Source: Rebecca billardiae RCC1528 | Taxonomy: Eukaryota; Protista; Haptophyta | Reading direction: 5' to 3' | DNA length: 64,000 bases | Assembly (NCBI GenBank): GCA_965240325.2 | Contig: OZ251224.1 | Span: forward strand, 1,302,001-1,366,000 | Part shown: piece after piece, positions 1-64,000 of the stretch | Layout: each line of letters opens with the position of its first letter | How positions within the stretch are numbered: position 1 is the stretch's first letter | Translations under genes and position numbers: made by a program | The notes under the pieces: model-generated | The model's input: only the letters and a program-made list of their open reading frames with translations | Told to the model about the DNA's origin: nothing | Database searches by the model: none

Positions 1-288
1 TGCATCGGGCTGACGCTCGTGATCGATGCAAAGGCGGCAGCAGCGCCTCAGACCCATGCGCAACATACACTTTTGACCGCGGCTACGTGGGGAGTGACGT
101 TGCTCCTGGCATGCAACACGGTCGCCACCCTGCTCGCCTCCACTCAGCTCGAGAGATACGGCGGCGGCATGCTCTCCTTCATCGCCACGATCTCATGCGC
201 GCTTGTGGCGAGCCGCAGCTCTTTATCGCCGCACGGCGAGACGGCGGCCGATTGCGCTGACAAACCATCTGCTGTTCAGCTGTTGTGA
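1..288 (+). CDS. Possible 3' end of an upstream membrane-protein gene
   Basis: ORF 19-288 has two hydrophobic segments (TLLTAATWGVTLLLACNTVATLLA; MLSFIATISCALVA); no family recognised. Confidence 0.3.
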   Translation, partial: CIGLTLVIDAKAAAAPQTHAQHTLLTAATWGVTLLLACNTVATLLASTQLERYGGGMLSFIATISCALVASRSSLSPHGETAADCADKPSAVQLL

Positions 289-609
289 CGCTCACGCTGT
301 CTGTGCGTTCAGTACATGCATGCACACTAACGGTCCGTGCCGTAGCCGGCCGTATTCTGAGCTGTCGCCACTGTACATACGACTCGATACAGAGTGGAGA
401 GACCGCCAGAGAGAAAGAGAGGCAGAGAGAGACGAGATCTCGAGAGAGACTAGTAGTAGCGCAGCATTCTTAACTATAGCTACTCAGAGTGTCATCATCA
501 GCCACAGCTCAGATCGACAGATAGCACATCGGACTGTCACTATGTCCAACGCAGAATAACTACGATGCTGCCACCCGTGCCACCGTCCGAAGTCAGCTAT
601 GTGCGATTC

Positions 610-3036
610 TCAAGTCAGCTCCCCAAGGCCCAACAAGTCCTTCATCACGACCAGCCTGTGCGTTGCGGACTTGCCCCAGTTGCGAAGCGAGTCCGACAGC
701 GTGCAGCTCTTGTACCCAGCAAGCCCGGAGTACCCAAAGAGGGCCTCGAGCGACCAGTCCAGGCCGCTGTACACAGCGCGGAGCGCGGCCGGCGAGAAGC
801 GGTCCACCGCAGTGCACGGATGAGGCGAGGTCTTCAGAAGCTGCATGTGCTGCTGAGCCAAGCCGAGCTGGGTGGTGCGCGAGGTGGTGGATGGCCGCGC
901 GCCACCCGCCGTCAGCGACGCACGCTCTGAGCGCGCGCAGAGCCCGAGCCCCTGCCTGAGCGCACACGCCACCGCGGCCGTCTCCAGCATCACGTCCTCG
1001 TAACGGACGACGAGGATGGGAGGCGAGCCAGGGGCGGCCGAGAAGGTCCGGCCGACGCCGGGCGCGCCCTCCCTGCCGCCGCCACTCGACCAGAAGCCAT
1101 GGCCGCCGCCGCCACCGCCGTCGGCGTCTGTGCGCCGGCGCAGATCGAACGCGTCGCGCAGCAGCCGGAGCTTGGCCGAGCGCATGCCGACGACTGAGTC
1201 GAAGGCGCGCACGCTGCACAGGCGCAGCTGAGCCGCGCTGAGCTGCGCCGCCTCGTCCGGGGACAGGCCACCCAGGAAGGGCTCGGAGCGTTGGCCACCG
1301 CTGCTGCCGCCGTCGAGCGCGTCGTCAAGCACGTCGCCGCCGCCGGAAGCGGAGGTGGTCGCGGCGTCCGCGTCTGCCGCACGCGTGGCGCTCGCGTTCA
1401 CGCGCGGCGCTCGGGCCAGAGCTAACGCCCCGGCGCACTTCTCGCGCGCACCCGCCACGCGCCACGAATACCACGGCGCGCTGACAAAGTGCTCGAGCGG
1501 CTGCTTCCGCGCCCATGGCGCCTCGGAGCTCGAGCGGTGCACCGCCAGCAGCCACTGGAGCGCCTCGCGCACCAGGACCACCACGGGCGCCTGCCGGGTC
1601 ACGTGGCGCGCGCGCAGTGAATTGCGCGCGGCGGCAAGTGCATCGAGGGCGTCGGTGGCAGCTGCCAGCACCGAGTCAGAGGCTGCCGTGCGCTGCCGCT
1701 GCTTGGGACCCACGCCGCCAGCGACATGGCGCCCCCGTTCCCACCCCGGGCTGCCATCGTCGCCACCGCCGCCCACGCCGCGCGCGTGCGCCTCCGCCTC
1801 GCGCTCGCCGAGGCCGACCCCAGCCTCCACCTCGTGGCAGAAATTCGAGCCGAGCAGGTCGGCCACAATCCGGAGGCCGGCGTGGCTCTCACCCACGACG
1901 TGCACCACCGGGTTCAGCGGGCGGTTCTGCGACCGTTCTGGCGCGCCGTCAGCGGGCGCGCCTGAGCCGCCGAGCCCCTCGCGAGCGCACGCTGTGCACC
2001 CCCGTGCCGCCTTCTCGTGCGCAGCCCTTCTTTGGCGTTCGGCGGGTGCCCGCCCCTCGCCGCCATCGCCGCCCTCGCCACTGCCACCGCCGCCTGGTGG
2101 GCCAGGCGGTAACGCCGGGAAGGCCACGCCCGGGCAGAGGGCAGCCCACGTGTCCGGGAGGCGGAGGGAAGTGAGCTTGCCAGAGTCGACCACCCGCCAG
2201 TACCGGCTCCAGTGCGTCAGTCCGCTCGAGTTGATGAAGTGCAGCGCGTCACCGCGGTGCCCAGTCGCGCGCATCCCTGCGTAGATCAGTGCCCGGTTGA
2301 CGTGCCGCGTGGAGTGCAGCAGAAGCGGAATGCCCCGACTCGCGAGGTAGTCCGAGGTGAGGAGGTCGTCGGAGATGCGCGCGTCAGGGTCGTTGGTCAG
2401 CGCGAGCATGTGCGCCTCATACGCACGCACGTCTCTCGCCAGCGGCTCGAGCGGAATCCGCCATCCTGCAAACGCCTCGCACACGTCGAGGTGCGTGTGG
2501 TGCTTCCTCAGGTCGACGACAGAGGCGATGCCTTCGGGCTTGGCGATGGTGCGCGCGGTGAGTCGGAAGCCCGAGGCCGACTCGGAGCGGTCAGGCCGCG
2601 CGGACGCCGCGTATGAGTAGCCCAACCCGCGCGGGTACAGGACGTCATCATCAACGAGCACGATGTGCGTGCGCGCGATCGCAGCGGCGCGGGCGCTGTC
2701 CGCAAGCCCAAGGCGCGCGCCGATCGCGTCGATGCGGTTCTCGATGAGGTAACGCACGGTAGGCACGATCTTGGTTGCGGGCCCCCAGTCGTGGCCACAC
2801 CGGTTGATCGTCGCGCGTGCCGTCACTTGCTCCGGCAGCGCCTCTGGGTAGGTCTCGCCCGTGCGCGTGAAGACGACAGGAAGGTTGAGAATGATCTCGT
2901 CGAAGGGGCGCGTCTGATGCTTGGCATCGAGCGAGACGAGCGTGGGGAGAATGCTACCTATGCGCGTGGGCGTCGTCGTCAGGCTCGCCACGAGGTACAC
3001 CGCCCCCGCGACCCCATGGCTGTGGGTAGGGGGCAT
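610..3036 (-). CDS. GT-A glycosyltransferase-like domain fused to a sulfotransferase-like domain
   Basis: N-terminal SLTTTPTRI...DWGPATKIVP...IVLVDDDVLYP (DxD); C-terminal VVGESHAG..LLGSNF, VVVLVRE..QWL and VVRYEDV resemble sulfotransferase motifs. Confidence 0.65.
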   Translation of the reverse strand: MPPTHSHGVAGAVYLVASLTTTPTRIGSILPTLVSLDAKHQTRPFDEIILNLPVVFTRTGETYPEALPEQVTARATINRCGHDWGPATKIVPTVRYLIENRIDAIGARLGLADSARAAAIARTHIVLVDDDVLYPRGLGYSYAASARPDRSESASGFRLTARTIAKPEGIASVVDLRKHHTHLDVCEAFAGWRIPLEPLARDVRAYEAHMLALTNDPDARISDDLLTSDYLASRGIPLLLHSTRHVNRALIYAGMRATGHRGDALHFINSSGLTHWSRYWRVVDSGKLTSLRLPDTWAALCPGVAFPALPPGPPGGGGSGEGGDGGEGRAPAERQRRAAHEKAARGCTACAREGLGGSGAPADGAPERSQNRPLNPVVHVVGESHAGLRIVADLLGSNFCHEVEAGVGLGEREAEAHARGVGGGGDDGSPGWERGRHVAGGVGPKQRQRTAASDSVLAAATDALDALAAARNSLRARHVTRQAPVVVLVREALQWLLAVHRSSSEAPWARKQPLEHFVSAPWYSWRVAGAREKCAGALALARAPRVNASATRAADADAATTSASGGGDVLDDALDGGSSGGQRSEPFLGGLSPDEAAQLSAAQLRLCSVRAFDSVVGMRSAKLRLLRDAFDLRRRTDADGGGGGGHGFWSSGGGREGAPGVGRTFSAAPGSPPILVVRYEDVMLETAAVACALRQGLGLCARSERASLTAGGARPSTTSRTTQLGLAQQHMQLLKTSPHPCTAVDRFSPAALRAVYSGLDWSLEALFGYSGLAGYKSCTLSDSLRNWGKSATHRLVVMKDLLGLGELT

Positions 3037-3129
3037 CGGCGACGGGGATCGATCTTATCGTAGTCGGCAGCAAGATTAGTACCAAGGGCGTTCCCGAGCG
3101 ACCGGTCGGGATCCTGCCACACGCTCCCG

Positions 3130-3165
3130 AAAAGCAAAGCCCCCCCTGGGGGGGCTTTGCCTTTT
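3130..3165. repeat. Short intergenic hairpin (GCAAAGCCC...GGGCTTTGC)
   Basis: Inverted repeat seen directly. Confidence 0.6.
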
Positions 3166-3616
3166 TCCGTATTCAATGTACCCGGTTCAAATGGACGAAG
3201 CCCGTTCCGATAGGAAGACGGTTCAATTTGGCGTACAGTATGACCGATGCGAGGAACGCCCCTGGCTATGATACGTACACTAATTTCAATGGCGGTGGAA
3301 TCTGACGACCGATCTGACGACGTCCTCCCAAATCTCGTGAGCTTCTTGGACTACGCTTCTGCGGCGGCGATCGCCCGCGTCGATGGTGCGAGCGGCGGTG
3401 TTGATCGTGGTCGCGCACGGCATCGTGTGCGGTGGCACGAGCAAGCCACAACCGAGAACGGATGTGCTCAGGTCATGCATGAACGCGCCGATGGATGTGC
3501 GCCCCAATGCAGCAGAATCACATCGTGCGCGCGCGTCGCGTCGCGGGGGGCGTTGAGCTCATAGCGCACAGAGCAGGGCCACGCGTGCCCTGTGATCCGG
3601 TTCTCGTGACTCGCGT

Positions 3617-4507
3617 GTGACGTTTTACACGACTCACACGCTTCCCTCGTCCCTTTGCGCCACCTGTGCAGAGCTCGCGGCGGGCCAGGCCGTGCTGCGC
3701 AGCAGAGCAGGGCCAAAGCTGGCAGGCGTCGCTGTTCGGGACATTCGCGCGCCAACCGGCGTGGTCCTCGCGCAGATACTCGACGTGGAGGGATCCGTAG
3801 GCAAGGCGCCGTACCTGGTCTCTAACAAGATCTACGCCAATTGCACGCACGCCGACGGCTCGGTCGAGATCCGCAGCGCGTATGTTCTGAATTATTTCAG
3901 CTTCTTCATCAGAGTCTCCCTCGTGCACACATTCGTGCCTCAGCACCGGTGCTTGACGTGGACAATCGACACGTCGCGCCACAGCGACCTCGTGCAGTCC
4001 ATCGGCTACTGGCGCGCCGACCCGCACCCCAACGGCCAGCAGCACACGCGGCTGTACTACTCGGCGGACATGCTGATGCAGAACGTGCCCAAGAAGCTGA
4101 CGAAGCTGCTCACGCCACTCACGCTTTCAACGTCGATGGCGTGGGCGAAGGAGCACGCAGAACTTGCGCACCGCCCGGCCCGAGCGTTGTTGGCACCCAC
4201 GGCACCCACGGCACCCTTGGCGGCGGCCTTAGCCGCCCTGCGCAAACGCCCCTGCTCTGCCACATCAAATGTTGACCACAACGTGCATGATGGCATGCTG
4301 AGGTGGCGACTGCAGAACTCAACGTCCACCAGGCCGAGGAAGCCGAGCCTGCAGGAGGGGGGGCATTGGACAACGACTCGACGTTCGCCGCCGGTATCGA
4401 ATAAGCCGCGCTGGTGGATTGGGGGGGGCGGCGCAGTGCTGACGACTTCATCTGCTACTGCTACTGCTAGCACTAGGCGTAGCAGTAGTGCTGCTACGAC
4501 TGAATAG
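3617..4507 (+). CDS. START/SRPBCC (polyketide cyclase-like) domain protein; 5' end unresolved
   Basis: VRDIRAPTGVVLAQILD...LTWTID..RHSDLVQSIGYW...TRLYYSADM pattern; low-complexity C-terminus. Confidence 0.6.
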   Translation: MTFYTTHTLPSSLCATCAELAAGQAVLRSRAGPKLAGVAVRDIRAPTGVVLAQILDVEGSVGKAPYLVSNKIYANCTHADGSVEIRSAYVLNYFSFFIRVSLVHTFVPQHRCLTWTIDTSRHSDLVQSIGYWRADPHPNGQQHTRLYYSADMLMQNVPKKLTKLLTPLTLSTSMAWAKEHAELAHRPARALLAPTAPTAPLAAALAALRKRPCSATSNVDHNVHDGMLRWRLQNSTSTRPRKPSLQEGGHWTTTRRSPPVSNKPRWWIGGGGAVLTTSSATATASTRRSSSAATTE

Positions 4508-4687
4508 CAGAACTAATAGCGCTGCTGCTAGCTGAGTGCTACTGCGTGCTCAGTCTCATACTGTTAGTATATAGCCAGTTTATTCGGTTACATACTGACG
4601 CCGAAAATATATTCCTGATATGGCATCATAGCATCACTGTATTAATAAATAATTCACCAGCAGTCCCGGGTCCGACTAGCAAGCATA

Positions 4688-4871
<184 letters not shown>

Positions 4872-5605
4872 AGCAAGTAGCAGCCTGACGACGAGGTCGA
4901 CTGCTCGGATGACTCCGGACGTCCGTCGAGTGAGTGCCAGTCACAGTGCGAGTGTGTCTGTGTGAGTGAGACTGAGTCATCGTCAGTCGCCGCGGACGGA
5001 CGACGTCGGCGCCCCTGACTTCAGACTAACCTGCTAGTAGTCATCTATAGTGCCTATAGGTCAATAGGAGTGCTTAGATACTAGTGACTAGTTGCCTATT
5101 CGCCAGCTGCTCACGGCTCGGTAACCCGACCAGACCGATCCGTCAGTCAGTCAGAGTGACCGGCGCCGGAGACGACGACGTCACTGGCGGCAGCAAAGTG
5201 CATGTCGCATGACCTTGATGTCCTTGATTGATTGATCGCGTGACGGTCGCGCGCATCAGCATTCAGCGGCCCGTGAGTGAACGTCGTTCGTCGGTATACT
5301 GATGTGACACACACGCCCACGGTATCGTGGCTGATCAGAGGGTCTTGCTCTCAGTGAATAGTAGTGACAGTGTCATCGTCCGCAGACCGCCTGACTCTGA
5401 GTTTGAGCCGGCTGCCAGCCCGCAGCCGCCCTGCCGTCAACGCGGACGGATGACCGGCGGACCGGGCGCGTACACGTAACACGACAGTATAACAGCTCAG
5501 TAGCTAGTTGACACGTCTGTCACGTGCGCGCACACGGCGGATGGCACCCCCGGGCCTACCGGCCCAGGCTTATTATCTACTCGGACGACGACAATTCTGG
5601 CACAA

Positions 5606-5745
<140 letters not shown>

Positions 5746-5977
5746 CTATATATTAATTCCGGAAGTCGTCTTGCTTCCGATCGTCATTTCCGACTACGCG
5801 ACTCTGATCGACTGCTGCTAGCTAGCGCGTTTCGTCGTAACTGTAATATTATCGGGTCGTCGCCATCATCGCGGAGCTGAGGCTACAGTATGCCCACGCC
5901 CCCCGGGGAGTGTCGTGCCAGCAGCCTGCAGCCCCGGAGCAGTACATACGGACAGTAGTGTCCGCATCGTGATAGTG

Positions 5978-7086
5978 TCAGAAAGCAGCCATCTTGTCGA
6001 AGTCCGCCTGCATCTGAGGTGCGGGCGAGGCCGTGACGTGGGCGTGGGCGTGGGCGGGGCAGGCATTCGCACATCAGCCGCATGGCGCACAGGACGCGGA
6101 GCCGGGTCTCCGACTGAGACGAGGGCGCGAGGGCGGGGGGGGGAGGGGTGCGCGCGTACTTCCTGCAGCCGCGCCTGCGTGCGCTCGGCCGCCTCATGAC
6201 TAGTCTCCGAGCGCTCGATCGCCGCCTGCAGCTGCTCGCAGATCTGCTCCTGCGCCATCACCGAATTGCACAGCAGCACGATCAGCCGCTTGCGGTCGCT
6301 CAGCTCCGCCTCCAGCTCGGCGCGGTGGCCGGCAAGCATGCGCACCACCTCGTCACTCTCGGCCATCAGCGCCTGCAGGTGGGCGGGGTCGTCGGCCACG
6401 AGCTCGCCTTCACCCAGGTAGAGCGGGTTGATGTCCCGCTCCTGCGCGCTCGACGTCGCATCGAGCACGTCGCTGGTTTGCAGCTGGCGCAGGCAGTCGG
6501 GCAGCTGCTGGAGCGAGGGCGCAGGCGGCGTGCGCGGGCTAGTGGGCGGCAGCGCGGCCGGCGGCTTCGGCTGAGACGGCGGCGGGGCCTGCGGCGGCGG
6601 CGGGGCCTTGGGCGGCGGCACGGTAGCAGCCGCCGTGCTCGATGGCGCCGTCGCCGTGCCCGTCAGCTGCGCCCGCAGGGCGACGAGCTGTGCCGACGAC
6701 ACAGCATTCCGCTCCTCGAGGATGTTGATGATGCGCGTGATCTTCTCGCGCACCGCCGGCGGCGATCCAGCGTAGACGAGCGGCATCACGTCGATCATGC
6801 GCGCTGCGAACGCCTCGCACACCTCGGGCGCTCGCCGTCTTGAGGTCTGCAGCACGTCGTTGAGCAGGTACACGAAGAGCAAGTGCCGCTCGGGCGGCGC
6901 ATTCAGAGTCTCGCGTGACCAGATGTCCGCCGCCTGCGTGGCGTTGCGGTGGTGGTAGCGCAGCCAGTGCGAGAGGGTGTTGATGCTCTGCTGCGTCTCG
7001 TTCAGCGCGGTCAGCTTGGCAACAAACGATTCGGCGAAGTCGGGCGGCCCGTCCGCGTTAGCCCCGGCGCCAGGTTCGTACGCCAT
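5978..7086 (-). CDS. RPRD1: CID-domain protein, RPRD1/Rtt103-like; exons 7086-6160 and 6013-5978
   Basis: KLTALNETQQSINTLSHWL..H and LLFVYLLNDVLQTSRRR (CTD-interacting domain), then a coiled coil; GT-AG intron 6159-6014 gives the C-terminus MQADFDKMAAF*. Confidence 0.85.
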
Positions 7087-7258
7087 GGTCCCGGTCCCGG
7101 GCGCTGCACCACCCTTGCTGCTGAGCTCGGCACGCGGCCGGCGCCGCCGCCGCCGCCGCGGCTCGCGCTGTCACCGGACTTTCGAGCCTGGCGGGTGGAC
7201 AGTGCAGCCGCACGACGCGAGCGCCCGCGAGGACGTGTGCCACACGCGCTTGGACCAC

Positions 7259-9169
7259 ATGAGCGGCGCGGGCGGGGCTTCGCACTGGGGCCACTCGAAG
7301 GAGCTCGCCGAGCTCTGCGAGCGTCGGCTAGGCTGGACCCCCCCCGATTACATCGATCTCCTGCCCGACTCGCACCCGCCGGACGTGACGCCCCTGACGC
7401 TCTTCAAGGCGCAGGGCCACAACCAACGCGACCACCCGTTGTATCGAACCAAGATGTGCAGCAAACGGCACGAGCCGGGCGGCTGTCCGCGAGGACAGCG
7501 GTGTGCCTTCGCGCACACCGAGGCGGAGCTTCGTCCGATGCCGCAGCCGCCCGAGGGCTCGGAGTACCTGTACGAGGTGCGCGTGCGGGACGCGCGAGGC
7601 GTGGAGCATCGCGCGCGCGGCAGCCGCCCGCGGCACCGGGCGCTGGTCGCCAAGGACGACGCGGCCTTCGAGCTTCTCCTCGTGCTGGGCGAGATCAAGC
7701 GGCCGGCGCGCTCCGAGCCGACTCCAACCGAGCCCTCCGCGCGCGAGCCCGAGGCCGCGGGCGCCGCCGAGCCGATCCCGGCCAAGACGGTGCACATGAT
7801 TGTGGACATGCTCACGCTGCTCGTGCACGAGGAGGGCGTCGCGCGGCACTGGGCGTGCAGCTGCTGCGGCCCGGGCGGCACGCACTGGGTCAACTCGCTT
7901 GGCGGCTCGCTCGGCTCGAGCTACCCCGAGCTGATGGCCCAGATCCGCAGCAGCGCGCACGGCAGCTTTGCGTCCTTCCTCAACGAGCACGGCGCGCAGG
8001 TGCTGCGGGAGGCGTACAAGGCGGCCGAGCTGGACAACGACGACGCGGCGGGGCGCGACGCGGTGGAGCCGGCGGCGCGGCCGCCCGTCCCGAGCGCGCC
8101 GAGCGCGCCGAGCGCGCCGAGCGCGCCGCCGCCGCCGCCGCCGCCGCCCAGCGCGCTGTCGGAGGCCGAGCACGCGCTCGAGTACCTCTCGAGCATCGAG
8201 CTGACCAAGGGCACGCCCGGCCGGTTCAGGCCGCTCGCGCCTTTGCTCGCGCCGCAGGCGGCGGGCGGCAAGTGCGTGGGACCGGTGCACCCCGTCGTGC
8301 TCGGCTGCCTCCGCGAGGCGGGCGCGGCCGGTGTCGACGTCCCGCAGCTCAAGCATCAGCTCGACGCGCGGCTCGCACAGCCGCCGCACAACGTGAGCCG
8401 CAAGATGCGGACGAGGCAGCTCGTCGAGTACCTGAGCGCCTTCCCCGGCGCGGTGAGGATTAACGCCGGGCGGGGCGCGGATGGGCGCGTCTCGCACCGC
8501 GCGGTGCTGAGGGCGGAGGCGCAGCCGATCGTGCCCGCCGCCGAGCCGAGCCCGCCGCCGCCGCCGCCGCCGATCCCGCCAGCGCCGATGCCGATGCCGG
8601 CGCCGCCGCCGCCGCCCACCATGCCTCTCGCCATGCCGCAGCCGCCGCCAGGGCTGAGCGCGGCGTCTGCGGCGCAGCCTGCGCCCGTGCAGGCGAACGG
8701 CACGGGGGCGCAGGCACACGCGGCCGCGGAGGTGCAGTTCGCGCCGCCGCCGCTGGCGCCGTCGGCCGGCGCCGCCGCCATGGCGCAGCCCGCGATCCCT
8801 CCTCCCAACGTGGGCGCGGGCGCGCCGCCGGCGTCTGGTGCGGGCGCGGCCGGCGGCGAGCTGGAGGCCGAGCTGCACGCGCAAGTCGTGTCGCTCGAGA
8901 AGCAGCTGGCCGCCCTGCGTGCGCGAGAGGCCGCGTCCGTGTGCCTCATCTGCAGGGAGTCGCCGCGCGACGCGCTCGTGCTCCCGTGCAGGCACCTCAT
9001 GTTCTGCACGATCTGCCTGGGCAGCAGCACGAGCGAGGGCGCTGCGGCCGATGCGCACGGGGCCGGCGGCGCGTTGCGGATCAAGACGTGCCCCGCGTGC
9101 AACATCCCCGTGACGGGCGTCCTCGCGGGCGTCCTCACCCTGGACTCGTGGAAGCGTACCACCAACTGA
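7259..9169 (+). CDS. Putative RNA-binding RING E3 ligase: dsRBD-like fold with inserted CCCH finger, two LOTUS/OST-HTH-like domains, C3HC4 RING
   Basis: YRTKMCSKRHEPGGCPRGQRCAFAH (CCCH); CLICRESPRDALVLPCRHLMFCTIC...CPAC (RING); start taken at ATG 7259 because the longer ORF overlaps RPRD1. Confidence 0.8.
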   Translation: MSGAGGASHWGHSKELAELCERRLGWTPPDYIDLLPDSHPPDVTPLTLFKAQGHNQRDHPLYRTKMCSKRHEPGGCPRGQRCAFAHTEAELRPMPQPPEGSEYLYEVRVRDARGVEHRARGSRPRHRALVAKDDAAFELLLVLGEIKRPARSEPTPTEPSAREPEAAGAAEPIPAKTVHMIVDMLTLLVHEEGVARHWACSCCGPGGTHWVNSLGGSLGSSYPELMAQIRSSAHGSFASFLNEHGAQVLREAYKAAELDNDDAAGRDAVEPAARPPVPSAPSAPSAPSAPPPPPPPPSALSEAEHALEYLSSIELTKGTPGRFRPLAPLLAPQAAGGKCVGPVHPVVLGCLREAGAAGVDVPQLKHQLDARLAQPPHNVSRKMRTRQLVEYLSAFPGAVRINAGRGADGRVSHRAVLRAEAQPIVPAAEPSPPPPPPPIPPAPMPMPAPPPPPTMPLAMPQPPPGLSAASAAQPAPVQANGTGAQAHAAAEVQFAPPPLAPSAGAAAMAQPAIPPPNVGAGAPPASGAGAAGGELEAELHAQVVSLEKQLAALRAREAASVCLICRESPRDALVLPCRHLMFCTICLGSSTSEGAAADAHGAGGALRIKTCPACNIPVTGVLAGVLTLDSWKRTTN

Positions 9170-9636
9170 GCGTGGTCCCTTGGCCTGGAAACGGCGCCAC
9201 CGGCCCCGCTCAAGGCGCTCAACCAGCCGCCAACGGCAGCTGAACGGCAGCAACCCCTGGCCACGCACCGGTAGCTAGTTGTGACTGACAGACAGACAGT
9301 CACAGTGGCAACATCGTCGGACAGTCCGCCGCGCGCCACACTGCGCGCTGTCACTGGCCCACTGGGCACTGCCAAATTGTACTGACTAAGCGTACTCACT
9401 CAAGCAGTGTCATGAGTGACACTGTACCGTAGCCATCTGTTGTGATGAACGACTATCTACTGTGAACTGTCTCAGTCTCACGAGTCCGTCCCGCGGTGCC
9501 TCCGGGAGTCCGCAATTTCTGTCGTATTAGCGATTTCAGCGCCATCGTCCTACCGGGCCCGCGCCGTGCTGCCCACGCCCACGGTGGCCGGCTGGCCGCC
9601 CGTCCTCTCACTTGACTCGCGACCCGGAGTGCCGCC

Positions 9637-10548
9637 ATGAACACCAGGTCCACCCTCCGGATGCTCGCCGTGCTGGGTGCCACGGCGCTTGTCTTCGTGC
9701 TTATAGTTGTAACGGCAACCTCTGGGATGAACTTCCTCGTCGTGCGTGGAACCGCCTCCGCGGTCAATCTGAAGGACGGGAACTTCCAGGCGTCAACGAC
9801 ATCGTTTAGCCTCTACGGGCAAACGGCGTGCGGATGCCAGAACCAGCAGGCGCTTATCGACAGCCTCGCGGATATAGATTGGTACGGCGCCGCTACGCCC
9901 GCCTGGCTCGGTTCACCGTACTCCGACGCCTATCCGAACACGGGCTGGAACTGCGACGCGTGCCCCAGCCAAGAGTGCAACGCGAATCTGAAGACGGCAG
10001 GCATCCCTTTCAACAACTGTGCCAAAGGGCCCGCCGGATGCATGCAATGCCTGGAGCTGACTGTGCTTGGCACGCCAAACATCTACGGAGTGTCGAAAGT
10101 GCCCGCGGGCACGGTCGTGAACGCGGTCGTGCTGGACAACTGCGAGATGAACAACCAGTACGGCAACAACGAGCAGTGGTGTGTCCCGTTCTCTGACGTC
10201 CCGGCTGGTGGATGTGAGCTTGGGCCCGAACCAGGAGACCCGGCCTGTGCTGAGCCGGCATGTGCGACGACCCTCAGTTCGACGGCTGTCACGCAGGTTG
10301 GCGGCTCGTGGTCCGCCGGCGTCTGGGACTTTGGTGCGTGCGGTTCGGCAGAAGCTTTCACGTGCACGAACGGCGCCGGACAGCCCGCGCACGTGGACCT
10401 GGCCCTCGACCAGGTCTCGAAGCGGCCGTGGGATGACACGACTCTCAACCCGCTCGTCACGGTCAAGTACATCTCCTGTCCCGACGAAGTCGAGAGCCTC
10501 TTCAAGGAAAATTGTGCTTCTCAGTCCGGCACCGAGTGCACCTACTGA
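9637..10548 (+). CDS. Secreted or signal-anchored Cys-rich GH45/expansin-like (DPBB) protein
   Basis: Hydrophobic N-terminus; TT..ACGC, GCMQCLELT, VVLDNC..NEQWC, HVDL (HFD-like) and NPLVTVKYISCP. Confidence 0.7.
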   Translation: MNTRSTLRMLAVLGATALVFVLIVVTATSGMNFLVVRGTASAVNLKDGNFQASTTSFSLYGQTACGCQNQQALIDSLADIDWYGAATPAWLGSPYSDAYPNTGWNCDACPSQECNANLKTAGIPFNNCAKGPAGCMQCLELTVLGTPNIYGVSKVPAGTVVNAVVLDNCEMNNQYGNNEQWCVPFSDVPAGGCELGPEPGDPACAEPACATTLSSTAVTQVGGSWSAGVWDFGACGSAEAFTCTNGAGQPAHVDLALDQVSKRPWDDTTLNPLVTVKYISCPDEVESLFKENCASQSGTECTY

Positions 10549-10970
10549 GTGGCCGCGCCGCACTGACCGACCGATCGAGCGCTGATTTGTGCGCGCTGAA
10601 GGGCTCGGGCGCGCAGCGGACGGCGGTGCCGCAGGTCAGCCCGATTCGGACCGTTGCTCTAGCGCCCTACTTGCTGACGCCATCTGCCATCGTCATCGAT
10701 TTTCCGCGGCCCGGCGGTCAGCTCGCAGTCGTCGTCGGCGAGCGCGCGGCTCCCCAGCAATCCGTTCACTGAACCCGTGCTCGAGTGCACGGTGCGGCGA
10801 GCGGCCGAGCGCCGACGGTTTAGATTTTCAATTTAGCGTGTCCTGGTCCTCGGCCAAGCAGTTGCTTCGGCGGTCCGGCGGGCCGCCGGGCCGGGGCCTG
10901 CCAAGCTTGGCGCCATTTCTTCGATCGTCTTCCACGCTTCGTCGCGGAGGTGCATCGCACGACGCTGCTG

Positions 10971-13127
10971 ATGCACCGTCGTGGCCCCACGCATCTCGCC
11001 ATCATCGCGTTCCTGGCCGGCTCTGTCGGCGTGCTGCCGGCGTGTGGGTGGGCGCACGCCAGCCGCCTCCACAGTCTTCCTCGCCCTGCTCGCTCGCGCG
11101 CCCTCGCCGGCGTCGCCTCCGAGCTGCGCGCAAGGATGCACGGCGCCGCCGGGAGCACGGCGAGCGCGTTGCAGCTCAGCACGCTCTTCGCGCAGCGCGC
11201 GGACACGATCAAGCAGGAGCTCAAGCCCGACCCGCAGAACGAGGCGCTCTTCCCCAACCAGGACACCCGCGAGTGCGCCGGCCACTGGGTGGAGGTCCGC
11301 CCGACCGCGCTGCCCGAGCCGTTCCTCGTCTCCTTCTCGGCGGACATGGCCGCGACGATCGGCCTCGACCCCGCGGAGTGCGGCACGCCCGAGTTCGCGC
11401 GCTTCTTCGCGGGCGACGTGGACGCGCTGCGCGCCGATCCGCCCGCCGACACCGAGGGCGCCGCCGTCCGCCCGTGGGCCACGCCGTACGCCGTGTCCGT
11501 GTTTGGGCACGCGATCATGGCACCCGACCCGTTCGGCCGGGGCAACGCGTACGGCGACGGCCGGGCGCTGACGCTGGCCGAGCTGGCGTGCCCGAGCGGC
11601 GAGCGGTGGGAGCTGCAGCTCAAGGGCGCGGGCACCACCCCCTTCTCGCGCGGCGGCGACGGCCGCGCCGTGCTCCGCTCGTCGGTGCGCGAGTACCTCG
11701 TGAGCGAAGCGATGCACCACCTGCTCGTGCCGACCACGCGCGCGCTCTGCCTCGTCGCGTCGCGCACCGAGTACATCCGGCGCATGTGGTACGCGGAGAA
11801 CGACCGCGGGCGCGACCACCCGCCCGACACCGTCATCCGCGAGCGCTGCGCCATCACCTGCCGCGCGGCGCCCTCCTTCCTGCGCGTCGGCCACCTCGAG
11901 CTGCACGCGCGGCGCGCGGCGCGCGGCGAGCCGGGCGCGGCCGGTGAGCTCGAGGCGCTCGTGCGGCACGCGCTGAAGCGCGAGTTCGCGGAGGAGGTGG
12001 ACGCGGCGATGCCGCTGCGCGCGCAGCTGCTCGACATGACGCGCGCCTTCGCGCGCCGCCAGGCGGCGCTCGCCGTCGGCTGGCTGCGCGTGGGGTACGT
12101 ACAGGGCAACATGAACTCTGACAACTGCCTGCTCAACGGCCGCACGATGGACTACGGACCCTTCGGCTTCGTCGAGGTGCGCGCGGCGCGCGCGGCGCGC
12201 GCGCACGCTCGCCAAGCGCGCGCCGCAGCGCACGCCCGCAGCGGGCGCCGTCTTCCCGCCTCCGTGCGCCGTCGAGCCGCCTCCGCCCCCGCGCGCGCGC
12301 GCGCCCGCTCTCGCGCGCGCGCGCCCTCGTGGCCGCGCGCCCGCGCCGCGCGGCTGTGCCCTCCCCCTCATCAGGAGTACGACGAGCTGTGGTCGCCCTT
12401 CACGTCGGACATGGAGCGCAAGTTTGGGTTCGAGCGGCAGCCGCTCGCCGCGCAGGTCAACGTGATGACCCTCGCGCGCGCGCTGCTCCCGCTCCTCGAG
12501 CATCTCGGCGAGGCCTCGGCCGTGCCCGAGCTGCAGGCCATCGTGCAGGACGAGTTCGCGGAGGAGCTGGAGGCGCAGAGGGGGCAGATGGTGCGCGCCA
12601 AGCTGGGGCTGCGGGCGTGGGACGGGGACGCGGCGCAGGCGCTGTACCCGCGGCTGCGCGCGCTCATGCAGAAGTCGCGCGTCGACTACACCATCCTCTG
12701 GCGCCAGCTCTCGCACATCAGCACCGACGACGCGCGCGCGCTCGTCGCGGGCGACGCGCAGCCGGCCGCGCTGCTCGCCACGCTCGCGCCCGCCTTCTAC
12801 GACGACGCGGCGGCCGAGGCGACGCGCGGCGAGTGGGAGGAGTGGCTCGCGCTGTACGCCACGCGCATCGTCGCCGACGCGCGCGACCCCGCCGAGCGCG
12901 TCTCGGAGATGCGCCGCACCTCGCCCAAGTACGTGCCGCGCGAGTGGATGCTCGTACAGGCGTACCGCGCGGCCGAGGAAGGCGACTACTCCGTGCTCGA
13001 GCTGCTCGCCGGCCTCTTCCGCGAGCCGTTCGACGAGCACCCCGAGCTGGAGGGCAAGTACTACCAGCGCACGCCCGAGCCGATGCGAGGCGCGGGCGGC
13101 GTCTCCTACTTCAGCTGATCCTCGTAG
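10971..13127 (+). CDS. SELENOO: Selenoprotein O (protein adenylyltransferase); intron 12177-12374; Sec at UGA 13116-13118
   Basis: YGDGRA, ELQLKGAGTTPFSRGGDGRAVLRSSVREYLVSEAM, QGNMNSDN, DYGPFGF; ends FS-TGA-TCC-TCG-TAG = FSUSS*; signal/transit-like N-terminus. Confidence 0.93.
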
Positions 13128-13311
13128 GCCCGTCGCGGCCGCGGCGTCGCGTGGCTCGCCGCTCGCGCGGCCACGCGCGCGCCGCGTTCACGACGGGTGC
13201 TCCGCAGCCCGCCCGTGCCGGCTGAGCGCCCTCGGGCGGAGGGTCCGCGCGATGGGCATGGACCTCGCGTCCCGCTCGCTCCCGCGGCTCTGCCGACGGC
13301 ACTTCCCGGCC

Positions 13312-13407
13312 CACCGCGCCGCCATCAGTCGAGCGCATGACGCACCATTCCCAACAACCACACGTACCGTGGATGGGTGGTGCTGAATCCGACTGGTGGT
13401 GGCGGTG
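13312..13407 (+). promoter_or_regulatory. SECIS element (type II) in the SelO 3' UTR
   Basis: Helix I CCATCAGTCG/CGACTGGTGG; core ATGAC (13337)...TGAA (13384); helix II GCACCATTC/GGGTGGTGC; AA bulge; mini-stem CCAC/GTGG. Confidence 0.88.
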
Positions 13408-13831
13408 CTCTGCTACAGGGCGGAAGCGCAACATTTGGTGCCACAGTGCTGGTTCACGGACCACGTCACCGCGGCAGCAGCAGCATGTACTACACACACA
13501 TACTACTGTGACAAATGTTGCGCGCCGTATATATTCTAAGGACGACGACGATGACGATCGCCAGCAGTCATCAGTATGATGACACTGATGTCAATGTAAC
13601 GACGCGACAGAGACAAACTCAGACATGATGATGTAGTACGACTGCTACTGATGTGCGCGGCATTATTTTATAATATATATATATAATAATAATTATAATA
13701 CTACGTCGGCGCTATAATATAATAATAATAATGTCTGCGCGGCCGTGCTCCGGACGCCCGTGCATGCACGTACGTATGAATAACATGCTATAGCAAGCTC
13801 AGCATCATTGACGATCATCAGCTTAAAATAA

Positions 13832-13834
<3 letters not shown>

Positions 13835-13889
<55 letters not shown>
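13835..13889. repeat. (TA)n microsatellite
   Basis: Seen directly. Confidence 0.95.
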
Positions 13890-13892
<3 letters not shown>

Positions 13893-14273
13893 GTTATCAG
13901 TAGTGACGCGCGCCGTCGTTAGTAGCCTGATATCCCAGGTCGGATGATCGATCCTCATCAGATCATTCTGCTGACTCGTCGCGGACGCGGTCCGGGACTC
14001 GGGAGCCGCGACGCGGGAGCGCCGGGCCGCCCGGGAGCCGTCCCTGGCTCTCCGTCTGAGTAAGCTAAAGCTCTTACGGCACTTCTCAGCTCTTACTCAC
14101 GGCTCTCACTGCTCTCTCCGCGTCTCGGTCTCTCGACGCTCTCTCTCTATTGGCATAGGCGTGCGCAGTCGTCGAGTGCCTGTCGCCCCGCGTGCACGCG
14201 CGCGACGCCTGCCGCACGTGACGTTGAAGCGCCGGAATGATGTCGCCGCGCCGCGCCGCGTCAGCCTGCTCAC

Positions 14274-15782
14274 TCATGCCGGCTGCATAGCAGGCGGGGC
14301 ATCATCGTCACTGTCAGATTGCCGGGTCGAGCAATGGCGCCAGGTCCAACGGCGCCGTCGACGCGAACGAGCACAGCTCGCTATCACGAGGCATGCGAGA
14401 AGGAGAGCAGTGCCACCGCCGAGACCGCCAGTGATCAAGATGGCCCGCCTGCTGCTGGTCCGCCACCGACACGCGCGCCATGGGTTGCGTGGCGCCGGGG
14501 GCCACGTGCGCGCGCGATCGGCCGAGGGCGATGCAGCGGGCTCAGGCTCGCGCTGAAGGTGTGGCGCTAGCGCGAGCAGTACGAGCTGCGTGCCAATCTG
14601 CCGTGGGTAGTTGTCGTTGTCATCGTTCACCAGGAGCAGAAGGCGGCTGCCATCAGCTTGTGTCCACGGTGCCAGGCACATGGCTTCGTAATTGTCCTGC
14701 CGCACGTGTGCAGAGCGCCCCGTCTCGGCGTCGACCAGCACCCCGCCAGACCACCGAACAAGAAGCCGTTTCTTCACGAGGGCTCCACGCCGCACGGTGC
14801 ACTCGGCGCACTCATCCGACGCTATGGATGCGCACCCTGAGACGTCGAGAGCGTCCTCGAGCTCGAGCTCGTGCACACGCACGTCGTTGCCGCGGGCCGG
14901 ACTGTACCCTCGCTCCAGCGCGAGCATCCGGCCCTCGTCGAACGGGTGCCTCGCAAACTCGACCAGGTCCAGAAACGAGCCCACGACGGCCGACGCGTCC
15001 GTGGGGTAGGCCAGCGTGGCGCGCAGGGCGCCGCTCGTCGCGTTGAAGAGCAGCAGCCTACGGAGCTCGCGCGCGTCGGGCCACAGGGCGACCTGCGGCG
15101 GAGGGGAAGGGCGCGGCGAGGGGGGGCGGAGGCGGTGAGGCGCATGGGCCACGGCGAGCTGCACACCTCGCCCGACGCATCGCCGCACCTCATTGGCGAC
15201 TGCCACCGTCGCACCGCCGTGCAGCGAGCCAAGCGCCTCGAAGCCGCCGTTGTTCCGCACGCCGCGCCGGATGACGGCAGGGATGTCAAAGGGCGAGCGC
15301 CTCCACGCGCCCGAGTGCGCGTCGTGCAGCCCAACGTCGAGCGGCGATTTCGTGCCCGTCGCGTCGATCTGCGCCTCCGTCGAGATGAGCACCTCGTCTC
15401 CGGCGCCGCGCGCGACCAGGAGACCTTCGGCGTCCAGCCATCCGACACTGGCGCGCGAGAGGCCCACCGCACTCGTCGGCGCCGCAGAGGCGAGACGGCC
15501 GTCATCGTCCACGCGCACATCGAGTGTGAAGAGTATGCCGCTGTCACTCACCACCAGGACGCGCCCATCTCGTCTCCAGTCGCACGAGCTCAGCTCGACG
15601 ACGCGCTCCGCGCCGTCGTCCTCGCCTGCGCGACGCTCGATGCTCGAGCTCCGCGGCAGCATGAGCGAGCCACGAAACTCGGTGCGCAGCCGCCAGACGT
15701 CGCGCGCGCTTGTACTGCGCACGTCAGTGAGAGCCAGCGCGGCCACGATCGCTGCACGTGCCCGTGTGCTGCTGAGCCCCAT
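14274..15782 (-). CDS. Phytase-like (esterase-like) beta-propeller protein with signal peptide and C-terminal TM; intron 15188-15093
   Basis: ELSS..VVSD, DAEGL, ISTE, RNNGGFEAL, LERGY, DNYEAM, LLLVNDDN..QIGTQ. Confidence 0.75.
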   Translation of the reverse strand: MGLSSTRARAAIVAALALTDVRSTSARDVWRLRTEFRGSLMLPRSSSIERRAGEDDGAERVVELSSCDWRRDGRVLVVSDSGILFTLDVRVDDDGRLASAAPTSAVGLSRASVGWLDAEGLLVARGAGDEVLISTEAQIDATGTKSPLDVGLHDAHSGAWRRSPFDIPAVIRRGVRNNGGFEALGSLHGGATVAVANEVRRCVGRGVQLAVAHAPHRLRPPSPRPSPPPQVALWPDARELRRLLLFNATSGALRATLAYPTDASAVVGSFLDLVEFARHPFDEGRMLALERGYSPARGNDVRVHELELEDALDVSGCASIASDECAECTVRRGALVKKRLLVRWSGGVLVDAETGRSAHVRQDNYEAMCLAPWTQADGSRLLLLVNDDNDNYPRQIGTQLVLLALAPHLQREPEPAASPSADRARTWPPAPRNPWRACRWRTSSRRAILITGGLGGGTALLLACLVIASCARSRRRRRWTWRHCSTRQSDSDDDAPPAMQPA

Positions 15783-15932
15783 GTGGGTCTAGGCTGTCGC
15801 TCGCCGGCCGGGCGGCTCGCGGCCTCCGGAATCGGTGCTCGTCCAGGCCTCGCAGGCGGACGGCTGAACGAATTTTTCCGGCGGCGCTACCATCGGCGAC
15901 GGCTTCATGGGCGGTGACAGTTGGCGGGCGTC

Positions 15933-15982
15933 AATCTCGCCTGCCTGAGCTGTGTGCGTCTCTTATTCTTAGTAAACTGTAA
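15933..15982 (+). repeat. Dispersed repeat, copy 1 (matches the MITE-like termini at 34781 and 35111)
   Basis: 15943-15982 is the exact reverse complement of 35057-35096. Confidence 0.8.
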
Positions 15983-16469
15983 GTCCGGCTCCATCGACGT
16001 GTTTTCTTTCCCGGGCCGGTCTGCAGAGGTTCTCAAATCGCTCGTCCTTCATTACTTCTTGTTTACTGTCGTACACACCGTACGATTACGACCTGACAAA
16101 AACTACCTTCATTACCCCGTACTGTACCCCGAGTGAATCGGCTCGGGGAGTTTGGGGGTGATGGTTACATTTCAGCAATCAAGAACCAGTCTTCGATCAT
16201 AGTCATTTGGACATCATATCAGATACCAGCATAGTTCGCAAACGAGATAGCCTTCTCGGAGACGATCGCCGGGTACGAGATTGCACGTCGCGGGGTAAAA
16301 TGTTTAACACCAATTAGAAGATGACCCATCCAGAACCGTCGTCAATGCGCATCAACTTCCCCGATGAAGCGACGCGACCTGACGACGACGGCTGCCCTCC
16401 CGCACCACTCACGAGCGGGAAACATCTCTCCCTTGAGAAGGCTCGCCCCAGTTCCTTGCCGCGAGTGAC

Positions 16470-19400
16470 ATGCACAACATCGATGGATGCGTGCTCACGC
16501 GAGAGTGGGACGCGCCGATCGTGGTCCTCAGCTTCGTCGCCTCCGCCGCAGGGGCGTTCGTTGGGCTCACGGCCGTCGTGCAAGTCCTGACCGTGCGCGC
16601 GAGCGCGCGTCGGGCGCTAGCAGCCGCACGCGCCTTCCCGCTGCAGGCGGCGGCCGAGACGCTCGCCGGCGTCAGGTTCACGCGGTGGAGCTACGTGTTT
16701 TTGCTTTCTGCGGCCGTCTCGCTTGGCGTCTCCGCCGTGTGGACCGCCCATTTCGTAGGCATGGACGCTCTGCGCCTGTACGACTGCGCGGGCGACAGTG
16801 TGCCGTTCGGCTTCGATCCAGGCTGGACCATCGGGTCGCTCGTGATGGCGTGCGGCGGCGGCCTGGCCGTGATCAATCTGTTCATCCCAAGCATGGTGGG
16901 CGGGCTCTCGTCTCGGTCGGTCAGCCCGGACCGCCAGTCGGAGGCGGCTACGCGCAAGTCGGCCGACCTCCGTCTCACGCCGGAGAGCAACGATCGGCTG
17001 ACACCCCGGGCACGCCGACGAGAGGAGCTGTCGCGCGGCTCGGCGGTCGCGCCGTTGGATGCGCACGACGGGGACACGCCGCGCTCCTCCACGGCGCCGT
17101 CGCGCCGGACCTTGTGGCCCCACTTCGTCCTCACCTGTGCGATCGCGCTCACGGCGGGCACGATGCACTACGGCGGCATGCAGGGCATGCTCGGGCCATT
17201 CAGGATGGAGCACGACGCGCTGCTCGTCGCCATCTCCACGCTTCTGCTGATCGCCGGTGCGTCGGGCGTCTCCGCCGTCTCGCTGCACCCGCAGGCCGGC
17301 AAGCAGCTCGCCCGCTTCGAGGTGCGCGTCGTCGCTTCGTTCGCGGGCGCGCTGATCGTGCTCGCCTTCCACTACTCGGCCGTGCTCGGGACCAACTTTG
17401 TGATCTACGCGCGCGGCGCGGCGGTGGGCTCCGAGGCGCACGCAGGGGACGAAGGCCCGCTGTCATGGCACTTCAGCCCGAGCGTGCTCATCAACTTCTC
17501 GCTCACGCTGATCGTGATCCAGCTCGCGCTCTGCCACCACGCGAGCGAGATGATTGCGCAGCGCAGCGCCGCCGAGGAGGGGCGGCGCACGATGCGCGTC
17601 GCACAATTCCACGTGCGCGCGCACGCGCGCAGCCGCAGCTCCTGGCCAGATGCGCTGGTTGCGAGCGCCGCCACCCTTGCGCAGTGCCCGCACGCGCCCC
17701 TCCCCGTCGCTCATCCCAGCCCCCGCCTGCCCCGCGCCGCCTGTTCCCGCGCGCACCAGGCCTGCCAGCACCTGCTCTCGTTCGAGTCGGCGTTCAAGTA
17801 CCCGATGGTCCTCATCTCGCTCAGCAGGCTGCGCAGCCTGGGCCGGCTGTGCACCCATGAGGAGCTGCGCGAGAAGGGGCTGCTCACGTTCCTCGACACG
17901 CCCCCGCACGCCTACCAGTTCGCCTGCAGCCGGCACATCTGCTTCGTCAGCCACCAGTGCGTTGCCGGCGCCTCCCGCCGCTGGCGCGCGCCGGCCGCCA
18001 GCGCGCAGTGGCCCGCCAGGCCGCGGCCGCGTGCCGACACGCGCCAGCCCTGCCTGCGCCCACCTCGCGCCGCGCGCGCGTTCCCGCGCAGGTGGACGGG
18101 CTGGGACCACCCAGACCCGCGAGGCGTGCAGTACGCCGCGCTCATCGCCGCGCTCGATGCGCTCGTCGCGCTGGGCAAGCGCGGCGGGACGCAGCTGGCG
18201 AACGGCGTCGGAGTGAAGCTCGGCGCGGACAGCACGCTCCCGGCTGGCGCGAGCGACGAGCTGTACGTGTGGCTCGATCTGTGCAGCATCCCGCAGCTGA
18301 GCCCGACGATGCAGCAGGCCGCCATCTCGTCGCTGCCCTACTACTCTCAGATGGCGCACAGCATGGTCATCCTCGCGCCCAAGACGACGCACTTCAACAC
18401 GGGCGAGCAGTGTGGGCTCGAGTCGTACGCGGCGCGCGGCTGGTGCCGGTGCGAGGTGTTCTCCAAGCTGGTCCGCGGCGCGGAGTCGATCTACCTGGCG
18501 GACGAGCGGCTGCTGCAGCGCGGCGGCCAGCTCGTGCCCATCGCCGCGGCGGTGACAAAGCCCGAAGAGGAGCCCGCCGAGGACCCGGGGCTGAGGCGCT
18601 CGGCGATGGTGCGCGTGGCGACCGCAAACGGCCTCCGCACCTCGTTTTGCCTGATGCCGCGCGAGCAGCAGGCCAGCCAGTCGACGGCCACGAGCGCGAC
18701 GCTGCCTGTCCCCAGGCTGAGCGGCGTGCGGAGCAACGATCCCTCGCCGCCTGCGGGCCGGCGGCAGATGACCGGCGCGCGGAGCACTGAGCTCTCGCCC
18801 TCGCCCAGGCGGCGGCATCAAAGCGGCGTGCGGAGCAACGAGCCCTCGCCGGCCGCCGGCCGCCGGCACAAGCCGCTCCGCGTGAGCATCAACGTGGGCG
18901 ACGCCCCCCCACGCGCGGGCGCGTCCGCCGCGGAGACGCACGGGGCCGGCCTCTGCGCCCTCGAGCACGCCATCGCTGAGAGAGCGCCCAAGTCGCAGCC
19001 GCCGCCGCTGACGACCGCGCCGTCAGCGCACGAGGCGCAGGAGCTGAGCAGCATGCTCTTCGTCTTCGAGGGTGTGCGGCCGCGCCCCGCGAGTGCGCGA
19101 GGTGTAAGGTGCGGCGGGCACGCGCGTCATCACCGCCGGCTCACGCATGCCTCCCGCCGCGCGCCGTCGCCCGCCCGTGTCGCGCAGGGCGCTTCACGTG
19201 CTGCGACCGCGGGCACGTGGTCAACGGCCAGAGGATCCCCTGCGACAAGCGCCGGCTGAAGGGCGTGATGCTCAAGATGTACGGCACGCTGCTCTCGCAG
19301 GGCGACGCGCTGCCCATGTCCGAGGCGCTTCTGGAGCAAGCGGAGCGCGTATGGCCCGCGGAGGTGTTCGACGAGGGCGAGACCGACGCGATGCGCGCGC

Positions 19401-19726
19401 TGTGCTCGGGCGAGGCGCTGACCAGCGCGCGGGGCGAGGGCAGCGGCGGCCGCAGTCACCCGCTGGACAGCGTGGAGTTCGCGCCGCAGGGGCACCGCGG
19501 CGTGCTCCGATACTCGTCGTCGTTTTGGCGCGAGCCGCGACGACAGGGACCCGCATTGTCCTTGATGTCGCCCTGGAGTGCGCGCTGCTGCTCGAGCCAG
19601 CTGGCACCCGGGCCCCACGGCGGCAGCCCAGCGTGCGAGTCGACGCGTCACACCGTAAGCTCGGTGCCCAGGGCTGTGCAGGCGGATGTGGTCAGGATGT
19701 CTGCAGCATCAGGGTCGGAAGTCTGA
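16470..19726 (+). CDS. MHYT membrane sensor domain fused to a HET/TIR-like domain; introns 17613-17759, 17957-18091, 19072-19187
   Basis: WDAPIVVLS, VWTAHFVGM, TMHYGGM and FHY repeats with TM helices; spliced FVSHQW...HPDP, VWLDLCSIPQ, AISSLPYY, RGWCRCE; all three introns GT-AG. Confidence 0.8.
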
Positions 19727-22700
19727 CTCCGATGACGAGTCTCACTCAGCGACGCAGCATAGTGCGCTTAGTGACAGGCTGATCGTCGTCGCAATATTTA
19801 GTAATCTGCCATACCGCCGGGGCGGTCCGGGGCCGATGCGCTATAAATATATTTTAGTAATCAAGCGCAGCAGATTCATATACTACATTCAGACAGACTA
19901 CTGAAATTCTGAATCAGCATGAGCATACGCAGCGGGTCCAGGATATAAGGCACTGGCACCGCCTCCAGCCGGCCGCAGGCTGCATCGCCTCGGGGGGCGA
20001 TGCAGGGCGCAGGCAGGTGGACGCCGCTGCACCCATCTGGCCCTTGCCTGGTAATGGTTGGCGCTGGCCTCCTGGGCTCCTCCGTGCCCCTCGCTCCACC
20101 CTAGGTGGGGCAGGGGGTGCGGGGTGTGACCGGAGCCCAGGGGCCAGGTTCCCCAGCAGGCAGCATCAAGCACTGCAGCATCTGCAGCAGCCTGCCGGCG
20201 GGCCGCGGGCTGCGACTCACCGTGACCGTGTCGACTACAAGTACAACTTCTCATCCGCTTCATTGCCCAGAGCGCACTAGGCGGCGCGCTCACTCTCCAA
20301 GCCCCTCTTCTGCAGCTGCGCGCCGCTTCGGCGCTTGAAGGCGCGCTTGGCCGGCGCGCGGCGACGCGTACTACGACCCCATCCTCATCCAGGCGCCCAC
20401 GCGGGCGCACAGGGGCGACAGCCGCGGCTGCCGCCTGCCGCAGCTGCTCGCCGCGAGGTCGGCGGGCGGCGACATCGACTACGACCTCACCTTCATCCAA
20501 GTGCTTCGGAAGGCGCTCGGCCGCGGCGGCATCTGCCGTCGCCGCCGCGCGCCCCAGGCCGAGGCGGTGCTCCATCCCGGCCCTGCTCCGCCGTAGGGGG
20601 GCAGGGCTGCGGGTGGCGCACTGCCTGACCTGGTCGGAAGGCGCGGACGCATCCTATGTGTCTGCTGCACTCTGAGCCTGACGCTTGCCCGTTGCAAGTA
20701 CCACGTCGTTAAAAACTGTGCCCTGGCGGGCGGGGGCTCCGGCGGGCCGTGCCAGTGCTGTCGCAATGTTTCCTCTGCGGGTTCGCGTCTTTCCACATTC
20801 GCTCGTGGCCGTGGGTGACGGACAGTCCGAGGGCGAGGACCAGTGACACCTGAAGGCTGAAGTTCAGGTGTCACTCACGTCTATACTCTATACGCATCAG
20901 CGAGGCCGACACCCACGAGGGAATGTGCAGCACGCGGGGCGGGGCGGGTAGCCCGTTGCTCCGCGCGAGCAAGGGTACGCGCTGTATGTGCCGCATCTCG
21001 ACCGCGATGGCGTAATCGAGCGCCTCACCGCCGACGAAGCCGCCAGAGTAGATCATGTGCATGTCCTCCTGCCGCCAGCCGAGAGCGGTCGTCGCGAAGA
21101 CGCTTGCCGATGTCCGCTCCGGGCATGATCGGCTCGACGCAGGTCGCGTTGACATCGTACACGGTCGCCACGCTGAGCACGAGCGCGTTGACGTTCACGC
21201 GGTCGTCGCTCTTCGCCTCTTCGACAGGTCTGGCGCCCGCGTGCTCGGCGGCACGAGGAGCTGTTGGTTGTGCGCGCGCGCGCGCACAGCGACAGCGTGT
21301 GCCACTCGCGATCGAGAGTGGGCACGAGGTGCTCACGCAGGCACATGAATCGCAGCGCATCCGTCACCGGCGTGACGACGTCCGCCTCGTCCCGCAGCGC
21401 CTGCGCCATGGACGAGGATGGCGCGGCGATGTTGCATGCTCGACGATTCATCTCTCTGCGGATGGTAACACGGGCTTGTCTGTGTCGCGCCGCGGCGAGG
21501 GTCGCCAACTCGCGAAGACGCGGTTGCTGCCACGGCGGCAGACCCCGGAGGTGCGTCCGCTGCGCGTCGTACGCCGTTGGCGCTGCGCTTCCGTCGCATT
21601 GGTCACCGTCGACGCCATGCAGACCGGACGTGGGCTTCGGCTGAGGGACCGGACCGCGCTGCGAGCAATGACTGAGTCCGGTGCGCGGATTCCGGCGATC
21701 GAGTTCAGAAGGCCGCGCCAAATCTTGCGTCGCGTGCGATGGCGCTTCCCGCCCGCGAGACACCTCGTGATGAGGGCCTTTCCGCACCGAGCCCGACGCG
21801 CGGCAGTGGATCGCGCGAGGTGGTTGTCGTGGGCAGCGCTTGATACTATGGCCCGTGCGAGCGCTCGACGTGCAAGTCGGGCGAGGACCGCCCCAGGTCG
21901 CACGATCGTGTCGACGCGCCGAGCGTACCTCCAAACGAGTCGACTTGGGCCCCCGTTCGACCTGCACGCGAGACGACGAGGGGAGCAATCGCGAATCGGG
22001 CGAAAACTCCCCTCGGGGGTCCCCGCGTGATGTCCGCGGCGGCGTTGGATTTGGCGCGCGGCGCCCACGCGCTCCGCGCCATGACGCAACTCTTTTTCGG
22101 CCGAGCGCCCCCAGTGGCAGTGGGAGCTGCGAGGGCGGGCCCGGTAGTGACTAGTGAGCGAAGCGATTTTCTTTTCTTTGCGAGGCGATTTTATTTTCCT
22201 GTTCTTTTCTTATCTTTTTCCCGGGCACTACAAGGGGCGGACCTACGGCCCGCCATACATATCTCGTCAAAGTAATGTTTCAATGTAATTATTTCGCTGC
22301 TGATATTCCGAGAGTCAACTGGAATTCCGAACGGTCGACGACAACAACGACATCCGCCATGGGGACCAACATCAACGTGCTCACACCACTGCCACTGCTG
22401 CAAGCTTCGACCAGTACCACTACAGACGAATCAGGAGAGCTGCGCCCTCGTGCAGCCTGTGTCTTTAAGTCGTCATAGAATTGGTCAGCACGACCGCCGC
22501 CACTCAGACGGATCAAAACTAAATAGAACCATGATACAGGCAATGGCGGGCAAAAAGAAGTCAGAGATCTCACGGCTAGTCTCAGTTTCTTAGACGTTCG
22601 GTAGCTAGCCCGAGCGCCTACGGAGTCTCAGTTTCTTAGCTCAGAGGTCCGCCCGGCCGCTGCAGGCGTGGGGGGCGCAGGGCGGGCCGGCAGAGCCCCC

Positions 22701-24070
22701 CGCCGAGTGTTTACTGTAGGCCCGGCCGGCGAGCCCGAAGAAAACTTTTTGGCCGTTTTGGAGCAATTCTGGCATGATGCTGCATGGATGCCGCGGTGCA
22801 CTGGCCAGGAGTCAGTCAGGAGAGGTCGGGACTTGGGAATTCAAGATTGGCCTGTACTCGTAGTCGGGCCGCGCGCCGCGTCCCACGGGCACGCGCCTCG
22901 GCGGACCACGAGCCGCGACGCAGTCCCGGTTTCTTAGCATGTGACTTTGCGTACAGCGAACCAGCCAATGGCTAGTCTCAGTTTCCAGGCCAGATCCGCA
23001 GATAGCAAACTTGTCACAGTTTCTTCATTAATGTGACAGCTCCTTTGCAGGGCTAAAACCTGCGGCACGGAGTCCGTGAGTCGTGACATCACTCACATCA
23101 GTGAATCGATGGACAGCCCGACGGTGTCCTGTAACCTGCCAGCTGACGGCGATGCACTGACAAGTGAATGGCTGAGGCACCGCCGTAGTAATTTCTGGCG
23201 TCATCAGGCTCCGCCACAGGCGGCGTCAGTGGTCAGTCTCTCAGAGATAAGCCGGACCGTCTTCTGCACGGAGTACTAGGCCAACGGACGTAATGTGAGT
23301 CCGAAAGGCGGCCTGCTGCCACTGGAGAAGTAACGTGGCTCCTCTTGACCAGTGCTCAGATTGCCGCTACGCGGTACTGATCGCGTCGCCGGCGGGCATG
23401 ACGCGGCTGCGCACTGCGGTTGATTCATCGCCGCTCGACCCTGCACGAACCAATGACCTGGTTTCATTGTCGCAAGTGTCGGGCGACGATGACCACCACC
23501 ATCCGTTCTACGTGCTACGCGGGTTGATGGCTGAGGCAAGGCCCCAGCGAGCAGCGACCGCAGTGCGCTGAGGGCCATTCGTCGTGCCGGTCGGCGACCG
23601 TTGACCGGTACCGCGCGCCGCGCTCATCTTTGCGGGCTGATGTAACGAGATCGAGTTGTTACGGTCTGTGATGTTCGTTGGTATTCTCCGGGTAAATCCG
23701 TAGTGGTCTCAACTCGCAGCTCAATAATGACAGCTAAAAACAGGCGCCAAACCGGCGCGGCGTGTGCCGCCAAGTGTAAAGTGCCAACTACCCAACGCAC
23801 GGTCGGTCGTGCGCAGCCAATCAGCGTCCTGAAAACAGCTTCAGGGGCTTCTGGACACGAGTGCGAAACCGGAAAACACTCAGAACCCGTAATAATGAAA
23901 GTTTGCGGGGGCTGTTCCGGGTGCTCCACCGGAGCTACCTAGACAGGTGGCGCCACTGGCCAAGCTTCCTTGCGCCGGGATTGGCGTTGGGTGCGGAAGA
24001 GGTTGGCGTCCAGCGTTCACGACCCAAACAGCGCGTCCACGCCCGGCCCGCACCGCGCACTCCCTCAGAC

Positions 24071-25818
24071 ATGGACGGAGTCCATTCGGCGACGGATGCT
24101 CGCGACGACCACCTCGCGCCGCAGCAGCTCCACCCCCCCGCCGGTATCCCGGGCCTGGTGGACGAGCCCCTGGACTGGTGCGCGACGTTCCTGAACGACC
24201 TGGAGGCAGACGCCGGCGCGAGCGCGAGCGCGAGCCGGCCAAAGCATCGCCGCACGTACTCGGCGCCGCCTGCCCTCAAGCAGATAGAGCTCCCCCCCGC
24301 CACTGGCAAGCGCCCCGATCGCAGCCCGCGGCTCGCTCCGGCCGACCCGAGCACCGGCCTGGTGACTGGGATTGACCCCCTCCACGACATCCGCTCGCCG
24401 GCGTACAAGAAGCAGGTCTCGACGGAGGACGTGCACATTGATGCGATGGAGGTGTCGGATAGCACGTCTGCCGCGTCCAAGGAGCGCGCCGCGCCCGCCC
24501 ACTACGGCCACTCGCGCTCCGCCTCCTTCGACGCAGCCATCTTTCACAGGCGAGGGGGGGACTCGGCGCGCGGCGGCATGTTTGGTATGATGGCGGCCGC
24601 GCCGGCTGCCGGCGCGAGCGGCCCGGGCGGCGGGTACAAATGCCGGCGCTGCGGCGACGTGCAGCGCAACCACGTGTGCAACGCCGCCGACGCGTCGCTG
24701 GGCGACGCCCCCTCGAGCGGCGCGCGCGACAGCAAGACCATCCCGTGGACGTCCGCGGAGGACAAGGTGATCTGCGAAGGCGTCGAGCTGCACGGCTTCA
24801 AGTGGTCGCTCATCTCGCTCTCGCTGCCCGGCCGCACGGACAACGCGGTGCGCAACCGGTGGCACCGGCTGGAGCAGGCGCGGCGCTGGCGCGAGGAGGT
24901 GCAGGCGCAGTACCAGGCGGCGCAGGCCGACGGCTCGGCCCCCGCGCAGATGCCAGGGAGCGCGTACCCGGGCTACAAGTGCCGACGCTGCGGCCAGCCC
25001 AAGCGCGGCCACGTGTGCCCGTACGAGGACACGACGCAGCTGCCCGCGCCGCGGCCGCTGCCGCCGCCGCAGCCGCCGCGCTCGAGCAAGGAGCGCTCCG
25101 CGCGCGCGCAGGCCCAGCAGGCCCAGCAGAAGCAGCAGGGCCAGCCCGCGCCCTCGGCGCACGGCGCGCAGCACACCGCCGCGGGCGGCGGCGCGCCGCA
25201 CTCGCACCGCGGGTACCAGCAGGCGGGGCACCACGTGGGCGAGGAGCCGCACCTGCACCGGCCATCATCGGCGCCGTCCATCGCGGTCGTCCCGCCGGCT
25301 GCTGGCTTCGACGCGCGCACGAGCGGCGGGATGGGCGTGCCGCACGCCGCACCCTCGCCCGGCATGCGAGCGCTCGGCCTCGACATGCCGCTGAGCGCAC
25401 ACGTGCGCGCGCTCGAGAGCGGGATGGACCACGACGCCATCACCGTCGGTGACCTCGGTGCGTGCTGCGCCCGCGCCGCCCGCGGGCTGCGCCCACCCCT
25501 CGCCCGCTCCAGAGGCGACGCGCCCCGGGCCTGCCAGCTGACCTGTCTCCGCGCGCCGCCGCTCGCGCCGCGACCCGCGCGCGCGCAGAGGACCTCATCT
25601 TTGGCTCGCTCCCGCTCGACCTCACTGACATGCCGTCGCACTCGCCGCTCAAGACTATGGCCCTCGTCGGGTCGCCGCTGCGCTTCACGCGCATGGCGCC
25701 ACCCGCCCCGCTCCCGACAATCCCGAGCGGCGAGGCCATCGCCGAGCACGCGCCGGCGGGCGTGGCGGTGCCCAACCTCGAGCGTCAGTCGACGCCTCAG
25801 GCCATCCATGCAAACTAG
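24071..25818 (+). CDS. MYB-domain transcription factor flanked by two YKCxxCGxxxxxHxC zinc knuckles; intron 25458-25588
   Basis: WTSAEDKVICEGVELHGFKWSLISLSLPGRTDNAVRNRW; YKCRRCGQPKRGHVC. Confidence 0.85.
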
Positions 25819-26385
25819 CAGCCGGCGGACAAGGACCGGACGCTGCCGCGCAGGGTGCACGACGCAAGCGCTATACTATGGGCATGCACGCTCCTGACTT
25901 TTCTCGCGCCAAACCTTCACCTTCGAGCGCACGGCGAGCATGCGTGCCATGGATGCCCCCCCTGACTGTGCCGCTGACACACTGATCAGTCTGCCGCGAG
26001 AATCGGATCCCGGACCGACGCGGTGTCGGCCACAGCCGCGCTGCCGACCCGCTCGGCTGACGGGCGACGGTCGCCAACTCGCCGTCGCCGCCACTTACAC
26101 CTGGGCTTACCGCTGCTGAATTGGTGCCTGCCCCACCGCGTCAGCGTTTCGATTGTATCAGAGACGTACTACCGTAAGTGGCACTTTTTTACTAAATTAT
26201 CTCGGAAACGCCAACTACGTCAACGTGAACGGCGGTGCCACTGACTACTGAGTCAATCAGACATCAGTATGATGACGGCAGGACGTAACTGCCTCGTTGA
26301 CGTGCGCTGAGTGACGATTCAGTGATTATTGCGGATTTGCCATTCGGCGCCGCCACGACCTGATGAAGCGGATACGGCGGCGTCA

Positions 26386-27194
26386 TCATTGGAGGAAGTA
26401 GTCACCTCGCCGGAATCCCACGGGTTTGCCGTTGACATAACGCCGGCGCCTCCTTCCGCGCTTGCCGAGCTGCTGTGACTGCATCATCTCGGCCTGCATC
26501 ATAAAGGTCCTCGAGGTCGGCTGCACGAACACGAGCTGCTGCAGCTCCTTGTTGTTGACCGGGAGCGGCTTGTTCGACTCCATGCGCACGCGCATCCATT
26601 CGTGCAGCGCTCGCGCATGGACGAACTCCTTGAGCATCTTGTTCACCTCGGTGACCGATGCGCCTGCCGCAATGGCGAGCTCCTGCTTGGCCGAGGACGA
26701 CATGGACAGCGGCAACAGCTTCTGCTTGTCGCTCATGCACTCGATGATCTTGATTCGGCGCTCCATCTCCTCGCGCTGAGCGTCTTTCGAGAAGAAGGGC
26801 AGGTACTCGCGCGCCTTCTGCACTGCCGACTGGACCGTCGTCATCTTGAGTGCCTGCTGCACCGTCTCCCGATACGCGCCATGCACGCTGAACGTCTCAT
26901 GCGCGCGTGCCACGTCGACAAAGCCTTGCATGTGGTCCTCGATCTTGGCCTGCGGGCAAGCCACAGGTGACGCGCCAGACCGGGCCGCAGGGACGGAGGT
27001 CGCGTGAGCTACGGGATCTGCGCGCCCTGCGGATCGCGGGGGGTGCCGCGTACCTGCTGTACCACGCGCCCCGCATCCTGCATTCGTTCGCCCCATGTCC
27101 GACCTTTCTGGACGAGTGCCTTGCCAACCTTCTCGGCCTTGGCCATCGTACCCCCACCGGTCGAGGAGAAGCGCCGCGCGAACACGGCCATCAT
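26386..27194 (-). CDS. Mitochondrial SRP54/Ffh M-domain-only protein; intron 27053-26950
   Basis: Presequence-like MAVFARRFSST; KIIECMS..K...S.KQELAIAAGASVTEVNKML resembles the SRP M domain; no NG GTPase domain. Confidence 0.7.
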
Positions 27195-27316
27195 CTTTCG
27201 TCGACCTCGCTCTCGCGGTCGAGGCGCGAGGCGCTCGTTTGCCCTCCCGCGCGCTCGCTCGGCAGCGTCCCTCCCGGAGTGCCATCAAAATAAGTGCTGA
27301 GCGCTCACGCGCCGCG

Positions 27317-28201
27317 ATGGCGGCCGGCGGCAGGGAGCTGGCTGAGTTTGTTTTTGAGCTGTGCGCGCCTCTCGGCGTGCCCACGCTCTCCGCGACGGCA
27401 AGGCTGGATGCTGCTCCCGATCAGTCGCGCCAGCTTCCACTGGACACGCAGATGCGCCGCTTGGCGCAGGCACGCGCATATGCAGCTACCCTCGGTGAGC
27501 TCGGCCTGTTGCGGAATAGCGCGTGCTACGTCGAGCTTGGAGCTGGCTCTGCACTCGTTTCCAGGGAGGTTCGCAAAGCACTGCCTGTGGATCAGTCTGG
27601 TCACTTCCTACTCGTCGACAAGCGCACGAAAGAGCCCCCCGACGGCATGTGTCCTGTGTCCTGCGATCTCGATCACATCTCCTCATGGCAATCGCTACAG
27701 CAGCTCGCAAACCTGGACGTGAGCGAGGCCACGCCAGTCGTCGTGCTCGCGAACCACCTCTGCGGCGGCGCGCTGGACAGGAGTTTACTCGCCTTCGCCG
27801 CCGAGCCTCTCGTCGAGGGCGTGCTCGCCGCGACCTGCTGCCACTATCTCGTCACCTGGGAATCATACTGCAACCGCAAGTTCATGACGCACCGCGGCAT
27901 TGGTGAGGACGACTTTGCGAGGATCTTGGAATGGAGCGCGCTTGCTCCGCGCCGAGGCAAGGTGCCGGAGGCGCGCTCGGCCGTCTTGCGCACGGCGGAT
28001 GAGCTGCAGCTCGCGCCGAGCGAGTGCGAGCAACTCGGCATCGCGTGCCGGCTGCTCATCGACACGGGTAGGAAGGAGTTCCTTGAGGCTCATGGCTTCC
28101 GCGCTGACCTCCGACATCACGTGCCCTTCGAGATGACCGGCGACAACGTTATGCTCGCCGCCCATCGAGTATCCTCCTGTGGAGCAGTCGACAACGGTTG
28201 A
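27317..28201 (+). CDS. TRM13: tRNA Xm4 2'-O-methyltransferase, TRM13-like
   Basis: YVELGAG, FLLVD, NHLCGGALD, ATCCH, RLLIDTGR..FL, T.DNVML. Confidence 0.85.
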   Translation: MAAGGRELAEFVFELCAPLGVPTLSATARLDAAPDQSRQLPLDTQMRRLAQARAYAATLGELGLLRNSACYVELGAGSALVSREVRKALPVDQSGHFLLVDKRTKEPPDGMCPVSCDLDHISSWQSLQQLANLDVSEATPVVVLANHLCGGALDRSLLAFAAEPLVEGVLAATCCHYLVTWESYCNRKFMTHRGIGEDDFARILEWSALAPRRGKVPEARSAVLRTADELQLAPSECEQLGIACRLLIDTGRKEFLEAHGFRADLRHHVPFEMTGDNVMLAAHRVSSCGAVDNG

Positions 28202-29417
28202 AGAGCGCGAGGTTGGTCTTAGGCAGTGCCGTGCCTACTCCCCTCCGACAGCTCCGTGTCACTCGGCTCAGACTCAGAGTCACACGAGACACGGAGCCGC
28301 CACCGGCACCGGGCCGGCCGGCAGGCCGCCGGCGGCGCGGGGCTCGCTGCTCGGAGGACGCCGCTCGGCGGCCAATCTGTCACGTCAGATCACAGATGAT
28401 GATCAGTATTTGCAGACACTAGACAGTAAGTCGATCGGAATAATTAGTGCGGTCAATCGGACCGGCCTATTATAATTATATAAAAGTTTGATTTAAATTA
28501 AATAAATAAATTAATAATGGCGGCATCAATGCCCACTCCGGGGGCCAGTACCTAAAATCTAAATGCTGCCGCAATATATATAACGCTTTCAGCAAGTCGT
28601 GCAATGCCTGGCGGCGCCAACGTACGACGATAATAACACTACGTTGACGTAAACCGCGGTGCCGGTAAGGCCATACTAACTACAGTAACTGATGAGCTTA
28701 CTGCTTAGCTAGTATCATAGCTAAAGCTTACTAACTACTATACTAAGGCCAGCTGGCTGACTTATAATCTTATGTCAGACATCTGATGCCACATCGTCTG
28801 TCGTCATGCAGCAGATTGACGACCCCGACTCGCCACTCGGTGACTCGGTCGATCGGACTCGGTCTCGGACCGTCGCCACTGGCAGTGGCACTCGGTCCGC
28901 GCTGGGACCGGACTTAGTTGTAGCCGGGGAGCGGGCGGAGTCGCCAGTCACCGGTGCCAGCGCCCCGCGGCATCAGGCCGCAGGTGAGCCGCGCGGCGGG
29001 TCGGCCGCGGCCTCCGAGTTACTAGTTTAATATATATAGTTATTCTAGGCGGCCAGGCTTATACATTATATAATTATATATTCTCGGACTTAGACATAAT
29101 AAGACATTAATGATTAATGAGTTACGATCTGAACTCGTCAGTCCCGAGTCCGTTCTCGGTTCTGCCGGCGTCATCGGCTTCATCCGTGACCGTGACGACT
29201 CCTAAGTCGGATTCGATGATTGTTTGTCAGCGCAGCCGACAGGGCGGCGGTCCCCCGGGTCAGGCGAGACTATGCCGATAGGCGACACTCTCCACAGCCG
29301 AGGGCTGGCTGGCAGAGTGGCGCGCTGGATGAACTACACTCGTCATTAGACGTCTGATGGCTGCAGGCGTCCATGGACGCGTGCATGAGCATGGCGGCAG
29401 CCGACTGGGCACTTGGC

Positions 29418-30728
29418 TCAGCCAGCCTCGACCGTGGGCGGCAGGGAGAAGCCCATCATGTCGCCGCCGCTCCTGGGCCGCGAGGGTGGAGCGGACGGCC
29501 CTTGCGCGCCGCGTCGTGCGGCGATCCACTCCGGCCACTCCTGCAGGGCCATCAGGAAGCCAAGGTTGGGGTCGCACTTCTGGTGGAGCGAGCGAAGCTC
29601 GTCCATCGCCGCGTTCAGCGTGAGTCCCTCGGTTGCCATCAGGTACGCGAGCATCACGCCGCAGCTGCGCGAGATCCCCTCGCGACAGTGCACGAGCACG
29701 CACGCGTCGGCGCGTGACTCGAGCGAGCGCGAGATGAAGTCGACCGCGCGCAGCAGCTGTTCATGCAGCTCGTCGGCGTTGATGGCGACGTCGTCGCGCA
29801 GGCCGAGGCTGAGGTACTCCGGCCCGCCCTCCTCGTCCCTAAAGTGCTCGCCCGTCCGCCCGGCGTTCAGCACGTGCGTGACGCCGTGCGCGCTCAGCAG
29901 CTCGCGCGAGCGCGCCGCCATGTCGTTGCCGATCAAGAGGCGCGGGCGCACGCGCGTGATGTTGCGCCGCGGCGCGCTGGTCGCTCGGCGAGGGGTCGCC
30001 AGGGGCGAGTTGCCGCGTAGAGGCGAGCCCGTGTTCTCAAAGAGCCGTGGGGAGCCGGGCAGCGCGAGCGGCGACGGCAGCTGCTGCCGCCAGGCGGGCG
30101 GAGCAGGACGGCGCACCGGTTGCGCAGGGGAGTTGTGCCCGCTCCCACCGCCGCCAGACGCACTCGCGCCCGTGCCCCACTGGACGGCGTGCGGAAGCGT
30201 GAGCCCGCCGGGTCGCTGCATCACGGGAGAGCAGTTCGGCGACGCGTTCTCGTTGCTTGGCCGCCGGTGGGGGAAGCCGATGGCCGGCGGTTGCGAGATC
30301 GCGAGACGCGGCGAGGAGCACATGTCGCGCGGTTTGAGGCTTGGGCTGCCAGTGTGGTGCTGCATCTTCCAGCGAGCTGCGTTCGTGCAGGCGCGCTGCG
30401 ACAACGGCGAGCTGGAGGGGCTGGCTGCCGGCAACGGGCGGCGCATGCGCGAGCAGTTGCCGTCCGCCACTGCAGGCGCCTGCTTCCCGAGCGTTTTACG
30501 ACCGCCGCCTGCGACGGTTTGGTGGAGCGTTTGCTCCCTCTCCCCTGTTTGCGGCCGCAGACGAGGCCCAATACAAGTAGAAGGGCGGGGATCTTCATCC
30601 GCTGATTCCGAGTTCCTGCCGCCCTCCGCGACGAATTTACCGCTCCGTCCGCCAAAAAGTAATGTCTCGAAAGGGAAATCCGGTGTTTTGCTCGAAGTTC
30701 CGTCGATCGTCGGTTCCGGAGCTGCCAC
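29418..30728 (-). CDS. Dual-specificity protein phosphatase with long disordered N-terminus (start uncertain)
   Basis: GVTHVLN, VLVHCREGISRS (HCX5R), AYLM, PNLGFLMAL. Confidence 0.85.
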   Translation of the reverse strand: MAAPEPTIDGTSSKTPDFPFETLLFGGRSGKFVAEGGRNSESADEDPRPSTCIGPRLRPQTGEREQTLHQTVAGGGRKTLGKQAPAVADGNCSRMRRPLPAASPSSSPLSQRACTNAARWKMQHHTGSPSLKPRDMCSSPRLAISQPPAIGFPHRRPSNENASPNCSPVMQRPGGLTLPHAVQWGTGASASGGGGSGHNSPAQPVRRPAPPAWRQQLPSPLALPGSPRLFENTGSPLRGNSPLATPRRATSAPRRNITRVRPRLLIGNDMAARSRELLSAHGVTHVLNAGRTGEHFRDEEGGPEYLSLGLRDDVAINADELHEQLLRAVDFISRSLESRADACVLVHCREGISRSCGVMLAYLMATEGLTLNAAMDELRSLHQKCDPNLGFLMALQEWPEWIAARRGAQGPSAPPSRPRSGGDMMGFSLPPTVEAG

Positions 30729-30993
30729 TGCACTGGAGAGCTGCAGTGCTGACTGCTGATGCAGTGCGTTTCACCGGACTGATGAGGCACCGGCCGCCGC
30801 TGCGCCGCTTGCTGCTGACAAGGCCGGTTCACAGGTTGGCGAGGAGCCGAGGACGCGCCCCGGCATGCACGGGAACGACGGAGCAAAGCTGCGGGTCGGG
30901 GTGCGTTCGCGGCCACATCACTCGCCAGCGCGGGCGGAGTGGGGTGTTAGTTGGCTGCCGGCGCATCGAGCGCATCCGGCGGGCGCGGGGGCG

Positions 30994-33182
30994 ATGATGG
31001 CGGACTGCGACACCCGGCGCGTGCAGCTGCAGCACCTGACGGTACCCTATTTGAAGGAGATCCTTGCCGTCGCGGGCGCCCCCCGCTCGGGCCGCAAGGC
31101 CGACCTTGTCCAGCGCATCTGCGCGCTCGCGTCTGATGCGCACGTCGTGAACTCGCAGAGGCGCGAGATGCTGCAGCGCATGGAGGCGATCTTGGGCGAG
31201 CGGTTCGGGCCGAGCTCGCCGCTGATGAAGACCACCTCGTACGACGGCTACGGCCGGCCTGCGTCGGCCGGCGCAACCCCCGCCGATCCGCGGCTGCGGT
31301 GTCCGTGCAACGGCGCAGTGGCTGTGCTCCACTCCACAGGCACGGTCGAGTGCGGGCAGTGCGGGGCGTTGCAGCACGCGTCATGCATGCGCGCCGTGCC
31401 CATCGATCGCGAGAGGCACACGTGCGAGGTCTGCCGCCTCGCGGACGTCGACCCCACCAGCCGGCCGCTGCCCGACCGGCCGCTGTCCATGCTCGCCACC
31501 TTCAACCCGTTCATGGGCGCCACGACCAAGAAGCTCGCGGGCAGCCTCGTGCTGTCGGAGGCGAGCCTGGCGCTGGTGCGCGCGGACCGGCGGTACCAGC
31601 TGCGCGTGTGCTGCCTTGACATCTCGCCGCGCTCGGCGAGCAACAAGGTGGGCGACTTCCACCGCTGGCCGCTCAACCTGGAGCTCAAGATCAACGACGT
31701 GCCCGTGCCCCTGGCGATCCCGCCGCCATCGTGGGACGCGCACAATGCAAAGTACAAGGTGCGCCCGATCGACGAGATCCCGACGATCGCCGACCTCTCG
31801 CGCTACCGCCTGCGCGCGAGCAACACCGTCTCCGCCTGGGCCACCGTGCAGCACGGGCTCATCCTGACGGTGCGCATCGCGCGTGTCGAGGCGCCGCGCG
31901 AGCTGGCGCAGGAGGTGAAGGTCAGGCAGGCGCTCTCGCTGGAAGACGCGACGGAGCGGATGCTCCACGTGTTCGGCGAGCCCGCCGAGCGCGCGGCCGC
32001 CAAGGCCGACGACGACTTCGAGCAGACCGGCGTGCGGCTCACGCTGCGCTGCCCACTCACGCTCGTGCGCATGAGCTCGCCCGCGCGCGGCACTCTGTGC
32101 ACGCACTCCGAGTGCTTCGACCTCGAGAGCCACCTGCAGATGCAGTGCGCGGTGCGCGCCGTGCACCGACCCATGCCACACGCACGCACACACACACACC
32201 CTTCCCCCCCCCCACACACCAGCCGCGCACCTCGCGCACAGCTCGCCACCCCGAGCCCGCGCGCCGCTCACGCCCCTCCGCTGCCCTCCGCTGCCCTCCG
32301 CTGCGCTGCGTGCAGGTGAAGTGCCCGCGCTGGGTGTGCCCGCTGTGTGCCAAGTCGGCCAGGCCGCACGAGCTGGTGATCGACCCTTACCTGCAGCAGG
32401 TCCTCGACGAGACGCAGGGCGCCGGCCTCACCGAGGTGAGCGCGCCGCGCGCCGAGCGCCAAGCGCGTGCTCGCGCGCCCGCCCCAGTCCGAGGGGGCGT
32501 ATGCCGGCGCCTGCCGCCTGCCGCCTGTTGCGTGTCGCTGGAGCCCCGTCCTCACTCCGCCACGCCGCCGCGCGCCCGTGCCACGCAGGTCGAGCTCCAG
32601 CCAGACGGCAGCTGGAAGCCCGTGGTCGAGCCTCCGCCGTCCGAGCGCTCGGGCAAGCGGCGGAAGCGCGCGGTGGCGTCCGCCGCTGACGCGGCAGCAC
32701 CGGCCGGCGAGCCGAGCGCGGCGCCGATGGCGGAGGCGGAGGCCGCGCTGAGCAGAATACCTCAGTGCATCGGCGCGCCGGGCGTCACGCGGCCGGGCGT
32801 CACGCGCTTCGACTTGGCGCGGCTATACGCCGACACGCGCGCGCTCGGCACCGGCGGCGCGCCATCGTACGACAGCATCCGCTCGCTCGTCCTCTCGCTG
32901 GAGGAGGACCCGGCAGACGCGGCCGCGCAGCGCTTTGCCGACCAGATCGCCGGCGAGATCATGCGCGCGAACGGGGTGAGCGTGCCGAGCTCAGAGGCTG
33001 GCGGCGGGGGCGAAGGGTCGGCGGGTGGCGCGAATGCGACGGCGCTGCAGATGCTGAGCATGCGGGCGAGGGCCGCGCAGCTTCAGGGAGTGAACGACGG
33101 GGCTCACCTCGCCGGGAGCGCCGCGCGTGCCGTGGTGGATGGCCGTGGCAGCGCTCCGGATGACCCGATCTGCCTGGACTGA
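30994..33182 (+). CDS. SIZ1: SIZ/PIAS SUMO E3 ligase (SAP, PHD, SP-RING); introns 32152-32315 and 32436-32588
   Basis: LTVPYLKEIL..SGRKADLVQRI (SAP); PHD C/H pattern; LRCPLT...C.HSECFD...W.CPLC (SP-RING); terminal SIM-like DDPICLD. Confidence 0.88.
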
Positions 33183-33518
33183 CGGCACTGTCATTGGCGC
33201 ACTGTCCGCGCCATCTCGGTGCGGCTGGCACTTGCTGTCAAAACGGTCGTCATCACTGGGCCGGTGGTTGAGGCGGTGATCACTATCTACTATCAGATAT
33301 ACCGTTTCAAGTACCGTCACCGTTATATATTAATGAGAGTAATGACAGCGGATTCACTTATTAGACTCATCAGTTGAGACTGCCATTCTGGCAGGCAGAC
33401 AGTCTGATGATCACTGTATATAAGACTGTTGGTATCGAAAGTGGCCATGACGACGGCGACACTCCACTCTTCAGCCGACGACGACAGCGGAGGCAGGGCA
33501 CCGAATCCCGGCGCCGCA

Positions 33519-33640
33519 TGCGCCAGCGGCAGCCACTAGCCAGCGTCCGAGGCCGCCGTCTGCGGCGTCAGCTACTAGCTACCAGCGGCAGCCACTAGCC
33601 AGCGTCCGAGGCCGCCGTCTGCGGCGTCAGCTACTAGCTA
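33519..33640. repeat. Tandem duplication, 2 x ~60 bp
   Basis: CCAGCGGCAGCCACTAGCCAGCGTCCGAGG...GCTACTAGCT occurs twice. Confidence 0.85.
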
Positions 33641-33889
33641 GTAGCTAGACTCGGCTAGTCACTTACAACCGCCATCCACGGTCGAAGCGAAATTGTCGTC
33701 GCACCCGCGTCCCGCCAGTGTGGCAGTGTAACAGACACCGAAACGTACCAGTAGTCCGCGGGACTTAAATAGTAATATATACGATTAATTATACTGATGC
33801 TGTACACGTCTTAAAGTGACGGTCCGATTTTGACAGATGCGCCAAGTAGCCGCCCGCGCCCCACTCGCGCCGACCACCTGAGTCACAGT

Positions 33890-34729
33890 TCATTCCGAGT
33901 TGCAAGCCGCTGGTGCCCCACTCGCGCCGGCCACCGGCAGCTCATAGCGGGCGAGTCGGCGCCGAAGCCCCTCCACGACACGCAGATGCTGATCCTGCAA
34001 ACGCTCGATCTCCTGCGCCGCGCGCGCGTCGGCCGCCTGCACAGCTCGCTCGATGTTCGACGCGACACCTTGCTGCGCGCGCTCGCGCTCCTCCGCAACC
34101 GCCGCCTCGACCCGCGAGTCCAGCTCGTCCCGTAGCCGCGCGTGCTCGTCCTGGGCGACGCTGAGTTGTGCCGTGAGCCGCGCAACGTCGCGGTGCCGCC
34201 GGTCACGCTCGCGCTCGAGCGCCTCCCTCGTGCGCACGGCGTGCAGCCTGAGGGTTCGTACGAGCTCAGATAAGCTGTCCGCCTCCTGCGACTCCTCCGT
34301 CGCCTCTCCCAGCAGCGCCACGTCGCCAGAGGAAAGAGTGTGAGCGAGCTGGCCGGCCAAATGCTCAAGCGCTTGGGAGGAGTCCCGCGCCGCGGCGACC
34401 AGGGCGTCCTCGCGCGCGGTGGGGGAGTGAGACCGCAGCAACGGCGGGTAGCCGTGGCCTCGTGATTGCGCTGTCATGTCCGTGTGGAGGCCGTGTGCTG
34501 CAGCTGTGCGACGTGGTTCACGCTCCGGTGATTCGGCTGCTCGCCTCAGTACGGCACGGGCTTTTGTTTGCGCCGCGGCCTGCTGACGCGAAGGACGCAT
34601 GTCGCGCATGTGATGTGCAGTGGGCTGTCGCGTCGCGACCCACACGTTTCGGTCCGCTGTTGAAGTCTGTAGACGCGGCGGCAGCTGAGCCGCGGCCATC
34701 CTCGCCTCCAGGCGTTGGCGCGCAGCCAT
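33890..34729 (-). CDS. Hypothetical coiled-coil protein
   Basis: 279-aa ORF whose C-terminal half is an E/R/A/Q-rich heptad region. Confidence 0.5.
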   Translation of the reverse strand: MAARQRLEARMAAAQLPPRLQTSTADRNVWVATRQPTAHHMRDMRPSRQQAAAQTKARAVLRRAAESPEREPRRTAAAHGLHTDMTAQSRGHGYPPLLRSHSPTAREDALVAAARDSSQALEHLAGQLAHTLSSGDVALLGEATEESQEADSLSELVRTLRLHAVRTREALERERDRRHRDVARLTAQLSVAQDEHARLRDELDSRVEAAVAEERERAQQGVASNIERAVQAADARAAQEIERLQDQHLRVVEGLRRRLARYELPVAGASGAPAACNSE

Positions 34730-34780
34730 CGTTGTGAAAAACGGCCGCCCTGTCGGGCCTGTGGGCTGTGGCTCTCGGCG

Positions 34781-35111
34781 AATCTCGCCTGCACACCTGA
34801 GCTGTGCGTCTCTTATTCAGCTGAGTAATTATAAGTAAACTGTCGTAAGCTACAGTAGTCAGTAGACGAGGGCCGTGACACTCACACTGACGGTCAATAT
34901 GTCAGTAACTGTTAGCTACTGAGTACTGCACTGAGTGCACTCATGTGACATGAGGCTGCTCAGCGGTACCGTTTATAATAATAATTTATTGTGATGCCAC
35001 AGACTCTGACATTGCAGTAACTAGTTATTCTAGTTATTTTTAAAATACAGTAGCAGTTACAGTTTACTAAGAATAAGAGACGCACACAGCTCAGGCTGAG
35101 GCAGGCGAGAT
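34781..35111. mobile_element. MITE-like element with imperfect ~60-bp terminal inverted repeats
   Basis: ATCTCGCCTGC..CTGAGCTGTG(TG)CGTCTCTTATTC..AGTAAACTGT at both ends in inverted orientation; AT-rich interior; no TSD seen. Confidence 0.55.
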
Positions 35112-35601
35112 CGTATATTATAATATATAAATAAAGTCTAAACTTAAGGTCAGTAACTGACTAACAGTCCCCGTAGTCGGACTCAGCAGTGACTCAGCTC
35201 TGTAATCCCTGAGCGCCCTGCCCTTAGCAGAGCGGGCTGAGGCTTGAGGCTCTGGCCTGAGGCTCGCCGCCCCGTACCCCGGCCCGCCGCGAGGCGCGAG
35301 TGAGAGTACCGTACGACGTACTGCGTGACACGGTACTCCGAGTAGTCGAATCGGAATCCGTGACTCGCCGTGAGCGCGACCGTTGATTCGTGATAGTCGT
35401 ACTTGTAATGGTGCCCGCGCCCCGCGGCGGCCGCGCGGATCCATCGGAGCCGACGCAGTGGGGCGGCAGTGCCAGTGGCGACGCCGACGGCGAAGGGGAC
35501 GCGGTCGTAGCCTCGGTCTCACGCCAATCTGGCAGTCACCGCCAGTACGCGGCTGACCACGACCACCATCGCTGTAGTCGCCACCGTCGTTGCGACACAC
35601 G

Positions 35602-36678
35602 TCAGTCGTTATCGTCAGCCGCAGGCGGCGGGCCGCCGCGGAAGACCGCCCACGGCAGCAAGATGTCCGGCACGTTGTCCTCCAGCCAGCGCGGCACGCT
35701 GACGCCCTCGGCGCGCAGCTTGGGGAACACGTATGACGGCAGGAGGAACTGGAGCGAGCGGATGGACGGCGGCTGCCTGCCATCCTCGTCGTCGAAGCCG
35801 TATTCACGCGCGAGCTCGGCCACGACCTGCACGGACCCGGAGACGGCCTGCTGCGCCTCCGGCGACGCCGTGCACAGCGCGACGACCGCCTTGCCTGAGA
35901 AGGCGGGCGTCTCACCGCGCGCGAGGTCGAGCCCGCCCGATGCGGAGGCCCACTTGTCCTCTCGCGCGAGCTCGAGGTTCCCCTCCGTCTGGACGAGGCC
36001 CGGGTATAGGCTCACGACCGAGATCCCTGTGCCCCGCAGCTCGACGTGCATGTCCGACGCGAGCCGATCGAGGGCACACTTGGCGACGCCGTAGGCGACG
36101 TTGAATGTGTAGGCAGTCCCGCCAAACGAGCTGATGTGGAAGATCTGGCCGCCGCCGCGGCGCAGCATGAGCGGCACCGCGAGGATGGAGCACAGGTAGT
36201 GGTTGCGCAGGCCCACGCCGTGCACGCCGTCCCACATCTCCATCCCCTGCTTCCAGAACGAGTCGCGGAACACAGACTCTCGCGCCACCTCAGTCGAGAA
36301 GGCGTTGTTGACGAGGATGTCGATGCATCCGTCGTTCTCGTCGGCGATGCGCGCGAACGCGCGCTCGACGGCTGCGTCGTCACTGTGATCGCATGCTAGC
36401 GCCCGGCCAAGACCTCCGGCGCGCGTGACATCCTCGGCCGTGCGCTCGATCGTGAGCGCATCGAGCTCCGAGCCTGCCAGGAACTTGGGCCGTTCGCGCG
36501 GCGGCCGGCCTGTCACGTACACGGTGGCACCCGCGCGACCCAGCTCGATTGCGATCCCGCGACCGATCCCGCGGCTGCCCCCCGTGACAACCGCCACCTT
36601 GCCGGTCAGCGGTGAGGTCGCCTCCGCCGCACATGCTAGGACAAGCACCAAGGCCGCCATGCCCACCACTGCCGCCAT
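35602..36678 (-). CDS. Short-chain dehydrogenase/reductase, DHRS1-like
   Basis: TGGSRGIGRGIA, GATVYVTGR, CDHSDD, LVNNA, YGVAK (YxxxK); signal-like N-terminus. Confidence 0.9.
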   Translation of the reverse strand: MAAVVGMAALVLVLACAAEATSPLTGKVAVVTGGSRGIGRGIAIELGRAGATVYVTGRPPRERPKFLAGSELDALTIERTAEDVTRAGGLGRALACDHSDDAAVERAFARIADENDGCIDILVNNAFSTEVARESVFRDSFWKQGMEMWDGVHGVGLRNHYLCSILAVPLMLRRGGGQIFHISSFGGTAYTFNVAYGVAKCALDRLASDMHVELRGTGISVVSLYPGLVQTEGNLELAREDKWASASGGLDLARGETPAFSGKAVVALCTASPEAQQAVSGSVQVVAELAREYGFDDEDGRQPPSIRSLQFLLPSYVFPKLRAEGVSVPRWLEDNVPDILLPWAVFRGGPPPAADDND

Positions 36679-36803
36679 GCTGTCGCTCAGCCACCGGACC
36701 AACACCGGCATCTCCAGGACTGACGGGATCCATCATCACCATCTTGGTCGCGAACTCTCGCGGGCCGAGCGACTCTGGGCAGGGGGCGAGAAGGGGCACG
36801 ACG

Positions 36804-37052
36804 ATGCTGGCGCGCACGTTCAAGCGGTTCGCCTCGGGGGGATCGTCGGGCCACTCCAGGTGGACGACGTACACCACGTCGCCTTACGAGCTCAAGGTGA
36901 TGCAGGGCATCATGGAGGAATTCAAGAAGGGCTTCGTCCGCGACGGCGCAGACTACGTTAAGGACATTGCCCCGGCGCTCATCGCCGGGGTTGGGCTTGT
37001 GTACTGGGCCGACGGGTACTTCCACCACAAGCAGCTGCACGATCGCTTCTAA
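36804..37052 (+). CDS. QCR8: Cytochrome b-c1 complex subunit 8
   Basis: 82 aa; TYTTSPYELK followed by a single TM ending in W. Confidence 0.75.
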   Translation: MLARTFKRFASGGSSGHSRWTTYTTSPYELKVMQGIMEEFKKGFVRDGADYVKDIAPALIAGVGLVYWADGYFHHKQLHDRF

Positions 37053-37808
37053 GCGCTGGGCAGCTCGCTCCACTCGCGCCCGCGGCCATCTGCCCCCTCC
37101 GCCCGCTGCGCAGGGTTCGAGCACCGTGCACAGGCGAAGCACCTGGTGTCTGCGGCATGGCGGGTGGGTGGGCGCAGGCTTCACTTCAGGCTGCCAGCGT
37201 CTTGCTCGCCGCTGCTCTGAGCGTGACCATCTGCTCTCCGGCGCTGCTGAGGCACACGTCGCTGGCGTCTTCGACCAGATTTGGTCGTTGGCTGACGCGG
37301 CTGCCCACAGGCTGCAGGCTCAGCAACCCCGTCAGCCCGGCCAGCCGGTCCGAGTCAGCACGGCGCTTGCGTACTCCTGACACTGCCAAGGCTGCCGCTG
37401 AGGCACGGCCCGCGATGCTCCTTTGGGGTGTCGGCTGCAGACAGAGCTGTACGCATGTATCGGGGACCGCACGAGGGCACCCCGTACGTATGGGTAACAG
37501 TGTACATCATCTGCTCAATTTCACTGATTGTCTTATATCGGCGTGGCCTCACTGTCAAGGCTCAACGAGCTGAGAACCGACGAGACCCGCCCGCCGCTGG
37601 CCGCAGAATCGGGCATTCTCGGTTGATTTGTTTTTCCGGGCATTGCGAAAAGACCGCGCGCGGCTTGGAGCGCGCGGGCGTGCCGACGACGATGACAGCG
37701 ACGGGTCCCGACAGCACCGGACTGTCTCGACTCCTAGTAGTGCGGCGGACGTGTGCTGTCCGCCATTTCTTTCGCGGCCCAAGCAACATCGCGAGGGCGC
37801 GAGGAGGA

Positions 37809-40800
37809 ATGGCCGTGGGGGTGCGTCGCAGGCGCTGACCCTCGGCGCCAGCGGCCGGTGCGCTGGTGCCTGCATGTGCGTCCGTGCCACGGCGCGCCGC
37901 CCGCTGACCGGCCCGCGCGCACGCACCCGCGCGCTCGCACGCGCGGGCACGCACCCTGCGCGCACCCTGCACATGCATCGGCGCGGCCGATCGTGGGGGC
38001 GCTGCGCTGCGCGCAGGGGGACGATGACATCATTAGCGCACAACACGTCCCTGGCGACGAGACCCCAGGGCAGCTCGCCGAGGATATGGGCATCTCACCA
38101 GCAGACGCGCCGCTGGGCGCGGGCGACAAGGTGATTGGTCCGCAGCAGCCTGAGAACGACAAGTGCACGTACACGTGGGTAGTGGAGAACTTCCTGCGGA
38201 TCAGGCTGCTCAAGTACCACTCGCCGGTCTTCTACTCCGGCCCGCACGCGTGGCGGCTGCTCATGTTCCCGCAGGGGAACAACTGCGGGATGCTTTCGGT
38301 CTACCTCGACGTTGCAGACGGGATGCAGCTGCCGCAGCACTGGTCGCGGCAGGCGCACTTCTCGCTGACGGTGCGCAATCACCTGGATCCGAGCCGCGCG
38401 GTGACGAAGGAGTCGGACCACGTCTTCCACTCGCGCGCCAACGACTGGGGCTTCCGCGAGTTCGTCCCGCTCAAGGACGTGCGCGACCCCGCGGCCGGGT
38501 TCATCAGCAGCTCGGGCGCGCTCATCATCGACTGCGCGGTCGAGGTGACGTGGCAGCCGCAGCAGCACTTCGACGCGAAGAAGGAGACGGGGTTCGTCGG
38601 GCTGAAGAACCAGGGGGCGACGTGCTACATGAACTCGCTGCTGCAGACGCTCGAGCACATCCCCTTCTTCCGCAAGGCCGTGTACCACATGCCGACCAAG
38701 GAGGACGAGGACGCGGAGAACTCGATCCCGCTCGCGCTGCAGCGCATCTTCTACAAGCTGCAGCACTCGGACACGTCGGTCTCGACGAAGCAGCTGACCA
38801 AGTCGTTCGGCTGGGACGCGTCGGACACGTTCATGCAGCACGACGTGCAGGAGCTCAACCGCGTCCTCGTCGACAAGCTCGAGGAGAAGATGAAGGGCAC
38901 GTCGGTCGAGGGCACGATGGCGCACCTGTTCGAGGGCAAGCTGACCAACATCGTCAAGTGCGTCAACGTCGAGGACGAGTCGCGGCGCGAGGAGGCGTTC
39001 TACGACCTGCAGCTCACGGTGAAGGGGCGAAAGAACATCTACGAGGCGCTCGACGAGTACGTGCGCGAGGAGCTCCTCGACGGCGAGAACCAGTACATGT
39101 CGGACAAGTTTGGGAAGCAGGACGCGAAGAAGGGCGTGCGCTTCAAGTCGCTGCCGCCCGTGCTGCAGCTCCACCTGCTGCGCTTCGAGTTCGACTTCGC
39201 GACGGAGCAGATGGTGAAGGTGAACTCGCGCTTCGAGTTCCCCGAGTGGCTCGACCTCGACCGCGACGACCGCAGGTACCTCACCGACGACTCCGACCCG
39301 AACACGCGCAACTACTACAAGCTGCACTCGGTGCTCGTGCACTCGGGCGGGCCGAACGGCGGCCACTACTACGTGTACGTCAAGCCCTTCGGCGCCGAGC
39401 ACGCGAACAAGTGGTACAAGTTCGACGACGAGCGGGTGACGTGCGTCTCGGCGGCGGAGGCGACCGAGGGCGCGTACGGCGACGACTCCTCCGCCGAAAC
39501 GCGCGCCGGCGCGCTCACGCCGGGCGTGGGCGGCTACTACCGCGGCGGCGGCCCCAAGGTGTCGTCCGCGTACATGCTCGTGTACATCCGCGAGTCCGCC
39601 ATCCCCGAGCTCAACTGCGAGGTGGGCGACAGCGACATCGTGCCGCACCTGCGCGCGCAGCTCGAGCGCGAGCAGCTGGACAAGATGCGCAAGCGCAAGG
39701 AGCGCAACGAGGCGCACCTGTACACCGTGATGAAGGTCGCGACCGAGGCGGACCTGCGCGCGCAGATTGGCGAGTCGTCCTTCTTCGACCTGGTCGACCA
39801 CGACAAGGTGGCGCGCTTCCGCATCAAGAAGGAGGAGTCGATCGCCGAGCTGAAGCGGCTGCTCGAGGGCGAGCTGGGCGTGCCCGCGTACAAGCAGCGC
39901 CTCTGGCTGTGGGTGCACCGGCAGAACAAGACCTTCCGGCCGGACAAGCCGCTGCAGGCCGAGTACGCCGACGAGATGACGCCGGTGATGGACGTGAAGG
40001 AGGACGTGCCGGCCGCGCCCGCGTACGCGCGCGTGCAGGCGGAGGTGCGGCTGTACCTCGAGGTGGTGGCGGACGCGCAGCCGCCGGCGCCGCCGGCGGG
40101 CGCGGCGTGCGGCGCGGCCGGCGCCGCCGCCGCGCCGCCCTTCGCCACGCCCGGCGAGTACGCCGACCAGTATGGCGTGACGGGCGTCGCGCCGCTCGCG
40201 CCCGCCGGCGGGCCGCCCTTTGAGCCGATGGACGCGGACCTGCCGCCCGCGTACCCGCTGCTGCGCGCGACGGACATCTTCCTCTTCGTCAAGTTCTTCG
40301 ACCCGGTGGAGCAGTCGCTCAGCTTCCTCGGCACGCACCTCGCGCGCAGCACCGACCGCCTCTCCAACCTGCTCCCCGTGCTGCGCGCCCTGAGGGGGCT
40401 GGGCGAGGCCGTGCAGCTCGACGTGTTTGAGGAGGTCGAGTTCGAGGCGCAGGTGCTCTTCACGCGCATCCGGGAGGACCGCACGCTGCGCGAGGCGGAG
40501 CTGCAGCACGGGGACATCCTCGTGTTCCAGACGCTGCCGATCCCGCCGCCGCCCGGCGGCGCCGCCGCCGACGGCGCCGCGCCGATGAGCGTCGACGCCT
40601 CGCCCGGCGCGGCCGAGCCCGCGCCGATCGGCGGTTTCGACCCCGCGGCCGCGGCCGTGCCGATGACGATCCCGACCTTCTTCGACTCGGTGAAGAACCG
40701 CGTGACGGTGCACCTGTTCAAGCTGCCGCAGGTGAGCGAGCAGGCGAACATTCGCGAGCGCGAGCCGCCGATCAAGCTGCAGATGGACAAGCGCATGTCG

Positions 40801-42197
40801 TACGACGACGTCGTCGCCGCCGTCGGCCGCGCGGTCGGGTGCAACCCCGCACACGTGCGGCTCACGCTGCACAACTGCTACACTGAGCAGCCCAAGCCGC
40901 AGCCGCTCAAGTACAGGGGCGCGGCGCAGCTGCTCGACATGCTCATGTCGTTCCAAAAGGCACGGCGCGCGCGCGCGCCCTCCGCACCACGCCGCGCCCG
41001 ACCCTCACCGCGCCCGTCCCGCCCGCCCCGCGCGCGCGCGCGCCCTCGCCCTTCACCCGCGGCCGCGCCGCGCCGCGCGCACAGACGTCCGACACGCTCT
41101 ACTACGAGGTGCTCGACATCCCCCTCGTCGAGTTCGACTCGAAGAAGAGCCTCAAGGTCTCGTGGCACAACCAGCAGTGCGAGGAGACGGTACGCAGCGC
41201 GCCGCGCCGCCGCCGCGCCGCCGCCGCCGCGCGGCGGCTGCGGCCGAGGCGGTGGCGCGCCGCCGCTCACCGCGCGCGCGCCGCCCGTGCGTCCGCCCGT
41301 GCGTCCGCCCGCTCGGCGCCTCCCGAGCAGAAGGCGCTCAACCTGCTGCTCGCGAAGGAGACGACGGTCGGCCAGGCGCTCGAGATGATCGCGCAGCAGG
41401 TCGAGCTCGAGCTCCCCACGCACGACAGCAGCGGCGCGCCGTACCCCGTCTCGAAGCGCCTGCGCATGCTCGAGCTCTTCACCGCGCGCATCTACAAGGT
41501 GTTTGGGTACGACGAGCTGATCGAGACCATCAACGACCAGTACTGGACCATCCGCGCAGAGGCGCGCGCGCGCGGGCGGCTGTGCGCGGCGCGGCGCGCG
41601 GGCGCGCGCGCGCGGCGGCCGCCGCGCCAACCTCGCGCGCCGCCCCTCCGCCCGCTCTCTCGCCCGCTCTCGCCGCGGCCGCGCAGGAGGTGCCGCTCGA
41701 AGAAAGAGGAATGGGCGCGGACGACAAGCTCGTGCACGTGCGCCACTTCCACAACGACGTCAAGCTCTCGATGATCAACAACTTTGGCGACCCGTTCCTG
41801 CTCATGCTCACGCCCACGGACACGCAGGCGAGCGTGCGCCGGCGGATAGCAAGCCGGCTCAGGATGAGCGACGAGGACTTTGCGCAGTACAAGATCGCCA
41901 CCATCAACGTGGGCCGTGTCGCGTACCTCGACGATGGTGCGTGGCGCGCGCGCGCGCGCGCGCGCCGCCCGCGTCCCAGCACGCCGCTGAGCGCGCGCTC
42001 GCCGACCATGCACGCGCGCGCCTCTCCGCCGCGCAGCCGAGCCGGTCCTCGCGCGCTTCAGGACGCAGGACACCGCACCCGCGGGCAACTTCGAGGATTA
42101 CCTCGGCATCGAGCATCCGTCGCCACCCGCGGGGCCGCAGGCGCGTAAACGGCTGCACTCGCGCTATCACGACAAGCCCATCAAAATCTACGGCTGA
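37809..42197 (+). CDS. USP7: Ubiquitin-specific protease USP7/UBP12 (MATH, USP, UBL domains); introns 37821-38016, 40960-41084 (GC-AG), 41190-41330, 41562-41686 (GC-AG), 41937-42036
   Basis: MATH DWGF; GLKNQGATCYMNSLLQ; QHDVQE; HSGGPNGGHY; spliced C-terminus DYLGIEH...KPIKIYG*. Confidence 0.95.
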
Positions 42198-43283
42198 CCG
42201 CGATCATGACGAAGGGGCGCGGACGCTCCGCGCGCGCAGCGGCGTAGCACGCGGGCCTGGCGGCCGCGACGACTGTCGACGCGCACGCGAGGAGCGCGTG
42301 CGTCGACGGCAGCGAGCCTGGGCCCGCGGTGTCGGTGTCGGCGGTGTGCGTGCGAGTGCCAGGCACTAGGCGCAGCCAGTTTCAGTAGTTTGGCTTTGAC
42401 TCGTGGTCGCGTGACTGTAGCCGATTGGCACGCTCCGGATGACGCGACTGTCACGTGTCAGCTGCGCAGGCCCGGGGCTGACGCGCACCATCACGCCTCA
42501 CTTCGGTGTGCGTGGTCGACTTGTCTCACTCCCGCCAGCCTGAATTAGCTGCCAGTCGGACCGTCATTCACTCCGATTGCCGAGTAGCACTAGCAGTGCC
42601 ACGGCGCCGCTCGGGCGCTCGGCCCGCTCGCCCGCTCGGCCCGAGAGCAGTGTCTGCGACTCTGCCAGTGTCAGTGACCCGGAGACTCGGCGGAGACGGT
42701 CGACGGGCCACAGGCGGGCCGGAGACGGCGGGCCTCGGCCGCGCGCGACTCGGCGGAACCGCAGGCAGCAGCGCACTGCGCAGGCGGCGGCGCAGGCCCG
42801 GCGGCGGCAGGCCGCGCCGGCGAGCCGCGAGTAGTAATTCCGGGACTGCTTGAACTGCGCTCTGAATGATCACTGAGTCACAGCTACAGTGATGAGTCGG
42901 AGTCATAACCGGGTCCAGCCGGGTCGGGCGGCTGATCCGCTGATCATGAAACTTCTGTTGATGATGTCAGATGTACGCCGCACAGCACCATGCGGGCTCG
43001 GGGCCGTCCGCCGCCACTCCGCCCCGGACTCTCACCATCGACTGTCGAGGAGCTCGGCAGGCCGCCGAGGCTGCCATCCGTTGACGCCTAAAGCGCCTGC
43101 TGGCGACGTCACTGTAACGCCCGCGATGACAGCGGTCGTTGCGGGCCGAGCCTCCAGCAGCTGCGGGCCGAGCCTCCAGCAACTAGCCAGGCTGGCGGCC
43201 TCAGGCCCACGCGATAACAGAAGCTGCGCGTGTCGGCGGTCAGCACGGCTGCACGACGTACAGAAGAAGCCGCGTGGCGAGCT

Positions 43284-43641
43284 CTAAGGGTTGGAGATGG
43301 GGTCCTGCGCCTGCGCTGCGCGGTACTTGATCGTCGCACGCTTCCACTCCTTCGACAGCGTCCCAGGGAGCTTGTGCGCAGCTGCGCAAGCAGGCAGGGA
43401 GACAGGGGCGGCGCGCACATCAAGCAGAGGCCGTGTTGGGACAGGCGGCACACGTGGGGCGGAGAAAGTGGGGCAGATATCATCGCATGAGACAGTCCGC
43501 GGGGCGTGGCGTACCCGAGGCCGAGAAGATCATGTAGCAGCTCACGCCGATCGTGCTGATGGCCGCTGTGCCCATCGCGACCACAGCCGTCTCGGACATC
43601 GTGGCCATGAACGCAGGCAGACCCATGGCGAACGGCGCCAT
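43284..43641 (-). CDS. Small COX4-like (cytochrome c oxidase subunit IV) protein, 74 aa; intron 43514-43382
   Basis: Spliced product is one TM followed by KLPGTLSKEWKRATIKYRAAQAQDPISNP*, matching the COX4 P.T...EW...(N/D)PI motif. Confidence 0.7.
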
Positions 43642-45496
43642 CTGCGTCGCGTTTCCGGGCGAATACCACGCGCACAGGGAAGCGGGGGGATGAGCGCCAC
43701 GCCGCGGGCCGGGCTGCCGCACGCGAGCGCCCCACCTTGACGTGTACCCTCTAGACGACGATGGGTGCCCCTCAGCTCGAGCAGTCGAGCCAAGAGGTCG
43801 AGCCCGGTCCCCGACGACTCCCCGGACTTCCCGAAGTCCTGACGAGCCGGCTGAGGAACCGGACTGCTCGGCGGTGCTCACCAGCCCGAGCGGTGGCGGA
43901 GATCACGTCGAGTGGCATTCGCGACGTCCTCGTTTGGGCGAGCTTGCGCCAGATTGCGCGCGCGACGCAGTGGCGCGCGTACCTGGCTAGGGGAGACTCT
44001 GGCAAGCACAGCCGGGTTGATGCATGGCATGGGCATCCTGCAATCTGCATCTTGACCCTTCCCTCTTCATTGCAGTGGACCACGTTGGATAAGTTGGCGC
44101 GGACTCGGTTGCGGACAGCGGAGTGGCGGCGCGGCGGATCTGCGTACAACCAGCAAATGCAGGTGCTGGGTGCACGCGAAAGCTGGCTGTTGAACTAATA
44201 GTTGTGGCACAATGCGCCTCGTCTGCGATAGCGGCACGAGTGCTGACGGCAGACGCGGCAGCTTGTGACACGCAGTCACTCAGTGATGGCTCTGCGCAAC
44301 CGGGGTCGGGGCAGCTGCGCCGCTGCGGGCTATCCGTCTTAGACCGTGACCGAGTGTAGCTATTGCATATACTTCGGGGTGTGGTCGGTTGGGGGATGTC
44401 GGCGAAGAAACGGTGACGTCTGCGACTGCTAGAAGAGTATTCGGCGAGCACGGTGTGTGGCACGAACTGTTCCGACTCTGACTGGATGAGGAGCGCCGAG
44501 CGGATTCAAGGCGGTCAACCTGCCAGCGGACCCAAGCAGACCGGGGTGCGGTGGTGATGAGTCCGCCCAAGTCCGCATGTTACGCGGCACAGACTACAGA
44601 GACAGATCAGCGAACGTGCACGATGGCATGCGCACGGCTGCGGCAACGGTGGTCACGCCGCGGCATCTCGGCAAATAACCAAGTATGGGGGTAATGTCAT
44701 TGTTCGCGTGACTGAGTTGAGAAAACAGCGGGGGCCTAGCGGCCTTTTCCCGGTGGGGCTGGTCGAACACAGCGCGTCTAGGACGCGACGGAGAAGCTTG
44801 CCAGGGCCGGCAGACCCGACGACGATGAGACGAGTTGGCCGTTCAGCGCTGACTAACGGTATCATCCAAGCTGCCGCGTCTTCGCGCGTCGCGTGTGCGA
44901 TTTAGCCATTAGCCAGGTGCGGCAGCGTGGCTCTCCCAGTTCTGCAAGGCCCACCGAGGCGCCAGCGAGGCGCGCGTCGATGCAGTCGATGCAGTCGTCG
45001 CTGCGCACGGCCGCTCGGGCACGGCGGCACGGCAACGGCACGCACCGATCACGCCGTGCGTGCGCGCGTCGGCCATCGACGCGTGGTAGTCGTGCAGCAA
45101 CTGCAGTCCGCACGTCGTGCGCGCTGCTGCCGCCGGACGCCCAGATGGCGCGCGACCGCGTCGGTCGCGGCGGCCTCGCGCGCCGCGCGCGGTTCGGCTC
45201 GACGCGCGGCGTGACCCTCGCGGCGCTCCGCGTTGCGCGCCTCGTCCACGCCGTTCAGCGTGCTCGCCAGCCGCGCTGCGCGAGGCACGCGTCGAGCGCT
45301 GCCGGCGTCTCGCAGTTTGGGTGCGAGGCCGCGGGCGCGCGCGCGCCGGGGGGCGTGGCCTCGTGCGGGTGCACGGCGAGGCGCGCCAGGTCCGTACCGT
45401 TACCGTATTGTATAGGCGGTATGAACTGGGTAAGAAGGGGGTACCGCTAAGATCGCCGCCAGATTTGTGGGAATCGCAACGACATCTCTATGCGGC

Positions 45497-45598
45497 GCGC
45501 GCAAAAATTAACCACATGCGCTTCGATTCCCGAGGCGTGCCCTAATTGGCGCAAAAATTAACCAAGTGCGTTCTCGATTCCCGAGGCGTGCCTAATCA
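45497..45598. repeat. Tandem duplication, 2 x ~50 bp
   Basis: GCGCAAAAATTAACCA..TGCG..TCGATTCCCGAGGCGTGCC occurs twice. Confidence 0.8.
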
Positions 45599-46242
45599 AA
45601 AAACGTTTGAGGCCCCATTCTTCGTATTCCTACTCCGGTATTACTCTCCCCATCAGTACGTCACACACAATTAAAGGGGGTCGGAGCTGGGTCTCCCAGG
45701 GCTTTCTCACGAATTAAAATTGTTTAAAGCTGTGTTCACCAGAATAATCATTGGAGCCTGGAGATTCGGAAGATCCTTCAATCACAATCTCGGTCTGTGA
45801 GCTGTGTGCGTCTCACCGATCCATCTTGCGAGTTGCGACAATCAAACCTGACTGGTTCCGTACCGGCGGCGGAGTTCAGAGAGTGCATCTTCGACCGTGA
45901 ACGACGTGTCTTGTGACTCTTGTCAAACTCCGTGATCGAAAGACCGACGGAGCTACACAAAAACCGCATGTGGATAGATGCGTATTCATGGATTCATCGA
46001 CGAATTCTTCATTGCGCTTTCCGCTGCCACGAGTTTCTTGCAGAGAATGTTCAATGTGGGTGAGAAGCACGCAAAAGAACAGCGCTGGCCTTCTCCGGCT
46101 TCAATGTTGTAGTGGGAAAGCATCTCCGGATGTTTCGTGCCCAAATCGGCCGGCGAACATGAGCATAGGTTCTTGGGAATTCCCCAAGCACGTGCGACCG
46201 GGCACAAAACCTTGGCGAACAGTCCTTCCCCACTCTAAAGTC

Positions 46243-47898
46243 ATGGAGCGGAGAACCGTGGCCCACTGCCTCTACCTCCGGCCGCGCGCGGCCGAGGGAG
46301 ACGCTGATCGCGACCCCGAGTCGCATCTCGAGCGGCTGCTGTGGTCGTACAACGCGGATCTGGAGGTCCAGTTCACCGTCGCGTACGGCATGCCGCTCTT
46401 CGATCCGTACAGCGAGAACAAGTTCGACGTCGCTTTTGTCGACGAGGACGTGCTCCCATCCATCCTCGCCCCGGCAGGGCTGAGCCCGGAGGCACTACGC
46501 GCCGACAAGCTTGTGTACGTGAAGAGCGCATCGTCGTCGCGTGCCGTGCTTCCATTCAGCGCACACGCCTCGCCGTCGTCGTGTATCGTCGTCTCGCGGC
46601 CGTTTTCTTACGAGCGCTTCTGCGAGCTGTGCGCCCTCCAGATCGCCCCCGACCTCAAGCCGTCGCCGCAGCGGTTCGAGTACCACACGTGGGACGTGAT
46701 CCGCGACATCTGGTCCGAGAGCGCGCCTCGGGCGCGCGACCCCTCCGACGCTCGCCGCCGGTACAAGTTTGCGCAGGCGCTGTGCGCTGACAGCGCCGAG
46801 GCGATCGTGATCACGCGGCGCGAGCCCCCCTTCGAGGTGCTCTTCGCGAACCAGTCGTTCTGGCGAGCGGTGGGATGGCCCGAGTCGATGACGGGGCACT
46901 CTTTGCGCTTTCTGCAGGGGCCGCTCACGGACCCCGCCGTCCTCGCGGCGATGCACGCACAGCTCACGTCGGAGACGATGCGCGAGCACGGCCTGGGCGA
47001 GTGGCGCGGCACGCTCGTCAACTACACCATGCGCGACGAGCCCTTTGTGAACAAGCTGCGCATCACGCCCTGCCTCGACGCGGCGCTCTACGTCGGGGTC
47101 ATGAGCGTTGAGCGCGGTGATGGAGACACGCCGCAGAACCTGAACTCCGACGAGGGCCTGTCGCTCTCGACGGCAGTCGCCCCGCCCCACGCCGAGAGCA
47201 TGGAGACGGGGGAGGAGACGGAGACCGCGAGCGAGCGCGCGGGCTCGGGCCAATCTGCGTGCCCGCCGAGCAAGCTACTCGGCGCGGTGCTCGCGCAAGT
47301 GCTGCTGGAGAAGCGCTCGTGCGTTGCGCTCGCGGACGTCGAGCCTCCGCACATCATGCGCTTCGTGAACCGTCCGTGGTGCGAGCTGATCGGCTGCTCT
47401 CCCGTCGATGCTGTCGGCCGTTCACTCTCGTTGCTCGTCGGGCCGCGCACGGCGGACCCAGAGGGCGTGCAGCGCATGGCAGGTCGCGCGCTCTCTTCGC
47501 GCGAGCCGGTCGTGGAGAGCCTCGTGCACTACAAGTGCGGCGGTCGGCCGTTCGCCAACCGGATGACGCTGCAGGTGCTCAGGGACGAGCATGGTGTCGA
47601 GAGGCACCTGGTTCTGCTCTGTGTGGAGGAGCAGCTGAGCGGTGGCAGCCTGCAGAGCTGCTGCGACGCGCAGCAGGACGGCGCCCTCCTCGAGCGCTCG
47701 CTCGTCCCGAGACGCAAGCTTTCGGAGGGGAGCAATGATCGGGCCAGCTACGACGGTGCGGGACCACGTCCACGCCCGGCGATGTGGCGTCCATCTGGAA
47801 CTGTCGACGGGCTCTTGGCAGTCAGCAGGCATCTCGGCGGAGCTCGACCATCGTCTGCGTTCGGCCTCGGCGCGGCAGTCGATCGGTCAATTTCGTAA
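46243..47898 (+). CDS. Receiver-like domain plus two LOV-like PAS domains lacking the photoactive Cys (start uncertain; ORF open from 45913)
   Basis: FDVAFVD...SRPF; AIVIT..PPF..FAN..GHSLRFLQGPLTD..LVNY..PFVN; second repeat FVNRPWCEL.G..GRSLSLLVGPRT. Confidence 0.75.
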   Translation: MERRTVAHCLYLRPRAAEGDADRDPESHLERLLWSYNADLEVQFTVAYGMPLFDPYSENKFDVAFVDEDVLPSILAPAGLSPEALRADKLVYVKSASSSRAVLPFSAHASPSSCIVVSRPFSYERFCELCALQIAPDLKPSPQRFEYHTWDVIRDIWSESAPRARDPSDARRRYKFAQALCADSAEAIVITRREPPFEVLFANQSFWRAVGWPESMTGHSLRFLQGPLTDPAVLAAMHAQLTSETMREHGLGEWRGTLVNYTMRDEPFVNKLRITPCLDAALYVGVMSVERGDGDTPQNLNSDEGLSLSTAVAPPHAESMETGEETETASERAGSGQSACPPSKLLGAVLAQVLLEKRSCVALADVEPPHIMRFVNRPWCELIGCSPVDAVGRSLSLLVGPRTADPEGVQRMAGRALSSREPVVESLVHYKCGGRPFANRMTLQVLRDEHGVERHLVLLCVEEQLSGGSLQSCCDAQQDGALLERSLVPRRKLSEGSNDRASYDGAGPRPRPAMWRPSGTVDGLLAVSRHLGGARPSSAFGLGAAVDRSIS

Positions 47899-48296
47899 AG
47901 CTCTGATGATCGCAGGCTACGCGACGTGCCGCTGGCACCGTGTTAATGCATGGCGGCACTGCCGTACTGCCTACGGCAGCAGAGTGCTCGGCGGCCATCC
48001 GCCGGTCCGTTACAAAACTACAATGAGCCAGCGAAAGTCGGTGTACCCTGTGATTTTTGCAGGAATCTGTAGTGTCACGGCACCCTCCCCCCCTGCCCCT
48101 AGGGGGCCCATAGGGGCGACCCCCCAGATACCCAGGCTGAGCGGCTTTCTACCCCTCTGTAGGGACATGTCCCGGAAGTCACCGGCTGCCCATAGTGTGC
48201 ACGACACTGTTTGATTCCTCTGTATAGTCAGCGACGGTCCGCGCGCGCGCCGCCGCGCCGCGGCGCCGCCAGCTGCCGCTGGCGGCGGCCGCCCGC

Positions 48297-48879
48297 CGCG
48301 CCGCGCCAAGACCCCCCCCCCACCCGACCGCCCGACCCGACCCGACTGCCCGACTGCCAGTGCCACGCCGCGCCAAGACCCCCCCCCCCCCCCACCCGAC
48401 CGCCCGACCCGACCCGACTGCCCGACTGCCACGCCAGTCCGGGGCTAGTCCGGGCCAGTCCGGGCCGCATGGCCGCCGCGCCGCCGCCGCGCCAAGACCC
48501 CCCCCCCCACCCGACCGCCCGACCCGACCCGACTGCCCGACTGCCAGTGCCACGCCGCGCCAAGACCCCCCCCCCCAACCCGACCGCCCGACCCGACCCG
48601 ACCGCCCGACTGCCACGCCAGTCCGGGGCTAGTCCGGGCCAGTCCGGGCCATGGCCGCCGCGCCGCCGCCGCGCCCGAAGACCCCCCCCCCACCCGACCG
48701 CCCGACCCGACCCGACTGCCCGACTGCCAGTGCCACGCCGCGCCAAGACCCCCCCCCCTCACCCGACCGCCCGACCCGACCCGACTGCCCGACTGCCACG
48801 CCAGTCCGGGGCTAGTCCGGGCCAGTCCGGGCCATGGCCGCCGGCGCCGCGCCGCCGCGCCAAGACCCCCCCCCCCCAC
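48297..48879 (+). repeat. Subterminal tandem array, first part: CCAAGAC(C)nACCCGACCGCCCGACCCGACCCGACTGCC units
   Basis: Multiple near-identical units. Confidence 0.92.
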
Positions 48880-50815
48880 TAGCCTGGTCCAAACGCACTG
48901 GAGCACTTTCGGGGATTTTATCGCCAAATGAATGCGGGCCCCTAGGCGCGCGCTCACACCCGGAAACAGCGTAGCAAATGGGCCCAGCCCGGGCGGAGCA
49001 AAAGTTTCGGCCTAAAAATCGCATCCGCGGCCCGTCGTGAGCGTGCGCGCGCGCGCCGCGGACAACTACGGACACATAGAGAATCGTCAGTCTGAATGTG
49101 GGTAAGTACTTAGCCGAAATGAGCCCAAACGCACGAACTTACTTATTGGCGTACGTCGAGGCGAACATGAACCTTGGTACAGGCTATTAGGATGGGCTCT
49201 GGTCTGTGCGCAAGTGGCCGTACTCAACTACTGCAAGATTGACTATATTACCCATTTGTACCCGCATAATATGGGAAATTTACCCGCATAAATATGCGTT
49301 CTGAGTCTGTGTAATTAAATGCCAGTATGTCGTTACATATTCGCCATAGGTGGGTAGCTGTCCCAGGCTGCACGATTAGTGCGGCGCTCGGGGTGCAGTG
49401 GTCGGACGAGGCTCCGCCTGGCCTTCCGCGCACTCCTGCAGACAAGAAGAGGGCCGGACTCCCACCCGGCCAGGCGTGCGACAGTCGGTCAGGTGCTGGA
49501 CCTGGTCTGGAGACCATCTCCTGCGTGGCGACTGGCCGATGTGCGGCACAACGCGCGCCGCCGTGAGCCACACGGCAGGTTCGCAACGGATCCGGATCGC
49601 GTGTCCATGGCGGCGTGCATCGAGTCATTCAAGCTGTCAAGTCGCGTGCCACGCCCGCCCTTTCACTTGGGGCATCCGTACTGCCTACAACGACGACATG
49701 TGCGTCCTTAGACGAGGCATAATCGCGGTTCTAGCTGCTCGTCCAAGGGTCAGATCGCACGTCCTTGCTCGCCCGACAGCCTCAACGGCGGACTGATGTG
49801 ATCCGCGGGTGACGATGCGACCGCTTCGAGTGCGCCTACGGCCACCACCGGGGTGGGGATCGTTCATGGGCACCCTCCGCGTGCCATGACATGCTCTGGC
49901 CGTGCGTGGTGACTTGACCCACCGCACGTAAACGGGGAAGACACCCGAGCACGTGCTTCCGAGCCACCCGAATGGCACAATGTGCCACCCATGGACACCA
50001 AACACGTGCCAAAGCGCGAGCCTTGCGTGCTGGAGTAGCCGCACGACACCAAGGAAGACGTACGAGCGCTCTCAACCATCTTCAAGCGACGACTCCGTCG
50101 ACTCTGCCTCGCAGACCGCGGTACGATCCTCGACCTTGTGCTCGCAGCAAAGGCCACGACGGTAAAGCAGCACCCAGGGGATGGGAGTCAGCCGGCAGCC
50201 ACTACAATGTAACTGTACATACCCAGCCCCGCAAGGCGAGCCGTCCTGATCGCCCCCAGCCCGTCATACAGCTCCACGAGAAGCACAAATCGACTGCCGC
50301 CGCCTTGGGCGACCCATGCGCAAACGTGACGGGACTGGCCGGATGAAGCGTTGGCGATGCGCAGCGCGCCCAACGCTGGTGGTGGCATCGAGTACATGCT
50401 AGGGGTAGGCGGTGCCCCATGCGAGCCGTCGCGTGCCGCGCATATTCCCGGAGGTGCCCCTTCTCGAAGGCGCAGCGCAACCCAGCAGCTGAGCGTTCGA
50501 CGCGCGCCGTCGGGCGAGAAGTCGACCTGGCGACGGACCGCGGGCGGCGGAAGCAACGCAGACATGTCGCTTAAGGTGTGCACGCACACCGCCGGGGCAC
50601 CCGAACGATGTGTCCAGCACTACACCTGACATGAGGCGGCGCAGTCGTCCAGTCGAGGCTCTCGAGCCCCTTCCGACCTCGTCGCGGCGAGCCGTCGGAC
50701 GGCCGGTGGCGATTTTTGACGAGCGCGACGAGCGACGAGAAAAATCGGGAGAAATGAGGCGCCCAAAATCCGAAAAAGGCTTTTTCAGTGGCGAAAATCG
50801 GGATGGACCAGGCTA
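48880..50815. mobile_element. Nested non-autonomous DNA transposon: 12-bp TIR TAGCCTGGTCCA, TSD CCCCCAC
   Basis: TIRs at 48880-48891 and 50804-50815; duplicated target at 48873-48879 and 50816-50822; interrupts a repeat unit that resumes afterwards. Confidence 0.8.
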
Positions 50816-51060
50816 CCCCCACCCGATCGCCCGCCGACCCGACCCGACTGCCCGACTGCCAGTGCCACGCCGCGCCAAGACCCCCCCCCCCCACCCGACC
50901 GCCCGACCCGACCCGACCGCCCGACTGCCATGCCAGTCCGGGGCTGCCACGCCAGTCCGGGGCTAGTCCGGGCCAGTCCGGGCCATGGCCGCCGCGCCGC
51001 GCCGCGCCAAGACCCCCCCCCCACCCGACCGCCCGACCCGACCCGACTGCCCGACTCGGG
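50816..51060 (+). repeat. Subterminal tandem array, continuation
   Basis: Same units as 48297-48879. Confidence 0.9.
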
Positions 51061-51108
51061 GCCACGCCCCGGCCGCCCGGCCGGGGCACAACGCGCGCGC
51101 GCCGCGCT

Positions 51109-51792
51109 GGGTGGACAAATGGGGGCGTGGCGCGCGCGCGCGCGCCGTCGCGCGGCCGACGACCTCGGTCGCCAGCGCGCTCGCCGCGCGACCGCGGCGC
51201 GCGTGGCCGGGTGCGCACGCCGCGGGCGGCGCAGCGCGAGGACGGACGGGTCGCCGCGCCGCGCCGCGCGCGCGCCGCGCCGGGTGGACAAATGGGGGCG
51301 TGGCGCGCGCGCGCGCGCCGTCGCGCGGCCGACGACCTCGGTCGCCAGCGCGCTCGCCGCGCGACCGCGGCGCGCGTGGCCGGGTGCGCACGCCGCGGGC
51401 GGCGCAGCGCGAGGACGGACGGGTCGCCGCGCCGCGCCGCGCGCGCGCCGCGCCGGGTGGACAAATGGGGGCGTGGCGCGCGCGCGCGCGCCGTCGCGCG
51501 GCTGACGACCTTGGCCGCGCGCGCGGGCCCCGCGCGCGCGCGCGCGCCGCGCCGGGTGGACAAATGGGGGCGTGGCGCGCGCGCGCGCGCCGTGCGGCCG
51601 ACGACCTCGGTCGCCAGCGCGCTCGCCGCGCGACCGCGGCGCGCGTGGCCGGACGCGCACGCTGCGGGCGGCGCCGAGCGCGAGGAGACGGGTCGATGCG
51701 CCGCGCACGAGCGACCCGCCCGGCTGAGCCAACCGTGACTGCCCGCCGCGCCGTGCGCGCGCCTTGTCCGGGTGGACAAATGGGGGCGTGGG
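51109..51792 (+). repeat. 173-bp GC-rich tandem repeat marked by GGGTGGACAAATGGGGGCGTGG
   Basis: Marker at 51109, 51282, 51455, 51554 and 51770. Confidence 0.9.
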
Positions 51793-52048
51793 GGCGCCGG
51801 CGCCGCATCAGCGTGGGCACGTAGGCGTTCGACCGCTCAGCCGCGCAGCTTCCAACTCCGATATGTATAATATTCTGAATATATAATAATGCTGACGTCG
51901 TCTGCCCGTCCGCACTGACCACTGTGTGCTGAGGATGCATTCTGACCGATACGCGACTGTTACCGTTATTGATTGCCGCGTCGTCGTCCTAACTCTAAAC
52001 TCAGACTAACATTAACAAGTGGCGCGGCCGAGCAGCTAGCTGCAGCAG

Positions 52049-53395
52049 CTAAGTTCCGCCGAAGGCGTCGGAGCAGAGCGCCGCAAACGTCTGGCCAGGG
52101 GCGGGCAGCGCCGCGGCGGTGCCGCAGCCGGCCTCACGGGCGGGCTGCTGCGCGGGGCCGCAGCACCCGCGCGCGCACGCGCCGCTGGGCAGATGGCGGT
52201 ACGGCAGCCCCCGGAGGCGAACGGCGCGCGCGCCGCCGCGCCGGCCGCCAGCAGCGGCGGCGACGCACACAGGATCACCGCAGCACAGGTCCATGCCGTC
52301 GGCGTTGGCGACGTAGTAGACGGTCCTGCTCGCATGCTCGCCGCGCTTGCGCTCGCACCACCTGCTCGTGGTCGAGCACGTCGCGATGCGGCCGTGCGGC
52401 GTGCTCCCTGCGTACACCCGCTGGACGCGCGGCCAGTGCCCGGCGGCGCCTGCGCCGGCCGCGTGCGCGACGAGCTGCGCGTTGAGCCACGCGACGAGCG
52501 CGCCGCGCCCCGCGGCGCGCGCGCAGAGCGGCGCCTGCGGGTGAGGCGACGGGCACGGCGGCGCACGCCGCGCCGCCGCCGGCGCGCCGGGGCGGGCGCT
52601 GCCCGCCGCGGCGCTCGCGGCGAACTCGAAGCGCTCGGTGCGCAGCCGCGTCAGCGCGAGCCAACGCGCCGGCTCGCAGCGCTGCCGCAGGGCGTGCCCG
52701 GCCGGCAGCGCCGAGAGCCAGGCGCAGCGCACGACGCCCGAGCCGTCGGCAGCGACGACGGCGGCGGGCAGGTAGGGCGGGCCGCCGTCCGCCTTGGCCG
52801 TGAACGGCAAGCGCAAGCCGGAGCGGTAGATCGACCCATCGACCTCGGCCTTGGCAAAGAGGGCGCGCACAGGGCTCGCCTGCAGCCGCACGTCCAGCTC
52901 CCGCGCGACGCGCTGCGCCTCCGAAGAGCTCAGGACCGCACTGTCGCCCCAGGTGGCGTGCAGGCCCGCGCGGAACAGGCCGGCGTCGTCCGCGGCGACC
53001 CCGAGGCGCGAGGGCGTCGCCGCGCGCGCCGAGACGTGCACGGCGTGGCCGCGCGCGGGACGGGGCACGCCGTGGAACGCAGCGTCTGCCGCGTCGTAGA
53101 GGTCGACGAGCAGCGCGGCGAGGGCGTCGTACGAGGGCATGCGGGAGAAGCGCAGATCCACGTCGACGCCGAACCGCGCGCGCGCGCCGAACGTCTCGAC
53201 GACCATGGGCGCGCGCGCGCCAAGCAGCGCGTACGACGACGCGACGAGCGCGTCCAGCCGCGGCAGAGAGGCGCTCGGCACGTGCAGCCGACCGCCCACC
53301 CTGTGGCCGTCGGCGTCGCGGAGGAACACAATCTCGTGGGTGCACGGCTCGTCGCCGCCGGCGCGCGCGCGATTTGCCCCGGCCGGTGGTAGCAC
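52049..53395 (-). CDS. NCLDV-type AEP primase-polymerase (PrimPol; phycodnavirus A468R-like) with C-terminal Zn finger; no ATG at the 5' end
   Basis: TH..GGRLHVP...VVE...RFGVDVD (motif I), GLH.TW (II), VDGSIY.SGLRLPFTAK..PYLP (III), WCERKRGEH..VYY...C.D..C (CHC2 finger); intronless. Confidence 0.8.
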   Translation of the reverse strand: MLPPAGANRARAGGDEPCTHEIVFLRDADGHRVGGRLHVPSASLPRLDALVASSYALLGARAPMVVETFGARARFGVDVDLRFSRMPSYDALAALLVDLYDAADAAFHGVPRPARGHAVHVSARAATPSRLGVAADDAGLFRAGLHATWGDSAVLSSSEAQRVARELDVRLQASPVRALFAKAEVDGSIYRSGLRLPFTAKADGGPPYLPAAVVAADGSGVVRCAWLSALPAGHALRQRCEPARWLALTRLRTERFEFAASAAAGSARPGAPAAARRAPPCPSPHPQAPLCARAAGRGALVAWLNAQLVAHAAGAGAAGHWPRVQRVYAGSTPHGRIATCSTTSRWCERKRGEHASRTVYYVANADGMDLCCGDPVCVAAAAGGRRGGARAVRLRGLPYRHLPSGACARGCCGPAQQPAREAGCGTAAALPAPGQTFAALCSDAFGGT

Positions 53396-53407
53396 GGGCG
53401 GCCGGGC

Positions 53408-53559
53408 GTGGCAGTCCGAGGCAGTCGGGCGGTCGGGTCGGGTCGGGCGGTCTGGTGGGGGGGGGGTCTTGGCGGGCGCGCGGCGGCCATGGCCCGGACT
53501 GGTCCGGACTAGCCCCGGACCGGCGTGGCAGTCGGGCGGTCGGGTCGGGTCGGGCGGTC
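53408..53559 (-). repeat. Inverted copies of the subterminal repeat unit
   Basis: GGCAGTCGGGCGGTCGGGTCGGG...GTCTTGG is the reverse complement of the left array. Confidence 0.9.
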
Positions 53560-53808
53560 AGGTGGCCCGCCAAGCACAGCGGCCGTGGTCGGGTGCCGCC
53601 CGCCAGCACGGCGGCCGTGGTCGGGTGGGCCCGACTGCACCGCTCAACAGCTAGGGATGACGAGGAATCGGGCGTGTCACGTCGGCCAATCAGAGCGCGC
53701 GCGCGTGCGCGCCCAGTTACAGCTTCCCGCACTCTTCCTGGAAACTCCAGATTCCTGCAAAAATGGCAGGATAGACCCGAAAGTCGTACGTAACTATGCG
53801 GACGGTGC

Positions 53809-53914
<106 letters not shown>

Positions 53915-55162
53915 GATTAAATATATATATATATATTAAAATAGTCCCGACAGACGACGGTGGCAGCACGCGGCAGTCGTCAGTCGTGACACCGCCGCCG
54001 TCACGCCGCACGGTCCCAGCGCCAACTGCCACTAGTGAAAGCTCTGCTTTCACGGATGCAGTTAGTTCATTACAGTAGTCACTTAGCTTACGACATACCG
54101 ATCACTCATCGGGCCGATGGCGATGATGAGTGATGAATGATAATTCACACTGATGCCTTAACTGTGGCGACGCCGCGGTGGCATCACTGTGTCAGAGTCC
54201 AGTTTCCCTGGAGACGCCATCACCTATCTTTCAAATCATTATTTACCGAGCAGCCGTCATCGTCAGCGATATTTAAAATCAGTACTATAGAGGCCTACCC
54301 GCTCGGACAGACTGAGACTGGTCACTGGCTGGCGGCTCCGGCTTCACTCAGCGCGGAATGTCCAACCGGCCCTCATTGTTAAGCTCCATAGCATCTTGCC
54401 CTGGTGACCCCTGGCCGAAGGCTCCATCCAAATCGGGACCATGATGCATGCACTGATGCAGTGCAGTCCCGTACTCCACGGTCCGACCCCCGATTCACTC
54501 GCCGATTGATGGATTCGAGGTGAGCTTTTCGTCGGGCAAGTCGTTCAGCGGTTCCGCCGCGGAGCCCCGTTAAGATTTCACCCGCTGGACGACCCGCGCG
54601 TGTCTAACTTTTACTACTGTTAGTCTGTTTACATCCGTGATCCGACTAGTATTTCAAAAGTCAGACGTAACCCGGTAGCTACATCTTATGACTTATAACT
54701 ATATCGCGTTCGTTAAATCAGTATAGCCGCCGAGAGTCCGCCGTACTATTATCAATAATACTCTCAACTCTACTGACTGTGAACACCCCGCGTACAAATA
54801 ACTACGCGTCCGAGGACGACCGTACAGTTCAGCCAGGTAATTGAATAGTAATAATTTAGTCTGGTTGGTAGCTACACTCGTCAGATGGCAGCATCAGTTC
54901 CGGTATTAGCCGTGCGGTCCGCGCCACCGGCACCGACGGGCGCTGCATTGCGCTCCGTCCATGTGCCGTGCGGCCGCCGACAGTCACGGCAAGTTGCACG
55001 TTGCCAGCGGCGAGGCCCCGCGCCACCTAGTACATAGCCGCGCCTGCGGCACCCGCGGGCCACGGTGGCGCAGCCAATCGAGGCACGGGTACTCTATGAC
55101 AGTGACTGCGCAGGGTGTAGATGGCGTGGCCACCCACATCGCAAATCTGTGGAGCGTTGTGC

Positions 55163-55604
55163 TCACATAGGTCGCCCTGGTCCAGCTCCTGCTTGCATTT
55201 GTTTCTGGCCAGACAGGGTGCACGGCGAGAGGGTGGGAGGGGTCAGGAGTGGGTTCGCGCAATCACATCGAGCGGGCCAGGCACGGGCCAATTGTGGTCA
55301 TGTGCGCCGGCGCAAGGCACACCTGCAAGATCTCTTGCACCAGGGTGTGCGCGCCCCAGTACTTGTGCACGCATCGATCGACACACGTCGACTCGCCGAC
55401 GTTCAGCTCGGACTCTTTGTAGTGGCCTACGCACTTCTTGAAGCACTGGTCGACCATCCTGTGGGCGCGCACCGCACCAGGCGCAATGTGCATTACTCAG
55501 TCGCGGTGGCGTGAGGGAGCCCGCAGCGATGGGCAGGCGGCTGCACACTTGTTGAACATGTCAGCCATCGCCTCCAACTCCATCTGTTGCCCATTGCTCG
55601 CCAT
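55163..55604 (-). CDS. TIM10: Mitochondrial small Tim chaperone Tim10; introns 55548-55459 and 55322-55205
   Basis: Spliced [20 protein letters not shown]...[17 protein letters not shown] (twin CX3C). Confidence 0.9.
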
Positions 55605-55859
55605 CGGACGACGACGATGGCCGCGCTGCGCGCGCAGTCCTCGCAGCACTCTGCCCTGACGTCGCCTGTCCGGCCGGCTCAACAAGCAGCAAGTCGGATT
55701 CAGCATGTCGGAGAGTCCGGGCTGCATGACCGGTGCGATACGCTCTGGGCTGAGCACGAAGACCGTTGGTCAGTCTCAACCCGGCGATCTCGTGTTCGCG
55801 ACCCGCGGCGCAGCGCACCGGCGGGGGCGCGGCAGCACCTTGCCGGAGCCGGCGGCGCG

Positions 55860-57980
55860 ATGGGGATCCAGGGCCTCCTCCAGAAGCTCGAGCCGATCGT
55901 CGAGCGCCAGCAGGCCTTGGACAAGTACGCTGGTCAGCGCATCGGCGTGGACGCATCCGTGTGGCTGCATCGGGGCACGTACGCGTGCGCGACCGAGCTC
56001 TTCCGCGGCATGCCGACGACTAGGCACGTGGACTACTGCATGAAACTTGTCTCACTTCTGATCGACCGCAGGATCACGCCCGTTCTCGTTTTCGACGGCG
56101 GCAGCCTGCCCGCCAAGGCGCAGACGGCGGCCAAGCGGCGCAAGCTGCGCGAGGACGCGCTGGCCAAGGCGCACGAGGCGCAGCGCGAGATCGAGGCGCT
56201 CAAGTTCAAGGTGGCGAAGGAGCGCCCGCGCTCGAGCGACTGGGCGACGATCCAGAACGCGCTCGTGCAGGCGCAGAAGGACTTTGACGAGCTCTGCCAG
56301 GCGTGCACCGAGGTGACGCCCGAGCACGCGAGGGAGCTCATCTTGCGCCTCCGGTCTCGCGGCGTCGAGTACGTCGTCGCGCCGTACGAGGCGGACGCGC
56401 AGCTCGCGTTCTTCGCGCGCACGGGGAAGATCGACGGCGTGCTCAGCGAGGACTCCGACATGGTGGCGTACGGCTGCCCCAAGATCCTCCTCAAGCTCGA
56501 CCGGAACGCGGCGACGGTCGACGAGCTGCGCACGGACCGGCTGCAGGAGGTGGGCGCGAACGGCGAGGCCTTCGACCTGCGCCGCTTCACGCCGGAGGCG
56601 TTCACGCAGATGTGCATCTTCTCGGGCGTGGACTATCTGGCTTCGCCCAAGGGCCTCGGCTTGCTCACCGCGCGCAAGCTCCTCCTCCAGTACAAGTCGG
56701 CCGAGCGCGTGATCAAGGTGCTGAGGCAGACGAAGGGGATCGACGTGCCGGCGGAGTACGCCGCCTCCTTCCGCAAGGCGAACCTCACCTTCCGGCACCA
56801 GCGCGTGTTCGACGCGGAGGTCGGGGCGTTGGTGCCCCTCACGCCTCTGCCCGACGACATCGAGCTCTCGCCCGCCGAGCTCGACGAGGTGATCGGGCCG
56901 TCGCTGCCGCCCGAGGTCGCGCTGGGCATCGCGCGTGGCGAGCTGCACCCAAAGACGCACCGCCCGTGGCTTGCCTCGGCGCGCGGGGCGGCTTGGCGCG
57001 CGCACGCGCAGCCCGGCGAGGCGGCGCCGGCGGTCGCGCGGGGGCCTGCGCCACCCGTCGTCGCGGCCGCGAGCCCCGCCCGCTCCGACCTGGCCGCGCC
57101 GTCGCCCGCTCCGCGCCGCGCGTCGCCAGGTGCGCAGCTCAAGCCCAAGCCGAGCGCTCAGAGTCGTGCGCTCATCGAGTCGCTCACGCAGGCCGCTCGC
57201 GTCGAGTCAGGCCTGCCGGGCGCGCCGAGCCCCTTGCGCGGCGTGGCCGCGAGTCCCGGGCCGCGCGAGAGGCCGCTCTCGCTCGCGGCAGCGCTCGTGC
57301 CCGACGGCTCGCCGTCGCCACACGCTCGCGCCTCTCCCCCCGAGGCGGCGCGCGCCGCCGTGGCGCCGCCGAGCGCCGGCCGCGGCGCGCACAACCCTTT
57401 CCGCCGCCGGCCCGCCGCTCCGTTCCAGACAGCCGATCTGGGGCTGGGCCAGCGCGTGCGCTCGGTCGGATCGGCCGCCGAGGGCGTCGCTCAGCAGCTG
57501 GACTCACGCTTCGAGCAGAAGCAGGAGCCTGCCTCGCCTCGCGCCGCCTCGCCCACCGCGCCCGATCCGTCCACCGCACCAGCAGAAGCCCAAGGTCGCG
57601 AGCTCGAGCCGGCACGGCAAGGGCCCTCGGAGGAATGGGCGTGCCCGACCTGCACGCGCCTGAACGCGCTCACCGAGTGCATCTGCGCGACGTGCGCCCA
57701 CATGGAGGCCGCGCCGCACTTGCGCATGGCGAGTGCGTCGGCCAAGCAGACGTCGACGAGTGGCGTGCGTGGCTCGATGGCCACGCCGGCGCCGCTCTCG
57801 GCGGGCGCGCGAGGCGCGTCTAAGAACAAGGCGAAGCGCGTGCGGTATGGCAAGGGTGGCGGCGCGCCCGCCCGGAAGCGAGCGGCGACACCTGCAGGCC
57901 TGTCGTCGTCCATTCGCGACTACTTCGGCGGCCGCGGCGGGGCCGCCGAGTCCGCCGATGGGCCGAATCAGGCACCGTGA
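55860..57980 (+). CDS. EXO1: Exonuclease 1 (XPG/Rad2 family) with C-terminal RanBP2-type Zn finger and PIP-like motif
   Basis: MGIQGLL, GVDASVWLH, VFDG..LPAK, APYEADAQL, SEDSD; WACPTCTRLN..C..C; SIRDYF. Confidence 0.93.
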   Translation: MGIQGLLQKLEPIVERQQALDKYAGQRIGVDASVWLHRGTYACATELFRGMPTTRHVDYCMKLVSLLIDRRITPVLVFDGGSLPAKAQTAAKRRKLREDALAKAHEAQREIEALKFKVAKERPRSSDWATIQNALVQAQKDFDELCQACTEVTPEHARELILRLRSRGVEYVVAPYEADAQLAFFARTGKIDGVLSEDSDMVAYGCPKILLKLDRNAATVDELRTDRLQEVGANGEAFDLRRFTPEAFTQMCIFSGVDYLASPKGLGLLTARKLLLQYKSAERVIKVLRQTKGIDVPAEYAASFRKANLTFRHQRVFDAEVGALVPLTPLPDDIELSPAELDEVIGPSLPPEVALGIARGELHPKTHRPWLASARGAAWRAHAQPGEAAPAVARGPAPPVVAAASPARSDLAAPSPAPRRASPGAQLKPKPSAQSRALIESLTQAARVESGLPGAPSPLRGVAASPGPRERPLSLAAALVPDGSPSPHARASPPEAARAAVAPPSAGRGAHNPFRRRPAAPFQTADLGLGQRVRSVGSAAEGVAQQLDSRFEQKQEPASPRAASPTAPDPSTAPAEAQGRELEPARQGPSEEWACPTCTRLNALTECICATCAHMEAAPHLRMASASAKQTSTSGVRGSMATPAPLSAGARGASKNKAKRVRYGKGGGAPARKRAATPAGLSSSIRDYFGGRGGAAESADGPNQAP

Positions 57981-58598
57981 CTGACCGTCCGTCCGTCGGT
58001 GGGCCCATCCGCCCATCGGGCAGCGGGCTTAGCTACTGATTAATTACTGTGACTACAGTATAGTATGGCAATTGGCAGCGCCGAGGGCGAGGCAGTGCCC
58101 GAGACTGCCGTGCCAGTGGCCTTAAACTAATTATAACGACACAGTAATACATATATATATAGCTTATAATAATAGTATTTTGAATATTATATATAACAGT
58201 TTATGGCCCGCGGTGCTGGGCGGAGCGCGCAGCGTGCAGAGCCCGCACTGCGGGCCCGAACCACGTTTCAAAAAGATCTTTGATCAAGAAATTAGAAAAA
58301 AGGGACGGGGGACGATTTTTAGGGCTGGCGGAGACCGAGTTTCGAGTTTTTGAGATCGCATAGAGAGGTCTATCAGGCCAAAAAAACCGCGCCCAGCTGA
58401 TTCCCGATAAGTAATCGATGGACGGCCGTGACTTTAACGTAACGGTTCGTTACGAGCGCGATTCTAAGTATGAGATTGCCGCCAACCGCCAACCGATAAA
58501 AACGGCAAGGCAAGGGACCGGCGCCTCCGGTGGGCCTCGTCACGAGGCGGCAGCGCACGCTGCGCAGCGAAAGGCGGGGAGACGAGAGCAAGTGGGCT

Positions 58599-59735
58599 AT
58601 GGCAAGCAGCACATCGACAGGCGACGCCGACCAGGACTTCGTTCTCCGCGTATTGAACGCGCTGCTCGACTCGGGGACAGTGACGAGGGTGGGCAAAAAC
58701 ACGCTGCAGAGCACCGCTGCCGCCATCTCCGTCGCCAGGCACAAGCAGACCATCACCGGAGCCGCGAGCGAGTACCGCGTGTCGATTCATGCGATCAAGA
58801 CGCTCCTCGGCCAGGTTCGCAACGTGCTGGAGGCGGAGGGCGCACTCGGCAGCGGCGGCGCGGCGCGGTTGATCACCGACTTCACCACGCGCCCCGCAGG
58901 CCAGGCCCCTCCCTCCTCCTCACCCGGCCCAACAGCTGGCAGCCGCTTCACGGCACTCGCCGCGCTCGACGGGGAAATGCCCGCTGCAGAGCAAGCGTCA
59001 CAGCCGCAGCGGGGGCGCCCGGCCGGCTCGCTCAGCCTGCTGGGCACGCTCAACCTAGGCGTCACGTGCTACCTCGGCTCGCTGCTGGCGGCGCTGCTCG
59101 CGTGCCCTTTCATCGTCTCGCTCGCCACATCTGCCGCGGCTGAGCAGTCCACCAACCCCATCGTGTCCAGCATGCGCTCGCTGGCGCTCGCGCATGTCAA
59201 CTGCGAGTGGCCCAACGAGGTGGGGCCGACGCGCAGCTTGCTCGAGCCGCTCCACGACGCGATCGCGGAGGTCTGTCGGTGGACAACGGCGTTTGGGCAG
59301 CAGCAGCAGGACGCGTGCGAGGTGCTGTACAAAATCGTGGAGGCCCTGGCTGGCTGCGACGAGGCGTGCTCATACCTTGGCTTGCTCGAGTGCCTCGGTC
59401 AGCTGGCGAGCGAGCAGCCCTCGCAGCAGCAGCGCGTGCCGACGCCGACGATCTCGCAGCAGCAGCGCGTGCCGACGATCTCAGTCGGCCATGACTTCGA
59501 CTGTACACAATCGGCGCCGCGCCGGCGGCTGCGATGGGCCCGCCCGGCCGCGCGGCGGGCGGCGGCGCGCCGCTGGAGTCTACTCGCTGCCGGCCCCGGG
59601 CTCGCGGCCGGGCGGGCCAACTCTCGATCGCGACGGAGGGTGCGACGGAGGGTGCACCGCCACCGCGGGCCCCGAACTACGTTTGTTCTACGGAAAAGGA
59701 CCGCGGAACGCGGTCATATACAGTCAATTACATAA
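58599..59735 (+). pseudogene. Truncated USP (peptidase C19)-like fragment
   Basis: LNLGVTCYLGSLLAAL (Cys box) and QQQDACE (QQD box); no His box; tail degenerates into low complexity. Confidence 0.55.
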
Positions 59736-60115
59736 ACAACTGTGTGACACATAGTACTTCTACTGTAACTGAGCAGTTACTGTACTTAGGCGTCTTAGCG
59801 GTCTTATTGCTCAGACTGTCCGAGACTGACCGAGTGAAACGAACGAAGTCGAAGCTGACAGTACGATGCCTATAATGGCACGATGACAGCGCGATATATA
59901 TATCTAGACAGCATCAGCCAGGCCGGCGCCCCGCGTCAGCCGCCGGCAGCCGTGGGCGTGGCAGTGCCGAGCGCTCACAATGAGTCACAATCAGTGAATC
60001 ACCGGTATCGGACTGCCGTTCAGCCGCTGAATGTGAGGCTGGTGAGTGGTGGCCGATAACTCCGACCATGTCACGGGGCAGTGGCTGTAACCTGCAACGG
60101 CAAAGAACATGGTGC

Positions 60116-60601
60116 TCATACCTTCTCAAAGAGTGGCCATGCCTCTGCCGGGACGAAGCCCTTGAAGCAGGTCTGTAGCCACATTTCGCACGCCGCGGGG
60201 TGGGACGGGGTGGGGGTGGTGCATGTGAGACGAATTGCGAGTGGGTGGGGCTGCACGAAGCGAGCGCTGTGCTGCCGCGGCCGGTCACCTTGAAGACGAA
60301 GAACTTCATGTTCGTCGGCAAACAGCACAATGGTGCCGTCAAATTTGGTGGTAGCGCCTGCGCCACGCGAGAGGGGACGTGGAACACCAACGTCACAGCG
60401 GGAAAGCACACGCAGGCGCGCGCGGCGGGGCAAGCGCAAACGCACGTCCAGTGCTGCCTGCTTCAGCCCGTCCAGCGAGGCGTCCCAAAGCTCGTCCACG
60501 TCCTCGGCAAACTCGGCGATATCCTCGCCTACCTCACCGAGGGCTTGCTTAGCGGCCAGCTTGGCCAACTCCTTCTGGATCATACTCGAGCACGCACCCA
60601 T
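60116..60601 (-). CDS. Small (~93 aa) putatively N-acylated protein; introns 60445-60358 and 60288-60173
   Basis: MGACSS N-terminus; phase-0 GT-AG introns give ...ALD-ALPPNLTAPLCCLPTNMKFFVFK-TCFKGFVPAEAWPLFEKV*. Confidence 0.55.
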   Translation of the reverse strand: MGACSSMIQKELAKLAAKQALGEVGEDIAEFAEDVDELWDASLDGLKQAALDVRLRLPRRARLRVLSRCDVGVPRPLSRGAGATTKFDGTIVLFADEHEVLRLQGDRPRQHSARFVQPHPLAIRLTCTTPTPSHPAACEMWLQTCFKGFVPAEAWPLFEKV

Positions 60602-60883
60602 GGCTGCTAGACCTGCTGGTCCAGAAGGTTCAGTCGCGGAGGGGCATCCGAGTGGGCGCGCGATTCAATGGCATGGCACATGAGCTTGCACGCGACGATG
60701 AATAGCGCACAGCCGCTCGCCCATTGGCACGACTGCCGCACCCTCCCGCGCGCGACACGCACCTTGCTCAGGACAGTGGGCCGACGCGACCAAGATTCGG
60801 AGTGGCTCTCGGGTTCTGCTGCGGCAACGTCCCGACGCGCGCCCGTCGATTAATTCGTCGAAACGCCGAAAAGTGCACGGAGG

Positions 60884-62012
60884 CAAGGGCGGTAAGGGCT
60901 GTCAACTCCCAGTGGCGGCGGTGGCAGAGGTTGGTCGCCGCTTCGTCGCTGCGCGGCCTCGCTCCAGCGACTAACTCTCGTGGGCGCCCGCCCTGGGGGG
61001 CGAGTGGGGCGCGCACGGCGCGAGCTCCTGTGGCCGTGTACGCGCGCGCGGAGGCGGCGCGCGTGGCTGGGCAGGTGCTAAGGAGTGTATGTCGCCCTCC
61101 CACGCCGCGCGCCTTGCTCGCCGCCGCTTTCGCCGCGCCTCAGGCCAGCGCGCACGCGTGCGCCGCCTCCAGAGCCAGCCTCGGGCAATCGGCAGCCGCC
61201 CGCGCATGTGTGGTGCGCGGTCTGGTCGGCGCGAGTCGGTCGGGGCCATCGGGCGAGGCTCGCATACTATAGACGCGCGCCATGCTGCCTCGCGCCGCCG
61301 CGCATGGGCCCGGTCCCATCCCGTGAAGCTGTTGAAGGAAGCTGATCGATGAATGCACGACAAGCAGAAATGAGCTCGAATACGTGACAGTGAGCGCACA
61401 TGCGCGTGATAGGCGGCCGCATTGGGCGCGTGTACGGCGTCCTATGAGTGCATTGCCCCGCTCTTCATCGCCTGCGCGCGTCTATTGTGCTCTCCAGCGT
61501 CTCCATGAGCGTCCAAACATGAGCATTTTCGCATTCGTGCTGCAGTTCGTGTCAGACCTAAGATGCTTGCGTGTCGACCCATGACAACCCACGCGCGGCG
61601 GCGCGAGGCAGCATGGCGCGCGTCTATAGTATGCGAGCCTCGCCCGATGGCCCCGACCGACTCGCGCCGACCAGACCGCGCACCACACATGCGCGGGCGG
61701 CTGCCGATTGCCCGAGGCTGGCTCTGGAGGCGGCGCACGCGTGCGCGCTGGCCTGAGGCGCGGCGAAAGCGGCGGCGAGCAAGGCGCGCGGCGTGGGAGG
61801 GCGACATACACTCCTTAGCACCTGCCCAGCCACGCGCGCCGCCTCCGCGCGCGCGTACACGGCCACAGGAGCTCGCGCCGTGCGCGCCCCACTCGCCCCC
61901 CAGGGCGGGCGCCCACGAGAGTTAGTCGCTGGAGCGAGGCCGCGCAGCGACGAAGCGGCGACCAACCTCTGCCACCGCCGCCACTGGGAGTTGACAGCCC
62001 TTACCGCCCTTG
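60884..62012. mobile_element. Foldback non-autonomous transposon, P/Galileo-like: 425-bp TIRs, 7-bp TSD ACGGAGG
   Basis: Arms 60884-61308 and 61588-62012 are near-perfect inverted copies; TSD at 60877-60883 and 62013-62019; termini CAAGG...CCTTG. Confidence 0.88.
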
Positions 62013-62159
62013 ACGGAGGTGTGCGCGCGTATCTTATAATTCTTAGTACAGTTGTACCGGGCAAGGGCGGTTGTAAGGTAGAGTCGACGATGACGAAACG
62101 GTCGTCGGATGATGAATACTGGATTCACCGGGCGGGTAAATCGGACTCACATTGTCACG

Positions 62160-62786
62160 ATGGGCGATGCTCCTCGACCCCATGTGCGCATCATAGGCAT
62201 GAATGCCGCGATCTCTCAGGCCCAGGTGGCCGCAGCGCCGCAGCTGATCGAGCGCTTCGCAAGCATCAGCTGGGATGGTGACCGCGTGCACTCGGGCTGC
62301 TTCACGGAGGTGCTCGTACCATATCTCGAGCGGGCGCGCGCAGCGGGCACAACCGCGGAGACAGTGCGCCCGCGCTGCCTGCCCGGCTCTGACGGAGCCC
62401 ACACGCAGGCCGGTAACCTCGCGTCCGGCGCAGTCCCCCGAGCACAGCCCATCTCCAGTGCTGACTATGATGCTGCAACCACGCTGCTGACCGAGCGGCT
62501 TGGGCAGCAGTGGAGCACAGTGTACGGCGTAGAGATGCAGGGCTACATGACCCTGGCTGCAGCGCATCGCATGCTCACACGCCCTGACGCCGTGATCTGG
62601 ATATTAGACGATGCGCGTCCTCAGGAGCGCTATGGCGCCTGGGCCTGCCTTGGCGAGTACAAGGCCTTCTCCGAGGATGCTTGTCCCTACATGATCATTG
62701 GCTCAGATGGGCAGGAGTTGGCGCCTGACGAAATCGAGCGGCTGCCCTGGTTTGCCATGAGTGCGGCGGATCTGTGCTGGGCATGA
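62160..62786 (+). CDS. Hypothetical protein with a WDGD motif
   Basis: Globular-looking composition (VRIIG...SISWDGD..CFT); family not recognised. Confidence 0.5.
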   Translation: MGDAPRPHVRIIGMNAAISQAQVAAAPQLIERFASISWDGDRVHSGCFTEVLVPYLERARAAGTTAETVRPRCLPGSDGAHTQAGNLASGAVPRAQPISSADYDAATTLLTERLGQQWSTVYGVEMQGYMTLAAAHRMLTRPDAVIWILDDARPQERYGAWACLGEYKAFSEDACPYMIIGSDGQELAPDEIERLPWFAMSAADLCWA

Positions 62787-63517
62787 AGCCTTACCATACT
62801 GGCTTACTAGCGTGGGTTGGTAGGATGATCGCTGCTGCCTGAATGCCTACCACTGCTCTGTCATATACAACAGCTACTGTAGATGATGTTACGAGTCGTC
62901 ACGATTCGTGATTCGTCCGCGCCGCCGGGCCGCCGAGCGACTCTCGCTCACTCTCGGCACTCGGTGGTGGCACTGATGTGAGCTGAATAAACGTGCGGCC
63001 GTGACAACATTGTCGATTCGCCCCGCATTCGCTCGTAGTCGATTCCGTCCCGGGCGCGACGGTGCCGACGAGTCGCTTGTACGAGTAGCACGCGGTCCTT
63101 AGGTGAGTCAACAGTATACCGCGACGACGGTCACGGGTCAGCACTGACAGCAGGCGTCGACTGTCGAACTCAACGACTACTTTAACTGCGACGGTCAAAA
63201 TTTCTGACGATCGGACTGCGCACGAAGTGTCCTCCGACTCGTTATGATCATGCGTGCGCAGGTGCCTGGCGCTCAGCCTCAGCGGCCAGATCGTAGTCTC
63301 ATCAGCACAATCCATCACTTAGTACTATGTTACTATTTATAATTCGAATTCTACTGACAATGAGTAACGGCAGTATACTATTAGCGTAGAATTTTCGCTG
63401 CATCATCATCCCTGTGTCGCTGTGCCTGTGACGAAATACGAATGTCGAATCCGCGGTGCCAGCGATTATAGCGAATTCACCCCTCGTCGCTAGCTACTGG
63501 CACTCATTGTATCCGGT

Positions 63518-64000
<483 letters not shown>

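What the first reader, a model, noticed from the sequence alone, without database searches (positions are those of the whole stretch)
48001..53808. Inverted-terminus element carrying a giant-virus-type primase-polymerase: candidate new PrimPol-bearing mobile element or captured viral gene
Seen: a 17-bp exact inverted match near both ends (48053-48069 and 53748-53764) within longer imperfect similarity; oriented subterminal arrays of CCCGAC-rich units, forward on the left and inverted on the right; an internal 173-bp tandem array; and a single intact, intronless gene. Known: the gene's DxD, GxH and D..Y..GLR.P..K..PYLP motifs plus the CHC2 finger fit AEP PrimPols of the NCLDV/herpes clade. The TH..GG.L.VP...VVE...F.VD.D N-terminus resembles phycodnavirus proteins more than cellular PrimPol (DxE). 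Inference: either a transposon that captured a viral replication gene, or a defective member of an undescribed primer-independent self-replicating element in which the repeats act as binding sites or an origin. No transposase, integrase or capsid gene is visible.
Basis: partly seen in the sequence, partly recalled or inferred. Interest (0 to 1): 0.85.

Follow-up and report, generated by a model that had tools for sequence, protein, structure and literature searches.

The report
Transposon carrying giant-virus-type primase gene
A 5.7-kb jumping-gene copy in a GC-rich microbial eukaryote, with matching inverted ends and an 8-base landing footprint, carries a giant-virus-type primase gene but no recognisable transposase, so it likely moved with a borrowed transposase; the primase is likely a passenger but may be a built-in helper gene of an undescribed transposon family.

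Summary
The element is real and sharper than first described. It spans 48040-53777, with 37-bp imperfect terminal inverted repeats (GG...CC) abutting a perfect 8-bp target-site duplication (CGAAAGTC); 0 of 40 shuffled windows gave such a pair. The CCCGAC arrays belong to long inverted arms. The left arm is split by an unrelated nested 1.9-kb element (48880-50815) whose ends occur beside other DNA in public runs. The single gene is a primase-polymerase (AEP) with a zinc finger, of the NCLDV-herpes clade: HH probability 99.1 to capsid-linked giant-virus proteins; best fold ASFV C962R (Z 16.7), ahead of human PrimPol (11.9). It is not a recent viral capture: codon GC is host-like and it belongs to a small, long-branched GC-rich clade. 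It is not clearly intact: no in-frame ATG precedes its first conserved motif. No transposase and no second copy were found; no genome was available. Best reading: a non-autonomous cut-and-paste element (Merlin- or Mutator-like ends) moved in trans, with the primase as cargo (0.5). Live rival: the primase is a standing accessory gene of an undescribed transposon family (0.33). Self-replication is unlikely (0.07).

The parts
48032..48039 (.). Left target-site duplication CGAAAGTC
   Evidence: identical to 53778-53785
48040..53777 (.). Whole non-autonomous TIR element, 5738 bp (3795 bp without the nested insert and one copy of its duplication)
48040..48076 (+).
   Evidence: 30 of 37 identical to the right TIR
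48287..48879 (+). Left subterminal CCCGAC array (183-bp period, 3.2 copies), first part of the left long arm
48880..50815 (.). Nested, unrelated 1936-bp non-coding element with 12-bp TIRs (TAG...CTA) and a visible 7-bp duplication in a C-run; Academ-like by recalled terminal signature
   Evidence: (a contig in X1 with another flank before 48880; X2 pieces starting at 48880 and ending at 50817; X1 piece 49318-50248 with 20 differences in 931); no Pfam hit in 8 of 8 frames tested
50816..51104 (+). Continuation of the left array and inner border of the left long arm
   Evidence: 50891-51104 aligns with the inverse of 53565-53359
51092..51791 (+). Internal GC-rich tandem array (173-bp period, 2.7 copies, then shorter derivatives)
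   Evidence: (D3, D8)
51800..52048 (-). Lower-GC 3' flank of the primase gene (GC 0.54), likely 3' UTR or terminator region
   Evidence: function inferred
52049..53557 (-). Stop-to-stop open frame (502 codons) of the AEP primase-polymerase plus zinc finger. Homology begins at about 53350; first in-frame ATG at 53206
53359..53565 (-). Right long arm (inverted CCCGAC units). It overlaps the 5' end of the primase frame and holds an out-of-frame ATG at 53490 followed by a run of 10 C
53741..53777 (-). Right outer TIR, 37 bp
53778..53785 (.). Right target-site duplication CGAAAGTC

Best explanation
This is a transposase-less DNA transposon copy with terminal inverted repeats and an 8-bp target duplication, likely moved by cut-and-paste using a transposase made elsewhere in the genome, and it carries a giant-virus-type primase gene that is likely a passenger and likely 5'-defective. 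Shown: ends, TSD, long inverted arms, nested second element, AEP fold and motifs, lack of an in-frame start. Inferred mechanism: a DDE transposase of the Merlin or Mutator type binds the outer TIRs (the CCCGAC units would be added binding sites), cuts the element out and inserts it with an 8-bp staggered cut, which is filled in to give the TSD. The primase gene descends from an NCLDV A468R-type gene that entered this eukaryote lineage long ago and took on host codon usage. It was placed between the arms, pointing inward from the right arm, which would supply any promoter. A second element later jumped into the left arm.
For: TSD abuts independently defined TIR ends; 0 of 40 shuffles match it. 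GG termini, 8-9-bp TSD, imperfect TIRs and internal tandem repeats are Merlin features (PMC8101967, passages). 8-11-bp TSDs, long TIRs and transposase-less gene-carrying Pack-MULEs are Mutator features (PMC6446971, passages). The only long frame with homologs is the AEP; 8 of 8 frames tested in and beside the nested part had no Pfam hit. AEP homology starts within about 20 bp of the inner border of the right arm (53359 vs TH at 53341), as expected of a capture junction. No in-frame ATG precedes the conserved N-terminal hairpin; no GT-AG intron restores the frame, and only 6 weak GC-AG options do. GC1/2/3 = 0.77/0.64/0.93, against GC3 0.80-0.95 in 7 host frames.
Against: The captured piece is nearly a whole gene with all catalytic and zinc-finger residues and its 3' flank, not a fragment. 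The arm holds an ATG only one base out of frame across a C-run whose length varies from 10 to 15 among the 10 units, so the gene may be intact in other copies or mis-assembled here. Its 5 nearest homolog clusters are 28-50% identical by BLASTP and lie on contigs of at most 1.3-2.6 kb, and one contig of run X1 holds a further divergent paralog (loose end at 52819). That pattern fits a mobile accessory gene as well as a host gene. No parent host copy, second element copy or matching transposase was found, and none could be sought in the own genome. Merlin was not found in 3 Haptista genomes, which matters if the host is a haptophyte (my untested guess). A 9-bp TSD register also exists with a one-base asymmetric end.
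Confidence: 0.5

Rival explanations
1. The primase is a standing accessory gene of an undescribed TIR transposon family. Full copies would carry a transposase read inward from one arm and the primase read inward from the other. The primase would reprime or fill gaps at the donor or target site, raising copy number. This copy lost the transposase, and the 173-bp array now sits in its place.
For: Near-complete gene with DxD, H, D and C-H-C-C kept. Start and possible promoter lie in the arm (ATG 53490); Mutator TIRs hold promoters (PMC3310237, abstract start in search listing). Old, divergent, patchy clade of 7 GC-rich sequences (100* SH-aLRT, quick tree), all on short contigs and none with an NCBI source among the cluster members listed. 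Precedent for enzymes hitch-hiking in many transposon lineages: TET/JBP (PMC12730594, passages) and Fanzor (PMC3627910, abstract start).
Against: No homolog context could be read (searches found no locus). Short contigs are typical of these collections. No transposase remnant seen. The start codon is out of frame in this copy. Some homologs break off or shift frame within the domain (P0001, P0004), which could be introns of host genes or decay.
Confidence: 0.33
2. Defective member of a self-synthesizing element in which the primase-polymerase copies the element from the repeat arrays.
For: AEPs of this clade prime and extend DNA (PMC4538821, passages); the arrays are oriented. A review suggests that a primase plus polymerase plus integrase could give new transposons (PMC6431247, passage).
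Against: No helicase, processive polymerase, integrase or capsid gene. Human PrimPol extends only 1-4 bases. The ends and 8-bp TSD match ordinary DDE transposition. Tandem repeats are common in Merlin elements.
Confidence: 0.07
3. Recent capture of a gene straight from an infecting or integrated giant virus.
For: Full-length profile match to AEP proteins that lie beside NCLDV capsid genes; the gene is intronless.
Against: Host-like codon GC, while the viral loci fetched are 31-46% GC. Long stem branch (2.3) to a clade of GC-rich homologs. No close relative in viral contigs. Many host genes in the window are long single frames too.
Confidence: 0.06
4. Not one element: a host PrimPol-like gene flanked by independent repeats.
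For: The stretch does contain an independent nested insertion. Cellular PrimPol was not in the tree.
Against: The TSD brackets both TIRs; the arms are homologous over about 210 bp at their inner ends. ASFV C962R (Z 16.7) outranks human PrimPol (Z 11.9).
Confidence: 0.03

Closest known systems
Pack-MULEs (non-autonomous Mutator-like elements carrying captured genes; PMC6446971, passages)
   Same: No transposase, long inverted arms, TSD in the 8-11-bp range, one foreign coding sequence between the arms
   Different: Cargo is a near-complete giant-virus-type primase-polymerase rather than a host gene fragment; arms are a 37-bp outer TIR, an unalignable spacer and a repeat array; no matching MULE transposase seen
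Merlin/IS1016 DNA transposons (PMC8101967, passages)
   Same: 5'-GG termini, 8-bp TSD, TIR length within 24-462 bp, imperfect TIRs, internal tandem repeats
   Different: No DDE_Tnp_IS1595 transposase in this copy; no primase cargo in the passages read; Merlin not found in 3 Haptista genomes in that survey
A468R-like / C962R-type AEPs of the NCLDV-herpesvirus clade (PMC4538821, passages; Pfam PF23162)
   Same: [quoted passage not shown]
   Different: Long-branched GC-rich subfamily that Pfam itself misses; no helicase fusion; sits in a eukaryotic TIR element, not beside capsid genes
Transposons with hitch-hiking enzymes: TET/JBP-carrying fungal DNA transposons (PMC12730594, passages) and Fanzor elements (PMC3627910, abstract start)
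   Same: An enzyme gene riding in DNA transposons; Fanzor is also shared with giant viruses
   Different: Those are shown in many complete elements; here there is one transposase-less copy, and the enzyme is a primase
Polintons, Teratorn (PMC6431247, passages)
   Same: TIR-bounded eukaryotic elements with viral replication genes; Teratorn has a herpes primase
   Different: They are tens to hundreds of kb with integrase or transposase, DNA polymerase and capsid genes; none of these is present here

Membership tests
Non-autonomous TIR DNA transposon | Terminal inverted repeats | tested here: met
   37 bp, 30 of 37 identical
Non-autonomous TIR DNA transposon | Target-site duplication abutting the ends | tested here: met
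   8-bp CGAAAGTC; 0 of 40 shuffles
Non-autonomous TIR DNA transposon | Other copies or an empty site | not testable with these tools
   No genome held; TIR and array patterns found nothing in metagenome, viral or prokaryote contigs, which need not hold this host
Merlin | 5'-GG termini, 8-9-bp TSD, TIR 24-462 bp | tested here: met
   against PMC8101967
Merlin | DDE_Tnp_IS1595 transposase in the element or in an autonomous partner with the same ends | tested here: inconclusive
   None in this copy; partner could not be sought
Mutator / Pack-MULE | 8-11-bp TSD and long TIRs | tested here: met
   8 bp (9-bp register possible); arms homologous at both ends but not in the spacer
Mutator / Pack-MULE | Ends shared with a MULE transposase element; cargo traceable to a host gene | not testable with these tools
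   No genome
NCLDV-herpes clade AEP (A468R/C962R type) | AEP fold with three catalytic motifs | tested here: met
NCLDV-herpes clade AEP (A468R/C962R type) | [quoted passage not shown] | tested here: met
   C338, H345 invariant and C363 nearly so in A3; aligned; 6 of 13 members of A3 hit Herpes_UL52 weakly (best E 0.0004); this part of the model is low-confidence
NCLDV-herpes clade AEP (A468R/C962R type) | Primase or polymerase activity; expression | not testable with these tools
   Needs RNA and an assay
Cellular eukaryotic PrimPol (CCDC111) | Groups with cellular PrimPol orthologs | tested here: inconclusive
   No cellular PrimPol sequence was in the tree; by fold it ranks below ASFV C962R and about level with HSV UL52 and pox AEP; profile A3 hit pox D5 but not human PrimPol at E<=10
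Self-synthesizing elements (Polinton, Teratorn type) | Integrase or transposase plus replicative DNA polymerase, usually capsid genes | tested here: not met
   Only one homologous frame in 5.7 kb
Academ (nested element) | TAG...CTA termini (recalled, not from a call) | tested here: met
Academ (nested element) | TSD 3-4 bp (AcademX) or 9-10 bp (AcademH) (PMC10045372, passage) | tested here: inconclusive
   7 bp visible, but it lies in a C-run of variable length

The most novel reading that the evidence does not exclude
An undescribed family of eukaryotic cut-and-paste transposons has carried a giant-virus-derived primase-polymerase as its own helper gene for a long time, read inward from one long terminal arm and used to reprime or fill gaps during transposition; this copy has lost only its transposase.
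Probability: 0.33. Interest if true: 0.8.

Novelty: new variant of a known kind. Interest (0 to 1): 0.52.

Why it matters
At the least, it shows a giant-virus-type replication gene being moved around a eukaryotic genome inside a small cut-and-paste element, a concrete route for the spread of endogenized viral genes, and it exposes an AEP subfamily that Pfam misses. Four literature searches (open-access library only, listings plus the passages cited) showed no small TIR transposon carrying a stand-alone primase-polymerase. If the gene is a standing part of the family, it would be the simplest link yet between cut-and-paste and self-synthesizing transposons, and one genome-wide search would test it.

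Tried and rejected
No own genome is held, so copies, empty sites and an autonomous partner could not be sought. Pfam gave no hit for the window protein; word-indexed homolog searches found nothing with the single protein and only P0006 with alignment A1, both saturated by low-complexity words. No hit in phages or PDB sequences. No locus for the GC-rich clade in metagenome, viral or prokaryote contigs. TIR pattern: 0 matches in metagenome and viral contigs (38, 88); array pattern: 0 in viral and prokaryote contigs (110, 111). No RNA holder listed. Runs X1-X4 left most of the primase frame and the right end without cover; this is no evidence. The X2 contig that seemed to match up to 48101 was not seen again and is disregarded. 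Contig depth (about 8-19 over the nested element in X1, single 151-bp pieces on the PAS gene) is only a hint of higher copy number. The ESM Atlas gave no result. The careful tree did not finish; the quick tree is used, with strong composition bias and long branches; P0008, P0009, P0017 and L003 were left out and no cellular PrimPol was included. Splicing from the ATG at 53490 was tested and found weak. The AcademH paper is not held, so the TAG...CTA signature is recalled. The host is not identified by any search; 'haptophyte-like' is my guess from gene density, GC and gene content. Earlier findings held no look-alike sequence. No supplements were read; Repbase entries, which I could not see, may already hold such an element.
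Full report
Setting. The window is a gene-dense, GC-rich (about 65%) eukaryotic sequence with long single-frame genes: SelO, MHYT, Myb, MIZ, USP7, a PAS protein and an XPG/Exo1 nuclease. The finding lies between the PAS gene (ends 47898) and the Exo1-like gene (from about 55860). No whole genome is held. The host is not identified by any search; haptophyte-like is my guess.

Ends. Directly outside these ends lies the same 8-mer, CGAAAGTC, at 48032-48039 and 53778-53785. A de novo scan for 8-bp direct repeats abutting inverted ends scored this pair 26 of 30; 0 of 40 shuffled windows reached 26 (best 22). A 9-bp register exists only if one end is shifted by a base. The element is thus 48040-53777, starts GG, ends CC, and was inserted by a staggered cut. 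The (AAT)35 run at 53809 is outside it.

Interior. The CCCGAC units form long inverted arms: 50891-51104 aligns with the inverse of 53565-53359, including about 50 bp past the last unit; the spacers between outer TIR and array do not align above chance. The left arm is interrupted by a separate 1936-bp element, 48880-50815, with 12-bp TAG...CTA ends and a visible 7-bp duplication in a C-run. Public contigs support its independence: X1 has a contig with another flank before 48880, X2 has pieces that begin at 48880 and end at 50817, and an X1 piece covers 49318-50248 with 20 differences in 931. Between the arms (2254 bp) lie the 173-bp array, a lower-GC 3' flank and the primase frame.

Protein. 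Pfam misses it. HMMER over 1.84 billion representatives gave 6 hits at E<=0.001: five GC-rich-type relatives at 31-47% identity and P0006, which carries PF23162 AEP_C962R. P0006 led to 7 more PF23162 proteins and on to viral loci where the gene lies near NCLDV major capsid genes (L002, L005). The GC-rich group and this second group match over 313 columns from the TH..GG hairpin to the zinc finger, probability 99.1. The AlphaFold model (mean pLDDT 58, AEP part mostly 70-84) matches ASFV C962R best in Foldseek (E 7e-6) and VIA (Z 16.7, rmsd 3.3, 212 aligned), then HSV UL52 (12.8), human PrimPol (11.9) and pox AEP (11.4); BFVD top hits include medusavirus, clandestinovirus and pandoravirus AEPs. 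This is the NCLDV-herpes clade described in PMC4538821 (passages). The labels CHC2, and DxE for cellular PrimPol, are recalled and come from no call.

Age and state of the gene. In a quick tree of 20 rows the window protein falls in a clade of 7 GC-rich sequences on a long stem (100* SH-aLRT); composition bias and long branches limit this, and no cellular PrimPol was included. Codon GC (0.77/0.64/0.93) resembles 7 host frames (GC3 0.80-0.95) and not the viral loci (31-46% GC). So the gene has lived in GC-rich genomes for a long time. One X1 contig matches just below 52819 and continues with letters that read as another family member's motif III (my translation), so further paralogs exist, in this or another organism. 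The frame is open from 53557 to 52049 but has no ATG before 53206, which would omit about 45 conserved N-terminal residues. The only upstream ATG in the element on that strand, 53490 in the right arm, is out of frame (284 nt), across a run of 10 C; the same run is 10-15 long in the other units. No GT-AG intron fixes the frame. The copy is therefore either 5'-truncated at the arm border or carries a one-base slip, real or from assembly.

Mechanism. GG...CC ends, an 8-bp TSD, imperfect TIRs and internal tandem repeats match Merlin (PMC8101967, passages), though that survey found none in 3 Haptista genomes. An 8-bp TSD, long arms and gene cargo without transposase match Pack-MULEs (PMC6446971, passages). 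hAT and Zisupton also make 8-bp TSDs (PMC12730594, passages). Repbase classifies non-autonomous elements by matching their ends to known families (PMC4455052, passage), which I could not do. All of these move by a DDE-type transposase, which here must come in trans (inferred). I give 0.5 to the primase being a passenger, 0.33 to its being a standing accessory gene of the family, 0.07 to self-replication, 0.06 to recent viral capture and 0.03 to no element. For the accessory reading: the gene is nearly whole, keeps every catalytic and zinc ligand, points inward from an arm that holds an ATG, and its relatives are divergent, few and on short contigs. Against it: no context of any homolog could be read and no second copy was found, though these collections need not hold the host.

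Novelty. Cargo-carrying non-autonomous transposons and endogenized giant-virus genes are both known (PMC6446971; PMC5294986 and PMC11244446, passages). Four searches of the open-access library listed no small TIR element with a stand-alone primase-polymerase; Repbase and subscription journals were not searchable. bioRxiv 10.1101/2021.09.26.461848 (passages) added only that haptophytes are minor known hosts of DDE transposons. Verdict: real element, new variant of a known kind, interest 0.52, with a one-in-three chance of a more surprising family.

Noticed in passing
window 60884-62012: Foldback-like element with 425-bp TIRs at 99.8% identity and a 7-bp TSD (ACGGAGG); very recent insertion.
   Followed up: partly
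window 48880-50815: Nested non-coding element with TAG...CTA ends, Academ-like by recalled signature; its ends occur beside other DNA in runs X1 and X2.
   Followed up: partly
window 45500-45746: Repeat-like stretch upstream of the PAS gene with a 50-bp tandem pair; an X1 contig matches it and then diverges at 45746, possibly the end of another element.
   Followed up: no
window 58500-59732 (+): Frame with a partial ubiquitin-hydrolase (UCH) domain, E 3e-5, that loses homology midway; could be decayed or element-borne.
   Followed up: no
window 63815-63928: Perfect 114-bp palindrome inserted in a (CATA)n microsatellite.
   Followed up: no
window 45178-45347: Weak inverted similarity (69% over 173 bp, E 0.002) to the 173-bp array unit; may be GC low complexity.
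   Followed up: no
window 53676-53693: CCAAT-like word with an adjacent CACGTC in the spacer of the right arm, upstream of the primase frame; possible promoter, seen by eye only.
   Followed up: no
P0001, P0004: Homology of these relatives stops abruptly inside the domain, next to residues compatible with splice sites; they may be intron-containing eukaryotic genes, unlike the window copy.
   Followed up: no
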